64,000 nucleotides of DNA from Verrucomicrobiia bacterium (GCA_035945675.1 DASZAB010000025.1:1108-65107), one strand, 5' to 3'; positions 1-64,000 are shown, counted from the stretch's first letter. A program made the numbers and translations. Notes: generated from the sequence alone by a model not told the origin.

Positions 1-909
1 AAGTTTCATTACGATAGCGTCAGGCAGACGCAAAAGTGGCTCGCATTGCACCAGGCGTATTCGCCGACGCGGAATGACACGGATTGCCGGACGATTTATG
101 TAAAGGGGTTCAAGGCGGTGGCGGCACAAATCAAATCACGGCGCGTGGACGTCGTCGGCCTCGGTTGCGGCGGCGGCCAAAAGGACACGCGACTGCTGAA
201 ACGGCTGAAAGCCCGTGGCAAAGAGGTTTTTTATACGCCCTGTGACGTAAGCACCGCCATGGTTTTAACCGCCCGCCAAACAGCGTTAACCGTTTTGTCG
301 GGGGATAAGTGCTTTCCCTTAGTCTGTGATCTGGCAACGACCGACGATTTGGGAAATTTGATCGGATCGGCGCGCTGCGCCGGCCGGACCCCGCGGCGCA
401 GCGTCCCGGCCATTCCACGCCTCGTCACTTTCTTCGGCATGATTCCGAATTTCGAGCCGCAGCATATTTTGCCAAAACTCGCGTCGTTGATTCGGCAGAA
501 AGACTTTTTGCTGTTCAGCGCCAATCTTGCCCCCGGTTCCGACTACGGCGCCGGCCTGAAAAGGATTCTGCCGCAATACGACAACACTTTGACCCGCGAC
601 TGGCTGATGACATTCCTGCTCGATCTGGGCGTCGAACGACGGGACGGCGATTTGAAGTTTACGATTGAAGACGGCCGGTTGGGGTTGAAACGCGTGGTGG
701 CCCGTTTCCATTTCCGCCGCGCGTGTCGGGTTGAAATTGAAGACAAAGCGTTCAATTTCAAGATTGGCGATTCAATCCAGCTATTCTTTTCCTACCGTTA
801 TACGCCGGAGCGCGTCCGCAAGGTTCTTGCGCGTTACAGTTTGAAGGTTTGCAGCCAGTGGATCGTGAAGTCGGAGGAGGAAGGCGTGTTTTTAGTCGGT
901 CGTGCGTAG
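1..909 (+). CDS. SAM-dependent methyltransferase, EgtD / histidine-N-methyltransferase-like; 5' end runs off the window
   Basis: Frame 1 is open from nt 1 (KFHYDSVRQTQKWLALHQAYSPTR) into ORF 46..909. The K-F-x-Y-D ... Y-x-P-T-R N-terminus and the VVGLGCGGGQKDTRLL glycine loop resemble EgtD-type methyltransferases from memory. Confidence 0.5.
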   Translation, partial: KFHYDSVRQTQKWLALHQAYSPTRNDTDCRTIYVKGFKAVAAQIKSRRVDVVGLGCGGGQKDTRLLKRLKARGKEVFYTPCDVSTAMVLTARQTALTVLSGDKCFPLVCDLATTDDLGNLIGSARCAGRTPRRSVPAIPRLVTFFGMIPNFEPQHILPKLASLIRQKDFLLFSANLAPGSDYGAGLKRILPQYDNTLTRDWLMTFLLDLGVERRDGDLKFTIEDGRLGLKRVVARFHFRRACRVEIEDKAFNFKIGDSIQLFFSYRYTPERVRKVLARYSLKVCSQWIVKSEEEGVFLVGRA

Positions 910-960
910 CCGCGTTGGTGACAACGCGGATTGGTCCGCCGTTTCACAACGGCGGCTGTG

Positions 961-1848
961 TTAATAGACCTTCATCGTTTCCAGCACCGCCTTGATGCGG
1001 GGGACTTCGTGCGTGCGGAACAGGTCGGTTTTCCCCAGTGCCGCCAGCACGGCAAAAAACGGTTCAGCACAGCGGACTTCGTCGCGGAAGAATTCAAATG
1101 CGTGGGGCAGGGCATGGCAGATGGGAAAACCCAGTGTCCGCAGCCGGAACGTGTTCAGGAAAACCTTCATTTGATGCCGCACGCGCACGGCGTTGTCCTG
1201 CAGATTGCGGTAATAGAAACCGAGACCCGGATCGAGCAGGATTTTCGCCACGCCGTGGCGTTGCGCGATCTCAATCCGGCGCGAAAAGTATTCGCGCATC
1301 TGCTCAACCGGATCGCCGCTCAAATCGAAATCGCCGACGTCACGGACGTTTTTGCCCTGCACGTAACAGAGGATGACCGCGGCATCGTGCGCGGCGACCA
1401 TGCGGAAAAGGTCATCGCCGCCTGCCGTACCGGTGAGGTTCAGGACATTCGCGCCGGCTTCCAGACACGCGCGTGTGACGGCAGCCTGGTAGGTTTCCAC
1501 GGAAACCAGGATATGGGCGGCGCGCAATTCCTTGATGACCGGCAATAATTGCGAATTCTGCGCCGACTCGCCGACGCGCGCGGCATGGGCCAGGGTGGAT
1601 TCCGCGCCGACGTCCACGATGTCCGCACCCTGGGCGGTTAAAACCCTGGCGCGCCGGACCGCGGCTCCCGCCGTCAGGCAGACGCTTTCGCGATACCAGG
1701 AGTCAGTGGACAGATTGACGACGCCCATGATGGCGGGCCGGGAATTGAAGGCGAAGGGCTTGCCGCCGATGGGAAATTCCTTTACCGGCGCGGACACGGC
1801 CTCCCGGTTTTTCGCCAGCAGTTCCGCAAGGTCTTCAAGCCTCAACAT
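961..1848 (-). CDS. Pterin-binding / dihydropteroate synthase-like protein (divergent)
   Basis: IMGVVNLSTDSWY, GADIVDVGAEST, VSVETYQAAV..AGANVLNLTG, LLDPGLGF and THEV align with the DHPS motifs IMGILNVTPDSF, GADIIDIGGESTRPG, ISIDT, DPGIGF and VHDV. The STRPG and SRK motifs are not conserved. Confidence 0.65.
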   Translation of the reverse strand: MLRLEDLAELLAKNREAVSAPVKEFPIGGKPFAFNSRPAIMGVVNLSTDSWYRESVCLTAGAAVRRARVLTAQGADIVDVGAESTLAHAARVGESAQNSQLLPVIKELRAAHILVSVETYQAAVTRACLEAGANVLNLTGTAGGDDLFRMVAAHDAAVILCYVQGKNVRDVGDFDLSGDPVEQMREYFSRRIEIAQRHGVAKILLDPGLGFYYRNLQDNAVRVRHQMKVFLNTFRLRTLGFPICHALPHAFEFFRDEVRCAEPFFAVLAALGKTDLFRTHEVPRIKAVLETMKVY

Positions 1849-1856
1849 GCCGGATT

Positions 1857-1884
1857 ATCGTAAATCGTAAACCGCCAATCGTAA
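1857..1884. repeat. 4 x 7-mer array, ATCGTAA family
   Basis: atcgtaa|atcgtaa|accgcca|atcgtaa. It lies 9 nt from the DHPS-like start codon and about 118 nt upstream of the first WXG100-like gene. Confidence 0.75.
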
Positions 1885-2001
1885 ATGGAAAGTGGCGTTC
1901 CATTGCGAATATTGCCGTTCGCCCAGGTTGGAATTATGATAGCTTGATGGCAAATGACTGGCAATAATGGGGGCGGACAACCATAAACTAGAGGAAACAC
2001 G

Positions 2002-2274
2002 ATGGCACAAGCAATCATGGATCCGGAAAAGGTGCGGCGGTTCGCGGAAGAGCTGCAGCGGTTCAACAGCGACCTGGAAAATCGAATGATCCTGTTGCAG
2101 GCGCGCTTCGGCGCCTTGGGCGATACCTGGCAGGATCAGGAGCACGAGAAATTCTCCGACGAGTTCAAACAGGCGATGAAGGCGTTGAAGAAATTCATTG
2201 AACTATCGAAGGTGCACACGCCTTACCTGTTGCGAAAAGCCCAGCGCATCGAGGAATACCTCCACCAGCGTTGA
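2002..2274 (+). CDS. WXG100 (ESAT-6/EsxA)-like small helical-hairpin protein, with W-Q-D in place of W-x-G
   Basis: 90 aa. It aligns without gaps to my memory of S. aureus EsxA: IMDPEKVR vs IKMSPEEIR; the Trp falls at the same position (GDTWQDQEHEKFSDEFKQ vs AANWEGQAFSRFEEQFQQ); KKF matches EKF. A GAGG sits 7 nt upstream of the ATG. Confidence 0.75.
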   Translation: MAQAIMDPEKVRRFAEELQRFNSDLENRMILLQARFGALGDTWQDQEHEKFSDEFKQAMKALKKFIELSKVHTPYLLRKAQRIEEYLHQR

Positions 2275-2278
2275 CGTC

Positions 2279-2779
2279 ATGGCCGCGCAAGCCCAAGTCA
2301 CTTCCGTCGAGGCGATTGAATCATTCCGCGCCAGTTTGATTGTATTTCTGAGCAAGGTGCGCCCGACGCTGGAAGAGGTGAGCGACGAGGTGATGCGCCT
2401 GCAATTCTGGCTCCAGAACGATCAACGGCGCCACTGGGAAAGCGAGTTGCGCAAGCGCGGCCTGAAACTCGAGGAAGCCAAACGTGAGCTGTTTAACACG
2501 GCGCTTTCCCACCTGCAGGAGGCGACGGCGCTGCAACACATGGCCGTGCAACGGGCGCAACACGCCGTCGGGGATGCGGAGCATAAACTCGACACCTTGA
2601 AAAGATGGGAACGGGGGCTGGAAGACCGCACGGCCCCCATGGTCAAACAACTGGAGGAGTTTCAGGGATTTCTGACCGTTGAGATGGGCAGGGCGGTCAC
2701 GCAACTGGTTCAAACCATCAAGGCCCTGGAGGCGTACACCAAACTCGGCGACGCCGGCCGGGAAGGAGCGCCGCCATGA
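2279..2779 (+). CDS. All-helical / coiled-coil hypothetical protein within the WXG100-ATPase module
   Basis: The ATG at 2279 is 5 nt after the upstream stop, and the gene ends in an ATGA overlap with the next gene. The composition is heptad-like and rich in charged residues and Leu, with no recognisable domain. The 2198 start in the ORF track would overlap the previous gene. Confidence 0.6.
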   Translation: MAAQAQVTSVEAIESFRASLIVFLSKVRPTLEEVSDEVMRLQFWLQNDQRRHWESELRKRGLKLEEAKRELFNTALSHLQEATALQHMAVQRAQHAVGDAEHKLDTLKRWERGLEDRTAPMVKQLEEFQGFLTVEMGRAVTQLVQTIKALEAYTKLGDAGREGAPP

Positions 2780-2988
2780 ATTTGAGCGGGAACAAAAGCC
2801 GGCTGGTGGCAAGCGCCCGGGAACTTTCGTTGAAATGGACGGAGACCAAAAACTACTGGCGGGACGACAAGAGCCGGGAATTCGAGCACCGGTACCTGGA
2901 GGAATTATTTATTCGCGTGGACAAGACGGTTGCCATCATTGAGAAGCTGGATGAAATTTTAAAAAGAGTCAGGAGCGACTGTGAATAG
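2776..2988 (+). CDS. Short WXG100-like protein (W-R-D turn)
   Basis: 70 aa. KNYWRDDKSREFEHRYLEEL aligns with EsxA NWEGQAFSRFEEQFQQL, with the Trp and the Phe at +8 conserved. It is translationally coupled on both sides. Confidence 0.55.
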   Translation: MNLSGNKSRLVASARELSLKWTETKNYWRDDKSREFEHRYLEELFIRVDKTVAIIEKLDEILKRVRSDCE

Positions 2989-5900
2989 GAATCCGGGTGT
3001 CGGTGAAATGCTCGCCTTGCTGGACGCGCTCAAGAGCGCGGTCGAGGATTTTGCAGCGCGGGAGGAGAAGTTAAACCACGATTTCCTGACCCGTTCCGCC
3101 GCCGAGCTCGATGCCTTTGAATCCGCCAAACTGGAACAGCAATCAAAACACGCTGAAGCCCTCGCGGCGGCGGAGGTGGAATCGGAAGCCGAAAGAAACC
3201 GGGGCAATGCCCGGTTCGAAAGGCGCAAGGTTCAAATCAACCGGGCGCATAGCTCGATGAATCAGCGGGTGCTGGACGAAGGCAGTTCCCGGGAAGGAGA
3301 ACTCAAACAAAGGATCCGGAAAAATTCGACGGAGGCCGAACAGCGGCGGGATAACGATTTGGCCAATGCCGCCGCGACTTTTGAGTGGCTCCAGCAGAAG
3401 CTAAACGAGAGCGACGCGGACTTCCGCCGCCTGGAAAAGAGCGCTCGACGGGCCTTTCGCGGCTACGGCATGTTTCGCAGGTTGCTCCGCCGGCACCGGC
3501 AACCGGGCGAACCCGGCCTTTCGCAGGATGAAAATCAGTTGTTCGAGGAATTTCGGCGTTTAGAGTCCAAAAGCCGTGACGACCTGGCCCGGTTCCGAAA
3601 ACAACTGCTCCCATGGATATTCCGATTCCTACCGATCTCCCTGGTGATTCTGTTGCTGTTGGGTGCCATCGGGGCCGTTCCGATGCTCCAACATTTTGGC
3701 CGGAACACAGTTTCCTGGTCGCAAGCCGGCCCGGTTGCCTTTGGGCTGCTGGTGATTCTGGTCCTTTACTTCCAGGGCCGCCGTGCGGCCGCACCCGCCG
3801 CCGCGGTTATCGCCGAACAACTCGGAAAGGCGCGACGGCTGCTGGACGCCTGTCCGCAAAAAATCGCAGAACATTATCAGCGGGAGCAGGGGCGAATTCA
3901 TGTGGAATTCGATGCCACCACCCGTAATCTCAACCAGGAATGGAAACAAGGCGTGCGGCGGATCGTCAGCACCCGCGGCCTCCGGCCGATGGAGGTGGAT
4001 CAAAAAGCGCTTCAAGCCGGGCAAAAAAACGAGCAACACCGGCGGGCCGGTTTCGCCCGGATTGAACGCCGGCACCAGGAGAGAATTGCCGGTTTGCAGG
4101 CGGAAGCCGAGACACAGACCAGCCGGTTGGCCGACGTGCATGCGGGAAAGGTGGCCAGCCTCGAAAGCCAGCATCAAACCCAGTGGGCGGCGCTCGAATC
4201 GGAGTGGAAAAACAAAATCGAACCGCTGTTTGCAGAAATCCGCGCGGCCAAGGACGCCGCGGAACAACTTTTCCCGGGCTGGGAGTCGCCGTTCTGGCAG
4301 CAGTGGACGCCGCCCGAACAATTCAAGAATGCCGCGCGTTTTGGCCAGCTGGAAGTGGCGCTGGAAACTTTTGCTGAAAAGCTGCCCAAAGACCGGCGAC
4401 TGCCGCTACCCGGGCCGGCCAACTTCACCGTTCCCTTGTCGCTGGTTTATCCACTGCAGGGGTCCATTCTTTTTGAAACCGGCAAGACCGGCGGCAACGA
4501 GGCCGTGGCCGCGATCAATAACATCATCTTCCGGCTGTTGTCCACCACGCCGCCGGGCAAGGTGACCTTCACGATTTTTGACCCGGTCGGGCTCGGTCAG
4601 AATTTCGCGGCGCTGATGCATCTGGCCGATTACGAGGAAAGTTACATCAACAGCCGCATCTGGACGCAGACCGTGCAGTTTGAGGAAAAACTCGCGGAAC
4701 TGAACGAACACATGGAAAAAGTCATCCAGATGTATCTGCGCAACGAGTACGCGACGATTTCGGAATATAACGCCGAAGCCGGCGCCATTGCCGAAAAATA
4801 TCATTTTCTCGTCATCGCTTCGTTTCCGGTAAACTTCAGCGAAACCGCCGCGCGGCGGCTCCGGAACATCGCCGCCAGCGGTGCGCGTTGCGGCGTTTAC
4901 ACGCTGATCCAGTGGGACCAGCGGCAGGCTCCGCCGCAGGAATTTGTTCCCGATGAACTCCGTAAAAACAGCGTTTGCCTGGCGCCAACCGAAAAAGGTT
5001 TCAGGCTGTCTGCCTGGCATGCCCCGGGAACCCGGTTGCTGCTCGATCCGCCGCCGCCGTCCGAAACTGCCACTCATTTTCTCCATCAAATGGGCGAGAG
5101 CGGCAAGGATTCCACAAGAGTCGAAGTGCCCTTTGAACAGGTGGCACCGCCGGAGGCTGATTTCTGGCAGGAAGACACGACCAACGAACTGCGTGTGCCG
5201 ATTGGCCGTACCGGCGCCACCAAGTTTCAATATCTCGCCATCGGCAAGGCCACGCGCCAGCACGGCTTGATTGCCGGCAAGACCGGTTCGGGCAAATCCA
5301 CCCTCTTTCACGTCATTGTCACCAACCTGGCATTGTGGTGCAGTCCCGAGCAGGTCGAGTTCTATCTGGTGGACTTCAAAAAGGGTGTGGAATTCAAGTG
5401 CTACGCCACCCGCCGGTTGCCGCACGCAAAAGTCGTTGCCATTGAGAGCGATCGCGCTTTCGGCTTGAGCGTGCTCGAACGCGTTGATGCGGAATTGCGT
5501 CGCCGCGGCGATTTGTTCCGCAAGGTGGGCGCACAGGATTTGGCCGGATACAAACGGGCGGGCGGAACCGAACCCATGCCACGGTCCCTGTTGATGATTG
5601 ATGAATTTCAGGAATTTTTTGTGGAGGAAGACCGTGTTTCCCAGGGCGCGGCCGTTTTGCTGGATCGCATCATCCGGCAAGGCCGCGCGATTGGCATTCA
5701 CGTGCTGCTCGGCTCGCAAACCCTGGGCGGCGCCTATACCCTGGCCCGCGCGACCATCGGTCAGATGGTCATCCGCATCGCGCTCCAGTGCAACGAGGCC
5801 GATGCCTACCTGATCATGGACCAGGACAATCCCGCGCCGCGTCTGCTGTCCCGGCCCGGTGAGGGGATTTACAACGACACGGCGGGATCCATTGAAGGCA

Positions 5901-6883
5901 ACAGCCCGTTTCAAACGGTTTGGTTGCCCGACTTTGAGCGCGACCGCTATCTGGCAAAAATCCGCGAGCGCGCCGACAAAAGCCGTTATCCGGGGCCGAT
6001 TGTGTTTGAAGGCAACGCCCCGGCGGATATTGGAGAAAATCTTCCGTTGCGCGCGGTGCTGGAATCTCCCGCCGCTAAACCGGCCGTGCCGGCGCGCATC
6101 TGGCTGGGGGCGCCCAATTCCATCAAGGGACCCACCGAGGCCGTCTTTCAAAGACAGAGCGGCAGCAACCTGCTGATTGTGGGGCAGAGTGAAGAACGCA
6201 CGCTGACGCTCCTGTCGGTGGCCCTGGTCTCGCTGTCGGCGCAATACCCGCCGGGAAGTGCGCGCTTCCTCATGCTCGACAGCACGCCGCCCGGCTTGCC
6301 GCAACATGAATTTCTGCAGCGCATCCTCCGGTCCCTCCCGCATGGAGTAACGCAGGTCAACCACAGCAATCTCGATGAGCTCATGAACGGTTTGGCGGAA
6401 GAACTGAAGCGGCGCACCGATGATGAAAAAATGAAATCGCCGGAGATATTCATTCTGGTCCAGGGTTTGCAGAATTTCAAAAGGCTCCGGCAGGAGGATG
6501 AATTCAGTTTTTCCTCCAGCGATGCCGGGACCGCCGCCAATCCGGCGGCGGTGCTTTTCAATCTTATCAGCGAAGGGCCGGGGCGCGGCATTCATGTGAT
6601 TGCCGCCTGCGACACCTATAACAACGTGACCCGTTTTCTGGGTCGAAAGGCCTTGAGCGAATTCGAGATGCGCGTGCTCTTCCAGATGAGTGCCAGCGAT
6701 TCCGCCAGTTTGATTGACAATCCGGATGCGGCCACCCTCGGACTGCATCGTGCGCTCTTTTACAACGACCGGGAAGGTTATCTCGAAACCTTCCGCCCCT
6801 ATGCGCAGCCCGGCAGCGAATGGATTGAAGAAGTCGCGCGGGATCTGGCGTCTCGGGGGATGGTCCATCCCATGAAAAGCTGA
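2981..6883 (+). CDS. Membrane-anchored FtsK/SpoIIIE-family ATPase, EssC/EccC-like (type VII secretion-like)
   Basis: 1300 aa. Two hydrophobic helices (LLPWIFRFLPISLVILLLLGAIGAV, AGPVAFGLLVILVLYF) lie between long coiled coils. Three FtsK-like P-loop domains follow. The first is degenerate (ETGKTGGNEA; about nt 4480). The second is canonical: Walker A GKTGSGKST at nt 5276-5302, Walker B LLMIDEFQEF, then GRAIGIHVLLGSQ. The third is degenerate (LLIVGQSEERT, IFILVQGLQNF, GRGIHVIAACD). The GTG start overlaps the upstream stop; an alternative ATG is at 3008. Confidence 0.85.
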   Translation: MNRNPGVGEMLALLDALKSAVEDFAAREEKLNHDFLTRSAAELDAFESAKLEQQSKHAEALAAAEVESEAERNRGNARFERRKVQINRAHSSMNQRVLDEGSSREGELKQRIRKNSTEAEQRRDNDLANAAATFEWLQQKLNESDADFRRLEKSARRAFRGYGMFRRLLRRHRQPGEPGLSQDENQLFEEFRRLESKSRDDLARFRKQLLPWIFRFLPISLVILLLLGAIGAVPMLQHFGRNTVSWSQAGPVAFGLLVILVLYFQGRRAAAPAAAVIAEQLGKARRLLDACPQKIAEHYQREQGRIHVEFDATTRNLNQEWKQGVRRIVSTRGLRPMEVDQKALQAGQKNEQHRRAGFARIERRHQERIAGLQAEAETQTSRLADVHAGKVASLESQHQTQWAALESEWKNKIEPLFAEIRAAKDAAEQLFPGWESPFWQQWTPPEQFKNAARFGQLEVALETFAEKLPKDRRLPLPGPANFTVPLSLVYPLQGSILFETGKTGGNEAVAAINNIIFRLLSTTPPGKVTFTIFDPVGLGQNFAALMHLADYEESYINSRIWTQTVQFEEKLAELNEHMEKVIQMYLRNEYATISEYNAEAGAIAEKYHFLVIASFPVNFSETAARRLRNIAASGARCGVYTLIQWDQRQAPPQEFVPDELRKNSVCLAPTEKGFRLSAWHAPGTRLLLDPPPPSETATHFLHQMGESGKDSTRVEVPFEQVAPPEADFWQEDTTNELRVPIGRTGATKFQYLAIGKATRQHGLIAGKTGSGKSTLFHVIVTNLALWCSPEQVEFYLVDFKKGVEFKCYATRRLPHAKVVAIESDRAFGLSVLERVDAELRRRGDLFRKVGAQDLAGYKRAGGTEPMPRSLLMIDEFQEFFVEEDRVSQGAAVLLDRIIRQGRAIGIHVLLGSQTLGGAYTLARATIGQMVIRIALQCNEADAYLIMDQDNPAPRLLSRPGEGIYNDTAGSIEGNSPFQTVWLPDFERDRYLAKIRERADKSRYPGPIVFEGNAPADIGENLPLRAVLESPAAKPAVPARIWLGAPNSIKGPTEAVFQRQSGSNLLIVGQSEERTLTLLSVALVSLSAQYPPGSARFLMLDSTPPGLPQHEFLQRILRSLPHGVTQVNHSNLDELMNGLAEELKRRTDDEKMKSPEIFILVQGLQNFKRLRQEDEFSFSSSDAGTAANPAAVLFNLISEGPGRGIHVIAACDTYNNVTRFLGRKALSEFEMRVLFQMSASDSASLIDNPDAATLGLHRALFYNDREGYLETFRPYAQPGSEWIEEVARDLASRGMVHPMKS

Positions 6884-6901
6884 CACCGCTTTTTTGCGGT
6901 G
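6884..6901. terminator. Short hairpin between the ATPase stop and the tRNA 3' end (weak, possibly bidirectional)
   Basis: caccgc-tttttt-gcggtg gives a 6-bp stem. There is no clean U-tract after the stem on either strand. Confidence 0.3.
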
Positions 6902-6934
6902 GAAGATCGTCAATCGCCGATTGCAGATAAAAGC

Positions 6935-7011
6935 TGGCGCGCCCGCCGCGATTCGAACGCGGGACCACCTGCTTAGAAGGCAGATGCTCTATCCAACTGA
7001 GCTACGGGCGC
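6935..7011 (-). tRNA. tRNA-Arg (anticodon UCU), CCA encoded
   Basis: The reverse complement is GCGCCCG TA GCTC AGTTGGATA GAGC A TCTGC CTTCTAA GCAGG TGGTC CCGCG TTCGAAT CGCGG CGGGCGC GCCA. It folds by hand into a full cloverleaf; all four stems pair, and the TCT anticodon is preceded by U33. Confidence 0.95.
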
Positions 7012-7391
7012 AGCCAAAGGACATTAGTAGCTGGCCCGCGCCAGCGCAAGCGCCGGCTGGGATGGGAGCTTGATGGGCATTTAGCGAGCAGCCGGTTCCA
7101 GATTTCCGCCAGTCAGACTGGTTTGGTCTTTGAGAGAATGAGTCCGAGTGACTCCGAATTTAAAAACAACCAGATCTATTTTCGAAGCTTTCCGCTGCCG
7201 ATAAACGCCCTCACGGCAGGGTTTGTTAACTTTATCCAGGCAAATGGCTTGTAGATTTGCGACTAAATTTCCAGCGAAATAATGTTTGACTTTGAAGTTA
7301 TTTTATTGTACATATATTGTCACAAAACTGGGCAGATAACGTTGTTAATGTCGATGCAGTGGTTGTTGTTTATTATTAGCCATTAGGGATT

Positions 7392-8903
7392 ATGTACACC
7401 TCCTTAAGAACCCCAATTTATAGAATAGTTATCAAATCTGCCGGCGTTTTTTGGCTACTGCCAGTTTTCATCGTTTTTTTAGCCCAGTCCAGCCACGCTG
7501 ATCAGTCTTCACTTTTGTCCCTGACTTCACCCGATCAGATGCAGGTCAATTGGACGTCGGGGGCTGCCGATGCGAACCTGGGCACCTTGGCCGACATAAA
7601 AATTCCCAAAGGCTATCGCTTTACGGACTCGACCGGGGCCGGTGCTCTGCTGGCGAGGATGAACAATCCAATTCCTCAAGGTTTGGTGGGGATCATTGCT
7701 CCTGAATCGGGACAATGGTGGATTGTTCTGACTTATAAAGACATCGGCTATATGAAGGGCGTGGATAAGGAGGGAATTGATGCGGCAGCAATTTTGAAGG
7801 CAATTTCCGATCGCGCCAATCGCCAAAATGAGGCCCGGCGAATCCACGGTTTGCCACTGATTACCTCGGTGGATTGGGCGCTCGCGCCGTCGTTTGACGC
7901 AAAAACGCACGCGGTGGAATGGGCCGTTCGGGCCAAGACTCAGTCATCGGAAGTGGTCAATCACACCGTGCGTTTGTTGGGTCGGCAGGGGATGCTGGAT
8001 GCCACAGCGGTCGCACCCTATCAAGCTCAGGGCGCCGCCGATTTGGTTCCGTTGAAGGAACTGGTGAAAGACATCTCGTTTAAGCCGGGACAGCGTTATA
8101 CAGACTATCAGCCAGGTGACAAAGTTTCCGATATTCAACTCGCAGGCCTCATTGCCGGAGAGGATGATTCACCGGCCTCACAAAAAAGCGACGTTGTCAC
8201 GCCGGGCAAAAGCGCGGGTGGATGGGGCTGGTATGTCTTGGCCGGTGTTATCGCCGGAGGAGGCGTCATGCTGGTTCGCGGAGTGGTTCAACGACATCAC
8301 AAAGCCCATCGCGCGCCTTCAACCCGTTCTCTCGTTGCGGGCAACGGCAATGGTAACGGCAATGGACATGTTCATGTCTCTGCGGTCGCAACTCCGCCGG
8401 TATCCGCCATGGTGATGCGGACTGATAAGGTAAAAACGGATGAGGTCAAGCCGACTGGCGTAAAGCCGGCAGTGGCGGTGACCCAAAATGGATTGAACGG
8501 ATCGTCCAATGGGTCAACCCACCGCCGTGGCGCACGCCGCAAGAAGATCTTTGATTATCACCGGTTCTATACCGACACGGTCATGAAACTTTCCTCGAGC
8601 GGATACACCGCAGAAGTCACCCCCCGCAACGGTCACGCCAACGGACACTCAGATGGTCATTCATCGGCCCCCGCTATGGAGGTTCAACCCGCCTCGTATG
8701 GGGCCGTGAATCAGGCCATTGTTCAGTCCCACTTGGATTTGATCGCTAATCAGAAAGCCCTCATTGAGGAACAGAAACGCCTGGTGCAACAACAAACCAA
8801 ACTCATCGACGAGAAGAACAGGTTCATTCAGGAACAAAACGAACTGCTGGAGCGGCAGTCGGCCATGATCGAGAACCAGTATTCCCTGAAGCTCGAGTCC
8901 TGA
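7392..8903 (+). CDS. DUF2167-like membrane-anchored protein with a long low-complexity and coiled-coil C-terminal extension
   Basis: Signal-like N-terminus. IKIPKGYRF, NNPIPQGLVGII, WWIVLTYKDIGYM, NEARR..GLP, W..AP.FDAKTHAVEWA and VNHTVRLLGRQGML match my memory of the DUF2167 pattern. These are followed by a TM helix (WGWYVLAGVIAGGGVMLV), a GNGNGNGNGH tract, His/Asn/Gly-rich segments and a Gln-rich coiled coil. Confidence 0.65.
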   Translation: MYTSLRTPIYRIVIKSAGVFWLLPVFIVFLAQSSHADQSSLLSLTSPDQMQVNWTSGAADANLGTLADIKIPKGYRFTDSTGAGALLARMNNPIPQGLVGIIAPESGQWWIVLTYKDIGYMKGVDKEGIDAAAILKAISDRANRQNEARRIHGLPLITSVDWALAPSFDAKTHAVEWAVRAKTQSSEVVNHTVRLLGRQGMLDATAVAPYQAQGAADLVPLKELVKDISFKPGQRYTDYQPGDKVSDIQLAGLIAGEDDSPASQKSDVVTPGKSAGGWGWYVLAGVIAGGGVMLVRGVVQRHHKAHRAPSTRSLVAGNGNGNGNGHVHVSAVATPPVSAMVMRTDKVKTDEVKPTGVKPAVAVTQNGLNGSSNGSTHRRGARRKKIFDYHRFYTDTVMKLSSSGYTAEVTPRNGHANGHSDGHSSAPAMEVQPASYGAVNQAIVQSHLDLIANQKALIEEQKRLVQQQTKLIDEKNRFIQEQNELLERQSAMIENQYSLKLES

Positions 8904-8978
8904 AGCTCATTCGTTCCCAGCTGTTCCGGAATCTTGTCGAAGCGAATTGGATTGGAGGAAGGAGCTTGGATTTCCTGA

Positions 8979-9836
8979 TTGGCGCCTTTAGCCATGAATT
9001 CGAAAGCTGGAAGCCGGTGGCGTGAGCTTGTCTGTGCAGGAGTGTGTTTGGGCGCAATTGATCCAGTTTCCCGCAGCGCGACTTTCATGTTTTCCAACAC
9101 CAACCTTGTCGCGATTAATGCCGATACGAGTCCGCCGACCAAGGCGGTGCCTTACCCTTCCGGCATCGGGGTTGCCGGACTGAACGGCCAGGTTGTGACC
9201 AAAGTCACGGTGACACTTCAAGGTTTCAGCCATACATTTCCAAGCGATGTGGACGTTATGCTGGTCGGCCCTCAAGGGCAGGAAGCGGTTCTGATGGCAA
9301 ACGCCGGCGGAAAGGACCGATATAGCGTAACCAACCTCACGCTTACTTTTGACGACAGCGCCACAAATTCTTTGCCCTTGTTCACAAGCCTGGTGTCCGG
9401 CACTTTCAAGCCAACCAACGGGTATTTAGATCCTTATTTTGGATACTCAAGCCTCCCTTTTAATTTCCCTCCGCCCGCTCCGCCCGGCAACTCAAATTCG
9501 CTGTCCTTGTTGTCGGTCTTCAGGAACACCGACCCGAGCGGAACCTGGAATTTGTTCGTTGTGTCTGATGTTTCTGGAGATTCGGGCATGATTTCCAACG
9601 GTTGGAGTTTGAATCTCTCCGTGGCTGTTCCCCTCCAGATAATTCACTCCCGAACGAACGTTGTTATTTCCTGGCCCGCATCAGCTACAAATGGACATCT
9701 CCAGTTGTCGCCAACTCTCTTTAGCCCAAACACTTGGACCAACGTCACAACCGCGCCAGCTTCCTATGCCGGCCGCTTTAACGTAACAAATCCCATTCTC
9801 GAGGGGAATGCCTTTTATCGCCTGGTAACCAATTGA
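8979..9836 (+). CDS. Secreted protein with a proprotein-convertase P-domain-like module and no protease domain
   Basis: PYPSGIGVAGLNGQVVTKVTVTLQGFSHTFPSDVDVMLVGPQGQ ... DPSGTWNLFVVSDVSGDSGMISNGWSLNLS fits the P_proprotein (PF01483) pattern. The start is TTG at 8979 or ATG at 8994. Confidence 0.6.
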   Translation: MAPLAMNSKAGSRWRELVCAGVCLGAIDPVSRSATFMFSNTNLVAINADTSPPTKAVPYPSGIGVAGLNGQVVTKVTVTLQGFSHTFPSDVDVMLVGPQGQEAVLMANAGGKDRYSVTNLTLTFDDSATNSLPLFTSLVSGTFKPTNGYLDPYFGYSSLPFNFPPPAPPGNSNSLSLLSVFRNTDPSGTWNLFVVSDVSGDSGMISNGWSLNLSVAVPLQIIHSRTNVVISWPASATNGHLQLSPTLFSPNTWTNVTTAPASYAGRFNVTNPILEGNAFYRLVTN

Positions 9837-10027
9837 AATCAAGAAACGTTATCAGAATGGCTAAAGTTTGAAAAGAAACCTTATCGCTGACCCCGTGGCA
9901 ATAAGCATAATTCATTATTTTTTATAATTTCATCACCGTATTAAATTTGACTTCTGGTAAAAAGTGCCTTAGTTTAAGACAGAGTTGACACACAATCAGA
10001 CAGACTGGAATCAAAAGACGTAAAGTT

Positions 10028-10795
10028 GTGAAAAGTAATGTTGTACCAAGCCGTGTCGTTTATCTCGGAGTTGTTATTTTGGCGGCGATAACGTTTTCCT
10101 CGACGCAGTTGAATGCCACGGGGATAATCTACCAGTTTGACACTCCTTTTCCTGCGGACCCCAGCCCTGCGGCTCCTGCTCCATGGATTACCTCTGATTT
10201 TGAAAATGTAAGCGGGGGAGTTAACCTGACTATTTCCGCGGTCGGATTGAGCGGCAGTGAATTTGCCAGCGAGATGTACTTTAATTTGGATCCGAGTTTG
10301 AGTTTGGATCAATCCTATCTGACGTTCAACGAAACGGCTTCCAGCGGCAGTTTTTCCGCCCCGACAATCTCTCAAGCGGCTGGAGATAATAATTACAAGG
10401 CGGATGGTGACGGCAAATACGATTTTCGTTTCAATTTTGGAACAGTCAGTGGAACGACTTTTGGATCCGGCGATTCCATAAGCTATTTTATCACCGGCAT
10501 TCCAGGTTTGATGGCCAATAGTTTTTCCTTCGAAAGCGAGCCGGCCGGTGGCAGTGGCCCCTTTTATGCCGCGGCGCACATTCAGGGCCTGGCCGGTGGT
10601 TTAAGCACATGGATCGAACCGGGCGGCGGCCCCGCCATCACTCCGGTTCCAGAACCTGAACCCATTGCTCTCCTGGCTGTTTCAGCAATGCTTTTGGCCG
10701 CCTTCCGCGTTCGAATGTTGATGCTGCGGAAAAGAATTTATGCTGTCGCGCAAAAAAACCGTTGCGTCAAAAGCATTAACTTTCGATCACGTTGA
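10028..10795 (+). CDS. PEP-CTERM sorting-domain protein
   Basis: N-terminal signal peptide. The C-terminal sequence VPEPEPIALLAVSAMLLAAFRVR has the PEP motif, a TM helix and a basic tail. The ORF continues 27 aa beyond it and overlaps the 3' end of the convergent NIL gene by 20 nt. Confidence 0.75.
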   Translation: MKSNVVPSRVVYLGVVILAAITFSSTQLNATGIIYQFDTPFPADPSPAAPAPWITSDFENVSGGVNLTISAVGLSGSEFASEMYFNLDPSLSLDQSYLTFNETASSGSFSAPTISQAAGDNNYKADGDGKYDFRFNFGTVSGTTFGSGDSISYFITGIPGLMANSFSFESEPAGGSGPFYAAAHIQGLAGGLSTWIEPGGGPAITPVPEPEPIALLAVSAMLLAAFRVRMLMLRKRIYAVAQKNRCVKSINFRSR

Positions 10796-11060
10796 TTTCC
10801 ACCGGCTCGACGTTCACGCCGTTTTTCTCCAGCCATTTGATAGCCGCGCCCACCTCGCTGCGCGCGCCATCCAGCTCCAGGCAGACGATGCCAATCTCGT
10901 CGGTCACGCTCGCCTGACGAATGTTGGTGACCACCTTGAACTTGTGGCCGACCTCCCAGATGAACGGCTTCTTGATGAGCCTGGGGGGATACATCAGCCA
11001 TAATCGCTTTTGCGTGGGTGAATTGGATTTCGTTGCCGGCAGTTTTTTCCTGGTGGCCAT
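10776..11060 (-). CDS. NIL-domain protein
   Basis: 94 aa. LIKKPFIWEVGHKFKVVTNIRQASVTDEIGIVCLELDGARSEVGAAIKWLEKNGVNVEPV fits the NIL domain pattern (the C-terminal regulatory domain of MetN). It is the last gene of the riboswitch-controlled operon. Confidence 0.7.
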   Translation of the reverse strand: MATRKKLPATKSNSPTQKRLWLMYPPRLIKKPFIWEVGHKFKVVTNIRQASVTDEIGIVCLELDGARSEVGAAIKWLEKNGVNVEPVEINVIES

Positions 11061-11063
11061 AGG

Positions 11064-11091
11064 ATTTAAATTAAAAATTAAAAGTTAAAAA
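11064..11091. repeat. AT-rich 4 x 7-mer array abutting the NIL gene start
   Basis: atttaaa|ttaaaaa|ttaaaag|ttaaaaa. It lies 3 nt upstream of the minus-strand ATG at 11060. Confidence 0.55.
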
Positions 11092-11163
11092 TGCAGAATG
11101 GATTTCAGCCGCCGGACGCTTCCCCGGCCCATTTTAATTTTGCGTTTTTCATTTGCATTGGCT

Positions 11164-11439
11164 CTAGCCTCCGGCAATGGCCGGAATGATGCTGATTTCG
11201 TCGCCGTCTTTGAGTGGAGTCTGCTTGTTTTGCAGGAAGCGGATGTCTTCCTCGTTCACATACACGTTCACGAAACGGCGCACTTCGCCCTTTTCATCCA
11301 CCAGCCGTTCCTGGATGCCAGGGTAGCGCGATTGCAGTTCGGCGATGGCGTCGCCGACGGTGGCGGCGTTGACTTCGACCAACTCCTCATTGTTCGTCAA
11401 CTTGCGGAGCGGGGTTGGGATGCGGACTTTCTTTGGCAT
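11164..11439 (-). CDS. ThiS/MoaD-family sulfur-carrier protein (C-terminal Gly-Gly)
   Basis: 91 aa ending in ...ISIIPAIAGG-stop. It has the beta-grasp-like pattern V.VNAATVGDAI..L. It starts 4 nt after the thrC-like stop. Confidence 0.8.
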   Translation of the reverse strand: MPKKVRIPTPLRKLTNNEELVEVNAATVGDAIAELQSRYPGIQERLVDEKGEVRRFVNVYVNEEDIRFLQNKQTPLKDGDEISIIPAIAGG

Positions 11440-11443
11440 AAAT

Positions 11444-12700
11444 TCAAACGTTTACTCTTTCTTCCTGCGCCAGCAGCGCTTCAAATTCGCGCAGACTCGG
11501 CTTGATTTCGCGCGGCTTGCCCAGGTAGCCGTCCACGGCGTCGAGCGTCTTCAGGCCGTTGCCGGTCACGCAGAGAACGGCGGAATCATCCCGCGGAATT
11601 TTGCCCGAGGCAATCAGTTTCTTGGCTACGCCCACGGTCACGCCGCCGGCGGTTTCGGCAAAAATGCCTTCCGTCTCGGCCAGCAATTTGATCGCGTCGC
11701 GAATCTCGTCATCCGTCACATCTTCCGCCGCCGCGCCGGTGTCCCGCATGACCCGCAGTGCGTAGAAACCGTCGGCCGGCGTCCCGATGGCGAGCGACTT
11801 CGCAATCGTGTTCGGCTTGACTGGTTTGAAGAAATCCAATCCGGCCTTTTGCGCCGCAGAAATCGGTGAACAACCGGTTGCCTGCGCACCGTGAACCGCA
11901 TATTTTGTCTCCGACACCAGGCCGAGCTTGATGAATTCCTGGTAGCCTTTCTGGATTTTGGTCAGCAGCGAGCCGGAGGCCATCGGCACGACGGTATGCC
12001 GTGGGATGCGCCAGCCGTATTGTTCGGCGATTTCATACGCCATGCTCTTGGAACCTTCGGCGTAATACGGCCTCATGTTTACGTTCACAAACGCCCAGCC
12101 GAACTTGCCGGCAATCTCGGCGCAAAGCCGGTTCACCTCGTCGTAATGGCCTTTGATGCCGATGACTTTCGCACCATAAATCAACGAGTTCAGGATTTTA
12201 CCGTGCTCCAAATCATGCGGAATGAACACATAGGATTTAAGTCCGGCGCTGGCGGCGTTGGCCGCGACGGAATTCGCGAGGTTGCCGGTCGAGGCGCACG
12301 CGACCGTGTCGAAACCGAGTTCCTTTGAACGGCTCAAGGCGACGCTCACGACGCGGTCTTTGAACGACAGGGTGGGGTAGTTCACCGTGTCATTCTTAAT
12401 CCATAACTCACGGATGCCCAGCTTCCTGGCGAGCCGGTCGGCCTTCACCAGCGGTGTGAAGCCGACCTGCAAACCAACGGTCGGGTCGTTCGCCACCGGC
12501 AACAGTTCACGGTAACGCCACATCGTTTGGGGACGTGATTGCACCGCCGCTTTGGTGAGCGACTTTTTGATGCGCTCGTAATCGTAAACAACTTCCAGCG
12601 GGCCGAAGTCAAATTCGCAGACGTGATTGGCCGCAAGCGGATACTCGCGTCCACATTCGCGGCACTTCAGCGCCTTCATGTAACCGTGATGTTCACTCAT
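11444..12700 (-). CDS. Threonine-synthase-family PLP enzyme (ThrC-like, with an N-terminal Zn-ribbon)
   Basis: LKCRECGREYPL..HVCE zinc ribbon; PLP-lysine motif PTLSFKDR; ASTGN; fold-type-II PLP pattern throughout. The start is set at the ATG at 12700 (MSEHHGY). The function may be homocysteine synthesis rather than threonine synthesis (see findings). Confidence 0.85.
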   Translation of the reverse strand: MSEHHGYMKALKCRECGREYPLAANHVCEFDFGPLEVVYDYERIKKSLTKAAVQSRPQTMWRYRELLPVANDPTVGLQVGFTPLVKADRLARKLGIRELWIKNDTVNYPTLSFKDRVVSVALSRSKELGFDTVACASTGNLANSVAANAASAGLKSYVFIPHDLEHGKILNSLIYGAKVIGIKGHYDEVNRLCAEIAGKFGWAFVNVNMRPYYAEGSKSMAYEIAEQYGWRIPRHTVVPMASGSLLTKIQKGYQEFIKLGLVSETKYAVHGAQATGCSPISAAQKAGLDFFKPVKPNTIAKSLAIGTPADGFYALRVMRDTGAAAEDVTDDEIRDAIKLLAETEGIFAETAGGVTVGVAKKLIASGKIPRDDSAVLCVTGNGLKTLDAVDGYLGKPREIKPSLREFEALLAQEERVNV

Positions 12701-12790
12701 AACTATTTTTTTGGCAGCCGCCGACGTTGGTCGGCGCATTATTCAGTTGGCGCGGACTGACGTCCGCGGCTACAAACTCAATTGGGGCAA

Positions 12791-12822
12791 CAAAAAGGCC
12801 CCGACTCATGGCGAGAAGGGGC
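12791..12822 (-). terminator. Intrinsic terminator forming the expression platform of the SAM-I riboswitch
   Basis: On the minus strand, GCCCC-uucucgccaugaguc-GGGGC is followed by CUUUUUGUUG. The cuucuc in the loop region is complementary to the 3' strand of riboswitch P1 (gagaag), which offers an antiterminator alternative. Confidence 0.6.
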
Positions 12823-12840
12823 TGACAAAACTTGCGCACG

Positions 12841-12960
12841 CTTCTCATTTTCCCCCGACACCCGTCAGGGCTGGAATTGGCACCTGGCCGCCCCGAACGC
12901 ATTCGGAGCCGGTTGCCGTGGCTTCATCGGGCCAGTCCCTCAGCCACTCTGCATGAGACC
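12841..12960 (-). promoter_or_regulatory. SAM-I (S-box) riboswitch aptamer
   Basis: The minus strand reads UCUCAUGCAGAGUGGCUGAGGGACUGGCCCGAUGAAGCCACGGCAACCGGCUCCGAAUGCGUUCGGGGCGGCCAGGUGCCAAUUCCAGCCCUGACGGGUGUCGGGGGAAAAUGAGA. This matches the invariant SAM-I core (GAGGGACUGGCCCGAUGAAxCCxGGCAACC ... GGUGCCAAUUCC ... GAAAxAUGAGA) with a closing P1 UCUCAU/AUGAGA. A TTGACA hexamer lies upstream at 13005-13010 (minus). Confidence 0.9.
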
Positions 12961-13036
12961 GTTGTATCAACGGATGCGGATAAGTTGATTGATAAGACGA
13001 ATTCTGTCAACTGATTTTTTGAGCCGGGGAGGCGGC

Positions 13037-13573
13037 TCAATAGACTACAATCGAACGCACCGGCAGGTCCTGCAATTTCCTGCGGCCGTTCAGGAACTTC
13101 AATTCAATGAGGAAGGCGGCTTCCAGGATTTTCGCACCCAGTTTGTTCACCAGGGCGGCGGCCGCGGCAGCGGTACCGCCGGTCGCCAGCAAATCGTCAA
13201 TCAGCAACACGCGTGCGCCCGGTCTGAGCGCGTCCACGTGCATGGCAATGGTTGCCGAACCGTACTCCAGCGCATAGTCCTGCTCGTGGGTCTGGTAGGG
13301 CAGCTTGCCCTTTTTGCGAACGGGCACAAATCCGGCATGGAGTTTCAGGGCGGCGGCGGCGGCGAAAATAAATCCGCGTGCGTCAACCCCCACGACCGCA
13401 TCAACGGCGCCCGGTTTGAACTTTTCCGTGAGCAGATCAATCGCGCCGGCAAACAACCGTGGATCCGCCAGGACGGGCGTGATATCCTTGAACTGGATGC
13501 CCGGCTTCGGAAAATCCGGAACATTGCGGATGGCAGCGGCGATTTGCTGGGGTGTCACCCGGGCGGAAGGCAT
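13037..13573 (-). CDS. apt: Adenine phosphoribosyltransferase
   Basis: FPKPGIQFKDITPVL, VVGVDARGFIF, and the PRPP loop VLLIDDLLATGGTA. Confidence 0.9.
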   Translation of the reverse strand: MPSARVTPQQIAAAIRNVPDFPKPGIQFKDITPVLADPRLFAGAIDLLTEKFKPGAVDAVVGVDARGFIFAAAAALKLHAGFVPVRKKGKLPYQTHEQDYALEYGSATIAMHVDALRPGARVLLIDDLLATGGTAAAAAALVNKLGAKILEAAFLIELKFLNGRRKLQDLPVRSIVVY

Positions 13574-13577
13574 GGCG

Positions 13578-14576
13578 TCAGTCCTTTTTGTCTTTGGAAC
13601 TTTCGAGTTTTTCGATCATGCGGCGCAGCTTTTTAAGCGCCAGATTCTGGATCTGCCGGACACGTTCGCGGGTCACCCCGAATTTTTCGCCAACTTCCTC
13701 CAGCGTTTTTTCCGTGCCGCCGTCCAGGCCGAAGCGATAGCGCAGAATGGTCGCTTCGCGTTCGTCCAGATGCTTGACCATGTCCTGCAACATGCCGGTG
13801 ACAGTCTTGTCCTCCAAATCCTGATAAGGCGTTATGGCATTTTCATCCTCCACCAGATCCGAAAAGTTGTTCGAATCATCGTCGCCAATCGGCGCATCGA
13901 GCGAGGCCGGGCGGATGGAAGCCAGCCGCATCTGCCGCACGCGCGTGGCCGTCATGTCCAGTTCATCCGCCAATTCCTCGTCGGTGGGTTCCCGCCCGAG
14001 TTCCTCCTGCAACTTCATCGCGATCCGGCGCATTTTGGAAATTTTATCCACCAGATGCACCGGCAGCCGGATGGTCTTGGATTGATTGGCGAGGGCGCGC
14101 TTGATGGATTGCTTGATCCACCACGAGCCGTAGGTTGAAAGTTTGCCGCCTTTTCTCGGGTCGAACCGCTCCACGGCCTTCATCAGGCCGATATTGCCTT
14201 CGCTGATCAGATCCAGCAGCGGCAGGCCGATGCCGTCATAATCGCGCGCGATTTTGACGACGAGGCGCAGGTTGGCCTTGATCATCTGTTCGCGCGCCTT
14301 CTTGTCGCCCTTCTTGATGCGGGCGGCCAGTTCGATTTCCTCCTGCGGCGTGAGCAATTTCACCTGGCCGATCTCGCGCAGATAAAGTTTGATGGCGGTA
14401 TCGGCGTCGTAACGCGACGCCTCCCTTTGAATGAACTGGGTGGTGTCACCGGCCGCGGCCGGCGGCGCGCCCGGCGCGGGAACGGCGGGAATGACGGCTT
14501 TAACCGCGGCGCGCGGGGAAACCTTCTGGCGCCGTCTGATTTTGGCCGTTCTGCGTTTTTTCTTTTTTACTGCCAT
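13578..14576 (-). CDS. RNA polymerase sigma-70 family factor (RpoD-like, regions 1.2-4)
   Basis: YLREIGQVKLLTPQEEIELA, ANLRLVVKIARDY, DLISEGNIGLMKAVERFD, STYGSWWIKQSI, TIRLPVH, EATILRYRFGL and TLEEVGEKFGVTRERVRQI. The start is ATG 14576 (MAVKKKK) or TTG 14588. Confidence 0.85.
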   Translation of the reverse strand: MAVKKKKRRTAKIRRRQKVSPRAAVKAVIPAVPAPGAPPAAAGDTTQFIQREASRYDADTAIKLYLREIGQVKLLTPQEEIELAARIKKGDKKAREQMIKANLRLVVKIARDYDGIGLPLLDLISEGNIGLMKAVERFDPRKGGKLSTYGSWWIKQSIKRALANQSKTIRLPVHLVDKISKMRRIAMKLQEELGREPTDEELADELDMTATRVRQMRLASIRPASLDAPIGDDDSNNFSDLVEDENAITPYQDLEDKTVTGMLQDMVKHLDEREATILRYRFGLDGGTEKTLEEVGEKFGVTRERVRQIQNLALKKLRRMIEKLESSKDKKD

Positions 14577-14633
14577 AAAGCGCACCAAACGTTACGGCCA
14601 GAACGTCCGTCCGCAAGAAAATTAACCGCAAAC

Positions 14634-15329
14634 TTAGTTCCGGCTGTTGCGCGCCAGCGAGATGTAATAAAGCAGAGTCAGGATGGACGACACCAGCGCC
14701 GCCACATAAGTGAGCGCCGCCGCATCCAAAACCTTGCTGACACCCGCGCGTTCGTGCTCATGTACGAGGCCGAGCCGGAACAATTGTTCCTTCGCCCGGC
14801 GGCTCGCGTCATATTCCACCGGCAACGTGACGAGTTGGAACAGGGTTATCACCGCAAAAGTCGCAATGATAATGGGCAGGGCAATTTTCAAAAGGCCAAG
14901 GAAGAAACCGGCAAACAATATGGCGGCGTAAGCCATACTCGCGAATTGCGTGATGGGCACCAGCGCCATGCGGACGTTGAAGAGTCCATAGGCGGCCTGG
15001 TGCTGAAGCGCATGACCGGCTTCGTGCGCCGCCACACCGACGGCGGCGATCGTCTGGCCGTGAAAATTGTTCGACGACAGAAACAGCGCGCGCTTCGTGG
15101 GGTCGTAATGGTCGCTCAAGTGACCGGGGACTTCCTCCACCGGCACGTCAGTCAAACCGGCCTGGTCCAGGACCTCGCGCGCGGCTTCCGCGCCCGTCAT
15201 GCCGGATTCCACCGGCACCTGGCTGTATTTGCTGTAAGCATGGTGCAGCTTCATCTGCGCCCAGATGCCGATGAGCAAACCGGGCAACATTACATACAGC
15301 CAATAATGCCAATCAAAATTCCAGATCAT
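14634..15329 (-). CDS. Membrane zinc metallopeptidase (YugP / Zn_peptidase_2 family)
   Basis: HEAGHALQH zinc motif, a multi-TM profile, and an N-terminus (MIWNFDWHYWLYVMLPGLLIGIWAQMKL) typical of the family. Confidence 0.8.
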   Translation of the reverse strand: MIWNFDWHYWLYVMLPGLLIGIWAQMKLHHAYSKYSQVPVESGMTGAEAAREVLDQAGLTDVPVEEVPGHLSDHYDPTKRALFLSSNNFHGQTIAAVGVAAHEAGHALQHQAAYGLFNVRMALVPITQFASMAYAAILFAGFFLGLLKIALPIIIATFAVITLFQLVTLPVEYDASRRAKEQLFRLGLVHEHERAGVSKVLDAAALTYVAALVSSILTLLYYISLARNSRN

Positions 15330-15484
15330 AAAATTCCTCTTTAATGACCGCGGACGTCGGTCAGCCATTCAACCAAGCCGGCGGCGTGCCAACTCAATTT
15401 ACAGGGAATTTAAGGGAAAGGGCGCCGGTTGAAAGATTTTTCTGAGCCATTGCGGCTCAATTGAGACAGCCGGGCTGGCACAAA

Positions 15485-16612
15485 TCAAATTTCCAGGACC
15501 TTCTCAAACCGCGTCAGGTTGCGCGCGCCGTTCGTCGTGACGAGGGCGACGTCTTCCAGGCGCACGCCGCCGCCCAGTCCGGGGTAATAAAGCCCAGGCT
15601 CAATCGTGACGACGTGGCCGGGCCTCAATGTTTCGGTGGAGGTCGCGCCCATTCGCGGCGCTTCATGAATTTCCAGACCGAGCCCGTGTCCGGTGCCGTG
15701 GAAGAAGCCTTCCATGCGGCCATCCCTTCGCCCGGTTTTGTAACCCTGCTGAACAAAAAATTGTTGCACCGCTTTATGGACTTCCGCCGTTTTCACCCTG
15801 GCCCGGATTTTTTCGAACGCGATTTTCTGCCCCTGGAGGACCGTGGCATAAAGTTTCCGCACCCCCTCGCTGGCGCGCCCGCGGACAACCGTGCGGGTGA
15901 TGTCGCCGAAGTAACCGGTCTTTTGCGACCGCGGGAAAATATCAAGGATGATCGGCTCGTGCGCGCGGAGCGGGCCATGGCCGCGTTCGTGCGGGTCGCA
16001 GCCCTGTTTGCCGCCGGCCACGATCGTGTTCGCCGCCAGGCCGTTCGCCTGCAAAATCGCGCAGTCAATCACGGCGCGGAGGCATTCGGCAGTCAGCGGC
16101 ACGCCATGGTAAATCAATTTCCGGTCGCGCGCGATTTTGGCCCCGCGCAACACTTCCATCCCTTCGGCCATGCCGACCTCCGCCATGGCCAGCGCGGCGG
16201 AAATCTTTTTGACCTCGTCGGCGGATTTGATTTCGCGTCCGGGAAAAAAGCCGGCTTGTGGTTTCAGTTTGATTCCGAGTTTCTTCAAGTCTTTGGCCAG
16301 GCCGAGCGGAAAGTTGTCCGGCACGAGGGCGCGGCGGATTTTTTTCTCGCGCAACAGCAGCCGGACGACGTGGGGGAGGCTGGCTGTTTTGGTGCCGGCG
16401 GCGCGCAACTTCCTTTGGTACGCGCTCAGCGAGAGCACGCGGCAGTGCGGCGCCTGGGCGCGGGCCCGGTCAATTTCCAGATCACTCATCACGATGACCG
16501 GCCGGCCGTCAAAGTTGAGGTAGATGAACGGGTCAGGCACGAACATGCCGACGGCATAAAGCATGTTCGCGTCGCGCTCGCTGTCCGCGACGATGAGCAG
16601 GGTTTCGTTCAA
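15485..16612 (-). CDS. M24-family Xaa-Pro aminopeptidase / dipeptidase
   Basis: Creatinase-like N-terminal half. DIFP..GYFGDITRT, HGTGHGLGLEIHEAP and EPGLY..G.GGVRLED are metal-ligand motifs. The TTG start abuts the sppA stop. Confidence 0.8.
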   Translation of the reverse strand: MNETLLIVADSERDANMLYAVGMFVPDPFIYLNFDGRPVIVMSDLEIDRARAQAPHCRVLSLSAYQRKLRAAGTKTASLPHVVRLLLREKKIRRALVPDNFPLGLAKDLKKLGIKLKPQAGFFPGREIKSADEVKKISAALAMAEVGMAEGMEVLRGAKIARDRKLIYHGVPLTAECLRAVIDCAILQANGLAANTIVAGGKQGCDPHERGHGPLRAHEPIILDIFPRSQKTGYFGDITRTVVRGRASEGVRKLYATVLQGQKIAFEKIRARVKTAEVHKAVQQFFVQQGYKTGRRDGRMEGFFHGTGHGLGLEIHEAPRMGATSTETLRPGHVVTIEPGLYYPGLGGGVRLEDVALVTTNGARNLTRFEKVLEI

Positions 16613-17752
16613 TCAGTTGATGAAGGTGGGCGACAGGAAATAAAGCTCACCCGCCTGGAGCCTGGGCAATTCCAGGCCCAGGTCCAATTTGACGGAATGG
16701 GACAATTCAGTCTGGCCCAGCAAACGCAAAAAATTCGAAAGATCGTAGCGTTCGCGGTATTCGATCAAATTGGCATTCCGGATGCCGGCAATCCGTTTCG
16801 CGCGGTCCACCGCATCCTGAAAATCCCCGATCTCATCCACAAATCCGAGTTTATAGGCTTGCGTGCCCGAAAGCACACGGCCGTCGGCATAATTGGTCCA
16901 GTCCAGCGCCAGCGTGCGGCCTTCCTGCTTGTTCCTGGCGTGCGCGGCGTCACGCCCGGCGGCGACCACGTCCTTGAATTTTTGATACGTATCGTCAATC
17001 AAACCCTGGACCATCACCCGCTCCTCGGCCGGGATTTCATTCGTCTCGCGTTCGCCGCTGAGCATGTCTTTGAACTTGCCGCTCTTGAACGTGTCCGGCC
17101 AGATGCCGATCTTGTCCATCAACCCGCGATAATTCCATGTGTGCAGAATCACGCCGATGCTGCCGGTAATGGTCAGGTCGTTGGCCACAATCCAGCGGCA
17201 GGGCGACGAGATATAATAACCGCCCGAGGCGGCCAGACTGCCCATGGAACAAATGACCGATTTGCCGGAATCCTTCTGGAAATCCTTGATGGCGCGATAA
17301 ATTTGATCCGAGGCCATCACTTCGCCGCCGGGGGAATCCACCTTCAGGATCACCGCTTTGACGCGCCGGTCGTGTTTGGCGCGGTCCAACTGCGCTTTGA
17401 TGACGTCCACCATGTTGTTGCCGGCCTGGTCCACCGTTTGGCCGCTGATGATACCGTCCACCGTCACCACGGCGATCTTGCTGGACGCATCGTTGTCCTT
17501 GATCAGGCATTCGTCCAGGTTGGGGCCCACTTCGCGCGAAATGCCGCTGCTTAAACCGCCTTTGAACGTCAGCGCCTGGGAAACCAACTGGGCGAAATTG
17601 CCGAACAAACTGATCAGCAACAGAACCAGCAGAATGATGGCAAAAATCATCCACCCGCGGCCGCGGCGCGGCTTGGGCGGCGGCGGTGCGGTGATCACCG
17701 GCGGCGGCGGCGGTGGCGGCACCATGCCGGAGGAATCGGGTGCAGTATCCAT
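16613..17752 (-). CDS. sppA: Signal peptide peptidase SppA (36K type)
   Basis: Pro-rich N-terminus followed by a TM helix. KIAVVTVDGIISG, VKAVILKVDSPGGEV, the catalytic-Ser region MGSLAASGGYYIS, and TGSIGV. Confidence 0.85.
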   Translation of the reverse strand: MDTAPDSSGMVPPPPPPPVITAPPPPKPRRGRGWMIFAIILLVLLLISLFGNFAQLVSQALTFKGGLSSGISREVGPNLDECLIKDNDASSKIAVVTVDGIISGQTVDQAGNNMVDVIKAQLDRAKHDRRVKAVILKVDSPGGEVMASDQIYRAIKDFQKDSGKSVICSMGSLAASGGYYISSPCRWIVANDLTITGSIGVILHTWNYRGLMDKIGIWPDTFKSGKFKDMLSGERETNEIPAEERVMVQGLIDDTYQKFKDVVAAGRDAAHARNKQEGRTLALDWTNYADGRVLSGTQAYKLGFVDEIGDFQDAVDRAKRIAGIRNANLIEYRERYDLSNFLRLLGQTELSHSVKLDLGLELPRLQAGELYFLSPTFIN

Positions 17753-17764
17753 AGCGCCCGCAAC

Positions 17765-18565
17765 CTAGCGCAAAAGGGGCTGGCAGGCAAGGTGGATTGA
17801 ATCCGGCGCGGCCAGCTCATTTTTCAGACTTTCTACCTTTGGCCAAAGAAATACGGAGGTCCGGGGGTTGCCGCCGGCCCGTTCCAGCCAGCGGGTCAGA
17901 TAGCGGGCGTTAAAAACATCCACATGCTTCAGATTCAGATGTTTTTCCACGTGCGCGTCGGTGAAAACGATGGCGGCGTGAATCCACGGTTCAAAACCGG
18001 CGCGTGCTTTCAGAAATTTTTTCAGCCAGATAACATTATTGAGGGTCTGCCGGACGAAATCCTTTTCCAGAGGTTGCCCGTTCCGGCGCAGTTCGTCGTC
18101 TTGCCGGGTGATCCAGCCGGAATGCGATTTGGTCTCAATCAAAAAAATGGCGCCGTCCCCCCGAAATACCACGTGGTCAATATTACCCCGGCCGGTATTG
18201 ACGCCATGTTGCACCACATAATTTCCCGCCAGGCCATCGAGTAGAGCGCCGATTTTTTCCTCCGCCACGGCTCCTAGGCCGGCACGCTTCTCATGCCGAA
18301 AAAGTTTCTCCATCTCCGGCCCGGCGATGCGCTCGGCCGCTTTCATGATTAGGAATGAGACACAAAGCAGGAGCAGTCCGCCGGTTTGAAACATCGAGGT
18401 GCGGTTTCCCAGGAAATAAAGGACCGAGAGGGCACTAACGATAAAAATCAGGCCAATGGCTGATAATCCAACAATTTTTCTGCGGGTGTGCCACCTTGCT
18501 TCAAGCTGGCGGGTGCTCTTGCCGGCCAGGTTCGCCGATACATCCTGCTGCATGCCTTGCCTCAA
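17765..18565 (-). CDS. Membrane-anchored NERD (nuclease-related) domain protein
   Basis: Two N-terminal TM helices are followed by GALLDGL..NYVVQHGV..GRGNIDHVVFRGDGAIFLIETKSHSGWI, which fits the NERD pattern (DH.v....g.f.IE.K). Confidence 0.6.
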   Translation of the reverse strand: MRQGMQQDVSANLAGKSTRQLEARWHTRRKIVGLSAIGLIFIVSALSVLYFLGNRTSMFQTGGLLLLCVSFLIMKAAERIAGPEMEKLFRHEKRAGLGAVAEEKIGALLDGLAGNYVVQHGVNTGRGNIDHVVFRGDGAIFLIETKSHSGWITRQDDELRRNGQPLEKDFVRQTLNNVIWLKKFLKARAGFEPWIHAAIVFTDAHVEKHLNLKHVDVFNARYLTRWLERAGGNPRTSVFLWPKVESLKNELAAPDSIHLACQPLLR

Positions 18566-18591
18566 GCAGGACGTATTCCAGATTCGCTATT

Positions 18592-19575
18592 TTACCAATA
18601 ATGATGCACCAGCGGCTTGATCTCTGCGTCGTAAACCGCGCCAATCTTTTTCATCGTGGCCTTGGACAACGGCTTCAGATCGGATGCCGCGAGGTTTTCC
18701 GCAACTTGCGCCGGCCGTTTGGCGCCGGGGATGGCGCAGGTCACGGCGGAGAATTCCAGAATCCAGCGCAAGGCCAGTTGCGCCAGGGTCGCGTTCTTTG
18801 GCGCCAGCGGCTTCAATTCCTCCACCACGCGCAGGCCGGTATCGAAATCCACGCCGGAAAAAGTTTCGCCGCGATCAAACGCCTCGCCGTGGCGGTTGAA
18901 ATTGCGATGGTCTTCCTGTTCGAATTTGCTGTCGCGCGTGAATTTGCCCGACAACATCCCCGAGGCCAGCGGCACGCGCGCCAGGATCCCGACCTTGCGG
19001 CGTCGGGCTTCCGGAAAAAACAATTCACTCGGACGCTGGCGGAAAATGTTGAAGATGATTTGTACCGTTTGCACGCCGGGGAATTCGATGGCCTTCAGCG
19101 CCTCCTCCACCTTTTCCACGCTCACGCCGTAATGACGGATCTTGCCGGCCTTCACCAAATCATCGAGAATACCGAAAACGTCCGGCCGGTAAAATACCTC
19201 CGGATGCGGACAGTGCAGTTGCAGCAAGTCAATGGTGTCCGTTTCCAGATTTCTCAGACTGCGCTCAATCCAGGCGGTCAGATTTTCGCGGTTGTACCCT
19301 TCCGGGGTCTGCTTGGGCAGCCGCCGGCCAGCCTTGGTGGCGATGTAAAATTTCTCGTTCCGTTCTTTCTTCAGCTTCGCCAGCAGCCGTTCGCTGTGGC
19401 CGTCGCCGTAAACATCCGCCGTGTCGAAGAAATTCACGCCGCCGTCGAGCGCGGCGTGCAGGGCGGAGAGCGATTCCTGGTCCTTTACGGTTCCCCACGT
19501 GCCGCCGATGGCCCATGCGCCAAAACTGATTTCCGAAACCTTCCAGCCCGTTCGTCCCAGTTCGCGATATTTCAT
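18592..19575 (-). CDS. Aldo/keto reductase
   Basis: MKYRELGRTGWKVSEISFGAWAIGG, FFDTADVYGDGHSE, and GVS...E at the end of the barrel. Confidence 0.9.
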   Translation of the reverse strand: MKYRELGRTGWKVSEISFGAWAIGGTWGTVKDQESLSALHAALDGGVNFFDTADVYGDGHSERLLAKLKKERNEKFYIATKAGRRLPKQTPEGYNRENLTAWIERSLRNLETDTIDLLQLHCPHPEVFYRPDVFGILDDLVKAGKIRHYGVSVEKVEEALKAIEFPGVQTVQIIFNIFRQRPSELFFPEARRRKVGILARVPLASGMLSGKFTRDSKFEQEDHRNFNRHGEAFDRGETFSGVDFDTGLRVVEELKPLAPKNATLAQLALRWILEFSAVTCAIPGAKRPAQVAENLAASDLKPLSKATMKKIGAVYDAEIKPLVHHYW

Positions 19576-19652
19576 GCGCGAAAATTAAACGAAAAATTCT
19601 TCAACGCAAAGTAACAAAGGCGCGGGGAATTTTTTAGTCCGCCCATCCAGTT

Positions 19653-19750
19653 GGGGGGGGAGGGTCGGGGTGAGGCGGTGCGTTCTGCCAATTTTAATTC
19701 GTGCTTTACGCCCGCCCTCATCCTGACCTTCTCCCCCGGGGAGAAGGAAT
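19653..19750. repeat. GC-rich nested palindromic element (GGGGAGA(A/G)GG hairpin family), copy 1
   Basis: ggggggagggtcggggtgagg ... ccctcatcctgaccttctcccc-c-ggggagaagg, with a perfect 10-bp inner palindrome. It is related to the copies at 42157 and 46607. Confidence 0.6.
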
Positions 19751-19890
19751 AGCCACCGGCTGGTTCTGGCTTCACGGCTGGGCGTCCGGCAAATCCCGGC
19801 GCGCGCATTTTCCAGAAGGTGGCAAATCATTCTCCCTCTCCTCGCGGAGAATGCCGGGAGGGCGAGTGTTCACAACAAAATGGTTTTGAA

Positions 19891-19908
19891 ATCCGTGTTC
19901 ATCCGCGG
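19891..19908. repeat. GATGAACAC-family element (reverse orientation)
   Basis: atccgtgttcatccgcgg is the reverse complement of ccgcggatgaacacggat. Compare the copies at 25844 and 42117. Confidence 0.5.
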
Positions 19909-19921
19909 TTGAATTTTAGCG

Positions 19922-19953
19922 CCTTTGCGTCCTGGCGTCTTTGCGTTAAATTC
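19922..19953. repeat. 4 x 8-mer tandem array directly upstream of the clpB ATG
   Basis: cctttgcg|tcctggcg|tctttgcg|ttaaattc. Units 1 and 3 are conserved. The array ends 5 nt before the start codon. Confidence 0.5.
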
Positions 19954-19958
19954 CCGTC

Positions 19959-22604
19959 ATGCAACCGGAGAAGTTCACACAAAAGTCGCAGGAGGCGCTG
20001 CAAGAGGCGCAACGCCTCGCCCGCGAATATTCGCACCAGGAAATCGACGGCGAGCACCTTGCACTCGCGCTCATTGGCCAGACCGATAGCCTCACTCCCG
20101 ACCTCCTCGAACGCATCGGTGTGCCGGTCGCCCGGCTCAAGCCGGACCTTGAAGCCGAGCTCGCCCGCCGGCACAAGGTCCAGGGCGCAAGCGATGCCTA
20201 CGCCGGCGGCGATTTACGGAAGGCCCTCGATGCCGCGCAATCCGAGGCGACCAAACTCAAGGACGAATACGTCAGCACCGAACATCTGCTGCTCGGCTTG
20301 CTGGACGGCGGCGGGTCGGCATTGAAAAAGATTTTCGCCAAGCACGGCCTCAAGCGCGATGCCGTGCTCAAGGCGCTCGCCGAGTTGCGTGGCAACCAGC
20401 GCGTCACCGACGAAAATCCTGAAGCCAAATTCCAGGCGCTCGACAAATATGGCCGTGATCTGACCGCGCTCGCCAGACTGGGCAAAATTGACCCGGTCAT
20501 CGGCCGGGACGAGGAAATCCGCCGGGTGATGCAGGTATTGACGCGCCGGACGAAAAATAATCCGGTGCTGATTGGCGAGCCGGGTGTGGGTAAGACGGCG
20601 ATTGCCGAAGGCCTGGCCCGACGCATCGTCAGCGGCGACGTGCCGGAATCGCTCAAGAACAAGCGGCTCGTGGCGATGGACCTGAGCGCCATGATCGCCG
20701 GTGCAAAGTATCGCGGCGAGTTCGAGGACCGGCTCAAGGCGTTCCTCAAGGAAATTGTCGCCAGCGAAGGCAAAATCATTCTGTTCATTGACGAATTGCA
20801 CACGCTGGTCGGCGCGGGCGCGGCGGAAGGGGCGACCGACGCGGCGAACATCATGAAACCGCAGCTCGCGCGCGGTGAATTGCGTTGTGTCGGCGCCACG
20901 ACGATCGACGAATACCGCAAGCACATCGAGAAAGATCCGGCGCTCGAACGCCGGTTCCAACCCGTGCTGGTGGAGGAGCCGTCCGTCGAGGCGACCATCG
21001 CGATTCTGCGCGGACTCAAGGAACGGTATGAAGTGCACCATGGCGTGCGGATTCAGGATTCGGCGCTGGTGGCGGCGGCGACGTTATCGCATCGCTACAT
21101 TACCGACCGGTTTTTGCCGGATAAGGCGATTGACCTGGTGGATGAGGCGGCGTCGCGCATCAAGATGGAGCTGGATTCCAAGCCGACGGAACTCGACCAG
21201 CTTGACCGCAAGATTCTGCAGCTTGAAATTGAGCGGACGTCGCTCTCGAAGGAAAAAGATTCAGCCAGCAAGGAGCGATTGAAATTACTCGACAAGGAAT
21301 TGGCAAATTTGAAGGAGAAATCGAAGGCGCTCACCGCGCAGTGGCAGAATGAAAAGGTTGCCGTCAACGCTGTCAGCGTGGTGCAATCGCAACTCGAGCA
21401 AGCGAAGCTGGAACTGGAGCAGGCGCAACGCCAAGGCGATTTGACCAGGTCGGCGGAGATTCAATACGGGAAAATCCCGGACCTGGAAAAGAAGCTCTCC
21501 AGGATCGAAAAGCAATCTGCGCAAGCGACGCGCACGTCCTTGCTCCGTCAGGAAGTCACGGACGAAGACATCGCCAAAGTGGTGGCGTCGTGGACACACA
21601 TTCCGGTTTCGCGAATGCTCGAGGGCGAGCGGCAAAAGCTCGTGAAGATGGAGGAACGGCTGGCTCAGCGCGTGGTTGGACAGAAGGAGGCGATCAAGGC
21701 CGTGTCCGATGCCGTGCGCCGGGCGCGAAGCGGATTACAGGACCCGAACCGCCCGATCGGCTCGTTCATTTTCCTTGGCCCGACCGGCGTGGGCAAGACC
21801 GAGACCGCCCGGGCGCTGGCGGAATTTTTGTTCGACGACGAGAACGCCATGATTCGCATCGACATGAGCGAATACATGGAGAAACACACCGTGTCTCGGC
21901 TCATCGGCGCGCCGCCCGGTTATGTTGGTTACGAGGAAGGCGGGCAACTCAGCGAAGCGGTGCGACGGCGGCCCTATTCGGTGGTGCTCTTTGACGAGAT
22001 TGAGAAGGCGCATCACGACGTGTTCAACGTGCTGTTGCAGGTGCTGGATGATGGCCGGCTCACAGACGGGCAGGGGAGGACGTTGGATTTCAAAAACACC
22101 ATTGTCATCATGACCAGCAACCTCGGCTCGCCCATCATCCAGGAGTGGTTTGAAAGCAGGAGCCGGCGTGAGGAGGCTCAAAATTCCGGCGGAAAAGCCA
22201 GTCAGAGACTCGTCGCCTCGTCTCCTACAGGAGAATTGGAAAAGCAGGTGAAGGCCGAGTTAAAACGTCATTTCCGGCCGGAATTTCTGAATCGCGTGGA
22301 TGATGTGATTATTTTTCAGAGCCTCGACGAGGAGGAACTCGCGAAGATCGTGGAGATTCAACTGGAGCGGCTGCAAAAGCGGCTGGCGCAGCAAAATCTC
22401 ACTCTCGACGTGGATGCTGCCGTCAAGAAACTGCTGGCCAAGGAAGGTTACGATCCGCAATTCGGCGCGCGTCCCCTCAAGCGCGCCGTGCAAGAGCAAT
22501 TACTCAACCCACTGGCGACCAAATTGCTCGAAGGCGATTTCAAGCCCGGCGACCGGATCAGGGTTACCGCGGATGGCGAGGGTTTGGTGTTCAAGACGAA
22601 GTGA
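19959..22604 (+). CDS. clpB: ATP-dependent chaperone ClpB
   Basis: Clp_N repeats; NBD1 [10 protein letters not shown]; a long coiled-coil middle domain; NBD2 GPTGVGKTE; DEIEKAH; SNLGS. Confidence 0.95.
22201..22232. repeat. In-frame copy of the GAGACTC...TCGTCTCC element inside clpB
   Basis: gtcagagactcgtcgcctcgtctcctacagga encodes [11 protein letters not shown]. It is near-identical in layout to the intergenic copy at 39948-39981. Confidence 0.55.
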
Positions 22605-22711
22605 CGATGTTGCTTGGAGCGGGACTCGCGCCGTAACTGTTGCGAAGGCGGAGCGACAAAATCAAAGTTTCAGTCACGATGGCGGGTTGGTTATTCAGCG
22701 GAAACAAGCGG

Positions 22712-23824
22712 TTACTCTTCCAGTTGCGGCAATTTGCCCTCCCGGTAACTCGCCAACGTCTTTTCCAAACTGACTTTCTCTTTTGGGTTTGACTCTAGGT
22801 TCACTGCCTTTCCTTCCGTGGCCATGGCTTCCTCTTTCTTGCCCAGCCTGAATTGCACGCGCGCCAGCGTGTCGAGCAGGGCCGTGTTCTTTTCATCTGT
22901 CAATTGCACTCCGCGTTCGGCCATGGTTTCGGCCAGTTCAAGACAGTGTTGATCTGGACTTTCGCTGGTGGCGATGGTCCAAGCCAGCTCGTTTTGCCAG
23001 ATGTCATTGGTGGAGTGGGATTTGCTGAACTCATCAGCAAATTGAAACGCTTCGGCAAATTGTTTCCGGCCGAGAAGGATTTTCAGCCGTGGCCCGATAA
23101 AGCTGTTCTTAAAATGAGGAAACGCGCTCTGAATGGAATCCAGCGCCGTTTCGGCATCATCCCATTTTTTTTGATCGAGGGCAGAAACTAACTTCTTCTG
23201 TAACGCCTGAAATTGTTGGTCCGCTTCCCGGTCCTTCCTGTATTCCACGGTGGCCTTGGCCAGGTCATAATGGCCGGAAACAATGTCATCCAAAACCTGT
23301 TCCTTCAAAGTCATCGGATGGCCAATCCACGCAATTCTGCCTTGTTGGTTGACGATAAATGCCGTCGGAATGCCGTGATAATTTGTTCCCCGTTTCCACC
23401 AGTGCTCCGCCATGAAGCCTTCGTGGTGGTACCAGCCTTTGTCGTCAAGGGCGACGCGGTAGGTCATGTTGGTGCCCATTTTCTTAACGAACGGCGCGAC
23501 CGCATTGTCCGAATCCCAAACGTCCTGGCCGATGACAATCACCCCCTTATTTTTGAATTTTTGCCACAAAGCATTCAGATGCGGAATGGATTGAACGCAC
23601 GGCCCACACCAGGTCGCCCAGAACTCAACGATGTAAACGTGATTGCCGTCAAAGACCCGCACCGGTTCGCCCTGGACCCATTTGCCCGTTTGCAGTTTGG
23701 GCGCCTTGTCACCCACCATCACTTCCGCTCGGGTCCCGCACGTCGCAGCCGTCAGAATGGCGACTGCAATAACCAACCGAAATGGAGATGAATTTTTCAT
23801 AAACGGCCACGTTTCAGGTTTCAT
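22712..23824 (-). CDS. Secreted thioredoxin-fold (TlpA/redoxin-like, WCGPC) protein with a C-terminal TPR-like helical domain
   Basis: Signal peptide MKNSSPFRLVIAVAILTAATC; YIVEFWATWCGPCVQSIPHL active site; helical repeats in the C-terminal half. The start is ATG 23824 or ATG 23800. The longer track ORF (to 24127) overlaps the divergent gene. Confidence 0.7.
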   Translation of the reverse strand: MKPETWPFMKNSSPFRLVIAVAILTAATCGTRAEVMVGDKAPKLQTGKWVQGEPVRVFDGNHVYIVEFWATWCGPCVQSIPHLNALWQKFKNKGVIVIGQDVWDSDNAVAPFVKKMGTNMTYRVALDDKGWYHHEGFMAEHWWKRGTNYHGIPTAFIVNQQGRIAWIGHPMTLKEQVLDDIVSGHYDLAKATVEYRKDREADQQFQALQKKLVSALDQKKWDDAETALDSIQSAFPHFKNSFIGPRLKILLGRKQFAEAFQFADEFSKSHSTNDIWQNELAWTIATSESPDQHCLELAETMAERGVQLTDEKNTALLDTLARVQFRLGKKEEAMATEGKAVNLESNPKEKVSLEKTLASYREGKLPQLEE

Positions 23825-23903
23825 GCGCCTGTTTCCATATCTTGTCAAAGTTTTTATCGTCACTTGGTCTTGAATCCGGCGGGTGGTGCGGGATACTCGC
23901 CCT

Positions 23904-25400
23904 ATGAACCGCCGAAACTTCATCAAACTCGGTGTCGTGGGCGCCGGTGCGACCCTGGCCGGAATTGAGCTGTCTCCGAGTGAGCCGGCCGCCATTACAG
24001 CGTCCGCCAAATCGTCCGCCGTGGTCGCCATTCCCATCGGCGTCGCCCCGCTCGCGCAGCGGGACCTGGATCCGATGTTCGACGACATGCGCGCACGGGC
24101 CGGGGTGAACGCACTGTTCACCTTCATCTACACCCACGAACCGCATCGCGCCGGCGTCGTGCGTGAAGGTTCCCGCCCGGACAATTTTCACGGCGGCAAT
24201 TACGCGCGGCCGCACGTGCAATTTTACAGGGACACACCGCTGACCCTGGCGGACATGACGGCGCCGGAATTCGGTGGCGTGGATGTGCTGGAGCGCGTCA
24301 TTCCGGTGGCGAAGAAGCACGGTATCCGCGTGTTTCCTTTTATTCTTGAAGACAATCAACTTCCCGCCGCGGTGAGGCAGAATTGGGAAAAACTTTATGA
24401 AGTGGACCATCATGGCCGGCGCACCACCGGGCATCCGGGCGGGCCCTGCTTCAACAATCCCGGCTACCGGAATTTCACGCTCGGTCTCGTCGAGGATTAC
24501 GCGCGCTCCTATGACATTGGCGGCATCATGTGGGGTTCGGAACGGCAGAGCGGATTGCTCAACACGCTCGGTGTTTCCCAAAGCAGCGGACAGGATCCCG
24601 GCAAGACGACCTGCTTCTGCGAGTTCTGCCAGAAGCAGGGCCGCGACCGGGGCATTGACGTGGAACGCGCGCGACAGGGCTTCGACGCGATGGAAGCGTT
24701 TGTGCGCGACGGCCGGAATGGCCAGCGTCCGCGCGACGGTTATTTCACCAGGTTTTGGCGGTTGCTGCTCCAATATCCGGAAGTGCTCGCGTGGGAAAAT
24801 CTGTGGGTGACCAGCCGCCACGAACTTCAGGCGGCAATTTATCGCAAAGTCAAATCCGTCAATCCCGCCCTGCAGGTTGGCTGGCATGTCTGGCAGAATG
24901 TGACGTTCAGCCCGTTCCAGCGGGCCGAGGAAAATCTAGCGGACCTGGCCGGTTGCTCCGATTTCATCCGGCCCGCGGTTTACAACAATGTCGCCGGCGG
25001 CCGTTTCGTGACCTTCGTCAAGGACGCGCGCCAATCCGTCTTTGGTGACCTGCCGCCCGAACTAACGCTCGACGTGCTTTACCGGCAGCTTAATTACCAC
25101 GAAGCACCATTTGCTGAGCTTGCAGCGACCGGGTTCTCGCCGGACTACGTGGAACGCGAAACCCGCCGCGCCGTGGAGTCCGTCGCCGGTCATCCCGTGC
25201 AAATCTGGCCGGGGGTGGACATTGATGTGCCGGTGAGCGCGGGCGAAGCGCATTGCACGCCGGAGAGCGTGGCGCAGGCAGCGAAGGCCGCGTTCAAAGG
25301 CGGTGCTCAAGGCATCATCCTGTCCCGCAACTACACCGAAATGAAGCCGGACAATCTGTCGGGCGCCGGTAACGCCTTGCGCGAACTGGGAGTGATTTGA
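23904..25400 (+). CDS. Tat-signal exported protein of unknown function (possibly glycoside-hydrolase-like)
   Basis: Twin-arginine leader MNRRNFIKLGVVGAGATLAG. I recognise no catalytic motif. The size and alternating pattern are compatible with a TIM barrel, but this is speculative. Confidence 0.5.
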   Translation: MNRRNFIKLGVVGAGATLAGIELSPSEPAAITASAKSSAVVAIPIGVAPLAQRDLDPMFDDMRARAGVNALFTFIYTHEPHRAGVVREGSRPDNFHGGNYARPHVQFYRDTPLTLADMTAPEFGGVDVLERVIPVAKKHGIRVFPFILEDNQLPAAVRQNWEKLYEVDHHGRRTTGHPGGPCFNNPGYRNFTLGLVEDYARSYDIGGIMWGSERQSGLLNTLGVSQSSGQDPGKTTCFCEFCQKQGRDRGIDVERARQGFDAMEAFVRDGRNGQRPRDGYFTRFWRLLLQYPEVLAWENLWVTSRHELQAAIYRKVKSVNPALQVGWHVWQNVTFSPFQRAEENLADLAGCSDFIRPAVYNNVAGGRFVTFVKDARQSVFGDLPPELTLDVLYRQLNYHEAPFAELAATGFSPDYVERETRRAVESVAGHPVQIWPGVDIDVPVSAGEAHCTPESVAQAAKAAFKGGAQGIILSRNYTEMKPDNLSGAGNALRELGVI

Positions 25401-25417
25401 TGACCATGAATAGTCAA

Positions 25418-25813
25418 TCAGCCCCGATACTGCTCGTCGCTGACCTTTTCCATCCAGTCAACCACCTTGCCGTCGAGCTGTTCCTGAATGGCGATGTGCG
25501 TCATGGCCGTGGCGGGCGCGGCGCCGTGCCAATGCTTCTCGCCCGGAGGGAACCAGATGACGTCGCCCGGTCGGATTTCTTCGATGGGACCGCCCCAGCG
25601 CTGCACGCGTCCGCACCCGGCCGTCACGATCAGCGTCTGGCCCAGCGGGTGAGTGTGCCAGGCAGTTCGAGCGCCGGGCTCGAATGTGACATTGGCGCCA
25701 GCCACGCGTGCGGGAGCACTCGCCTGAAAAAGAGGGTCAATGCGCACCGTGCCGGTAAACCAATCGGCTGGTCCTTCGTTGGAAGGCTGCGAGCCACTGC
25801 GTTTGATTTCCAT
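25418..25813 (-). CDS. Cupin-domain protein
   Basis: [27 protein letters not shown] ... PGEKHWHGA carries the classic two-motif cupin signature. Confidence 0.8.
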
Positions 25814-25843
25814 ATTTTCAATTTCCTCCTTTACTGTTTTTTA

Positions 25844-25877
25844 CCACGGATGAACACAGATGGACACAGATAAAAAA
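25844..25877. repeat. GATGAACAC-family 3 x 10-mer array
   Basis: (ccacg)gatgaacaca|gatggacaca|gataaaaaac. Confidence 0.5.
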
Positions 25878-25893
25878 CAACGGAGCGAGGCTG

Positions 25894-27040
<1,147 letters not shown>

Positions 27041-27189
27041 TCAAATGGGCGCGGCTGTCGCCCGCGGTCTTGCTTCACCTGTTGCGGGATTGCTCGAAAG
27101 TGCGGACCTGCACCGTAGTTGATCAGGAGAAAACTGAGAAAACAGAAAAAGAAATTAAAGCTCCATTCTTTCTGTTTTCAGCCGTTACT

Positions 27190-27489
27190 TCACCGTTGCC
27201 GGCGGTAATCGCTCGGGGAGAGGCCCGTTTCCCGGCGGAAGAGCTGCGCGAAATGGCTGGGATTGGCGTAGCCCACGTCCAGGGCAACCTCCACCACGCT
27301 TTTCCTCGTCTCGCGGAGCAGCCGTCGCGCCGCATCCATCCGCAAATGGATATGATACGGCATCGCCGCGCAAAGTTCGACGAGGTGGCCGGAATTGTCG
27401 CGGAGATATCCGGCGGCGGCGCTGCCCTTCGAGGCGGTGCGGAGCGGCGCGACGGCGGTGGCAATCAGCCCGCAACCGATGCCGTTCAC
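27190..27489 (-). CDS. AraC-family HTH domain only; apparently an N-terminally truncated remnant (possible pseudogene)
   Basis: The second HTH is clear (RLLRETRKSVVEVALDVGYANPSHFAQLFRRETGLSPSDYRR). The first HTH is degenerate. No ligand-binding or dimerisation domain is present in any frame of the 186 nt upstream. Confidence 0.45.
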   Translation of the reverse strand: MNGIGCGLIATAVAPLRTASKGSAAAGYLRDNSGHLVELCAAMPYHIHLRMDAARRLLRETRKSVVEVALDVGYANPSHFAQLFRRETGLSPSDYRRQR

Positions 27490-27676
27490 GTCTGAGGCGC
27501 ACTATGTGCTGGCCGGCGCGGCGGGCACCATGCTGCCCCAATTGCTGGCTAGCCTGGGAAGGTAATCCGCCGAATCAACCCGCTCGTGCCAGGGCTGGCT
27601 TGACTTTAACAGGGTCGGGAAGCGCGCTATTAATGAATCCGCCGCAAGCCTGTGCGTCTTTGCCGTTGAGGATATT

Positions 27677-28246
27677 TTAAATCACAAACGGCACCAGGGC
27701 TTCCACTTGCTTTTGGTAAGCAGGATATTCCTTCGGGAAATGCTGGAGCATGAGTCGTTCCTCCTGCCTGAGCTTGATCCAAAACGCGACCGTCATCAAC
27801 GGCAGGGCGAGCCAGCTCTGGAGCCTGCCGATGTTCAGCGCCGTACCAAGGCACATGACCAGAATGCCGGTGTAAATTGGATGCCGCACAAACCGATAAG
27901 GTCCGGTTCGGATCAATTCGTGCCCCTGCTTGAAGGCCACGTCACTGCTCCAATTCCCCGCCAGCGTCCAACGCGCCCATAACGTCACGATCAATCCCAA
28001 CACGCAAACCAAGTCACCCATTGCCCGCGCCCAATCCGCATGCGGCGTCATCGATAAATTCAGCGGCGGCGGCAAATGCCAATCGGCCATGAGAAAATAA
28101 CTGAGTCCCAGCGGAATTCGATGCGCCAGGGCGGACCACAGGCTTTGCCTTTCGGCGATGGCCTTCACCCGCATCGAGCTGATGAGCCAATAGGCGAGCA
28201 AGATTGCCCAGCAACCGAGGATGATGAGACCTGAAATTTTTGCCAT
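27677..28246 (-). CDS. Membrane methyltransferase of the ICMT/PEMT family
   Basis: Multi-TM protein with ELIRTGPYRFVRHPIYTGILVMCLG, the family signature. Confidence 0.75.
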   Translation of the reverse strand: MAKISGLIILGCWAILLAYWLISSMRVKAIAERQSLWSALAHRIPLGLSYFLMADWHLPPPLNLSMTPHADWARAMGDLVCVLGLIVTLWARWTLAGNWSSDVAFKQGHELIRTGPYRFVRHPIYTGILVMCLGTALNIGRLQSWLALPLMTVAFWIKLRQEERLMLQHFPKEYPAYQKQVEALVPFVI

Positions 28247-28252
28247 GGCAAA

Positions 28253-29434
28253 TCAACCCAGCCGTTTCAAAACTTCCTGACACACGGCCATCGCCGATTG
28301 CGGCCGGCCCAGCGATCTGGCGGCTTTGGCCATTTCCGCCAGTTTTTTCGAACCCAGCAGTTGCGCGATGCGGAAGGGCAAATCCTCAACCCGGTTGACT
28401 TTGGCCGCGGCGCCGCGTTCGAGCAGGAAATCGCTGTTGGCGGCTTCCTGTCCGGGAATCGGGTTCAAAATAAACAGCGGTTTGCCCAGCGCCAGCGCCT
28501 CGGACGTGGTCAGCCCGCCGGGCTTGGTGAGGATGAGGTCAGCCACGGCCATCAGCTCGTGCATGTTGGTTGAAAAGCCGAGCACGTGGGTCGGATGTTT
28601 CCGGATCCGGCTGGCGAGTTCGCGTCGCAATTCCTCGTTGCGGCCGGTGACAACAACGGTTTGCAGCGGCTGCGGCACTTTGTCCAATTCGGCAAGGATT
28701 TCCGCGACCGGCCCCATGCCGAAGCCGCCGCTCAACACGAGCAATACCGGCTGGTCATCACGTAGACCGAGGGTTTGGCGGACGGCCTGTGGGTCGGGCT
28801 TTGAGAGAAATTTCGCGGCGATGGGGATGCCGGTCGGCACAACGTTTTCTGCGGCCGCGCCGCGTGCCACCAGCCGCGCCTTGGTTTCCTCGGCGGCGAC
28901 ACAATACAAATCCACGCACGGATTCATCCACAACGCGTGCGCCTCGAAATCCGTCACAATGCTTGCAACCAGGGGTTGTTTCCAATTTTCGGAGTGACCT
29001 GCTCTGCGGGTCCCAGTCTTTTCAATCGAATCCGGGCGTCGAGTAACTCCACCCTCCGACGCTTTGATCAATTTCAGCGTTTCCAACGGCGTAAAATGGG
29101 TGCAGAGCACGGCGTCCGGCTGGAATTGTTTGAGATAGTTGGCGAATTTCTTGCGCGAGTTGCTCGGAAACAGACGGCTGAGTCTGCTCAGGCGCCGGGT
29201 GACCTTGAGATTGTCGGTTTTGCCGAACAGCATGCCCCAGAGTTCGGGCGCGCGTTCAACCAGTTTAACATAACCTTCGGCATAGACCTTTTTATGCAGC
29301 GGCGAGAAGAACTTGATGAGGTCAACCCGCTCGACGGTATCCGCCGGGCGCAGCGCGCGCCATGCTTCCTCCAATGCGGCCGCCGCGGCGACGTGCCCGC
29401 CGCCCGCTGTGACAGTTGCTATCAGGACGCGCAT
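28253..29434 (-). CDS. MGDG-synthase-like / GT28 glycosyltransferase (diacylglycerol glycosyltransferase)
   Basis: MRVLIATVTAGGGHVAAAAAL N-terminus with an MGDG_synth-like first half. The C-terminal half is GT28-like (VLLVLSGGFGMG..., TKPGGLTTSEALA). Confidence 0.8.
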   Translation of the reverse strand: MRVLIATVTAGGGHVAAAAALEEAWRALRPADTVERVDLIKFFSPLHKKVYAEGYVKLVERAPELWGMLFGKTDNLKVTRRLSRLSRLFPSNSRKKFANYLKQFQPDAVLCTHFTPLETLKLIKASEGGVTRRPDSIEKTGTRRAGHSENWKQPLVASIVTDFEAHALWMNPCVDLYCVAAEETKARLVARGAAAENVVPTGIPIAAKFLSKPDPQAVRQTLGLRDDQPVLLVLSGGFGMGPVAEILAELDKVPQPLQTVVVTGRNEELRRELASRIRKHPTHVLGFSTNMHELMAVADLILTKPGGLTTSEALALGKPLFILNPIPGQEAANSDFLLERGAAAKVNRVEDLPFRIAQLLGSKKLAEMAKAARSLGRPQSAMAVCQEVLKRLG

Positions 29435-29495
29435 GGAATGGCCCTGAGCTTGCCGGAGCGGGTTGGGGTTGAGAAGCAGAAACGTGATTTTGTCA

Positions 29496-30368
29496 TCAAT
29501 ACCAGATGCACAGGCCGGCGCGGAAGGCGCGGCTGGTCTCGTTGTATTGACGCAAAGTCTGGCCGTAGCCGGTGAAGTATTGCAACTGGATGGAGGGGTT
29601 GAAATGGGAACGATAGGGCAGGTTGAACCTCAAATCGAACAGCAAACCGGCATGGCTGCCCCCGTTGCCGATGCGAATCCGGGTGGCAAACTGGATTTTT
29701 TCTCCGCTCCCGGGTTCGCTCCAGGTCAGGGCGCCGAGCAGGTCAGCGTATCCGCGATAGTCCGGCAGGTCGGGATTATTGCTGCCTAGGGAAAGGTAGT
29801 CCCAGACACGGGGTTGAAACGAGAGTTGAAAATGGGCCGGCAGGTCAAAGCGGACGGTCGGTTGCAGATAAACGGTGTTCAGACTGCGTTCCCCGGTCCC
29901 GCCTTTGCCGTTGGATTCGTGCTCGACGCCGCCTTGCAGGTCGAACTGAAAGCGGTTTTTCTGAAAAATGTCGGGATAGAACAGGAATGCCGACGGTTTG
30001 TAGCTGGTGTCGTAAAACGACGGATCGCGCGAGATCAGATCCCAAAAGGAAGTCTGGGTGTAGGCAAAGTAGGTGTGGGCGAGGGGGTTCCAGTCGCCGG
30101 CGAGATCGAAGAGTTTGTATTTCAGGCTGAATTGAAACTCGGCGGCGGGATATTGGCCCAGGAGGAAATAAATCGGTTCATAACCGTAAATGTGTTTGCC
30201 GATAAATTCCAGAAACGCTGATTGTGGCGCCGCGTTGGTGGTGGGCGCGGTTGATGACGCCTGCCCGTTCGTGGAACTCCCGGAAGCAGCCGCCTGCGCC
30301 GGAGCGGAAACCGGGTTTGTCAAGACCAGGATCAACCACCAGACTCCGGTACACCTCCCGGTGAACAT
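29496..30368 (-). CDS. Outer-membrane phospholipase A (PldA/OMPLA-like)
   Basis: YEPIYFLLG, FQFSLKYKLF, TSFWDL, YKPSAFLFY, and the GVEHESNGKGGTGERSLN catalytic His-Ser-Asn region. The start is set at ATG 30368, which gives a signal-like N-terminus; the TTG at 30410 is also possible. Confidence 0.75.
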   Translation of the reverse strand: MFTGRCTGVWWLILVLTNPVSAPAQAAASGSSTNGQASSTAPTTNAAPQSAFLEFIGKHIYGYEPIYFLLGQYPAAEFQFSLKYKLFDLAGDWNPLAHTYFAYTQTSFWDLISRDPSFYDTSYKPSAFLFYPDIFQKNRFQFDLQGGVEHESNGKGGTGERSLNTVYLQPTVRFDLPAHFQLSFQPRVWDYLSLGSNNPDLPDYRGYADLLGALTWSEPGSGEKIQFATRIRIGNGGSHAGLLFDLRFNLPYRSHFNPSIQLQYFTGYGQTLRQYNETSRAFRAGLCIWY

Positions 30369-30714
30369 TTTTGCCGGACTTAAAGGACATTTCACGGCAT
30401 GGCCATTCAACGAAGGGAGGAGAATTTTGTCAAGCGGGCAGAAATGCCGGGAGTGTCCGGATTTTAAGTTTGGAGTACCGCGTTAACGCAGCCCCGGGCC
30501 GCCTGAAGGCGGAACTCCGGGCTGATTTAATGTGGCCATGTCAATCGTGGAAACGCTGGTCATCTGCCTCCTGTAGGCAGTGGGGTTGGCCGGCGCAGGG
30601 CGCGGAACCGGACTTTCTGCTCAATATTCTTGGTTTTCATGGCGGGGCAACGTTATGTTTGGGAAAAGGGTCCGCCAAATCGGGTTTGGTGACGATTGGC
30701 GGTGATTTGATCGC

Positions 30715-31359
30715 GTGAGCCTGACTGAATACATCCTGCTGGCGGCCAGTTCGCTGTTCGTGATTGTGGACCCGCTGGCGACGGCGCCGGCGTTTCTGGC
30801 AATGACGCCCAACAACACACCGGAACAGCGTTTGCGCACGGCGCGGCTGGCTTGTGGCACCGCCGCAGTGGTGTTGCTGGCGTTTTCCGTCGCCGGGAAA
30901 GTCATCTTCAAGATTTTCGGCATCACCATGCCGGCGTTCCAAATCGCCGCGAGCATCGTGCTGCTCATCATCGCGCTGGACATGTTGCGCGTGCAGCGGT
31001 CGCGGGTGCAGGAAACGCGCGAGGAAAAGCAGGCCGGCACGGAAAAGGACGACATCGCCATCACGCCGCTGGCCATTCCGATGCTGGCCGGGCCGGGCGC
31101 CATTTCCACAACGGTGCTGCTCCAGAATGAGGCACGCAATGTCCCGCAACATATCGCGCTGTACGGTTGCATCGTAACAGTGGCGGCGGTGAGTTATCTG
31201 ATTTTCCGACTGGCGGTGCGCGGCGCACGCTGGCTGAACCCGATTGCCATGAGTATTGCGGTCCGGGTCATGGGCCTGCTGTTGGCGGCCGTGGCCATTC
31301 AGTTCCTGCTGAATGGCATCAAAGCTTTTCACACGGAATTGATCCTGCCCGCGACGTAA
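30715..31359 (+). CDS. MarC-family (UPF0056) integral membrane protein
   Basis: FVIVDPLATAPAFLAMT signature and six hydrophobic segments. GTG start. Confidence 0.85.
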   Translation: MSLTEYILLAASSLFVIVDPLATAPAFLAMTPNNTPEQRLRTARLACGTAAVVLLAFSVAGKVIFKIFGITMPAFQIAASIVLLIIALDMLRVQRSRVQETREEKQAGTEKDDIAITPLAIPMLAGPGAISTTVLLQNEARNVPQHIALYGCIVTVAAVSYLIFRLAVRGARWLNPIAMSIAVRVMGLLLAAVAIQFLLNGIKAFHTELILPAT

Positions 31360-31500
31360 GTTTTGGCAGTCTGCCGACAACAGTGACACCGCGCCCTGCC
31401 GCACGGACGGAGGGGAAAAGAAAAATCACGCAGCGACCTGCCGGTCGGAATTCTGAACCAGACTCGACCCGATGCAGCTCCACCAGGCCGCGGCTGCGCC

Positions 31501-32106
31501 TTATTGGATCAGGTTGACCAAGCCGTGTTGTTCCTGCCCAAAATACCCGAGCAAAGTCCGGATCAGCAGCGTTTCTCGTTCAGCCGTAACGGTTTGTCCA
31601 GTGACGATATATCCCTGCCAGACGATTTGAAAGCCGCCGGGATTGGTTTTGGGGTTGGTATAAAGAAACAACCGAATGCCACGCTGGCGGAAAACAACGG
31701 GTCGTGAAACACGGCTGGCCGGTACACTGGAGGCAAGCGATTCGGACTGGGACAAAATTTGCCCGGTCGTTTGAGGTGGCGCCGCCGGTGTGTTTATCGT
31801 TATTTGCTGCCGGGGGTCTTCGAGCAATTCATCTGACATCGTGCCGGCCATCAGGTAATCCGCCTTTTCGATCGGCACGAGGTTGAAACCTTCACGTTTC
31901 AACTCGCCCACCAGCAAACGGTCCAGCTCGGCATCTTCGGGACTGGGCTGGGGCCGCAGCGTCAGGGCAATCTTGTCCGCCCGCGTCGGCGAAAATTGCG
32001 ATTCGTGCCAGGTGCTGGCCAGGGGATGATGGGTGGCGCAACCTGCCATTAAAATGACCAGGGCTGGCATCAACCCGAGCAGTGCGGGAAGTCGGCGGAG
32101 TTTCAT
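31501..32106 (-). CDS. Lipoprotein of unknown function
   Basis: MKLRRLPALLGLMPALVILMAGC has a lipobox (LMAGC). No domain recognised. Confidence 0.6.
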   Translation of the reverse strand: MKLRRLPALLGLMPALVILMAGCATHHPLASTWHESQFSPTRADKIALTLRPQPSPEDAELDRLLVGELKREGFNLVPIEKADYLMAGTMSDELLEDPRQQITINTPAAPPQTTGQILSQSESLASSVPASRVSRPVVFRQRGIRLFLYTNPKTNPGGFQIVWQGYIVTGQTVTAERETLLIRTLLGYFGQEQHGLVNLIQ

Positions 32107-32440
32107 CGCGAAGCGGTTTTTACGTGAACGGTAAATGATTGGCAATTGCTTTCACTTGGTCCCGCGGAGGAAATTTTTTTCGTGGTGGGCGATTCGATTG
32201 AACTTTCCCGAGCGCGAACTGTCAGAACCTACGGCGTTGGTGGAGCCGGCAGCCGGGGCAGGGGAATGGTTTTATTTTTTTGCGCAGGGGAAAAAAACCG
32301 GCGGCACAATTTATGCGGTTCTTTCCAGCGTGTTCGACAATGAAGCGATGAAGTGCCGAGGTGGAAGGTAAAGGGAGCATAAAGTCATTTTAGGAGATGG
32401 CTGACGGCGTTCCGCGAGTTGTACAGTTGACGTTGACGTT

Positions 32441-32869
32441 ATGGGAAAAAAATCGCACCTGGCAAGGGTTATAGTGTATCAAAATCTTGGTTTTCTGACG
32501 GTGATTGTGCTTTGCTACCTCGATGAACTGCTCAAGTTGCCGTCGCTGATCTTCTCCGGCCACCCTTTTAACTTTGTTTATAGCCGGCCCACGCTGGAGA
32601 TGCTGCTTTTTCTGGCGGTCTGGCTGTTGGTGAACAAATCCACGCGCCGGTTGCTGAAGCGAGTCCGGCAGTTGGAGGATTTCCTGCGTGTGTGCGCCTG
32701 GTGCCGGCGCATTGATTACAAGGGAGAGTGGATGCCGCTGGAGGATTTCATGGAACAGGGTTTTGATACGCCGACCACGCATGGCATTTGTCCGGATTGT
32801 TTGCGTGAGAAAAAAGAAGCGCTGGCGCGGGCCAGAATCGCTCGGCAGGCCGAACCCGTGACCAGTTGA
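32441..32869 (+). CDS. Small two-TM protein with a C-terminal CxxC...HGICPDC cysteine cluster
   Basis: Two hydrophobic helices are followed by VCAWCRRIDYKGEWMPLEDFMEQGFDTPTTHGICPDCL. Confidence 0.55.
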   Translation: MGKKSHLARVIVYQNLGFLTVIVLCYLDELLKLPSLIFSGHPFNFVYSRPTLEMLLFLAVWLLVNKSTRRLLKRVRQLEDFLRVCAWCRRIDYKGEWMPLEDFMEQGFDTPTTHGICPDCLREKKEALARARIARQAEPVTS

Positions 32870-32899
32870 CCCGGCCGTTGGGAGCCGGTTTTCAGCTTT

Positions 32900-33970
32900 T
32901 CAGCGGAGGTGGTCCACTTGAATTTTGTCGGGTTCATCCACGCCCAGTTGAAGCAGGGCGGCATTGGCGTAGAGTTCCGGGTTGGGTTTGAATCCCGGCG
33001 CTTGAATCCTGCGGCGTTCGCGGTCGAGTTCGCGGATGGCCAGGGTATCGAGGGCAACCGGGTCCCGGCTGAACCAAAGCTGATTCAATACGGTTGAATA
33101 TTGCAGCAATCCTTTCGCACCCCCGGCGTACTGGCCAATCAGCGCGTCGGTGATATTGAGTGCGACGCGGTCGCCGAGGACGGGCAGGGCGTAGATTTCC
33201 GGTACGGCGACGGCCAGCCGTCCCGGGTCATCCTGAAAACGCAGGGTGTTGTCCACGCTGCCCATCGCCAGGCCGTACAGGTGGCCGCAAGTGCCCGCGG
33301 CATCCTGATTCAGCAGCGGCGCAATGCTGATTATTTTAGTGATTTGACGGCTGACCAGCCGGGAGACGAAGGATCTTTTGCCAACGTCCACCCCTTTCTT
33401 CCCAAATTCAAAATCGCCCCAGACCAGCCGGCCAATAATGGGCGTGTCGGGCAGGTAGAAGTTGGTCGGGTCGTAGCCGGCCTGTGCGCTGCCGGCGGCG
33501 GTCACACCGAACCGGGCGGCGAGTTTGAAAAATCCCGCGGCGCGCAAATCGTCGGCTTCCCTGTCCCAGATGATGACATGGTCTGGCGGCAGCCCGGCGG
33601 CGAGCAGTCCGCGGATCACCGCCGCGACAACGGCGGGGCGGGTGCCGTTGATGGGTCCGGCAGCAGAAAAAACCTTGATGCCGACGACATCCTGCGTCGA
33701 AACCAGGCTGCGCCAGGCTTCGGCCACCGTCGGTTTGCCGGTGAAATTGGTGATGCCCCGGCTGATCATGTCCTGAACGGCGTTGGTGTTCGGCTGGTAT
33801 TGGTAGGTGGCGTTGGGATTTTCGACGATCAGAACGCGGGCGCACGCGCCACCGGACTGGCGCAACGACAAATCGGCGGCTTGAACCTGCGGGCAGGCAC
33901 ACCAGAGGGCGCCTATCGCCATCAGCCAATAAAGCATGTAAACGAATTTGACCAGTGCGTTTCTTGACAC
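32900..33970 (-). CDS. Secreted protein, possibly DUF362-like
   Basis: Signal peptide. VGIKVFSAAGPINGTRPAVVAAVIRGLLAAGLPPDHVIIWD resembles the DUF362 core. The assignment is weak. Confidence 0.45.
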   Translation of the reverse strand: MSRNALVKFVYMLYWLMAIGALWCACPQVQAADLSLRQSGGACARVLIVENPNATYQYQPNTNAVQDMISRGITNFTGKPTVAEAWRSLVSTQDVVGIKVFSAAGPINGTRPAVVAAVIRGLLAAGLPPDHVIIWDREADDLRAAGFFKLAARFGVTAAGSAQAGYDPTNFYLPDTPIIGRLVWGDFEFGKKGVDVGKRSFVSRLVSRQITKIISIAPLLNQDAAGTCGHLYGLAMGSVDNTLRFQDDPGRLAVAVPEIYALPVLGDRVALNITDALIGQYAGGAKGLLQYSTVLNQLWFSRDPVALDTLAIRELDRERRRIQAPGFKPNPELYANAALLQLGVDEPDKIQVDHLR

Positions 33971-33982
33971 GTCAAGGCGTGG

Positions 33983-35698
33983 ATGCTACCACCAGCGGCG
34001 ATGCTGGCCACAAAAAACACAAGCCGGTGCGGCGTAATCGCCTTTCTGATGCTGGCCATTTTTCTGGCCGGCTGCGGACCACCGGGGCCGCGCGCGCTGC
34101 TGAAAGGCGAAAAACTCCTCAATAAAAGCGATTATTCCGGCGCAGTGACGGCGTTGAAAACGGCGACGTCGCTGATGTCCACCAACGCGCAGGCATGGAA
34201 TTACCTGGGGGTCGCCTGTCAACACGCCGGCCAGCCGGCGGATGCGGCCCTGGCGTATCAACGGGCTCTGACCCTGGACCGCGATCTGGTGGAGGCACAT
34301 TACAATCTGGGCTGCTTGTGGCTGGAACAAAACAAGCCCGACCTCGCGAAGACCGAGTTTACCGCATATGTGCTCAGCCGCAGCAAGGATCCGGAGGGCT
34401 GGACCAAATTAGGCATCGCCCAGTTGCGCCTGCGCGATCTCACGGCGGCGGAGAAAAGCTTCGGCACGGCGCTGGCCATAGACTCAAACGCCGCCGGGGC
34501 GCTGAACGGCCTTGGCCTTGCCCAGATGCAGCGGAGCCGTCCGCGCGACGCGTCACTGTATTTTGCCGCCGCCATACGGGCACAACCCGACTATGCACCG
34601 GCGCGGTTGAACCTGGCGACAGTGGCCCGACAGTATTTGCACGACAACGCGCTGGCGCTGCAAAATTACCGGGCGTATCTCGCGTTGACCCCGCATCGGG
34701 CGGATTGGGCGCAAGTGAATGCCATTGCCGACAATCTGGAACAGGCGATGAATGGTGCAACCAATCCTCCGGGGTCAAACCGCCCGGTGGCTTCAGTTCC
34801 GCGGCGATCTTCGCCAACCACCGTAACCCCCACCCGCGCCCGCTCCAATCCCAATTCCTCAAATGAATCGGAACCGGCCGCGGTCCGGACTCAGCCGGCA
34901 CCTGCTCCGGTAGAGACGCCGGGTCCCCTTGCCTCCGCCGAAGCGCCCCGGAAACAAACCAATGAGCGGCCCGGCGTTTTGCACCAGATCAATCCTTTGA
35001 ATTGGTTTCGCAACGCGTCGCCGGAGCCAAAAGCAACGCCACCAGCTTCGTCGAATTTGAACAATAATCCGGTAAAGCCGACACCGGCGCCGGCACCCAG
35101 CGCCAGCAACCTGACCGCGTTCGGTGCGCCCATGCACTCCCAGACCAAACCGGTTCGCCTGATTCAGCCCGCGCCGCCATCGTTCCCGCGTTATCTCTAT
35201 CTTTCGCCGTCCTCTCCCCGGCCGGGCAACCGGTCGGCGGCCAGCCGCGCTTTCGCGCGCGCGCAACAATTTGAGCAGAACAAGCAGTATCTGGACGCGC
35301 TGGACTCGTATCGCGAAGCGGCGCGGCTGGATCCAAGCTGGTTTGAGGCGCAATACAATTGCGGCGTGATGGCCTATCGCTTGGGCGATCTCAACGAGTC
35401 CTTGCCTGCCGATGAGATGGCGCTGGCGATCCAGCCGGATTCCGAGGGCGCGCGTTATAATTTCGCCCTGGCACTGAAGGAAGCCGGTTATATGACGGAC
35501 GCGGTAAATGAATTGAAGAAAATTCTCGTGTCGAAACCGGATGACATCCGGGCGCATCTGGCCCTCGGCAATCTTTACGCGCAGCAATTGTATGATGTGC
35601 CGCAGGCGCGGGCGCAATATCTGAGAGTGCTGCAATTGGACCCGCGTAATGCGCAGGCGGCTGATATCCAATTCTGGCTTTCATCGAATCCGCCCTGA
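33983..35698 (+). CDS. TPR-repeat lipoprotein with a Pro/Ser/Ala-rich central linker
   Basis: Lipobox LAGC. Several canonical TPR units (W..LG......G....A...Y..AL..DP) flank a low-complexity linker. Confidence 0.75.
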   Translation: MLPPAAMLATKNTSRCGVIAFLMLAIFLAGCGPPGPRALLKGEKLLNKSDYSGAVTALKTATSLMSTNAQAWNYLGVACQHAGQPADAALAYQRALTLDRDLVEAHYNLGCLWLEQNKPDLAKTEFTAYVLSRSKDPEGWTKLGIAQLRLRDLTAAEKSFGTALAIDSNAAGALNGLGLAQMQRSRPRDASLYFAAAIRAQPDYAPARLNLATVARQYLHDNALALQNYRAYLALTPHRADWAQVNAIADNLEQAMNGATNPPGSNRPVASVPRRSSPTTVTPTRARSNPNSSNESEPAAVRTQPAPAPVETPGPLASAEAPRKQTNERPGVLHQINPLNWFRNASPEPKATPPASSNLNNNPVKPTPAPAPSASNLTAFGAPMHSQTKPVRLIQPAPPSFPRYLYLSPSSPRPGNRSAASRAFARAQQFEQNKQYLDALDSYREAARLDPSWFEAQYNCGVMAYRLGDLNESLPADEMALAIQPDSEGARYNFALALKEAGYMTDAVNELKKILVSKPDDIRAHLALGNLYAQQLYDVPQARAQYLRVLQLDPRNAQAADIQFWLSSNPP

Positions 35699-35750
35699 GC
35701 ATGGAACGGATTCTGCTGGAAGAAACGGCTAAAACCTTGATTTTAGCCCT

Positions 35751-36383
35751 ATGTTTGCCATTTCCATGCAATCGGTTGCGTCAAACAGCGTGCACCTGAG
35801 CTGGTTTGACGCCGTGATGGTCATGGTGCTGGTGTTTGGCCTCTTCCGCGGCCGCAAAAACGGCATGTCGAAGGAGATTTTGCCGCTTTTCCAATGGCTG
35901 GCCATCATCTTCGTCAGCGGCTTGTTCTACCCGCCGGTGGCCCAGTGGTTCGTCAATGTGGCGCACCTGGATCTGTTCACCAGCAATATTTTGGGGTATG
36001 CGATTCTGGCACTGGTCGTTTATTTGTTTTTTTCGATGCTCAAACGCCCTTTGGGGTTGAAGCTGTTTGGCAGCAACTTGTTCGGCAGTGCCGAGTACTA
36101 TCTGGGCACGCCTTCGGGCATGGTCCGGTACGCCTGCGTTTTGCTGTTCGCGTTGTCCTTTCTGAATGCACGCCATTTCACGACGGCGCAAATCGAGGCG
36201 GATAACAAGTACCAGGAGCGCTGGTACGGGGCGCATTTCTTCCCCGGTTGGTACAGCGTGCAGAATCAGGTTTTCGAAAAGTCCTTTACCGGGCCTTACG
36301 TTAAAAAGTATCTTGCCGTGTTGCTGATTGACCCCACCGTGACAGGCAGCGGTCCCGTGGCCTCGGATGGACCGGCCCAGTGA
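35751..36383 (+). CDS. CvpA-family membrane protein
   Basis: WFDAVMVMVLVFGLFRGRKNGMSKEIL..FQWLAIIF is a typical CvpA N-terminus. Four TM segments. Confidence 0.65.
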   Translation: MFAISMQSVASNSVHLSWFDAVMVMVLVFGLFRGRKNGMSKEILPLFQWLAIIFVSGLFYPPVAQWFVNVAHLDLFTSNILGYAILALVVYLFFSMLKRPLGLKLFGSNLFGSAEYYLGTPSGMVRYACVLLFALSFLNARHFTTAQIEADNKYQERWYGAHFFPGWYSVQNQVFEKSFTGPYVKKYLAVLLIDPTVTGSGPVASDGPAQ

Positions 36384-36422
36384 GCGGCTGCGGGGGCGGG
36401 CAGCGACAAACGCTGAACCAGC

Positions 36423-38222
36423 ATGGCCGGCACAATTTCTCCCGCGATCCTTGAACGCATTCGCGCCGCCAGTGACATTGTGGATGTCATTGGCTCGTAC
36501 CTGCCGTTGAAAAAGGCGGGCGCGAATTTCGTCGCGCTCTGCCCGTTTCACAAGGAGAAGACCCCCAGCTTCAACGTCAATCCGCACCGTCAGATTTTCC
36601 ACTGTTTCGGCTGCCACAAGGGCGGCGATGTGTTCACCTTCGTCAAGGAACACGAAAACATCGGTTTTGTCGACGCCGTGCGCCGGCTGGCCGACCGCGC
36701 GAAAATTCCGCTCGAATTCGACCAAAGCCCCGGCGAACAGCAATCCCGCCATCTCAAGGACCAGTTGCTCCAGATTCACGAGCAGATCGCGCAACGCTGG
36801 CAGAATTGCCTGCTCAATGAAGCCGCCGGCCAGGTCGCCTGCGATTATCTGGCCAAACGCGGGGTCCCACCGGAAGCCGTGAAGTTGTTCCGGCTCGGCG
36901 CCGCGCCCGATTTGTGGGACGACACCGTCAATTGGGCCAAAAGCAAGGACTACGAATTGTCGTTGGTCGAGAAGGCCGGGCTGATTTTGCGGAAGGAAAA
37001 CACCGAACATTTTTACGATCGATTTCGCGGGCGGCTCATTTTCCCGATTTGCGACGAGCAGGGCCGGGTGATTGGTTTCAGCGGCCGGGTCTTGTCCGGT
37101 GACGAAAAAGCCGCCAAATACGTCAACTCGCCCGAGACCCCGATTTTTACCAAGAGCCGGGTTTTCTTCGGCCTCGACAAATCCAAACGCGCGATTCTGG
37201 ACGCCGGCTTCGCGATTATTTGCGAGGGGCAACTCGATTTGATCGCCTGTTTTACCGCGGGCGTGCAAAACATCGTCGCGCCCCAAGGCACGGCCTTTAC
37301 CGACCAGCACGCGCGCATGCTCAAGCGATACGTGGACGAAGTCGTGCTCTGTTTTGATTCGGATGAAGCCGGCCAGAATGCCGCCGTACGGTCGCTCGAT
37401 CATTTGCTCGCGTCCGGCCTGGCCGTGCGCGTCGCCGTCGTGCCCGCGCCGCACGACCCGGACAGTTTCATCAAGGCCAACGGCGGCGAGGCGTTCCGCA
37501 AACTCGTCGAAAACGCCGAAGGGTTCTTTGATTATTTGCTGAATCGTCTTTGCGCACAGAATGACGTGAGCAGCGACAAGGGCCGGAACATCGTTTTGCG
37601 CGACATGGCTGCGGCCGTTCACAAGACCGGCAACACCGTGCTGATTGACACCTATGCCCAAAAGACTGCGCTGCGGCTGGGTGTTTCGCCGGAGTCTGTA
37701 CGCGCAGAATTTGCAAAAGCCCGGAGGTCGGAGGTCGGAGGTCAGAGGTCTGAAAACGAAGATTCAGTGACAAGTGAACCGGAACCCGAAGTGTCACGTC
37801 CGTCCAATCATGAATTTCATCTGCTCAAACTGTTGTTAATTCACGATGAATTGGTGGCCTGGGCGGCATTGCATTTGGACGTGAGCTGGATGGTGCATCC
37901 GCTCGCCCGGCAGATCGTGGCCCAACGGTTCGCCGCGCAGACGCATGAGACCTGGAAAAGCCTCGCCGCCTTTTTGGATGAGTGTGAAACGCCGGGGATG
38001 CGGGCGCTCGTCACCGAGGCCGTGGCTGAAGACCGCAAGATTCCCAGTCCCGAGCAGCAACTGACCGATGTGACATTGAAACTGCGCAATCAATTTCTGG
38101 ACCGGCAGATCGCCGCTTTGACTCAAAAAGCCAGTCAGCCGGGAGTTTCCGATGTCGAAAAAGTAGACTTGTTGCGCCAGCAGCAAAAGTTGCGTGAACG
38201 GAAACGCGCGCCTTTGGGATAA
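36423..38222 (+). CDS. dnaG: DNA primase
   Basis: Zinc-binding CPFHKEKTPSFNVNPHRQIFHCFGCHKGGDVFTF, RNA-polymerase core, TOPRIM (ICEGQLDLI, DSDEAG), and a C-terminal helical domain. Confidence 0.95.
   Translation: MAGTISPAILERIRAASDIVDVIGSYLPLKKAGANFVALCPFHKEKTPSFNVNPHRQIFHCFGCHKGGDVFTFVKEHENIGFVDAVRRLADRAKIPLEFDQSPGEQQSRHLKDQLLQIHEQIAQRWQNCLLNEAAGQVACDYLAKRGVPPEAVKLFRLGAAPDLWDDTVNWAKSKDYELSLVEKAGLILRKENTEHFYDRFRGRLIFPICDEQGRVIGFSGRVLSGDEKAAKYVNSPETPIFTKSRVFFGLDKSKRAILDAGFAIICEGQLDLIACFTAGVQNIVAPQGTAFTDQHARMLKRYVDEVVLCFDSDEAGQNAAVRSLDHLLASGLAVRVAVVPAPHDPDSFIKANGGEAFRKLVENAEGFFDYLLNRLCAQNDVSSDKGRNIVLRDMAAAVHKTGNTVLIDTYAQKTALRLGVSPESVRAEFAKARRSEVGGQRSENEDSVTSEPEPEVSRPSNHEFHLLKLLLIHDELVAWAALHLDVSWMVHPLARQIVAQRFAAQTHETWKSLAAFLDECETPGMRALVTEAVAEDRKIPSPEQQLTDVTLKLRNQFLDRQIAALTQKASQPGVSDVEKVDLLRQQQKLRERKRAPLG
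37723..37750. repeat. 4 x 7-mer tandem array (GGAGGTC) inside dnaG
   Basis: ggaggtc|ggaggtc|ggaggtc|agaggtc encodes RSEVGGQRSE in the linker before the C-terminal domain. Confidence 0.8.
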
Positions 38223-38430
38223 CGAGTGACGGGTAATGGGAGAGGCGGCGGCGTCAGATTTGCGGCGGGTTGGCCTGTGTGACGGTTGTCGGGTATGGGA
38301 TGGTCAATGAATCGGAATCAAGCTTCCTGATTTCAAAACCCGATACTCCGCACCCAGCAGTGGCATCAGCAATACTTCATTTCCGGCAAGTAATTGCGGT
38401 TGCAATTAATTACAACTGCCGGAAATGGAA

Positions 38431-38459
38431 AAGGCGCAATCCGTTGCGGACTGCGCCTT
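38431..38459 (-). terminator. Candidate intrinsic terminator downstream of the cytochrome c gene
   Basis: On the minus strand: aaggcgca-(13-nt loop)-tgcgcctt followed by ttccatttcc. 8-bp stem with an interrupted U-tract. Confidence 0.4.
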
Positions 38460-38524
38460 ACTGGTCACTTGCTTGCCGGACCGAAGCTTTTTAGCGGAGG
38501 TGGGTCACACTCGCCACGGGTCAC

Positions 38525-38950
38525 TCATTTCGCGCCCTGATCAATCCACGCGCGAATCAGACCGATTTCTTCCGGCGTGAGCGGCTTGATGCCGGCCCGG
38601 TTGTGGAGCGGCGGCATCCAGTCATGGTCGTCCTTGGTGGCGTGCGCCACCGCAAGCACCATCTGGCTTTTGGCGCTGTCGCCGGGGAGAACGACCTTGC
38701 CATCCTTGCTGCCTTTGAGCGCACCGGCAAGGCTGTCAAGCTTCAGATGAGCCTTGGGCTTCTTGCCGCTATGGCACTTGGTGCAGGAATGGTCGAAAAT
38801 GGATTTAATATTGTTGGCGTAGGTGACGCCGGTTTGGGTCGAAGCCGGCGGCAGTTCGGCGGCGTGGGCGGTCAGCGTGGAAACGGCAAAGGCCAGCCCC
38901 AACAACGTGGCCGACGTGATAGTGAGTTTTATCGAGGTTCGGTTTTTCAT
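38525..38950 (-). CDS. Secreted c-type cytochrome domain protein (PSCyt1-like)
   Basis: Signal peptide; heme motif CTKCH within FDHSCTKCHSGKKPKAHLKLDS; a WMPP motif further on. Confidence 0.7.
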   Translation of the reverse strand: MKNRTSIKLTITSATLLGLAFAVSTLTAHAAELPPASTQTGVTYANNIKSIFDHSCTKCHSGKKPKAHLKLDSLAGALKGSKDGKVVLPGDSAKSQMVLAVAHATKDDHDWMPPLHNRAGIKPLTPEEIGLIRAWIDQGAK

Positions 38951-39075
38951 TTGTTTGCTTATTGTGCGGACAATTGAAACTTAAGACGGTTAAAAGGTCA
39001 AAAGGTTTCAATCAAAAAGCCAATTTTTAAAAGGGCCAACTTGCGGACGGCCCGGTCCTGGGCTAACCCTTTCGC

Positions 39076-39945
39076 GTGAAACGCGATGAATTCGCCGAGG
39101 CCGTGCTCGTGGTGTTGGGCCATGGCACGGAACAAAATGCCGATTCCGCCGCGCCGGTTTACCAACATGCGGCCGAGTTGCGCCGCCGGAAAGTCTTTGC
39201 CGCCGTGCATGAGGCCTTCTGGAAACAGGAACCACCCGTCAGAAAAATTCTGGCAAACCTTTCCGCTTCCCGTGTCTTCATCGTGCCACTCTTCATCAGC
39301 GAAGGCTATTTCGCCAGCGAAGTGATTCCCCGCGAACTTGGCTTTGAGATTCAAAATTCAAAATTCAAAATTCAAAATGTGCCGGGGAGGGACCGGACGC
39401 TTTACTACTGCTCGCCGGTCGGTTCGCATGACAGCATGACCGGCGTGATTCTGTCACGCGCCCGGGAAATCGTGGAAAAATTTCCCTTCCCGCGCGCGCC
39501 CAGGCCGGCAGAAATCACCCTGTTCATCGCCGGGCACGGCACGGAAAAGAACGAAAATTCGCGCCAGCCGGTTGACCGGCAGGTGGCATTGATCCGCGCA
39601 TTGGATCTTTACGGCGGTGTTCACGCGATTTTCCTTGAAGAAAGTCCGCGCATTCCCGAATGCTACCGGCTCGCGCCGACGAAAAACCTGGTGGTGGTGC
39701 CCTTTTTTATCAGCGACGGTTTGCACACGCAGGAAGACATTCCGGTGTTGCTGGGCGAGGCGCGGGCGGCCGTTCGGCAGCGGCTGGCCGCCGGACAGCC
39801 GACGTGGCGCAACCCGACGGAAAAAAACGGCAAATTGGTCTGGTACACGCCGGCCATCGGCAGCGAACCGCACCTGGCGGACGTGATTCTGGAACGGGTG
39901 CGGGAAGCTGGCAGGAGTCGAGGTGACGAGACTCCAACTGAATAG
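39076..39945 (+). CDS. CbiX/SirB-type chelatase-like protein, two-domain form
   Basis: Two repeats of the CbiX pattern: VLVVLGHGTEQ...VFIVPLFISEGYF and TLFIAGHGTEKN...LVVVPFFISDGLHT. GTG start. Confidence 0.7.
   Translation: MKRDEFAEAVLVVLGHGTEQNADSAAPVYQHAAELRRRKVFAAVHEAFWKQEPPVRKILANLSASRVFIVPLFISEGYFASEVIPRELGFEIQNSKFKIQNVPGRDRTLYYCSPVGSHDSMTGVILSRAREIVEKFPFPRAPRPAEITLFIAGHGTEKNENSRQPVDRQVALIRALDLYGGVHAIFLEESPRIPECYRLAPTKNLVVVPFFISDGLHTQEDIPVLLGEARAAVRQRLAAGQPTWRNPTEKNGKLVWYTPAIGSEPHLADVILERVREAGRSRGDETPTE
39349..39376. repeat. 4 x 7-mer perfect tandem array (ATTCAAA) inside the cbiX-like gene
   Basis: attcaaa x4 encodes the IQNSKFKIQN segment of FEIQNSKFKIQNV, exactly in the linker between the two chelatase halves. 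Confidence 0.85.
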
Positions 39946-39947
39946 AA

Positions 39948-39981
39948 TTCAGAGACTCCTGACGTCGTCTCCGACAAAGGA
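39948..39981. repeat. Intergenic copy of the GAGACTC...TCGTCTCC element
   Basis: ttcagagactcctgacgtcgtctccgacaaagga. Compare the in-frame clpB copy at 22201. Confidence 0.5.
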
Positions 39982-39989
39982 TTTAATTT

Positions 39990-41090
39990 ATGAAACAACT
40001 GCGGATCGGAATCTTAAGCACGGCCCGGATTGGCCGTCAGAACTGGAAGGCCATCTTCAATTCCGGCAATGCCGTGGTTACGGCGGTTGCCAGCCGCGAC
40101 ATGGAACGCGGCCGGGAATACATCCGTAAACTCCAGGAAGAGTTTCCGTTCGCCGCCACGCCCGCCGCGTTGGGCAGATATGAAGAACTGCTGGCCGCGC
40201 CGGACGTTGACGCCGTTTACATTCCGCTCCCGACCGGGCTGCGCAAGGAATGGGTTTTGCGCGCGGCGGCCGCGGGCAAGCATGTCGTTTGTGAAAAGCC
40301 TTGCGGCGTGACTGCGGCTGACGTCCAGGAGATGACCGACGCCTGCCGCCAGCACCGCGTGCAATTCATGGACGGCGTCATGTTCATGCACAACCCGCGA
40401 TTGGCGCGGGTTCGCGAAATCCTGGACGATGGCAGAAGCGTCGGTCCGATGCGGCGCATTGCATCTGCGTTCAGTTTCCTGGGTTCGGGCGGATTTTCCG
40501 ACAGCAACATCCGCGTGGATGGGCGGCTGGAGCCGACCGGTTGCCTTGGGGACCTGGGCTGGTATTGCATCCGGTTCACGCTTTGGGTGCTGAAATGGCA
40601 ACTGCCGCACACGGTCACCGGCCGGATGCTCACACAATCCGAGCCGATGGGCGGTCGTAAGCCGGCGCCCACGGACTTCTCCGCCGAACTGGTTTTTGAC
40701 GGCGGCGTTTCGGCCACCTTTTACTGTTCGTTCCTCGCCGCCCTGCAACAGTGGGTTTTTGTCAGCGGCCGGGATGGCTGGCTGCGAATGCCGGATTTCG
40801 TCCACCCCTTCAATGGCTTTGAACCGGCTTTTGAAGTCAACCGGACGGAGATTCGCGTGCCCACAGGTGCGCCAACGCCGGCGCCGGGTTGTGACCTGGC
40901 CGGCCTTGGCCACCCGGCCGCGCAGAACACCGTCATGTTCCGTAATTTCGCCAGCCAGATCTTTTCCGGCAAATTAAACGAAGAATGGCCGATGTGGGCG
41001 CTGCAAACACAACGGGTACTGGATGCGTGTTTTGAGTCGGCGCAACGCAGCCAGCCTGTTAAGCTGCAGCCGGCGGGCTCAGTTAAATAA
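39990..41090 (+). CDS. Gfo/Idh/MocA-family NAD(P)-dependent oxidoreductase
   Basis: MKQLRIGILSTARIG Rossmann N-terminus, the EKP motif (VVCEKPCG), and a C-terminal alpha/beta domain. Confidence 0.85.
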   Translation: MKQLRIGILSTARIGRQNWKAIFNSGNAVVTAVASRDMERGREYIRKLQEEFPFAATPAALGRYEELLAAPDVDAVYIPLPTGLRKEWVLRAAAAGKHVVCEKPCGVTAADVQEMTDACRQHRVQFMDGVMFMHNPRLARVREILDDGRSVGPMRRIASAFSFLGSGGFSDSNIRVDGRLEPTGCLGDLGWYCIRFTLWVLKWQLPHTVTGRMLTQSEPMGGRKPAPTDFSAELVFDGGVSATFYCSFLAALQQWVFVSGRDGWLRMPDFVHPFNGFEPAFEVNRTEIRVPTGAPTPAPGCDLAGLGHPAAQNTVMFRNFASQIFSGKLNEEWPMWALQTQRVLDACFESAQRSQPVKLQPAGSVK

Positions 41091-41175
41091 CTGATTGGTT
41101 TCATGGGTGATTTGTGACGGCGCAGAAACCCACTTAACTCATTTAACCGGTTACGAGCCACCTGTCACCCCGCAT

Positions 41176-41203
41176 TTCCATCTTCCATCTTCCATCTTCC
41201 ATC
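41176..41203. repeat. 4 x 7-mer perfect tandem array (TTCCATC) upstream of tyrA
   Basis: ttccatc x4, ending 15 nt before the GTG start. Confidence 0.85.
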
Positions 41204-41218
41204 CGCTATCTTCATGGC

Positions 41219-42109
41219 GTGCGGTTTCGGAAAATCACCATCATTGGCGTCGGGTTGCTCGGCGGTTCGATCGGACTGGCCGTGAAACGCCGGAAGCTCG
41301 TATCGCCCGGCGGAGTGGCCGGCTTCGTGCGCCGCGTCGCCAGCCTGAAGGACTGCGAGCAAGCGGGGGCCGTGGACTTTGCCACGACCGATTTGCTCGC
41401 CGCCGCCTGGGGTGCCGACCTCGTGATTCTCTGCACGCCGCTGGCGCAGATGCGTCCACGCGTTCAGGAGCTGCTTCCGGCGCTGAAACGTGGCGCGATC
41501 GTCACCGACGTGGGCAGCGTGAAGGCTGGTGTCGTGCGTGAACTGGAACCGCTCGTTGCCAGGGCCGGCGCGCATTTTGTCGGCAGCCATCCGATGGCCG
41601 GGGCGGAACGAACCGGCGTCAGTGCTGCCAGTGCGGGTTTATTTGCGAAGGCCGTCTGCGTCGTCACCCCCACCGGGAAATCCAATCCGGCGGCGGTTCA
41701 CAAAGTGGAACAATTCTGGACATTGCTGGGTGCGCGAACGCTGCGGCTGGCGCCCGAACAGCACGATTTGCTGGTAAGCCGTTCCAGCCACCTGCCGCAT
41801 ATCCTGGCGGCAACTTTGGCCGGTTACGTGCTCAAACCGGCGCAGCCAAAACATCAGGCCGCGCTGTGTGCCAACGGCTTCCGCGATACAACGCGCATTG
41901 CGTCCGGCTCGCCGGAAATGTGGCGTGACATCGCGTTGGCCAACCGCAAAAATCTCGGCCGCGCATTGGAGGATTTCGTTTCCGATTTGAAAAGTTTCCG
42001 GCGCGACCTGGCGAAAGCCGATGCGAAGGCCATCACAAAATTTTTTGAAACAGCGAAAGCCCGCCGCGACGGCTGGTGCGCGCGTTGCGCCTCGCCGTCG
42101 CCGGAGTGA
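41219..42109 (+). CDS. tyrA: Prephenate dehydrogenase
   Basis: ITIIGVGLLGGSIG Rossmann motif, VTDVGSVK, FVGSHPMAGAE and SHLPHILA. Confidence 0.85.
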   Translation: MRFRKITIIGVGLLGGSIGLAVKRRKLVSPGGVAGFVRRVASLKDCEQAGAVDFATTDLLAAAWGADLVILCTPLAQMRPRVQELLPALKRGAIVTDVGSVKAGVVRELEPLVARAGAHFVGSHPMAGAERTGVSAASAGLFAKAVCVVTPTGKSNPAAVHKVEQFWTLLGARTLRLAPEQHDLLVSRSSHLPHILAATLAGYVLKPAQPKHQAALCANGFRDTTRIASGSPEMWRDIALANRKNLGRALEDFVSDLKSFRRDLAKADAKAITKFFETAKARRDGWCARCASPSPE

Positions 42110-42116
42110 TCTCCAG

Positions 42117-42149
42117 CCACAGATGAACACCGATAAACACAGATTTTTA
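42117..42149. repeat. GATGAACAC-family 3 x 10-mer array
   Basis: (ccaca)gatgaacacc|gataaacaca|gatttttatt, immediately after the tyrA stop. Confidence 0.5.
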
Positions 42150-42156
42150 TTTTGCG

Positions 42157-42219
42157 CCCCTCGCCCCGTCTTTCCCCCCGCCTGGCGGGGAGAGGGTGGC
42201 CGCAGGCCGGGTGAGGGGA
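42157..42219. repeat. GC-rich nested palindromic element (GGGGAGAGGG family), copy 2
   Basis: cccctcgcccc-gtctttc-cccgcc-t-ggcggggagaggg-tggccgcaggccg-ggtgagggg. Confidence 0.6.
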
Positions 42220-42261
42220 GTGATTTGCCTCCGCAGCCCTCGGAGTCCATCCGGGATTAAA

Positions 42262-43590
42262 ATGCCGTTACCTGAACTTATTGAAATCGTGCCGCTCGAC
42301 AATCCGGTGCAGGCGGAAGTTACTGTGCCGGGCTCGAAGAGCATCACCAACCGCGCCCTGATCCTGGCCGCGCTGACGGACGGCGAGGTCACGCTGGGGA
42401 GCGCCCTCTGGAGCGAAGACACCCAAATCATGGTCGAGTGCCTGCGCCGGCTCGGCTTCACGGTAACGATCGCTCCCGACCCGGAGGAATTTTGCAACCG
42501 TACCATCACGGTGGGTGGCCTGGGCGGGAAAATTCCCAATGCGGGGACCGCGGAAAAGCCGCTGGAATTGTTGGTGGGCAACTCGGGCACGGCGGCGCGG
42601 TTTCTCGCGGCGTTCGTTTGCCTGGGAAACGGCGTCTATCGCTTGAGCGGCGTGCCGCGCATGCACGAACGTCCGCAGGCGGCCTTGTTTCAGGCATTGC
42701 GGCAACTGGGTTGCCGGGTGGATTCGCCGAACGACAAGTTGCCGGCCGTGATTCACGGGACCGGCCCGCGCCCCGGCCGATGCCAGGTGAGCATCGAGGA
42801 AAGTTCGCAGTTTGCCAGCGCGCTGCTGATGTGCTCGCTGGTGGCCGGCTGGCAGGTCGAGATTGTCGGGGAAAACGTCGAGGAATCGCCCTACGTTTAC
42901 ATGACGCGCGAAATGTGCGCGTATTTTTACTGGAGCCGGAAGCACAGCCGGCACCCGGAGCGGGGCATGAAAGGCGGCGTTTATCCCGTTGATCCGGATT
43001 CGTCCAGCGGCAGTTATTTTCTGGCCGCCGGCTGGCTGGCCGCCGGTTCCGCTCAAAATGAGCCACACCCCGTCTCGGTGGAGCGCTGGCCGATTCTCGG
43101 AGCGGGGTATCAGATAGATACCAATTTTTTGAATTACCGGGTTCTTCCCGAAACGGTTTCCCGGAAGACTGATCTGGGCGACAGCATCATGACGCTGATG
43201 ATGATGGCGCCGTTTGCGGATCATCCGGTGAAATTTATTGACCTCGACCACCTGCGCGTCCAGGAATGCGACCGGGTTTCCGCTTTGCACACGGAACTGG
43301 CCAAGTGTGGCGCGAAAATCGTGGAGGAAGACGACACCCTGACGGTTTATCCCTCCTCGCTGCACGGCGCGGAGATTGAAACCTACAATGACCATCGGGT
43401 GGCGATGTGTTTTGCGGTTCTGGGCTTGAAGGTGCCGGGGGTCCGAATCCGGAACCCGGCTTGTGTGAAGAAGACATTTCCAAATTTCTTCCAAAAATTC
43501 GCGGAAAAGCCGCCGCACGGTCTGGGTGTGGAGATCCGGGACGTGAAGACCGGACGAAAATTGACAAGCGAAGATTTATTTGCGGACTAG
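42262..43590 (+). CDS. aroA: 3-phosphoshikimate 1-carboxyvinyltransferase (EPSP synthase)
   Basis: VTVPGSKSITNRALILAAL, LLVGNSGTAARFL, and RVQECDR / NDHRVAM near the C-terminus. The start is set at ATG 42262. Confidence 0.95.
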   Translation: MPLPELIEIVPLDNPVQAEVTVPGSKSITNRALILAALTDGEVTLGSALWSEDTQIMVECLRRLGFTVTIAPDPEEFCNRTITVGGLGGKIPNAGTAEKPLELLVGNSGTAARFLAAFVCLGNGVYRLSGVPRMHERPQAALFQALRQLGCRVDSPNDKLPAVIHGTGPRPGRCQVSIEESSQFASALLMCSLVAGWQVEIVGENVEESPYVYMTREMCAYFYWSRKHSRHPERGMKGGVYPVDPDSSSGSYFLAAGWLAAGSAQNEPHPVSVERWPILGAGYQIDTNFLNYRVLPETVSRKTDLGDSIMTLMMMAPFADHPVKFIDLDHLRVQECDRVSALHTELAKCGAKIVEEDDTLTVYPSSLHGAEIETYNDHRVAMCFAVLGLKVPGVRIRNPACVKKTFPNFFQKFAEKPPHGLGVEIRDVKTGRKLTSEDLFAD

Positions 43591-43591
43591 A

Positions 43592-43657
43592 TCGTCCTCG
43601 CTCTCTTTCTCGTCCTCGTAATCGGTTTTTCGAGGACGAGAACGAGGGCGAGAAGGA
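43592..43657. repeat. Inverted pair of 4 x 6-mer arrays forming a hairpin between aroA and cmk
   Basis: The left arm ...tcctcg|ctctct|ttctcg|tcctcg and the right arm cgagga|cgagaa|cgaggg|cgagaa are separated by a 12-nt loop (taatcggttttt). At least 12 bp of perfect stem lie next to the loop. Confidence 0.6.
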
Positions 43658-43664
43658 AAAGCTG

Positions 43665-44324
43665 ATGAAAGAGTCATTTGTCATTGCGATTGACGGCACG
43701 AGCGCCAGCGGCAAGAGCACAAATGCCCGGCTGGTCGCGCGGGCGCTGGGCTGGGTCTACGCGGACACGGGCGCGATGTACCGCACGCTGGCCTGGTATT
43801 GTCTGAACCACCGGATTGAGGTGCAGGACGCCCGGGCCGTGGCCGCGGCGTGCCGGAAATGGAAAACGAAACTGGCGTGTGTGGAGACAGACGGTTTGCG
43901 CGTCGCGCGGTTGTTCGTCGACGGTTATTTTCCCGAGAAGGAGATTCGCACCGCCGAAGTCAGCGCCGCCGTGCCGCACGTTGCCGCCATTCCGAAGGTG
44001 CGGGAGTGGATGGTGAAACGCCAGCGCGAGTGCCTGCTATTCGGCAATCTCGTCATGGAGGGCCGCGACATCGGCACGAACGTTTTCCCGGAAACCGATT
44101 TCAAATTTTATCTCGATGCGCAACTGGAGGAGCGCTCGCGCCGCCGCGCCGCCGACGGCGTCCAGGAAAACCTGGCCGCGCGCGATCAGCATGACAGCCA
44201 GCGCGCCGTCGCGCCGTTGATGGTTCCACTGGGAGCGAAGGTGATCAATAATTCGAATCTGACCTCCGGGCAGACCAGCGGGCTCATCATCGCGGAGGTT
44301 AGAAAACGGCTGGCCGCGAAATGA
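43665..44324 (+). CDS. cmk: Cytidylate kinase
   Basis: IAIDGTSASGKST P-loop, YADTGAMYR, and GRDIGT.VFP. Confidence 0.9.
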   Translation: MKESFVIAIDGTSASGKSTNARLVARALGWVYADTGAMYRTLAWYCLNHRIEVQDARAVAAACRKWKTKLACVETDGLRVARLFVDGYFPEKEIRTAEVSAAVPHVAAIPKVREWMVKRQRECLLFGNLVMEGRDIGTNVFPETDFKFYLDAQLEERSRRRAADGVQENLAARDQHDSQRAVAPLMVPLGAKVINNSNLTSGQTSGLIIAEVRKRLAAK

Positions 44325-44959
44325 ACCGTTCCTACCGCCTTGGTTGGATTTTCTTTCGCACCCTGTACGCGACCTATTTTCGCTGGCGGGTTTTCAATCC
44401 GGAGCGCGTTCCGGAAACCGGCGGCGTCATCCTCGCGTCCAACCACGCGAGCTTTCTCGACCCGCCGCTGGTCGGCGCGGGATTGAAACGCGGCATCAAT
44501 TATCTGGCTCGTGAATCGCTGTTTCGATTTCCGGGCGTTGGTGCGCTGTTGCGCTCCTGGAGTGCCGTGCCGGTGGACCGCGACGGCGGCGGCGCCGCCG
44601 GCTTGAAGGCCATTCTCGACCGGTTGCTCGCCGGCGACGGTATCATTTTATTCCCGGAAGGCACGCGGACGCGTGACGGCAATCTGCAGCCCGCGCGCTC
44701 AGGCATCGGACTGGTCGTGATCAAATCCAGCGCGCCGGTTGTGCCGGTACGCGTGTTTGGCACTTACGAGGCTTATGGCCGGCACATAAGGTTTCCACGT
44801 CCCGGACGGATTGCCGTGAAATACGGCCAACCGATGACTTTTGAAAAGTTGCGCGCCGAGGCGAAGGATTGTTCCAAAGCGCGGCTCAAGGAGATTTATC
44901 AGCAAATCGCGGATGAAATCATGGCGGCGATTGCAAAGCTGGAGGCGAAAGAAGATTAA
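44321..44959 (+). CDS. plsC: 1-acyl-sn-glycerol-3-phosphate acyltransferase
   Basis: NHASFLDP (HX4D) and FPEGTRT motifs. ATGA overlap with cmk. Confidence 0.85.
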   Translation: MNRSYRLGWIFFRTLYATYFRWRVFNPERVPETGGVILASNHASFLDPPLVGAGLKRGINYLARESLFRFPGVGALLRSWSAVPVDRDGGGAAGLKAILDRLLAGDGIILFPEGTRTRDGNLQPARSGIGLVVIKSSAPVVPVRVFGTYEAYGRHIRFPRPGRIAVKYGQPMTFEKLRAEAKDCSKARLKEIYQQIADEIMAAIAKLEAKED

Positions 44960-45020
44960 CGGATTTATGATTTACGACGGATGATCGATGATTTTCAAGA
45001 GTTCCGTCGCAACCAGGAAA

Positions 45021-45048
45021 ATCGTAAATCGTGAATCATCAATCGTAA
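45021..45048. repeat. 4 x 7-mer array, ATCGTAA family
   Basis: atcgtaa|atcgtga|atcatca|atcgtaa. A partial inverted copy (gatttatgatttacgac) lies at 44962-44978. Confidence 0.75.
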
Positions 45049-45054
45049 ATCCGG

Positions 45055-45387
45055 TCAGATTCCCAGGTTCGAGAGCGTATTGCTGATGTTATTGACGATC
45101 CGGACGAGTTGCGGATGGGATTTCTCAAAGCCCTCGACCGAAGAGCGCAATCCTTCCAGCGAATGGTGCAGCGATTGCGGATTTTGTTGCGTCCGCGTGG
45201 CTTCATACGCCGAAAGCTGCGCAAAGCCGGCAATGCTCTGCGCCTGCTCGTCGTGGGTCTTGGAAAGCTTGCCGACCTCTGATTTCAACGTGCCCAGCAA
45301 TTGAAGCAATTCGCGTTTGCGGTCTTCGCTGAGGTTATCCGCGCTGCGGATTTTTGCCTCGATTTCGTTCAGACTGCTTTCATTCAT
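45055..45387 (-). CDS. Small helical protein, DUF4404-like
   Basis: 111 aa from ATG 45387 (MNESSLNEIEAKIRSADNLSEDRKRELLQLLGTLKSEV...). The family assignment is from memory and tentative. Confidence 0.5.
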   Translation of the reverse strand: MNESSLNEIEAKIRSADNLSEDRKRELLQLLGTLKSEVGKLSKTHDEQAQSIAGFAQLSAYEATRTQQNPQSLHHSLEGLRSSVEGFEKSHPQLVRIVNNISNTLSNLGI

Positions 45388-45427
45388 ATTGCTAGAGTAT
45401 TCGTTGTTGGAAATTCGGCAAGCGCGT

Positions 45428-46084
45428 TCACCACCTCCCGACCCGCGGCAGAACCGGTTGCACCTGTTCCCAGATTCTTGAACAAACGATATCAATCGGA
45501 CCGGTGCCATCCACCACGTGTACGCGGCCAGGTTCGGCGGCGACGATGGCATCGTAGCCCTTGGCCACCCGGGCAAAGAAATTCCGGTCTCCTTCCTCCA
45601 TCCGGTCGCGAATGAAAGGCAGGATGGATTGCCGCGAGAGCAGCCGTTCCGCGCTGACTTCCGGAGGCACGTGCAGCAGCAGGGTCAGATTCGGTCGCGT
45701 GTCGCCGACGGCAAAATCAATCACATTCTTTACCAGCGACAAGTCCAATCCGCGTCCATGGCCCTGATAGGCCGTCGTTGAATCGTAAAAGCGGTCGCAC
45801 AGGACGACATCGCCCACCGCCAGCGCGGGACGGATGATTTCGCGGACGAGCTGCGCCCGGCTGGCGTTCACGAGGAGCAATTCGGTTTCCGGCGTCATGG
45901 CCACGTTGGCTTTGCTGTGCTTGAGGGTGTGGCGGATTTCCTCGCCCACCGGTGTGCCACCCGGTTCGCGCAACATGTGGACGGGGAAGCCGAGCACGCG
46001 CAGCGTTTTGGCGAGCAATTCAATCTGCGTGGATTTGCCGCAGCCTTCCGTGCCCTCGAACGTAATGAACAAGCCTTTGGCCAT
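45428..46084 (-). CDS. tmk: Thymidylate kinase
   Basis: FITFEGTEGCGKSTQ P-loop, LREPGGT, and DRF..ST.AYQG. Confidence 0.9.
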   Translation of the reverse strand: MAKGLFITFEGTEGCGKSTQIELLAKTLRVLGFPVHMLREPGGTPVGEEIRHTLKHSKANVAMTPETELLLVNASRAQLVREIIRPALAVGDVVLCDRFYDSTTAYQGHGRGLDLSLVKNVIDFAVGDTRPNLTLLLHVPPEVSAERLLSRQSILPFIRDRMEEGDRNFFARVAKGYDAIVAAEPGRVHVVDGTGPIDIVCSRIWEQVQPVLPRVGRW

Positions 46085-46111
46085 TTACGATTTAAGATTT
46101 ACGATTTACGC
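46084..46111. repeat. 4 x 7-mer array, ATCGTAA family (reverse orientation), abutting the tmk start codon
   Basis: tttacga|tttaaga|tttacga|tttacgc. The first base is the A of the tmk ATG on the minus strand. Confidence 0.75.
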
Positions 46112-46245
46112 GCCGTCCATGGAACCGCGAAATACGCGAAATACGCGAAAACCGACTTTGTGGCCGCGGCTCCTCTTTTTCCGAATCGTGTGTCGAAATA
46201 GACTCATTCATTGGTTTTCGAGTATTTGGCGTGTTCGGCGGTTTA

Positions 46246-47727
46246 TCAAATCCTTTTCAACTTCGGACCTTTCGGCGTGTCTTCAATGACCCAGCCTTTC
46301 GCCTTCAACTCGTCACGAATCGCGTCTGACCTTTTGAAATCTTTGGCTTTACGGGCGGCTTGTCGAGCTTCAAGTAGCGCGGCAATTTCAGCCGGAACCT
46401 CGGTTTCCGCAGGCGTGCCAATGCCGAAAACGGAGTCAATTTTATCCCATGCCGTTAATTCTGCGGCAGCGTCTTTTGCGCTCAGCGAATTGGCGGCAAG
46501 GCGCTTATTGGTTTCGGTTACCCATTTGAACACCTCGCCCCAGGCAGCGGAAATATTCAGGTCATCATCCAGCGCGGCGGAGAAATCGGAAATTAATTTT
46601 GACGCACCCCTTGCCCCATCCCTCTCCCCGCCAGGCGGGGAGAGGGTGTCCGGCATGTCGCGCCGAAGCGAAGCGGAGGCGGGAGGACGGGTGAGGGGTT
46701 GGTTCGCAATTTCGCGCAACTTTCCCAGGCACTCATCCATCCGCGCCAGCGCCGCGCGTGCGCCCTGCAACCCCTCAAACGTGAAGTTGAACGTCTCGCG
46801 GTAATGCGCGGTCAGGAGCAGATAACGGATTTCGCGGCCGGTGAAACCTTTGGCCAGCAAATCGCGCAACGTGAAAAAGTTGCCGAGCGACTTGCTCATC
46901 TTTTTGCCTTCGACGAGCAGAAACGCTCCGTGCAGCCAATAGTTCACAAATGGCTTGCCGGTGGCGCCTTCACTCTGCGCGATTTCATCCTCGTGATGCG
47001 GGAATTTCAGGTCCTCGCCGCCCAGGTGCAGATCAAAACTTTCACCCAGCATTTTCATGCTCATGGCCGAACATTCGATATGCCAGCCGGGACGGCCTTC
47101 GCCCCAGGGACTGGGCCAGAAAACCCCGCCATCCTCCGGCACGCGCGCCTTCCATAACGCGAAATCGGCAAGCGATTCCTTGTCGTATTCGTCCGAGGCG
47201 ACGCGCGTGCCCGCGCGCAACTCGTCAAAGTTGAGTTTGAGCAACCGGCCGTAGGTGCCGCCGCCCCCACGATATTTTTCAATGGAGAAATAAACCGAGC
47301 CATCGGCGGCCTTGTAGGCGATGCCGCGCGCGACCAGCTTTTCGATGAGAGCAATGATTTCGGCGATGTGCTCCGTGGCGTGCGGCATCTGGTGCGGCCG
47401 GACGCAATTCAGCGTCTTCAAGTCTTCGAGAAACGCGGCTTCGTAGTTGCCGGTGAATTCACGCAGCGTCGTTTTCGTTTCGCGAACGCCTTTGATGATT
47501 TTGTCCTCGACGTCCGTGATGTTCATTACGTGGGTGACGGCGTAGCCCTTGAATTCAAGGTAACGGCGGACGAGGTCGCTGAAAACGAAGGTGCGCCAGT
47601 TGCCGATGTGGGCGAAGTCATAGACCGTCGGTCCGCAGCAATACATGCCGACCTGCTTGCCCGCCGGGTCGCGGGGGGTGAATTCCTGAACCGAACGCGT
47701 CAGGGTGTTGAATAGTTTCAGTCCCAT
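46246..47727 (-). CDS. cysS: Cysteine--tRNA ligase
   Basis: MYCCGPTVYDFAHIGN (HIGH region), WHIECS, KMSKS, and DDDLN in the anticodon-binding region. The start is set at ATG 47727. Confidence 0.95.
   Translation of the reverse strand: MGLKLFNTLTRSVQEFTPRDPAGKQVGMYCCGPTVYDFAHIGNWRTFVFSDLVRRYLEFKGYAVTHVMNITDVEDKIIKGVRETKTTLREFTGNYEAAFLEDLKTLNCVRPHQMPHATEHIAEIIALIEKLVARGIAYKAADGSVYFSIEKYRGGGGTYGRLLKLNFDELRAGTRVASDEYDKESLADFALWKARVPEDGGVFWPSPWGEGRPGWHIECSAMSMKMLGESFDLHLGGEDLKFPHHEDEIAQSEGATGKPFVNYWLHGAFLLVEGKKMSKSLGNFFTLRDLLAKGFTGREIRYLLLTAHYRETFNFTFEGLQGARAALARMDECLGKLREIANQPLTRPPASASLRRDMPDTLSPPGGERDGARGASKLISDFSAALDDDLNISAAWGEVFKWVTETNKRLAANSLSAKDAAAELTAWDKIDSVFGIGTPAETEVPAEIAALLEARQAARKAKDFKRSDAIRDELKAKGWVIEDTPKGPKLKRI
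46607..46698. repeat. GC-rich nested palindromic element (GGGGAGAGGG family), copy 3, in frame inside cysS
   Basis: cccttgcccca-tccctctccccgcc-a-ggcggggagaggg ... gggtgagggg. It encodes ...PLTRPPASASLRRDMPDTLSPPGGERDGARG... on the minus strand. Confidence 0.65.
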
Positions 47728-47893
47728 GTAACGGCGCGCAAAGTAAGCCGGGACGCGGCGCAGCAAAAGCGCAAAGTCATCCCGCCGACCCTTTCAAAAA
47801 CCCTTTCAAAAACCTGTGGACACCGGTTTCGGAGGTGATTAATCTCCGCGCCAATTTCCAATCGGTGACGGACAAAACACAGGAAAAGCGCTT

Positions 47894-48571
47894 ATGGAAC
47901 TCAAAATCATTTGCGATTGCGGCCAGAAATACAAGTTTGAGGTCGAGCCGGTAAATGGTCGGATGCCGGTGAAGATCAATTGTCCGGTCTGTGGCGCGGA
48001 CGGAACCAACGCGGCCAATGGCACGTTGTCGCAAACCTTTTCCAACCCGGCCCGGCCGACTCCCATAGTACCGATCCTGCAGCCTGCTGGCGTTCCACCT
48101 CCACCCGTTGCCACCCCGGCGCCGCCTGCGGGCGGCCTGCGCCTGAACCGGCCCGCGCCGGCGCCGGCCGTCGTGAGCCCGCCGCCGATTCCGCCTGGGC
48201 CAGCTGCCATCACCGCGGCACACCCGATGGCGCCCGCCGTGCGGGAGCCAAAGGCAGCGGGGAACTACAATCTGGGCCTGGGGATATTGGGGGCGGTTCT
48301 GGGCGCGGCATTGGGTGCGGGATTGATGTATGGATTCTTTCTGTGGGCGGATTTCCGTTTTCCGCTGATGGGCACCTGCATCGGCGCGCTCACCGGTTTG
48401 GGCGCGCGGTTGCTGGCGAAAGGAACGGACATGACCCTCGGCGTCATCGCCGGGGGGGTTGCACTCGTTTCGACCGCCGGGACGCTTTACCTCATGTTTG
48501 GCGATGTGGCCGGCATGTTCATTCTTTCCATGATTGTCAGTGTCGGCCTTGCCTACAAGCTGGCGGGGTGA
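47894..48571 (+). CDS. Zinc-ribbon / Pro-rich linker / multi-TM glycine-rich membrane protein, unknown function
   Basis: CDCGQKYKF...CPVCG ribbon, a Pro/Ala linker, then 3-4 Gly/Ala-rich hydrophobic helices. Confidence 0.55.
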   Translation: MELKIICDCGQKYKFEVEPVNGRMPVKINCPVCGADGTNAANGTLSQTFSNPARPTPIVPILQPAGVPPPPVATPAPPAGGLRLNRPAPAPAVVSPPPIPPGPAAITAAHPMAPAVREPKAAGNYNLGLGILGAVLGAALGAGLMYGFFLWADFRFPLMGTCIGALTGLGARLLAKGTDMTLGVIAGGVALVSTAGTLYLMFGDVAGMFILSMIVSVGLAYKLAG

Positions 48572-48584
48572 CTCTCGAGGGAGA

Positions 48585-49343
48585 CTATTTTTCCAGAATG
48601 GCGGCGGGATTCTTGCCCTTCGGTTTTAGACGATTGAACCGTTTGACGAACAGGAAAAAAACGCCGGGGCCGAAGCAGAGCAACATGATGGAAATGCCGG
48701 TGGCGATGCCCCAAAACGTCCCGGCGGGCGCACAACAATCGTCGCGGCGTCGGACGATGACGTGGCTGGGCACGGCGACGAGCAGTTCGAGAATGCTGCC
48801 GTACATCAGCCAGCGGAGGCTGCGTTTGAGGAGCGCGTCCGGGTCGTCCACTCTGGCGAAATTCCGAAACACGATTGCCCAAATAATCCAGAAACAAACC
48901 AGGGTAAAGACGACGCCCCAGAAATCGCCCCAGCCGGAACTGCCGCCGTTGGCAGGTTGCGCATTCAATGTCGCCGAGAGACTGAGCAAATGCAGCCAGT
49001 TGAAGGCGTTGTCGCGGTAAATGGCGCAAAGGATGGCAAAAATTCCGGCGATAAAAAGGTTGGCCAGAAAGAATGCCGTGACGATGACGGGGATTTTCAG
49101 CGGCCGGCGCGCCGGAAGACGGCGTTCGGTGATCTGGATGGGCAGCAGCAGCAGCAACGCCTGTCCGGCCACGAGCACCGCGAGCCAGAGCCAATAGCCC
49201 CAGTCCGAATAGGTCTGCAGAATATTCTGCAAACCGATGGTGCTCCTGGCCCAACCGCCGAAAGCAACCAGCATGATCGGCGCGGTCAACAGGACGAGGG
49301 TGAGGGCATAAAGCAGGACAGTCAGGACAGCCCAACGTTTCAT
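48585..49343 (-). CDS. Integral membrane protein, unknown function
   Basis: Six or more hydrophobic segments with consistent codon bias. No domain recognised. Confidence 0.55.
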   Translation of the reverse strand: MKRWAVLTVLLYALTLVLLTAPIMLVAFGGWARSTIGLQNILQTYSDWGYWLWLAVLVAGQALLLLLPIQITERRLPARRPLKIPVIVTAFFLANLFIAGIFAILCAIYRDNAFNWLHLLSLSATLNAQPANGGSSGWGDFWGVVFTLVCFWIIWAIVFRNFARVDDPDALLKRSLRWLMYGSILELLVAVPSHVIVRRRDDCCAPAGTFWGIATGISIMLLCFGPGVFFLFVKRFNRLKPKGKNPAAILEK

Positions 49344-49449
49344 GGTGGCAGCGAGTGAGTCAGAAAATTGAACACCGCGCCAGCGAAATCAGCGTGCCAT
49401 TCCGAGCGCCCGCGGCAGAGCGGGATGCCTTGCTCATTGCCAAAACGAG

Positions 49450-49478
49450 TTGACAATTCCATGCCGGTATCATTATGT
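49450..49478 (+). promoter_or_regulatory. Candidate sigma-70 promoter for the GH17-like gene
   Basis: A perfect TTGACA at 49450-49455, with ATTATG/TTATGT 16-17 nt downstream. Motif inspection only. Confidence 0.35.
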
Positions 49479-49539
49479 GGTCTTAAACTATATCAGGTTT
49501 TGTTTAAGAACATTAAATCCATAAAACGAAGGCCGCTCG

Positions 49540-50649
49540 ATGAAAAAAAACGTTCCACTGCCATGTCGCAAACTGTGGTCAGGCATCATTATTTTTTCGT
49601 TTCTCTCCTTTTTGGTCGGGACGGGTTTTGCCATCGCCGCCCAGGACGCCGGCAAACCAGCGGTCGCGCCGCTTCAACAGAAAAAGAGTGACCTCCTCGT
49701 CGGTGTTCAAAGGGGGAGCTGCTATTCCGGATTTCGGCACGGACAACATCCCGACCGCGGCGCCGGTGCCGTCAATCCCACGGATCAGCAAACGCTGGAA
49801 GACCTTCAACTCCTTTCCCGGAACGGCAATTTTGGTCTGATTCGCCTCTATGATTCCGGTGAAAACTCCGAGACTGTGTTGCGGGTGATTAAAGCCAACA
49901 ACCTCCCCTTGAAAGTCCTGCTCGGGGCCTGGCTGGACGCCGAAGTCAGCAATCCGGATTGTCCCTGGCACAAGGAGCCGTACCCGCAAAAGGAGCTGGA
50001 TGCCAATAAAATCAAAAACCAGAAGCAAATTGAACGAGCCATCCGGCTGGCCAACGAATATCCCAGGATTGTGGTCGCCGTGGCCGTCGGCAATGAAGCG
50101 ATGGTCAGTTGGACGGACCATAAGGTCCCCGTGGAATCCGTCATCGCCTATGTTCGCCAGGTCAAGGGCGCCATCAAACAGCCGGTGACCGTGTGCGACA
50201 ATTTTGATTTCTGGGTCAAACAAGGCGCTGCCCTCGCGCGGGAGCTGGATTTCATTTCCGTGCATTCGTATCCTGCGTGGGAAGGCAAGGGGATTGACGA
50301 GGCGTTGCCGGCCACCATCGCCGAACTACAGGCCGTTCGAAACGCGCTGCCCCACAGCCGGATGGTGATCACCGAAGCCGGCTGGGCCACCGTCGCCACC
50401 GAATTTGCCAGCCAGGCCAGCGAAGCCAATCAGAAGCGGTATTTCGATGAGTTGTACGCCTGGACGGCCAGAAAAAACATCACCACGTTTTTCTTTGAAG
50501 CCTTCGACGAGGATTGGAAGGGCAACAATGACGACCCCAATCCGAACGGCGCCGAAAAGCATTGGGGCATATTTACCATTGACCGGAAACCCAAGCTGGT
50601 GATGGCCGGGGTGTATCCCGAGCTGGCGCCGAAGAAAGATTTGAACTAG
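49540..50649 (+). CDS. Secreted glycoside hydrolase, GH17-like (beta-1,3-glucanase/transglycosylase fold)
   Basis: Signal peptide. [15 protein letters not shown] (acid/base region) and ITEAGWAT (nucleophile region) resemble the GH17 motifs. Confidence 0.6.
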
Positions 50650-50798
50650 AAAAAGTTGGACGGCTGGACCGGTTGCCCTTGCCTTTCGCCCGCCTCCGGG
50701 CGGGTCAGCGAATCTTCGCCGAATTTTTCCAGAATTTCGCTTTCACGCCTTGCCAATTACGCCGTTTCACCACAAATTGTCTAAAACAAGAAGAGCAC

Positions 50799-52094
50799 AT
50801 GAGCAAAGAGGCAAAACTGGAAATCGACGGAAAGTCATATCCGCTGCCCACGATTGAAGGCAGCGAAGGGGAAAAAGCGGTGGACATTTCGTCACTGCGC
50901 GCGAACTCGGGCTACATCACGCTGGACGAGGGTTACGGCAACACCGGTTCGTGCATCAGCAAAATCACCTTTATTGACGGCGAAAAGGGCATTTTGCGCT
51001 ATCGCGGCATTCCGATCGAGGAGCTGGCAGAGAAATCCACCTTCATCGAGACGGCCTACCTGATTATCTACGGTGATTTGCCGACGCGGGCGCAATTGCG
51101 GAAGTTCTCCGACCTGTTTACGGAATATCAATTCCTCCACGAGGACATGAAGTATCATTTCGAGAGTTTTCCCATGGGGGCGCATCCGATGGCGATTCTC
51201 TCGGCGATGATCAACGCGACGAGTTGTTTCGACGAGGAACTCATGAACTGGCGCTGGGGCAAGTCGAACCAGTTTGACGTTTATGCGGCGAAACTGATTT
51301 CCCAGGTGCGCACCATTGCGGCGTACGCGTACCGCAAATCGCGCGGCCTGCCGTTGATTTATCCCAAGAAAGCCTACAAATACACGGCCAACTTCCTGCA
51401 CATGATGTTTTCCACGCCGTATGAGGATTTCGAATTGAAGCCGGAAGTGGTGAAGGCGCTGGATCTGATTTTCCTCCTGCACGCCGATCATGAGCAGAAT
51501 TGCTCGACTTCGACGGTGCGCATGGTGGCGTCGAGCCAGGCCAATTTGTTTGCCAGCGCGGCGGCCGGCGTGTGCGCGCTCTGGGGACCGTTGCACGGCG
51601 GCGCCAACCAGGCGGTGATTGAAATGCTTGTGGAAATTCATCGGGAAGGCGACGATGGTTCAAAGTTCATTAACGCCGCCAAGGACAAAAATAGCGGGCG
51701 TCGTCTCATGGGTTTTGGCCACCGTGTCTATAAAAATTACGACCCGCGCGCCAAAATCATCAAAAAAGCGTGCGACGAAGTCCTGGCCAAACTGCACGTC
51801 TCCGACCCGTTGTTGGACATTGCCAAGCGTCTGGAGGAGGCGGCGCTGCGCGATGCGTATTTTGTGGAACGCAAGTTGTATCCCAACGTGGATTTTTACA
51901 GCGGCATTATCATGCGCGCCATCGGCATTCCGGTGGAGATGTTCCCCGTGATTTTTGCGATTGGCCGGATGCCCGGCTGGATTGCGAATTACAAGGAAAT
52001 CATGGAAGATGCCAAGAACCGCATTGCCCGCCCGCGGCAGATCTATGCCGGCCGGACGCTGAATCATTACGTGCCATTGGACGAGCGGAAATAA
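50799..52094 (+). CDS. gltA: Citrate synthase (type II)
   Basis: [34 protein letters not shown] and [15 protein letters not shown]. Confidence 0.95.
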
Positions 52095-52186
52095 GCCGGC
52101 GATTTCATTGGCAGAATTGGGAGACTGCGTCGCAGTTCAGGACAGGTGGAAGGCATGATTCGTGCTGAATCCAGAGTGCACTTGCC

Positions 52187-53305
52187 GTGAAAAAAATCCT
52201 GGTAATTGATGATGAAGAATGGCTGCGCGAGATGATACGCCTGGCGCTGAAGCAAAAGGGCTTTGATGTCATCGAGGCCGCCAATGGCGCCGAGGGCATT
52301 GAACGGGCGCGCCGGGACCTGCCCGACCTGATCCTGTGCGACATCAACATGGAGAAGGTGGACGGATATTTGACACTGGCTTCGCTGCGCAACGAGGCGC
52401 CCACCGCCGCCATCCCGTTTATCCTCATGACCGGCCTGGCGGACAACGCCGGCATGCGGCACGGCATGGAACTGGGTGCCGACGATTATCTGCCGAAACC
52501 GTTCACGACCGACGCGCTTTACGCCGCCGTGGATGCCCGCCTGAAAAAGGCCCAGACCGTGCGCGACGAAGCCGAGCGCAAACTGGCCAGCCTGCGCGAC
52601 AATATCAGCCTGATGCTGCCCCACGAACTGCGCACGCCGCTCAACGGCATTCTGGCCTATGGCGAAATGCTCGCCACGGACGCCGCCACGCTCAAGGCCG
52701 CCGAAGTCGCGGAAATGGGCCACGTCATTCATCAGTCCGGCCGGCGCCTCGAGCGGCTGATCGAGAACTTTCTAATTTACGCCCAGCTCGAGCTGGTCGC
52801 CAGTGACCCCAAAAACATTAACGCCCTGCGCATGGGGCAGACGGAACATCCAGCCTCGCTGATTGAAAGGCACGCCCGAGCCCAGGCAATGCAGGCCAAC
52901 CGCCCCCAGGATTTGGCCCTGGAATTGTCGGATGTCCCCGTGCCGATGGCCGAGGAATATCTCGCCAAAATTGTGGATGAACTGGTCCAAAACGCCTTCA
53001 AATTTTCAAAGCCCGGCGCGCCGGTGCGCGTCCAATTGGGAGAGAACTTCAACGTCGCGGTGCTCACCGTCAGCGATCAAGGCAGTGGGTTTTCCACCGA
53101 GCAGATCACCCGCATTGGCGCTTACATGCAATTTGACCGCCGGATGCACGAGCAACAGGGATTGGGACTGGGGCTGACGATTGCGAAGCGACTGGTTGCC
53201 CTGCATGGCGGCACGCTCTCCATCGAGAGCACCAAAGACAACGGCGCCAGCATCACCGCCAAATTGCCGAAAACGAAACCGGCGGATCAAAACGGCAGCA
53301 TTTAA
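52187..53305 (+). CDS. Hybrid response-regulator receiver / histidine kinase (REC-HisKA-HATPase)
   Basis: ILVIDDE...LILCDINMEKVDG...PFILMTG...KP receiver; H-box HELRTPLNGI; N and G boxes (NAFKFS, DQGSGF, GLGLGLTI). No TM segment. GTG start. Confidence 0.85.
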   Translation: MKKILVIDDEEWLREMIRLALKQKGFDVIEAANGAEGIERARRDLPDLILCDINMEKVDGYLTLASLRNEAPTAAIPFILMTGLADNAGMRHGMELGADDYLPKPFTTDALYAAVDARLKKAQTVRDEAERKLASLRDNISLMLPHELRTPLNGILAYGEMLATDAATLKAAEVAEMGHVIHQSGRRLERLIENFLIYAQLELVASDPKNINALRMGQTEHPASLIERHARAQAMQANRPQDLALELSDVPVPMAEEYLAKIVDELVQNAFKFSKPGAPVRVQLGENFNVAVLTVSDQGSGFSTEQITRIGAYMQFDRRMHEQQGLGLGLTIAKRLVALHGGTLSIESTKDNGASITAKLPKTKPADQNGSI

Positions 53306-54135
53306 AGGGGAAGCCGCAAATAGAGAACGGCCAGGCCGCGTCCGGCCAGTTCGGCCAGCAAAAAGACCAGGGCAGTTCCCAGCACCGGCGCAAAGTCCAC
53401 CTTGCCGGCGCGGAGCGGTATAGCGTGCAACGGCCGCAACAAGGTTTGCGCTTCGGCGGTCACGTAATTCCAGAACGGATACTTGCCAAAGTAGATGTAA
53501 CTGTTCAACAAATGCAGGACCAGCAGCACCCCGGCGGCAAATTTCCAGGCCAGATAACTTCCCAGGCCGATGACCAGCGCTGCTTCCAGGCGATGCATGG
53601 CCGAAACCGGCGGTGGCACAATGGCCAGCCACGCCAGCAGCCAGCTCGCCAGCCACCACAGCGGGGCCACCAGCGCCAGCGGCAAAGCAAGTTTTATCCC
53701 GCGCGGCAGCCGATCAATCGGACCCAACTGCATTCGCACCAGACGATGGAACGGTTCCGGTCCCGCCAGGATGGAAAACAACAGGAGCCAGAGGTAAAAC
53801 ACACCCAACGTCAGTCCGAAGCTGCAAAAGGAAAACAACAAGATGCGTCCAAATAAATCACTGCGAAATGAGAGTTCGATAACGCCCAGATCCAGTTTTC
53901 CCGCCGCCCAGCCGACGCCCGAGCCGATTTGCCAGTAAAGCACCGCCCGCAGAAACAATAATCCAGCCAGCACCGCCGGCAAATGCCACCGCCGCAAACG
54001 GCGCGGTTCGGCGCGCCGCAAGGTGCCAATCAATGTCGCCGGCCGGCGCTGGCCGAGCGGGTCGAAGCGAAGCGATCGCCAGTTGAGCCACAATAACAGA
54101 CCGGCGAGATTCAGGATGAAATCAATAATACCCAT
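53302..54135 (-). CDS. Multi-TM membrane protein with a YggT-like C-terminal module
   Basis: LLNSYIYFGKYPFWNYVTAEAQTLLRPLHAIPLRAGKVDFAPVLGTALVFLL resembles the YggT repeat. Tentative. Confidence 0.5.
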   Translation of the reverse strand: MGIIDFILNLAGLLLWLNWRSLRFDPLGQRRPATLIGTLRRAEPRRLRRWHLPAVLAGLLFLRAVLYWQIGSGVGWAAGKLDLGVIELSFRSDLFGRILLFSFCSFGLTLGVFYLWLLLFSILAGPEPFHRLVRMQLGPIDRLPRGIKLALPLALVAPLWWLASWLLAWLAIVPPPVSAMHRLEAALVIGLGSYLAWKFAAGVLLVLHLLNSYIYFGKYPFWNYVTAEAQTLLRPLHAIPLRAGKVDFAPVLGTALVFLLAELAGRGLAVLYLRLPL

Positions 54136-54140
54136 GAAAC

Positions 54141-54168
54141 TGACAAGTGACAGGTGTCGGGTGACAAG
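54141..54168. repeat. 4 x 7-mer array (TGACAAG-type)
   Basis: tgacaag|tgacagg|tgtcggg|tgacaag. It starts 6 nt upstream of the yggT-like ATG (minus strand). Confidence 0.75.
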
Positions 54169-54195
54169 AAGGGAATGTCAAGCCGCCGTTTTTTT

Positions 54196-54223
54196 CGTCA
54201 CGCGTCACACGTCACGTGTCACA
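54196..54223. repeat. 4 x 7-mer array (CGTCACG-type), inverted relative to 54141-54168, overlapping the sucD stop
   Basis: cgtcacg|cgtcaca|cgtcacg|tgtcaca. Its reverse complement carries GTGAC every 7 nt, like the partner array. Confidence 0.75.
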
Positions 54224-55121
54224 TCATCCGCAGAAGCGTATCCGCCATTTCACTTGGCGTGGCGGCGACGCCGATGCCCGCGTCCTGGAACGCCGCAATT
54301 TTGGCTGCCGCCGTGCCTTTGCCGCCGCTGATGATGGCGCCGGCATGCCCCATGCGGCGTCCCGGCGGCGCGGTGGCCCCGGCGATGAACCCGGCCACCG
54401 GTTTCCGGCAATTCCGTTTGATCCACTCGGCCGCTTCTTCCTCGGCGCTGCCGCCGATTTCACCAATCATAATGATGCCGTGGGTGTCCGGGTCGTCATT
54501 GAACAGTTTGATGACGTCCAGATGTGACAGGCCGGGGACCGGGTCGCCGCCGATGCCGACGCAGGTGCTTTGGCCCGCGCCGCGGCAGGTCAATTGCCAG
54601 ACGGCCTCATAGGTGAGCGTACCGCTGCGCGAGACCACGCCGACGTGGCCCTTTTTGTGGATGTAACCGGGGGCAATGCCGATGCGGCAACCGCCGTACG
54701 AATCCTTGCCTTCACCGGGCGTGACGACGCCGGGACAATTCGGCCCGACCAGACGCGAGCGCTGGTTGCCCTGCATGGCGCGTTTGACGCGGATCATATC
54801 GCGCGCCGGGATGCCTTCGGTGATGCAGACCACCAGTTCGAGTCCCGCGTCCACCCCTTCCAGCACAGCGTCGGCGGCAAATGCCGCCGGAACAAAAATG
54901 GCGGAGGCCGTGGCGCCGGTTTGTTTCACCGCCTCGGCCACGGTATCAAAGATGGGAACTTTTTTGCCGCCATGCTCGAAGATCTGGCCGCCCTTGCCGG
55001 GGGTGACGCCGGCGACGACTTGTGTGCCGTAATCTATCGAGAGTTGCGCGTGTTTCGCACCGAAGCTGCCGGTGATGCCCTGGATGAGAACTTTGGCGTC
55101 AGGTTTGACCAGAATGGACAT
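54219..55121 (-). CDS. sucD: Succinate--CoA ligase subunit alpha
   Basis: [20 protein letters not shown], the SRSGTLTYE phosphohistidine-loop region, and MGHAGAI. Confidence 0.95.
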
Positions 55122-55126
55122 GGGAA

Positions 55127-55154
55127 TTTACGATTTTAGATTAAGGATTTACGA
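55127..55154. repeat. 4 x 7-mer array, ATCGTAA family (reverse orientation)
   Basis: tttacga|ttttaga|ttaagga|tttacga. It lies 5 nt upstream of the sucD ATG and overlaps the stop codon of the VOC gene. Confidence 0.7.
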
Positions 55155-55511
55155 TTGTTTCCGTTTATGAATGCAAATGCTGTTACCGTCGGGGTCAAAA
55201 ATCATGGCCATATGGCAGACGGGCGTCTCGCACGATTCGATGCGGAATTTGACTTTGTGCTCGCGCAAGTGTTGGATGGCCGCTTCAAAATCCTCAACTT
55301 CCAGTGCGGCGGAGCAACCGTCGGGATTCGGCTTGAACATTCCCGGCGCACAGCCAATGGCCAATGCATACGGCCCAAACTCGTATTCCACCCACTTATC
55401 TTCAATCACGGTGGTGGGTTTCAGGCCCAGCACACCTTCGTAAAATTCGCGGGCGCGTTTGATATCCGTGACCGCATAACAACAAAATGCCAGTTCGATA
55501 ACTTTGAGCAT
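55149..55511 (-). CDS. VOC / glyoxalase-family protein
   Basis: 120 aa. FYEGVLGLKP ... EVEDFEAAIQHL ... DPDGNSICI is a typical paired beta-alpha-beta-beta-beta module. Confidence 0.8.
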   Translation of the reverse strand: MLKVIELAFCCYAVTDIKRAREFYEGVLGLKPTTVIEDKWVEYEFGPYALAIGCAPGMFKPNPDGCSAALEVEDFEAAIQHLREHKVKFRIESCETPVCHMAMIFDPDGNSICIHKRKQS

Positions 55512-55537
55512 AATTTATTCCCCCTTGGGTTTACGGC

Positions 55538-55906
55538 TTAAAATTTGCCGGGGTTGGACCTGGTTGGTTTGGTTGCAGCAGGTTGTCTGGCGGGAACGAA
55601 AAGCAGTACCGTCCAGTTGCGGGTCCACCACGATCCGGAACGCCCCAGCGCATTGAGGCTTTTCAACCAGCGGGTTTGCAGGCGCAGGCTCCAGAGCCAC
55701 CGCCGCGGCCGGGTCATTTCCTCCAGCAATCGCTCGCGCAACGCGATGCAATCCCGCTTTGTTCGTTCGTGTTGTCGAACCAGCTCAATCATTTGCTTCT
55801 GCAGTTCAATCAGCCGCCGGTACGGTTCCAAATCATCGGCCACGGGTTTTGCGAATTGAATTTCCGCTTCGCCTTGAGACCTCATGCCTTGAATCCCTTG
55901 AGTCAT
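55538..55906 (-). CDS. Hypothetical protein between sucC and sucD
   Basis: 122 aa, with an ATGA overlap with the sucC stop. Helical N-terminal half and a Trp/Arg-rich C-terminal half. No homology recognised, so its coding status is uncertain. Confidence 0.4.
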
Positions 55907-57114
55907 GGGTTGCCCGTCACCGCCTTTGCCACCTTTTGGGCCGCTTCGGCCATCGAATCCCCGGCGATGAGTTTTAAGCCGGATTCCGCCAGCGTTTTTT
56001 TGCCGGCTGCGACATTATTGCCCTCGAGGCGGACGACCAGCGGAATATTCAAATGTGTTTCCTTGACCGCCGCGACGATGCCGGTGGCGATGACATTGCA
56101 GTCCATGATCCCGCCGAAAATGTTCACCAGGATGCCCTTGACGTGCGGGTCCTGCAGAATGATTTTGAACGCGGCCGTCACCTGTTCCTTGCTCGCGCCG
56201 CCGCCCACATCAAGAAAATTTGCCGGCAATCCGCCGTAATGCTGGATGATGTCCATGGTCGCCATCGCGAGGCCGGCGCCGTTGACCAGGCAGGCAATGT
56301 TGCCGTCGAGCTTGATGTAATTCAGGTTGAACTTGCTGGCCTCAATTTCCAGCGGCGCTTCCTCATTCAAATCGCGCATGCCCTGAATGTCCGCGTGCCG
56401 GTAAAGCGCGTTGTCGTCGAGCGAAATCTTGGCGTCGAGCGCCACCACCGCTTCCTTGCCGCCCGGTGCTTCCACGATGCACATGGGATTGATTTCTACC
56501 AGCGACGCGTCGCATTCCCACCAGGTTCGGAAAACACCCGTCACAAATTTCACGCCGGCGTTGAACGCGTCGCCTTTGAGCCCCAGGGCGGCGGCAATTT
56601 TGCGCGCCTGGAACGGCATGATGCCGACGGCGGGATCGATCCATTCCTTGAAAATTTTCTCGGGCGTTTTGGCGGCAACTTCCTCGATGTCCATGCCGCC
56701 CTCGGTGCTGGCCATGATCAGCGGGCGGCCTGCGGCACGGTCGAGCAGCACCGCGAGGTAGAATTCTTTTTTGATTTTTGCGCCGCTGGCGAGCAGCAGT
56801 GTCTGCACCCGGCGGCCGTCCGGACCGGTTTGTTTGGTGATCAGAACGTTGCCAAGCATTTTCCCGGCAAGCGAAACCGCTTCGTCCACCGTCGCCGCCG
56901 CCTTGACCCCGCCTTGAAAGCCGCTGGTGAAAATGCCTTTGCCGCGTCCGCCGGCGTGGATTTGCGATTTGACGACCACCCGCGCGCTGCCGCCGGAGAA
57001 AATCTTCTCCGCGGCCGCGCGGACTTCCTCGAGGTTCCGGGCGGGGATCTCCAGCGGAACGGCGACCCCGTTTTGGGCGAGCAACTGTTTGGCCTGATAC
57101 TCGTGAATGTTCAT
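55903..57114 (-). CDS. sucC: Succinate--CoA ligase subunit beta
   Basis: [15 protein letters not shown]-grasp region [14 protein letters not shown], and [15 protein letters not shown] at the C-terminus. Confidence 0.95.
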
Positions 57115-57245
57115 GTCCTGATAAAACCCGCCGCATTGAACGGGGATTGGCGCCGGAAATCAAACTTTTAAGCAAATTGTCGGAAGTTGGGTTTCAACCT
57201 GTCAGGCGATTGAAAACCGGGCGGAAAATTCAAAATCCCGGGATG

Positions 57246-58097
57246 CTATTTTTTGACAACCAGGGTCTGGTTCAACCAGTCCGCCAGCTTTTGCTGCCAG
57301 GCGGGGTCAAATTTTTTCCAGTCGGCAATGCGATGACCGGGGCCTTTCAGGAAATAAAGCTCATACGGCACACCCTTTTCCTTGAGCCGGGCTGCGAAAT
57401 TGCGGGTTAAAGACGGAAGCACGGTCTTGTCCGAGTCGCCTTGCATGAGTAAAAACGGCGGCAGGCCGGATTCGACGTGGTTGATGGGCGACATTTGCCG
57501 GAGCAATTTCAAGGTTTCATCGTCCAGGGAGTCGCGGCCCAAAAGGTTTCGCATGGAAGGCCATTTCTCCAGGCTGCCGCGGTGTTGTGCGTCGGCCGCC
57601 AGATCGGTCGGTGGCGCCAGGCCCACGACGGCTTGGACGCGCGTGTCGGGCCTGGCCAGGGTGGCGGCCAGGCAGGCCAGATGCCCGCCCGCTGAATAAC
57701 CCAGCAGGGCAATGTGATCCGGGTCGCCCTTGTATTCGCCCGCGTGGGCCTTCACCCAGCGGATTGCGGCCTGCACATCGTCAAAACCGTCGGGCCATTG
57801 ATTGGCGGGGGCCAGGCGGTAATCAATTGAAAACCAGGTAAAATGATTGGCGGTCAACGCCTTCAGAGCAGGTGCGAAATCTCCTTTGCCACTTTTATTG
57901 CCGGTGCACCAGCCGCCGCCGTGGATGGCGATGACGACCGGGAAGGGCCCGGTGCCATCGGGCACATTCGCGTCGAGCAGCAAAGCATGGTTCCCCGCCT
58001 TGCCATATTCGATGTTGGTTTTAAGTGCGGCGCTGGCGACATTCGCGAACAAGGTCGCGGTCAGAAAAATCTCAATCACTGATCGGCAGTGGTTCAT
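57246..58097 (-). CDS. Secreted alpha/beta-hydrolase (esterase/lipase, hormone-sensitive-lipase-like)
   Basis: Oxyanion HGGGW, the nucleophile elbow GYSAGGH, and a late D...H. The start is set at ATG 58097 (signal-like MNHCRSVIEIFLTATLFANVASA). Confidence 0.8.
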   Translation of the reverse strand: MNHCRSVIEIFLTATLFANVASAALKTNIEYGKAGNHALLLDANVPDGTGPFPVVIAIHGGGWCTGNKSGKGDFAPALKALTANHFTWFSIDYRLAPANQWPDGFDDVQAAIRWVKAHAGEYKGDPDHIALLGYSAGGHLACLAATLARPDTRVQAVVGLAPPTDLAADAQHRGSLEKWPSMRNLLGRDSLDDETLKLLRQMSPINHVESGLPPFLLMQGDSDKTVLPSLTRNFAARLKEKGVPYELYFLKGPGHRIADWKKFDPAWQQKLADWLNQTLVVKK

Positions 58098-58110
58098 TTT
58101 GCCGCTTTCG

Positions 58111-58198
58111 GTGGGGCGAGCGTCCCCGCGAGCCGGGCTCGATGCGTCAAATCCCGCGTCCGCGGGAGGCGACGGCTCGTCAGTAGCCTCGCCCCACC
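58111..58198. repeat. 88-nt nested GC-rich palindromic element
   Basis: The outer arms are ggtggggcgag ... ctcgccccacc. The inner palindromes are gagcc-g-ggctc and tcccgcg-tc-cgcggga. Confidence 0.55.
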
Positions 58199-58221
58199 AA
58201 ACTGTGCCAATGCCGGCTGGT

Positions 58222-59274
58222 TCATGGTTTTGGGTCGGAAACGTCGTTGGTGGAAAGGGGGTTAAAATTCTTAGCGGGAAATTGGGCGAGGACGGATTGG
58301 GGATTCCAATCATCGGAACCACCCAGGACTTTTTCCACCGTGATGGCTGCGGCCTGACGGTCGGTCAGTGGACGCGCCCATTTTACCCGCGCCTGCGGAT
58401 TCGCGCCGGGGCCGGTGCTGTTGAATTCGGCATAGCGCGCCGTCTTTTCACGCGCCGGATCCCGCCAATTATCCCAACCCACGGGCCGAACGACGCCGGA
58501 CATTTCCGTGTTCAGGAACGTGACGCTCGCATAGGCCCGCCACGGCCGGCCCAGATAGGTCTTCACGTCCGGATTTTCACCCGCGATTTGACAATGCGAA
58601 AAAACATAGCCGAACGGATGGTCCGTGGGCGTCGAGGCGGCGGTGATGTAACCATTTCCCAGACAATGGATGTGGCAACGCTCGTAAAATTCCGTGGCAC
58701 CGCCAAAAATAAAGTCCACCGCGCCGGCAATATAACAATTCTCGTAATAATGCCGCCCCCGGTCGCAGAATATCGTGTCCTGCCATCCGAGAAACCGGCA
58801 GTTGTCGAAAATGATGCGGTCGCCATCCAGTCGCACGGCCAGGGCCTGACCCTTGGGACCGGCAGAATTCTGGAACGTGAGGTTCTCCGCCACAAAATCG
58901 TCTGCGTCAATCACCGTTGAAGGCGTACGGAAGGTGCCGATGGGCTTGCCGTCCGGGCCGGGCAGATTTGCATGCAAATCGTAGGTCAACACCGTCCGCT
59001 CCGGGTCCTCGCCCACCAGACGGACGAAATGCTTTTCACGTTGGACGTAAATCAGCCCTTTATAAACGCCGGGCTTGATAAGAATCACGCACCAGTTGGC
59101 CGGGCTGGTGTTTTGCGGTGCGGCATCGATCGCGGCCTGCACGTTGGTGAACTGTCCGCTGCCGTCGGCCGCCACGACCAGTTCCGTTTTTGCCTCCGCG
59201 CCCGGGACCGTGAAGGGGAGCAGAGCCAGCGTGAGGTTCATGACCCCCTGGACTGAAAATAATGTCGGTTTCAT
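58222..59274 (-). CDS. Pectinesterase (carbohydrate esterase family 8)
   Basis: VAADGSGQFTNVQAAIDAAP, QALAVRLDGDR, GWQDT, and the AVDFIFG catalytic Asp region. The start is set at ATG 59274; ATG 59241 is an alternative. Confidence 0.85.
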   Translation of the reverse strand: MKPTLFSVQGVMNLTLALLPFTVPGAEAKTELVVAADGSGQFTNVQAAIDAAPQNTSPANWCVILIKPGVYKGLIYVQREKHFVRLVGEDPERTVLTYDLHANLPGPDGKPIGTFRTPSTVIDADDFVAENLTFQNSAGPKGQALAVRLDGDRIIFDNCRFLGWQDTIFCDRGRHYYENCYIAGAVDFIFGGATEFYERCHIHCLGNGYITAASTPTDHPFGYVFSHCQIAGENPDVKTYLGRPWRAYASVTFLNTEMSGVVRPVGWDNWRDPAREKTARYAEFNSTGPGANPQARVKWARPLTDRQAAAITVEKVLGGSDDWNPQSVLAQFPAKNFNPLSTNDVSDPKP

Positions 59275-59377
59275 GTTGATGGGTCCGCTGGGGCGCGAAT
59301 GTGACGGGACCGCAAACCATTTGTCAAAATCATATTTCGCTTGAGCCGGAAGACGCTGGATTGCAGATTGCGTCATC

Positions 59378-60481
59378 GTGAGATTTTTTCTCGCCTCATT
59401 TTTTTTGGGCTGTGGGTTGATGCTGATCCAGGCCACACCGCACCGGTCGGAGGCCTTCCGCTTCAACGGCCAGGTTTATGTGCCCATCGGGGACTGGGCA
59501 CGCGCGAATGGTTTGCATTGCGCCTGGTTGAAGCACGGTGATGAACTGGTCGCCACGAACCGGAGCACCCGCCTGGTTTTTGACGTGGATTCGCATTACG
59601 TGGGAATCAACGGCGTCCAGGTGGCCCTGTCGTTTCCCGTGGCGAATCAAAAGGGTGTGGTCCTGGTTGCGCAATTCGATCTCGACGCGGCCATCCGCCC
59701 GCTGCTGTTTCCGTCGCGGTACATTAAACCGACTGCCATCCGAACGATCTGTCTCGATCCCGGCCACGGCGGCAGGGACATCGGCAATCATGTGAGTTGG
59801 CATTACGAAAAAGTGTACACGCTGGCGCTGGCCGGGGAATTACGCAACCAGCTCAAAAAGGCCGGCTTCAATGTCATTCTGACACGCACCCGGGACACGT
59901 ACGTCGAATTATCCGACCGGCCCGCGTTGGCGAACCAACGCGACGCGGATCTGTTTGTGAGTCTGCATTTCAACGCGACGCCAACCGGCAAAAGCGAAGT
60001 CGAAGGGCCGCAAACGTACTGCATCACGCCCGTCGGGGCCAGTTCGACCGACGCCCAGGGCGAGGGGAGCAATCACGGGCCGACCCCGGCCAATCGCCAG
60101 GAGGACGAAAGCCTGCTGTTCGCGTATCAAATCCAGAAAGCGCTCGTACAAAATTTGGGTGCGAATGACCGGGGCGTGCGGCGTGCCCGTTTCGCCGTGT
60201 TGCGCGACGCCCGGATGCCGGCGATTTTGATCGAAGGCGGTTACATGACGCATCCGTACGAGAGCAGAAAAATCTACAGTTCCGCCTATCGCCGGCAAAT
60301 GGCGCAGGCGATTGTCAAAGGCATCCTGGCCTACCAAAAGCTGACGTTGCCGCCGCCTCCGGCCGTTTCACCTGCGATAAACCATCATCCGACAAAGCCC
60401 GTCGGTAAATCTTCCGCCAAACGTCCATCGCCGGGGAGAAAACACCCCTCGGTGAAATCCGCGGCGCAAGCCGGGTTTTGA
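59378..60481 (+). CDS. N-acetylmuramoyl-L-alanine amidase (Amidase_3)
   Basis: ICLDPGHGGRDIG, ADLFVSLHFNA, and PAILIEGGYMTH. N-terminal targeting domain and a basic C-terminal tail. GTG start. Confidence 0.85.
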   Translation: MRFFLASFFLGCGLMLIQATPHRSEAFRFNGQVYVPIGDWARANGLHCAWLKHGDELVATNRSTRLVFDVDSHYVGINGVQVALSFPVANQKGVVLVAQFDLDAAIRPLLFPSRYIKPTAIRTICLDPGHGGRDIGNHVSWHYEKVYTLALAGELRNQLKKAGFNVILTRTRDTYVELSDRPALANQRDADLFVSLHFNATPTGKSEVEGPQTYCITPVGASSTDAQGEGSNHGPTPANRQEDESLLFAYQIQKALVQNLGANDRGVRRARFAVLRDARMPAILIEGGYMTHPYESRKIYSSAYRRQMAQAIVKGILAYQKLTLPPPPAVSPAINHHPTKPVGKSSAKRPSPGRKHPSVKSAAQAGF

Positions 60482-60611
60482 AAAACAGGCCTGTCCGGGA
60501 GAAGTCCAAGCAGGTCCGCCAAGGCGCAGGAGTTTTGCATTCCCGGCGGGGAGGAAAATTTGTGACGGGTTCTGCTTGGCAAACGGGCCGTTCGTGGCTT
60601 AGCTGGTCGCC

Positions 60612-61157
60612 GTGAGCATTGTGACCAGGACCGGCGACCAGGGCACGACGGCGTTGATGTATGGCCGGCGCGTTCCCAAAAATCACCCGCGCGTCGAGGC
60701 TTACGGCACGGTGGACGAGTTGAACGCCGCGCTGGGTCTGGCCCGCGCGACGGCCGGGCAGGATTTTGTCCGTGAAAATCTGCTGGCAATTCAAAAAGAC
60801 CTCGTGGTGTTGATGGGGGAGCTGGCGGTGTTGCCGCAGGACCTGCCGCGTTATGTGAAGGACGGTTATGCGGCGGTTACGCGCGGAATGACGGCAAAAC
60901 TCGAGGCGCGGGTCCGGGAAATCGAGGCGCAAAACATCAGTTTTAAGGGCTGGGCGACGCCGGGCGCGACACTGAATTCCGCCGCCTTGGATGTGGCGCG
61001 AACGGTTTGCCGCCGGGCCGAACGGCGCGTCTGCGCGTTGCAGGAACCAGACGAACTGAAAAACGCTGAAATAATCGTTTACCTTAACCGCCTTTCCGAC
61101 CTGCTGTGGCTGATGGCGCGTTGGGCGGAAACAAAGGGAAATCCGGCAAAAAGCTGA
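60612..61157 (+). CDS. ATP:cob(I)alamin adenosyltransferase, PduO type
   Basis: TRTGDQGTTALMYG.RV.K.HPRVEAYGTVDELNAALG is the family signature. GTG start. Confidence 0.85.
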   Translation: MSIVTRTGDQGTTALMYGRRVPKNHPRVEAYGTVDELNAALGLARATAGQDFVRENLLAIQKDLVVLMGELAVLPQDLPRYVKDGYAAVTRGMTAKLEARVREIEAQNISFKGWATPGATLNSAALDVARTVCRRAERRVCALQEPDELKNAEIIVYLNRLSDLLWLMARWAETKGNPAKS

Positions 61158-61160
61158 GTT

Positions 61161-61871
61161 TCACCCCTTGCGGAAGACGGTGAACAACTCGCCGCTGTTC
61201 TGGTGGATGGATTTGAGTTTAAACCGTTCGGCCTTGGCCAGACGTTTCAATCCACGGCCGTCTGCAATTGTCGGTGCGCGGCGGCCGCCAAACACTTTCG
61301 GCGAGATGGTGAGGTGAAGCTCATCCACCAGGCCCGCGCGGAACAGGGCCTCATTCAATTCGCCGCCGCCTTCGCAGAGCAATCGTTTCACCCGCCATTG
61401 CAGCCGCAACCACCGCAGCGCGGCCCTGAAATTGATTTCTGTCCGGCCGCATATTTTCACCACGTCAGCCAGCGCCTGCAGCTGCTTGAGCCGGCCTTGG
61501 TTGGCGCGGCGGGTGGTGAGGATAAGGATGGGCGAGAACCGATGCTGGAACACCTTCGCGCGGGGATTGACCGAACCGGAACGGCTGACAATCACGCGCA
61601 AATTAAATTCCGCCAGGCCGCGTTTGAGCCGCTGCCGCCGGAACTTTACCGGGCCGGGGCCGAGGTTGATGGGCGCGGAATCCACCGTGCGGGCGCCGGC
61701 CATCACTCCATCGGCCGTCGCCCGCAATTCGAGCAGGTGCTCATGATCCTGCGCGCTGGTGAACGACGACGCTGCGCGATTGCCCGTCGCAATTTTCCCG
61801 TCCGCCGTCATGGCCATGTTGACCAGCACGAAAGGCAATTTCGGTCTTTTGGATTTCGATTTTGAGTTCAT
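61161..61871 (-). CDS. RibD C-terminal-domain reductase (diaminohydroxyphosphoribosylaminopyrimidine reductase-like)
   Basis: PFVLVNMAMTADGKIA ... DHEHLLELRATADGVMAGARTV ... LLCEGGGELN. Confidence 0.8.
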   Translation of the reverse strand: MNSKSKSKRPKLPFVLVNMAMTADGKIATGNRAASSFTSAQDHEHLLELRATADGVMAGARTVDSAPINLGPGPVKFRRQRLKRGLAEFNLRVIVSRSGSVNPRAKVFQHRFSPILILTTRRANQGRLKQLQALADVVKICGRTEINFRAALRWLRLQWRVKRLLCEGGGELNEALFRAGLVDELHLTISPKVFGGRRAPTIADGRGLKRLAKAERFKLKSIHQNSGELFTVFRKG

Positions 61872-61909
61872 CGGCGCTTCAACTATTGGCTCAAAAACTG
61901 AAACAAAAC

Positions 61910-62986
61910 TTAAAGAATAAGCATGGCGTCGCCATAACTGTAAAAACGGTAACGTTCACGGATGGCTTCCGCATACACCGACAAAATCATTTCGCGTCCC
62001 CGTATTTCACCAGGCGCGGCGAAGGCGCTCACGAGCATCAGCAGGGTTGAGCGCGGCAGATGAAAGTTGGTCAGCAACCCGTCCACGATCTGAAACCGGA
62101 ATGGCGGATGTATGAAAATGCGCGTTTTTCCTGCGTTTTTTACGATTTTTCCGCCATTTTGCGCCGCAACACTTTCCAGCACGCGCACGGTGGTCGTGCC
62201 GACGGCCAGGACGCGCCGTCCGGCAACCTTCGCTTCGTTCACCGCGTCCGCGGCGGCTTCATCCAGGGTAAAGCGTTCCTCGTGCATTCGATGCGCGGCA
62301 AGAACCTCGGTATGAACTGGCAGAAAGGTTCCGGCACCAACATGCAGCGTGACGAAACAAACCTGCACGCCCCGGTCGCGGATCTGTTGCAGCAATTCCG
62401 GCGTAAAGTGAAGTCCCGCGGTGGGTGCGGCCACCGAGCCATCGGCCCGGGCAAAGACGGTTTGATAACGCTCCCGGTCCTCGCGCATGTCGCCTGCGCT
62501 CGTTCGCCGGATGTACGGCGGCAGGGGGACTTTGCCGAGCCGTTCGAGTTCGCGGCGGAGGTCCGGCGAGCCGGAGAATTGCAGCCGCCGATGGCCTTCC
62601 TCGTTGGTTTCGAGAACCACGGCGTGGAGGTTGGCGGCGTTGCCATTTGCGTCGCGGAGAACGATTTGCGTGCCGACGCGGGCGCGTTTGGCGGGACGCA
62701 ACATTGCCCACCAGTCATTTCCGGCATTTTCCTCCAGCAACAAAATTTCAAATTGGCCGCCGGAACGCGCGTTCCGGCCGCGCAGCCGCGCCGGAATGAC
62801 ACGCGAGTTATTCAACACCAACAGGTCCCCCGCGCGCAGGAATTCCAGGACGTCACGAAATCCCCGGTGTTCGACCTGCCCATTCCCGCGGTGCAACACC
62901 AACAGCCGTGATTCATCACGCCGGGGTGCGGGATGTTGCGCGATCCGTTCGGGTGGCAGGACAAAATCAAAATCAGCAGTTCGCAT
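61910..62986 (-). CDS. queA: S-adenosylmethionine:tRNA ribosyltransferase-isomerase
   Basis: MRTADFDFVLPPERIAQHPA, SRLLVL, NNSRVIPARL, PLPPYI, VAAPTAGLHFT, LHVGAGTF and VGTT..R.LES. Confidence 0.95.
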   Translation of the reverse strand: MRTADFDFVLPPERIAQHPAPRRDESRLLVLHRGNGQVEHRGFRDVLEFLRAGDLLVLNNSRVIPARLRGRNARSGGQFEILLLEENAGNDWWAMLRPAKRARVGTQIVLRDANGNAANLHAVVLETNEEGHRRLQFSGSPDLRRELERLGKVPLPPYIRRTSAGDMREDRERYQTVFARADGSVAAPTAGLHFTPELLQQIRDRGVQVCFVTLHVGAGTFLPVHTEVLAAHRMHEERFTLDEAAADAVNEAKVAGRRVLAVGTTTVRVLESVAAQNGGKIVKNAGKTRIFIHPPFRFQIVDGLLTNFHLPRSTLLMLVSAFAAPGEIRGREMILSVYAEAIRERYRFYSYGDAMLIL

Positions 62987-63108
62987 CGGGACTGAAACAT
63001 AACAAGACCAGGACAAAGAAAACAGGATGACAATTTTCACCTGGATTCGGTCAAAATCAGGCTGTGAATAACTTCTGAATAACCCCAAAAATTTTAGGTG
63101 AATTTGTG

Positions 63109-63170
63109 TTGACTTGGGTGGGGTAAAGTGGTTAGAAATGGGTCGTTGTGGGAAGAAGTGGTCGTTTGGG
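63109..63170 (+). promoter_or_regulatory. mraZ promoter region with a phased TGG(G) box array (candidate MraZ operator)
   Basis: TTGACT at 63109-63114. TGG starts at 63115, 63119, 63129, 63139, 63149, 63159 and 63167. Five of them fall on an exact 10-bp register (TGGGG, TGGT, TGGGT, TGGGA, TGGT). Confidence 0.55.
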
Positions 63171-63186
63171 TTTTCGTTGCGAATAA

Positions 63187-63651
63187 ATGGGCAGCGCAAA
63201 AAACATAGAGCCGTCTTATTACAATTCGCGCTTTCGTCATGGCGTGGATGAGAAAAGACGTGTGCAAATCCCGGCCAAGTGGCGGCCGCAAAAGGCGGCG
63301 GCGGAGTTGACGCTCATCCTCTGGCCGCGGGAGGGGGTCGGGGCGTGCGTGCGCGTCCTGCCTCCGTCGCAGATGGCGAAGTTGATGCAGTCCATCGACG
63401 CCATGCCGAACAACGACCCGAAAAAGGTCGTGCTCAAACGCATCATCGGCAGTGATTCGGCGCAGGCGAGCGTGGACAAGGCCGGAAGGATCTGCCTCCC
63501 CGACGAAATGGCCCGCGGAGCGGGCATTAAAAACGATGCGGTGCTGGTCGGGTTGCTGGACCGCTTTGAGATTTGGAATCCGGAACGTTATGAAAAGGTT
63601 CAGGCGGCCGACGCCGCGTTGGCGCCCGATGCCTTCAAACTGATGGAATAA
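63187..63651 (+). CDS. mraZ: Transcriptional regulator MraZ
   Basis: Two SpoVT/AbrB-like halves: D.KRRVQIPAKWR and DKAGRICLPDEMARGAGI. FEIWNPERY at the C-terminus. Confidence 0.9.
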   Translation: MGSAKNIEPSYYNSRFRHGVDEKRRVQIPAKWRPQKAAAELTLILWPREGVGACVRVLPPSQMAKLMQSIDAMPNNDPKKVVLKRIIGSDSAQASVDKAGRICLPDEMARGAGIKNDAVLVGLLDRFEIWNPERYEKVQAADAALAPDAFKLME

Positions 63652-63656
63652 AAACT

Positions 63657-64000
63657 ATGAATCTTGGAAAATTATTGGCGGCCGGAAAAAGCATCATCGG
63701 TGGCGGCGGGGAGATCTCCTATCGCATCAGCGACCGCGTCTATCTGCCAAAATTCATTTCACCGAAAAATCCGTTTGCCTCCGCCGTCAAGGCGGAGCCC
63801 GCGCCGAAGGCGGAAGCGGCGCCGGCGCCGACGCCAGGCGTGGTGCCGGCCAAAAAGGAGCTGGCGTTTGATGGGACCCGGACCCGAAAACTGCCCACTT
63901 TTCCGGCGGCCCGGTTCCGGAAAAAAACCTGGTTCAGCCGATTCAATCCAATTTCATTCTGGCGCGGCTCCCACACCCCGGCGCCACAAAAAGCGCAACG
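63657..64000 (+). CDS. Hypothetical Pro/Ala-rich protein; 3' end runs off the window
   Basis: The ATG at 63657 is 5 nt after the mraZ stop, and the frame stays open to the window end (MNLGKLLAAGKSIIGGGG...KAEPAPKAEAAPAPTPG...). It is not in the ORF track because it has no stop in the window. It is not RsmH-like. Confidence 0.4.
   Translation, partial: MNLGKLLAAGKSIIGGGGEISYRISDRVYLPKFISPKNPFASAVKAEPAPKAEAAPAPTPGVVPAKKELAFDGTRTRKLPTFPAARFRKKTWFSRFNPISFWRGSHTPAPQKAQ

Follow-up and report, generated by a model that had tools for sequence, protein, structure and literature searches.

A SAM-I riboswitch-led metM-metO operon with a NIL-domain third gene in a Verrucomicrobiia bacterium and its probable role in homocysteine synthesis

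A three-gene unit is located on the minus strand behind a SAM-I riboswitch in a Verrucomicrobiia bacterium (a soil Verrucomicrobium), within a stretch of 64,000 nucleotides that is called the window here (Table 1). The first gene, metM, encodes a paralogue of threonine synthase (ThrC) and is followed after exactly 4 nt (ATTT) by metO, the gene of a ThiS/MoaD-type sulfur carrier whose product ends in AIAGG-stop, while the gene of a NIL-domain protein starts 103 nt past the end of the carrier gene. The end of the aptamer lies 141 nt from the metM ATG, and a minus-strand terminator scan found no terminator-like site between the three genes. The original prediction, made from the window alone, had described a SAM-I element in front of a thrC-like, a ThiS/MoaD-like and a NIL-domain gene, with a GG-terminated carrier 4 nt after the first of them, and this arrangement was confirmed by Rfam cmscan, by Pfam matches and by its recurrence in relatives. 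The operon had also been described as lacking an E1-like activating enzyme and a JAMM protease, and tblastn detected no relative of E1, JAMM, TusA or canonical thrC anywhere in the 64 kb of the window, nor in 80 loci closely related to it.

Table 1. Features of the riboswitch-metM-metO-NIL locus, with positions counted from the first letter of the window.
Feature	Position	Strand	Description or basis
metM	11444-12700	(-)	ThrC-paralogous PLP enzyme with N-terminal zinc ribbon; 418 aa from ATG at 12700
metO	11164-11439	(-)	ThiS/MoaD-fold sulfur carrier, 91 aa, GG-stop end
NIL gene	10776-11060	(-)	Stand-alone NIL-domain protein, 94 aa, basic N-terminal tail; third operon gene
SAM-I aptamer (S-box)	12842-12959	(-)	Full-length RF00162 match
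GAGAAG, 3' side of P1, proposed antiterminator strand	12841-12846	(-)	Pairing in leaders
Intrinsic terminator	12789-12822	(-)	Hairpin 12822-12798 and U tract 12796-12789
Long G+C-rich hairpin	12714-12773	(-)	Leader fold prediction; downstream of the terminator, ahead of the metM ATG

The aptamer matches the SAM-I family RF00162 over positions 1-108 of the 108 of the model, scoring 84.5 bits where the gathering score is 44.4 (Rfam cmscan, E 1.6e-18). A complete SAM-I core had been predicted at 12841-12960, and the covariance-model scan suggested along with that prediction scores above the gathering threshold and places the aptamer at 12842-12959. Compensating changes are found in P3 and P4 in a 34-sequence alignment of relatives (A2), and a model built from this alignment also picks up SAM-I elements in other phyla, Actinobacteria among them. 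Among 80 related Limisphaerales loci, 78 have the same aptamer 5' of metM, as do 21 loci of other phyla and every one of the 80 actinobacterial loci fetched, of which about 50 are Streptomyces. Because the aptamer recurs in front of the same gene across Limisphaerales, other phyla and Actinobacteria, a chance arrangement was rejected.

Downstream of the aptamer, the terminator hairpin reads GCCCCUUCUC-GCCAU-GAGUCGGGGC, and its inner part was also found by the terminator scan. The hairpin and U tract are kept in all 77 distinct related leaders (median dG -14.2 kcal/mol), with compensatory changes in the stem in four of them (L041, L043, L047 and L065). The GAGAAG of P1 can pair with CUUCUC (12818-12813), a stretch of the terminator's 5' arm. 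In 76 of the 77 distinct leaders the P1 hexamer pairs with its partner in the arm at six of six positions, including five cases with compensatory variants (GAGAUG:CGUCUC in three leaders, GAGAUG:UGUCUC in one and GAGACA:UGUCUC in one). A terminator/antiterminator platform after the SAM-I core, as anticipated by the original prediction, is thus supported both by the conserved terminator and by the covarying pairing. We propose that P1 competes with a covarying antiterminator pairing, the proposed antiterminator being 6 bp only. When SAM is bound, P1 of the aptamer would hold GAGAAG, and the downstream hairpin and U tract would end transcription; when SAM is missing, GAGAAG would pair with CUUCUC and permit readthrough into metM-metO-NIL.

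The long G+C-rich hairpin of the leader has homologous copies at the equivalent place in four related leaders (L001, L010, L012 and L017). One more copy is present at a different place in leader L068, and other relatives carry unrelated long palindromes where the hairpin sits.

The metM product (HEV2434725.1) is publicly annotated as 'threonine synthase'. It matches PALP at 1.6e-67 and passes the thrC equivalog TIGR00260 (279.8 bits; cut-off 167.1), and NF008735 (CysM) gives just 36 bits. Over the catalytic core, solved ThrC chains match it with E values between 1e-45 and 1e-54, and it has in common with canonical ThrC (2zsj, 1uim, 6cgq, 2d1f) the PLP fold, the SFKDR lysine motif and the substrate family (O-phosphohomoserine). 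Unlike canonical ThrC, it is extended at its N-terminus by a zinc ribbon of about 55 aa, in which C13, C16 and C28 do not vary and the usual fourth Cys is replaced by D31; MetM would, moreover, be under SAM regulation, and it coexists with a true thrC in other genomes, the two genes standing side by side in nine Nitrospirota loci. Against the Aquifex ThrC (2zsj) the metM product scores 188 bits, whereas a canonical ThrC encoded beside a MetM homologue scores 478 bits. Comparison of 43 MetM sequences with ThrC gave 35 clade-fixed differences. In all or nearly all of the 43, residues T88, S155, N157 and R160 of Thermus thermophilus ThrC are replaced by L, N, R and Y, and the GNAGN loop by ASGSL; the window MetM has L141, N208 and Y213 where ThrC has T88, S155 and R160, and the same ASGSL. 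The T. thermophilus structures give these ThrC residues and the GNAGN loop a functional role. The earlier view that this 'threonine synthase' is a distinct paralogue therefore holds, on the two bit scores, on the clade-fixed positions and on the 53-57% full-length identity to the riboswitch-linked, metO-linked gene of actinobacterial loci. The metM product is most likely a homocysteine synthase, predicted to depend on O-phosphohomoserine and the MetO thiocarboxylate.

The carrier, publicly annotated as molybdopterin synthase sulfur carrier, matches PF02597 at 2.3e-20 (73.4 bits). Its best solved relatives are CysO-type carriers, 4n6e_B (E 5e-21) and 3dwg_C (E 7.6e-21), compared with only about 1e-3 for the true MoaD proteins 1vjk and 3rpf. 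It falls under the cut-off for TIGR01682 and TIGR01683, and passes NF041918 (SAMP1) and TIGR01687 (archaeal-type MoaD). As judged by these matches, MetO is nearer to the carriers of amino acid synthesis (CysO-type) than to MoaD or ThiS proper. The CysO-CysM-Mec+ system of Mycobacterium tuberculosis (3dwg) likewise brings a thiocarboxylated ThiS-fold carrier to a fold-type-II PLP enzyme acting on an O-phospho amino acid, but its enzyme is of the CysK/CysM type and forms cysteine from O-phosphoserine, whereas the window enzyme is a ThrC paralogue.

In Streptomyces albulus, MetM and MetO are reported to convert O-phosphohomoserine to homocysteine (Hasebe et al., 2024, Appl Environ Microbiol 90:e01247-24, as described in the citing papers bioRxiv 10.1101/2024.10.14.618325 and PMC12172450), and metM is stated to have an upstream SAM riboswitch (PMC12172450). 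The original prediction was correct in naming a Streptomyces ThrC homologue that works with a sulfur carrier. The Streptomyces system has the same succession as the window, namely SAM-I, a zinc-ribbon ThrC-paralogous PLP enzyme and a GG-ended ThiS-fold carrier. Among the 81 actinobacterial loci (the 80 fetched, about 50 being Streptomyces, and a Nonomuraea locus), metO follows metM in 78, and the window MetO is 44-54% identical to actinobacterial MetO. By sequence comparison, the window metM-metO pair is orthologous to the Streptomyces riboswitch-metM-metO unit, the comparison running via other Streptomyces species and so standing one step from S. albulus MetM. In contrast to the Streptomyces system, the window adds the NIL gene after metO, has Asp and not Cys as the fourth zinc-ribbon ligand, and encodes a MetO that stops exactly at GG, so that no C-terminal trimming would be needed. 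The components listed for the pathway by GapMind (2026) are MetO, the JAMM hydrolase Mec, the E1-type MetO-sulfur ligase MoeZ and MetM; equivalents of MoeZ and Mec were not found in the window or the 80 related loci. The metM cluster of other phyla does include ThiF and Prok-JAB genes, and the gene order in Thermodesulfovibrionia loci is hom-tusA-E1-JAMM-metM-metO-NIL-thrC-homK-ask, a context that favours the proposed substrate.

The third protein matches PF09383 as its sole Pfam domain (38.4 bits, cut-off 24). Its AF2 model (pLDDT 81) has the beta-alpha-beta-beta-alpha-beta fold of the MetN C2 domain, which is also its best structural match (rmsd 1.5-2.4 A to 3dhw, 3tuz and 3dhx, 1.5 A for 3dhw, at about 28% identity), and its ten top matches in the PDB are without exception C-terminal NIL/C2 domains of methionine-type ABC ATPases, with E. 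coli MetN accounting for seven. The original prediction rightly called NIL the methionine-responsive domain of MetN: the C2 domain binds methionine, and N295 and A299 bind L-methionine and form the dimer interface (PMC6233128). N46 and A50 of the window protein align with these two residues; in an alignment of 135 NIL sequences, mostly 50%-identity cluster representatives, the Asn is kept in 81% and the Ala in 82%. In contrast to MetN C2, the window protein is stand-alone and not the C-terminus of an ABC ATPase, and it has a basic N-terminal tail and an Arg (R48), nearly invariant in the family (95%), where MetN has Ile. Since R48 is without a counterpart in MetN, the NIL ligand may differ from methionine.

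NIL proteins had also been linked beforehand to homocysteine synthesis in methanogens, correctly so, as this synthesis uses the NIL/ferredoxin protein MA1822 (PMC5764234, PMC12068725), and methionine binding by the NIL domain of the enzyme has been proposed to serve product inhibition (PMC12068725, PMC5764234). The L-aspartate semialdehyde sulfurtransferase of methanogens and Desulfovibrio (DUF39/COG1900 protein MA1821 with MA1822) thus shares with the window the formation of homocysteine and a NIL domain. The window NIL protein, however, is without a ferredoxin domain, and it is paired with a ThrC paralogue that would use O-phosphohomoserine, whereas the DUF39 enzyme MA1821 uses aspartate semialdehyde. 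JGI names the NIL protein 'L-aspartate semialdehyde sulfurtransferase ferredoxin'; this was rejected as a mis-transfer, because the 94 aa protein has no 4Fe-4S ferredoxin domain, has NIL as its one Pfam match and contains one Cys, which is not conserved.

The NIL gene follows metO in 68 of the 80 Limisphaerales loci and is conserved at this place in at least 10 phylum-level groups, including Verrucomicrobiota, Nitrospirota, Desulfobacterota, Planctomycetota and Omnitrophota. It is absent at all 81 actinobacterial loci examined, and is therefore not required for the chemistry. NIL seems to be a partner of the MetM/MetO route that occurs widely and had not been described before.

Taken as a whole, the locus is read as a SAM-repressed operon that would make homocysteine from O-phosphohomoserine via a protein thiocarboxylate, that is, by the MetM/MetO route with NIL as a third protein, and we put the probability of this reading at about 0.8. 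By orthology, an E1-like enzyme from another part of the genome would adenylate and thiocarboxylate MetO at its C-terminal GG. MetM, in which the phosphate- and water-handling residues of the ThrC type are replaced, would carry out PLP-driven elimination of phosphate from O-phosphohomoserine and add the MetO thiocarboxylate at C-gamma, which would yield homocysteine. NIL, as a dimer-forming amino-acid-binding module like MetN C2, may act on the carrier branch, meaning MetO and its JAMM peptidase. It most likely senses methionine or homocysteine, which would add fast feedback at the protein level to the transcriptional control by SAM; this is the least certain part of the scheme.

The reading that metM encodes a normal threonine synthase, that the carrier belongs to molybdopterin or thiamine synthesis and that their neighbourhood is coincidental is already disfavoured and hardly credible. 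The TIGR00260 score, the passing of NF041918 and TIGR01687 by the carrier and both public names would agree with it, but a SAM riboswitch lies 5' of the gene in at least 179 loci across phyla, the clade-fixed differences from ThrC include the T88, S155 and R160 positions, and a canonical thrC adjoins metM in nine loci; the carrier, moreover, has CysO rather than MoaD as its nearest relative, and no moaE or thiG-like gene is found among the conserved neighbours. Other alternatives concern NIL alone. In-frame MetO-GG-NIL fusions occur at 14 loci (five protein clusters), where NIL is placed after the carrier GG with a linker of only 5-15 residues, a pattern known from MoaD-MoaE fusions cleaved by JAMM (PMC8832034). 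NIL could accordingly be a structural partner with no methionine role, binding the MetO tail (compare MoaE-MoaD) and either shielding the thiocarboxylate or passing it to MetM. A model of the fusion, built on 5 sequences only, reaches pTM 0.77 with a disordered GG linker, and R48, absent from MetN, could bind a carboxylate or thiocarboxylate. We nevertheless regard this role as doubtful, since Actinobacteria operate the pathway without NIL, the NIL family has no conserved Cys, and the conserved Asn and Ala of the MetN methionine site would be needless for a pure adaptor.

The domain is also found fused to Prok-JAB (JAMM) in two protein clusters (P0226 and P0266), and JAMM genes are present in 23-28 of the NIL-containing loci. 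These would suit a NIL that is the substrate-recognition module of the JAMM hydrolase and recognises a homocysteine residue, which resembles methionine, left on the MetO C-terminus after the MetM reaction. The analogy is with the adduct chemistry of CysO/CysM/Mec+ and HcyS/HcyD, the CysO-cysteine adduct being cleaved by Mec+. Methionine binding by the NIL fold of MetN (PMC6233128) would fit as well, but the verrucomicrobial, Methylomirabilota and Armatimonadota loci have NIL with no JAMM nearby, and the idea presupposes a hypothetical MetO-homocysteine amide, so we hold it to be quite improbable.

We return to the preferred reading, in which the role of NIL is probably methionine-sensing control of the carrier. 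Its wider form is put forward tentatively: NIL may be a genuine third subunit of thiocarboxylate-dependent homocysteine synthesis in most non-actinobacterial lineages, a small methionine or homocysteine sensor that controls the ubiquitin-like carrier at its C-terminus by gating its processing by JAMM, its charging by E1 or its delivery to MetM. The riboswitch-metM-metO core is already known from Streptomyces, and the new element of this locus type is NIL. If the proposed control is real, end-product feedback would be exerted on a carrier protein instead of an enzyme, and the repeated fusion and fission right at the Gly-Gly of the carrier would be an evolutionary trace of control by NIL.

The metM gene encodes a ThrC-like protein and starts at an ATG at 12700 that is common to 80 relatives. 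Only 4 nt past its stop codon (11440–11443) begins metO, which encodes a carrier of the ThiS/MoaD fold, and the third gene encodes a NIL-domain protein (listed in the table with the other features). The upstream neighbour of the operon is an adenine phosphoribosyltransferase gene. No terminator-like site was found between the three genes and the NIL start lies about 8 nt past metO in several relatives, and therefore metM, metO and NIL most likely form a single transcript. Identical proteins are deposited in GenBank from a Verrucomicrobiae MAG as HEV2434725.1 ("threonine synthase"), HEV2434724.1 ("ubiquitin-like small modifier protein 1") and HEV2434723.1 ("NIL domain-containing protein"). Soil and peat MAGs of Limisphaerales (Verrucomicrobiota subdivision 3) are the nearest genomes. 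Public names of MetO are inconsistent, being either "molybdopterin synthase sulfur carrier subunit" or "ubiquitin-like small modifier protein 1", and those of NIL proteins can mislead ("ABC-type methionine transport system ATPase subunit", "L-aspartate semialdehyde sulfurtransferase ferredoxin"). The operon had been described as lacking an E1 carrier-activating enzyme and a JAMM peptidase, and this holds: tblastn found neither of them, nor a canonical thrC, in the window or in 80 related loci. The 3' end of the NIL gene shares 20 nt with a 255-aa ORF that runs convergently; Pfam gives no match for this ORF, and its C-terminus (…VPEPEPIALLAVSAMLLAAFRVRM…) resembles by eye a PEP-CTERM sorting signal. 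The window holds a single tRNA gene.

Features of the operon, its leader and its surroundings in the window
Feature	Position	Strand	Remarks
SAM-I riboswitch (RF00162)	12842-12959	-	complete; 84.5 bits, gathering score 44.4
Terminator hairpin	12822-12798	-	directly after the aptamer
U tract	12796-12789	-	after the terminator hairpin
G+C-rich hairpin	12714-12773	-	between riboswitch terminator and metM start codon
metM, ThrC-like, 418 aa	11444-12700	-	PALP 1.6e-67
metO, ThiS/MoaD-fold, 91 aa, ends AIAGG-stop	11164-11439	-	ThiS 2.3e-20
NIL-domain protein, 94 aa	10776-11060	-	Pfam NIL 38.4 bits, cut-off 24
Convergent ORF, 255 aa	10028-10795	+	
tRNA-Arg, anticodon TCT	6935-7011	-	

The original prediction of a SAM-I core followed by a terminator/antiterminator platform is well founded. 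The Rfam covariance scan placed the element above the gathering threshold, and an aptamer stands 5' of metM in 78 of the 80 related Limisphaerales loci. The platform was established by comparing leader with leader, whole-leader folding being uninformative (z = -1.7). A terminator hairpin with a U tract is present in all 77 distinct leaders compared (median dG -14.2 kcal/mol), and in 76 of them all six pairs are possible between the 3' side of P1 (GAGAAG) and the 5' arm of the terminator (CUUCUC). This antiterminator pairing is kept by two-sided changes, namely GAGAUG:CGUCUC in three leaders and GAGAUG:UGUCUC and GAGACA:UGUCUC in one each, and the terminator stem itself carries compensating changes in four relatives (L041, L043, L047 and L065). 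The leader is thus predicted to be a classical S-box OFF switch acting by transcription termination, and its riboswitch presumably binds SAM. A sigma-70 promoter scan upstream of the riboswitch gave no match. The long G+C-rich hairpin before metM is replaced at the same site in relatives by other long palindromes, such as the GGTAGGGACGCCGCG...CGACCCTACC and GCCACAGAG...CTCTGTGGC families. The version in the window has one copy elsewhere in the related locus L068 and no further copy elsewhere in the window; because it is not repeated there, the label of REP element is unproven, and these palindromes may represent REP-like elements or, alternatively, a structure conserved in the leader.

The doubt cast earlier on the name threonine synthase was justified. 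The MetM of the window scores 188 bits to the Aquifex ThrC structure, versus 478 bits for a second ThrC-like gene, present immediately after NIL in nine Nitrospirota loci, which shares only about 36% identity with MetM. When 43 MetM sequences were aligned with 11 canonical ThrC sequences, 35 positions proved at least 90% conserved within each group yet different between them. Among these, T88, S155, N157 and R160 of Thermus thermophilus ThrC are replaced by L, N, R and Y in MetM; we take T88, S155 and R160 to be the residues that hold the phosphate of the substrate or product. The GNAGN loop of ThrC, also among these differences, becomes ASGSL. All MetM sequences have an N-terminal zinc ribbon, in which C13, C16 and C28 are invariant and the fourth ligand position is filled by Cys in 38 of 43 sequences and by Asp in Limisphaerales, the window protein among them. 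MetM is thus a paralogue of ThrC and not ThrC itself. Readings of the protein as cysteate synthase, CysM or threonine dehydratase were rejected, with scores far below the curated cut-offs.

The original prediction pointed to a Streptomyces ThrC homologue that works with a sulfur carrier, and the literature bears this out. In Streptomyces albulus, MetM, a homologue of ThrC for which the name threonine synthase is a frequent misannotation, is reported to convert O-phosphohomoserine to homocysteine; the MetO thiocarboxylate is the sulfur source, and MoeZ and Mec are the accessory enzymes (Hasebe et al., 2024, as described in bioRxiv 10.1101/2024.10.14.618325 and PMC12172450). A SAM riboswitch upstream of S. 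albulus metM is likewise described (PMC12172450). By tblastn of PLSDB we matched the chromosome of Nonomuraea gerenzanensis, where the order is SAM-I, a gene 56% identical to the metM of the window, a GG-ended carrier and groEL. This 11.85-Mb chromosome (NZ_LT559118.1, L157) is filed in PLSDB as "plasmid I" with 10 annotated features only, and tblastn finds four ThrC-like places on it, one being metM. A genome scan seeded with the Nonomuraea protein yielded 80 actinobacterial loci, about 50 of them from Streptomyces; SAM-I lies 5' of metM in 80/80 loci and MetO adjoins metM in 78/81. Identity to the proteins of the window is 53–57% for MetM and 44–54% for MetO across these actinobacterial loci, whose Streptomyces members are species other than S. 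albulus. Among solved structures MetO is closest to 4n6e_B and 3dwg_C, both carriers of the CysO type (E about 1e-21); true MoaD chains reach only about 1e-3. The earlier assignment of the pair as MetM/MetO-like is therefore upheld: judged by orthology, the first two genes are very probably metM and metO, and the riboswitch-metM-metO core would be a new member of the system published in 2024.

Of the 80 Limisphaerales loci, 68 have the NIL gene after metO; no NIL, E1 or JAMM gene lies within 4 kb in any of the 81 actinobacterial loci. The matches listed by a first protein search were near-identical relatives; 1.84 billion cluster representatives were searched exhaustively for the distant ones, giving 563 NIL-related clusters. 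In five of them (P0152, P0180, P0181, P0213 and P0254) the AIAGG that ends a MetO domain is followed without a break by the NIL domain, and in two (P0226 and P0266) Prok-JAB is fused to NIL. Tandem NIL-NIL proteins of about 165–185 aa also occur (P0144, P0151, P0171, P0176, P0183, P0184 and P0190), and some NIL proteins carry long Lys/Ala-rich, histone-H1-like N-terminal tails of up to about 80 aa (P0157); the tail of the window protein is short and basic (MATRKKLPATKSNSPTQKR).

With the MetO-NIL fusions as seeds, a genome scan extended the set to Desulfobacterota, Sumerlaeota, Nitrospirota, Planctomycetota, Omnitrophota, Methylomirabilota, Armatimonadota, Zetaproteobacteria, Chthoniobacterales and others; these loci were chosen for MetO plus NIL and show breadth, not frequency. 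In nearly all of them a MetM 55–73% identical to that of the window lies just upstream. Fourteen loci have uninterrupted in-frame MetO-GG-NIL genes; elsewhere MetO ends at GG, GGN, GGR or GGTR and NIL begins a few bases on. SAM-I precedes metM in 21/66 loci, from Verrucomicrobiota, Desulfuromonadales, Sumerlaeota, Acidulodesulfobacterium, Zetaproteobacteria and Binatia, and in none of those from Nitrospirota or Planctomycetota. Retained neighbours include a 267-aa ThiF-type E1 directly after NIL, a Prok-JAB peptidase, TusA, an Rrf2 regulator, homoserine dehydrogenase, aspartate kinase and a HomK-like phosphomutase homologue. The full order in Thermodesulfovibrionia is hom-tusA-E1-JAMM-metM-metO-NIL-thrC-homK-ask, which is the whole O-phosphohomoserine branch point with both fates joined. 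Such superclusters occur in Nitrospirota/Thermodesulfovibrionia loci L134, L136, L137, L141, L143–L146, L149 and neighbours, and their phosphoglycerate-mutase-like gene is consistent with HomK, the homoserine phosphotransferase that GapMind 2026 proposes. NIL thus appears to be a conserved part of the MetM/MetO system outside Actinobacteria. Two Verrucomicrobiota loci (L094 and L112) have two tandem MetO copies. Three Nitrospira loci (L116, L118 and L130) have, upstream of E1-metM, an extra PALP-type gene about 24% identical to MetM; it is possibly CysM-like, which would suggest one carrier for both cysteine and homocysteine synthesis.

AF2 folds NIL into a beta-alpha-beta-beta-alpha-beta domain (pLDDT 81). 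The top ten PDB structures that match this model all come from the C-terminal NIL/C2 domain of a methionine-type ABC ATPase, and E. coli MetN accounts for seven (rmsd 1.5 A to 3dhw; the selenomethionine-bound form 3tuz is also matched), in agreement with the proposed kinship to the methionine-responsive domain of MetN. In MetN, L-methionine is bound across the C2 dimer with a hydrogen bond to N295, N295A abolishes binding, and A299 belongs to the strand through which the two subunits pair (PMC6233128). The residues aligned with N295 and A299 are N46 and A50 of the window NIL, kept in 81% and 82% of family members, respectively; R48, conserved in 95%, has no counterpart in MetN. The link of NIL proteins to methanogen homocysteine synthesis is also found in the literature, where the NIL domain of the enzyme MA1822 is proposed to mediate methionine inhibition (PMC12068725). 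We favour a role for NIL in regulating the carrier branch as a putative sensor of methionine or homocysteine. The natural fusions place NIL at the carrier C-terminus or on the peptidase of the carrier, and NIL may possibly be a tail-binding adaptor of the carrier or a recognition module for JAMM. A model of one MetO-NIL fusion, built from five sequences only, has confident domains (pTM 0.77) joined by a disordered GG linker (pLDDT < 50 at residues 89–92). A persulfide relay is unlikely because the family has no conserved Cys.

Within the Limisphaerales loci (L001–L080), genes of 0.3–4.6 kb are inserted in the metM-metO spacer in about 38 of 80. Most of the inserts bear no relation to each other, and most share the strand of the operon; their Pfam matches are to NYN, HEPN, DUF1828/1829, PDZ and NHL-repeat domains, and several have no match. 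Shared recombination-site-like flanks were looked for, and only the conserved AT-rich leader (…AAAATTGAAATTTAATTTATG), retained before metO, was seen. The spacer looks like an accessory-gene hotspot within a riboswitch-controlled operon.

The observation behind the original prediction is confirmed, and its interpretation is supported by the sequence comparisons. The riboswitch-metM-metO core belongs to a system already published; new here is the NIL gene, which makes the locus a variant of the MetM/MetO system. No paper in the searched literature ties NIL to this route, although Hasebe et al. (2024) might mention it, and the pathway description of GapMind 2026 has no NIL link. The locus supplies a concrete hypothesis for the NIL component, for which the natural MetO-NIL and JAMM-NIL fusions are suited to testing, and the NIL domain is a theme common to this route and the unrelated homocysteine pathway of methanogens. 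Among loci chosen for MetO plus NIL, the route is widespread beyond Actinobacteria, usually with the extra NIL protein. Its first description is as recent as 2024, and public records continue to name its genes threonine synthase, molybdopterin carrier or small modifier; therefore, when the metabolism of Verrucomicrobiota, Nitrospirota, Planctomycetota and other groups abundant in soil and peat is reconstructed, a false methionine auxotrophy is to be expected, or the pathway will be missed.
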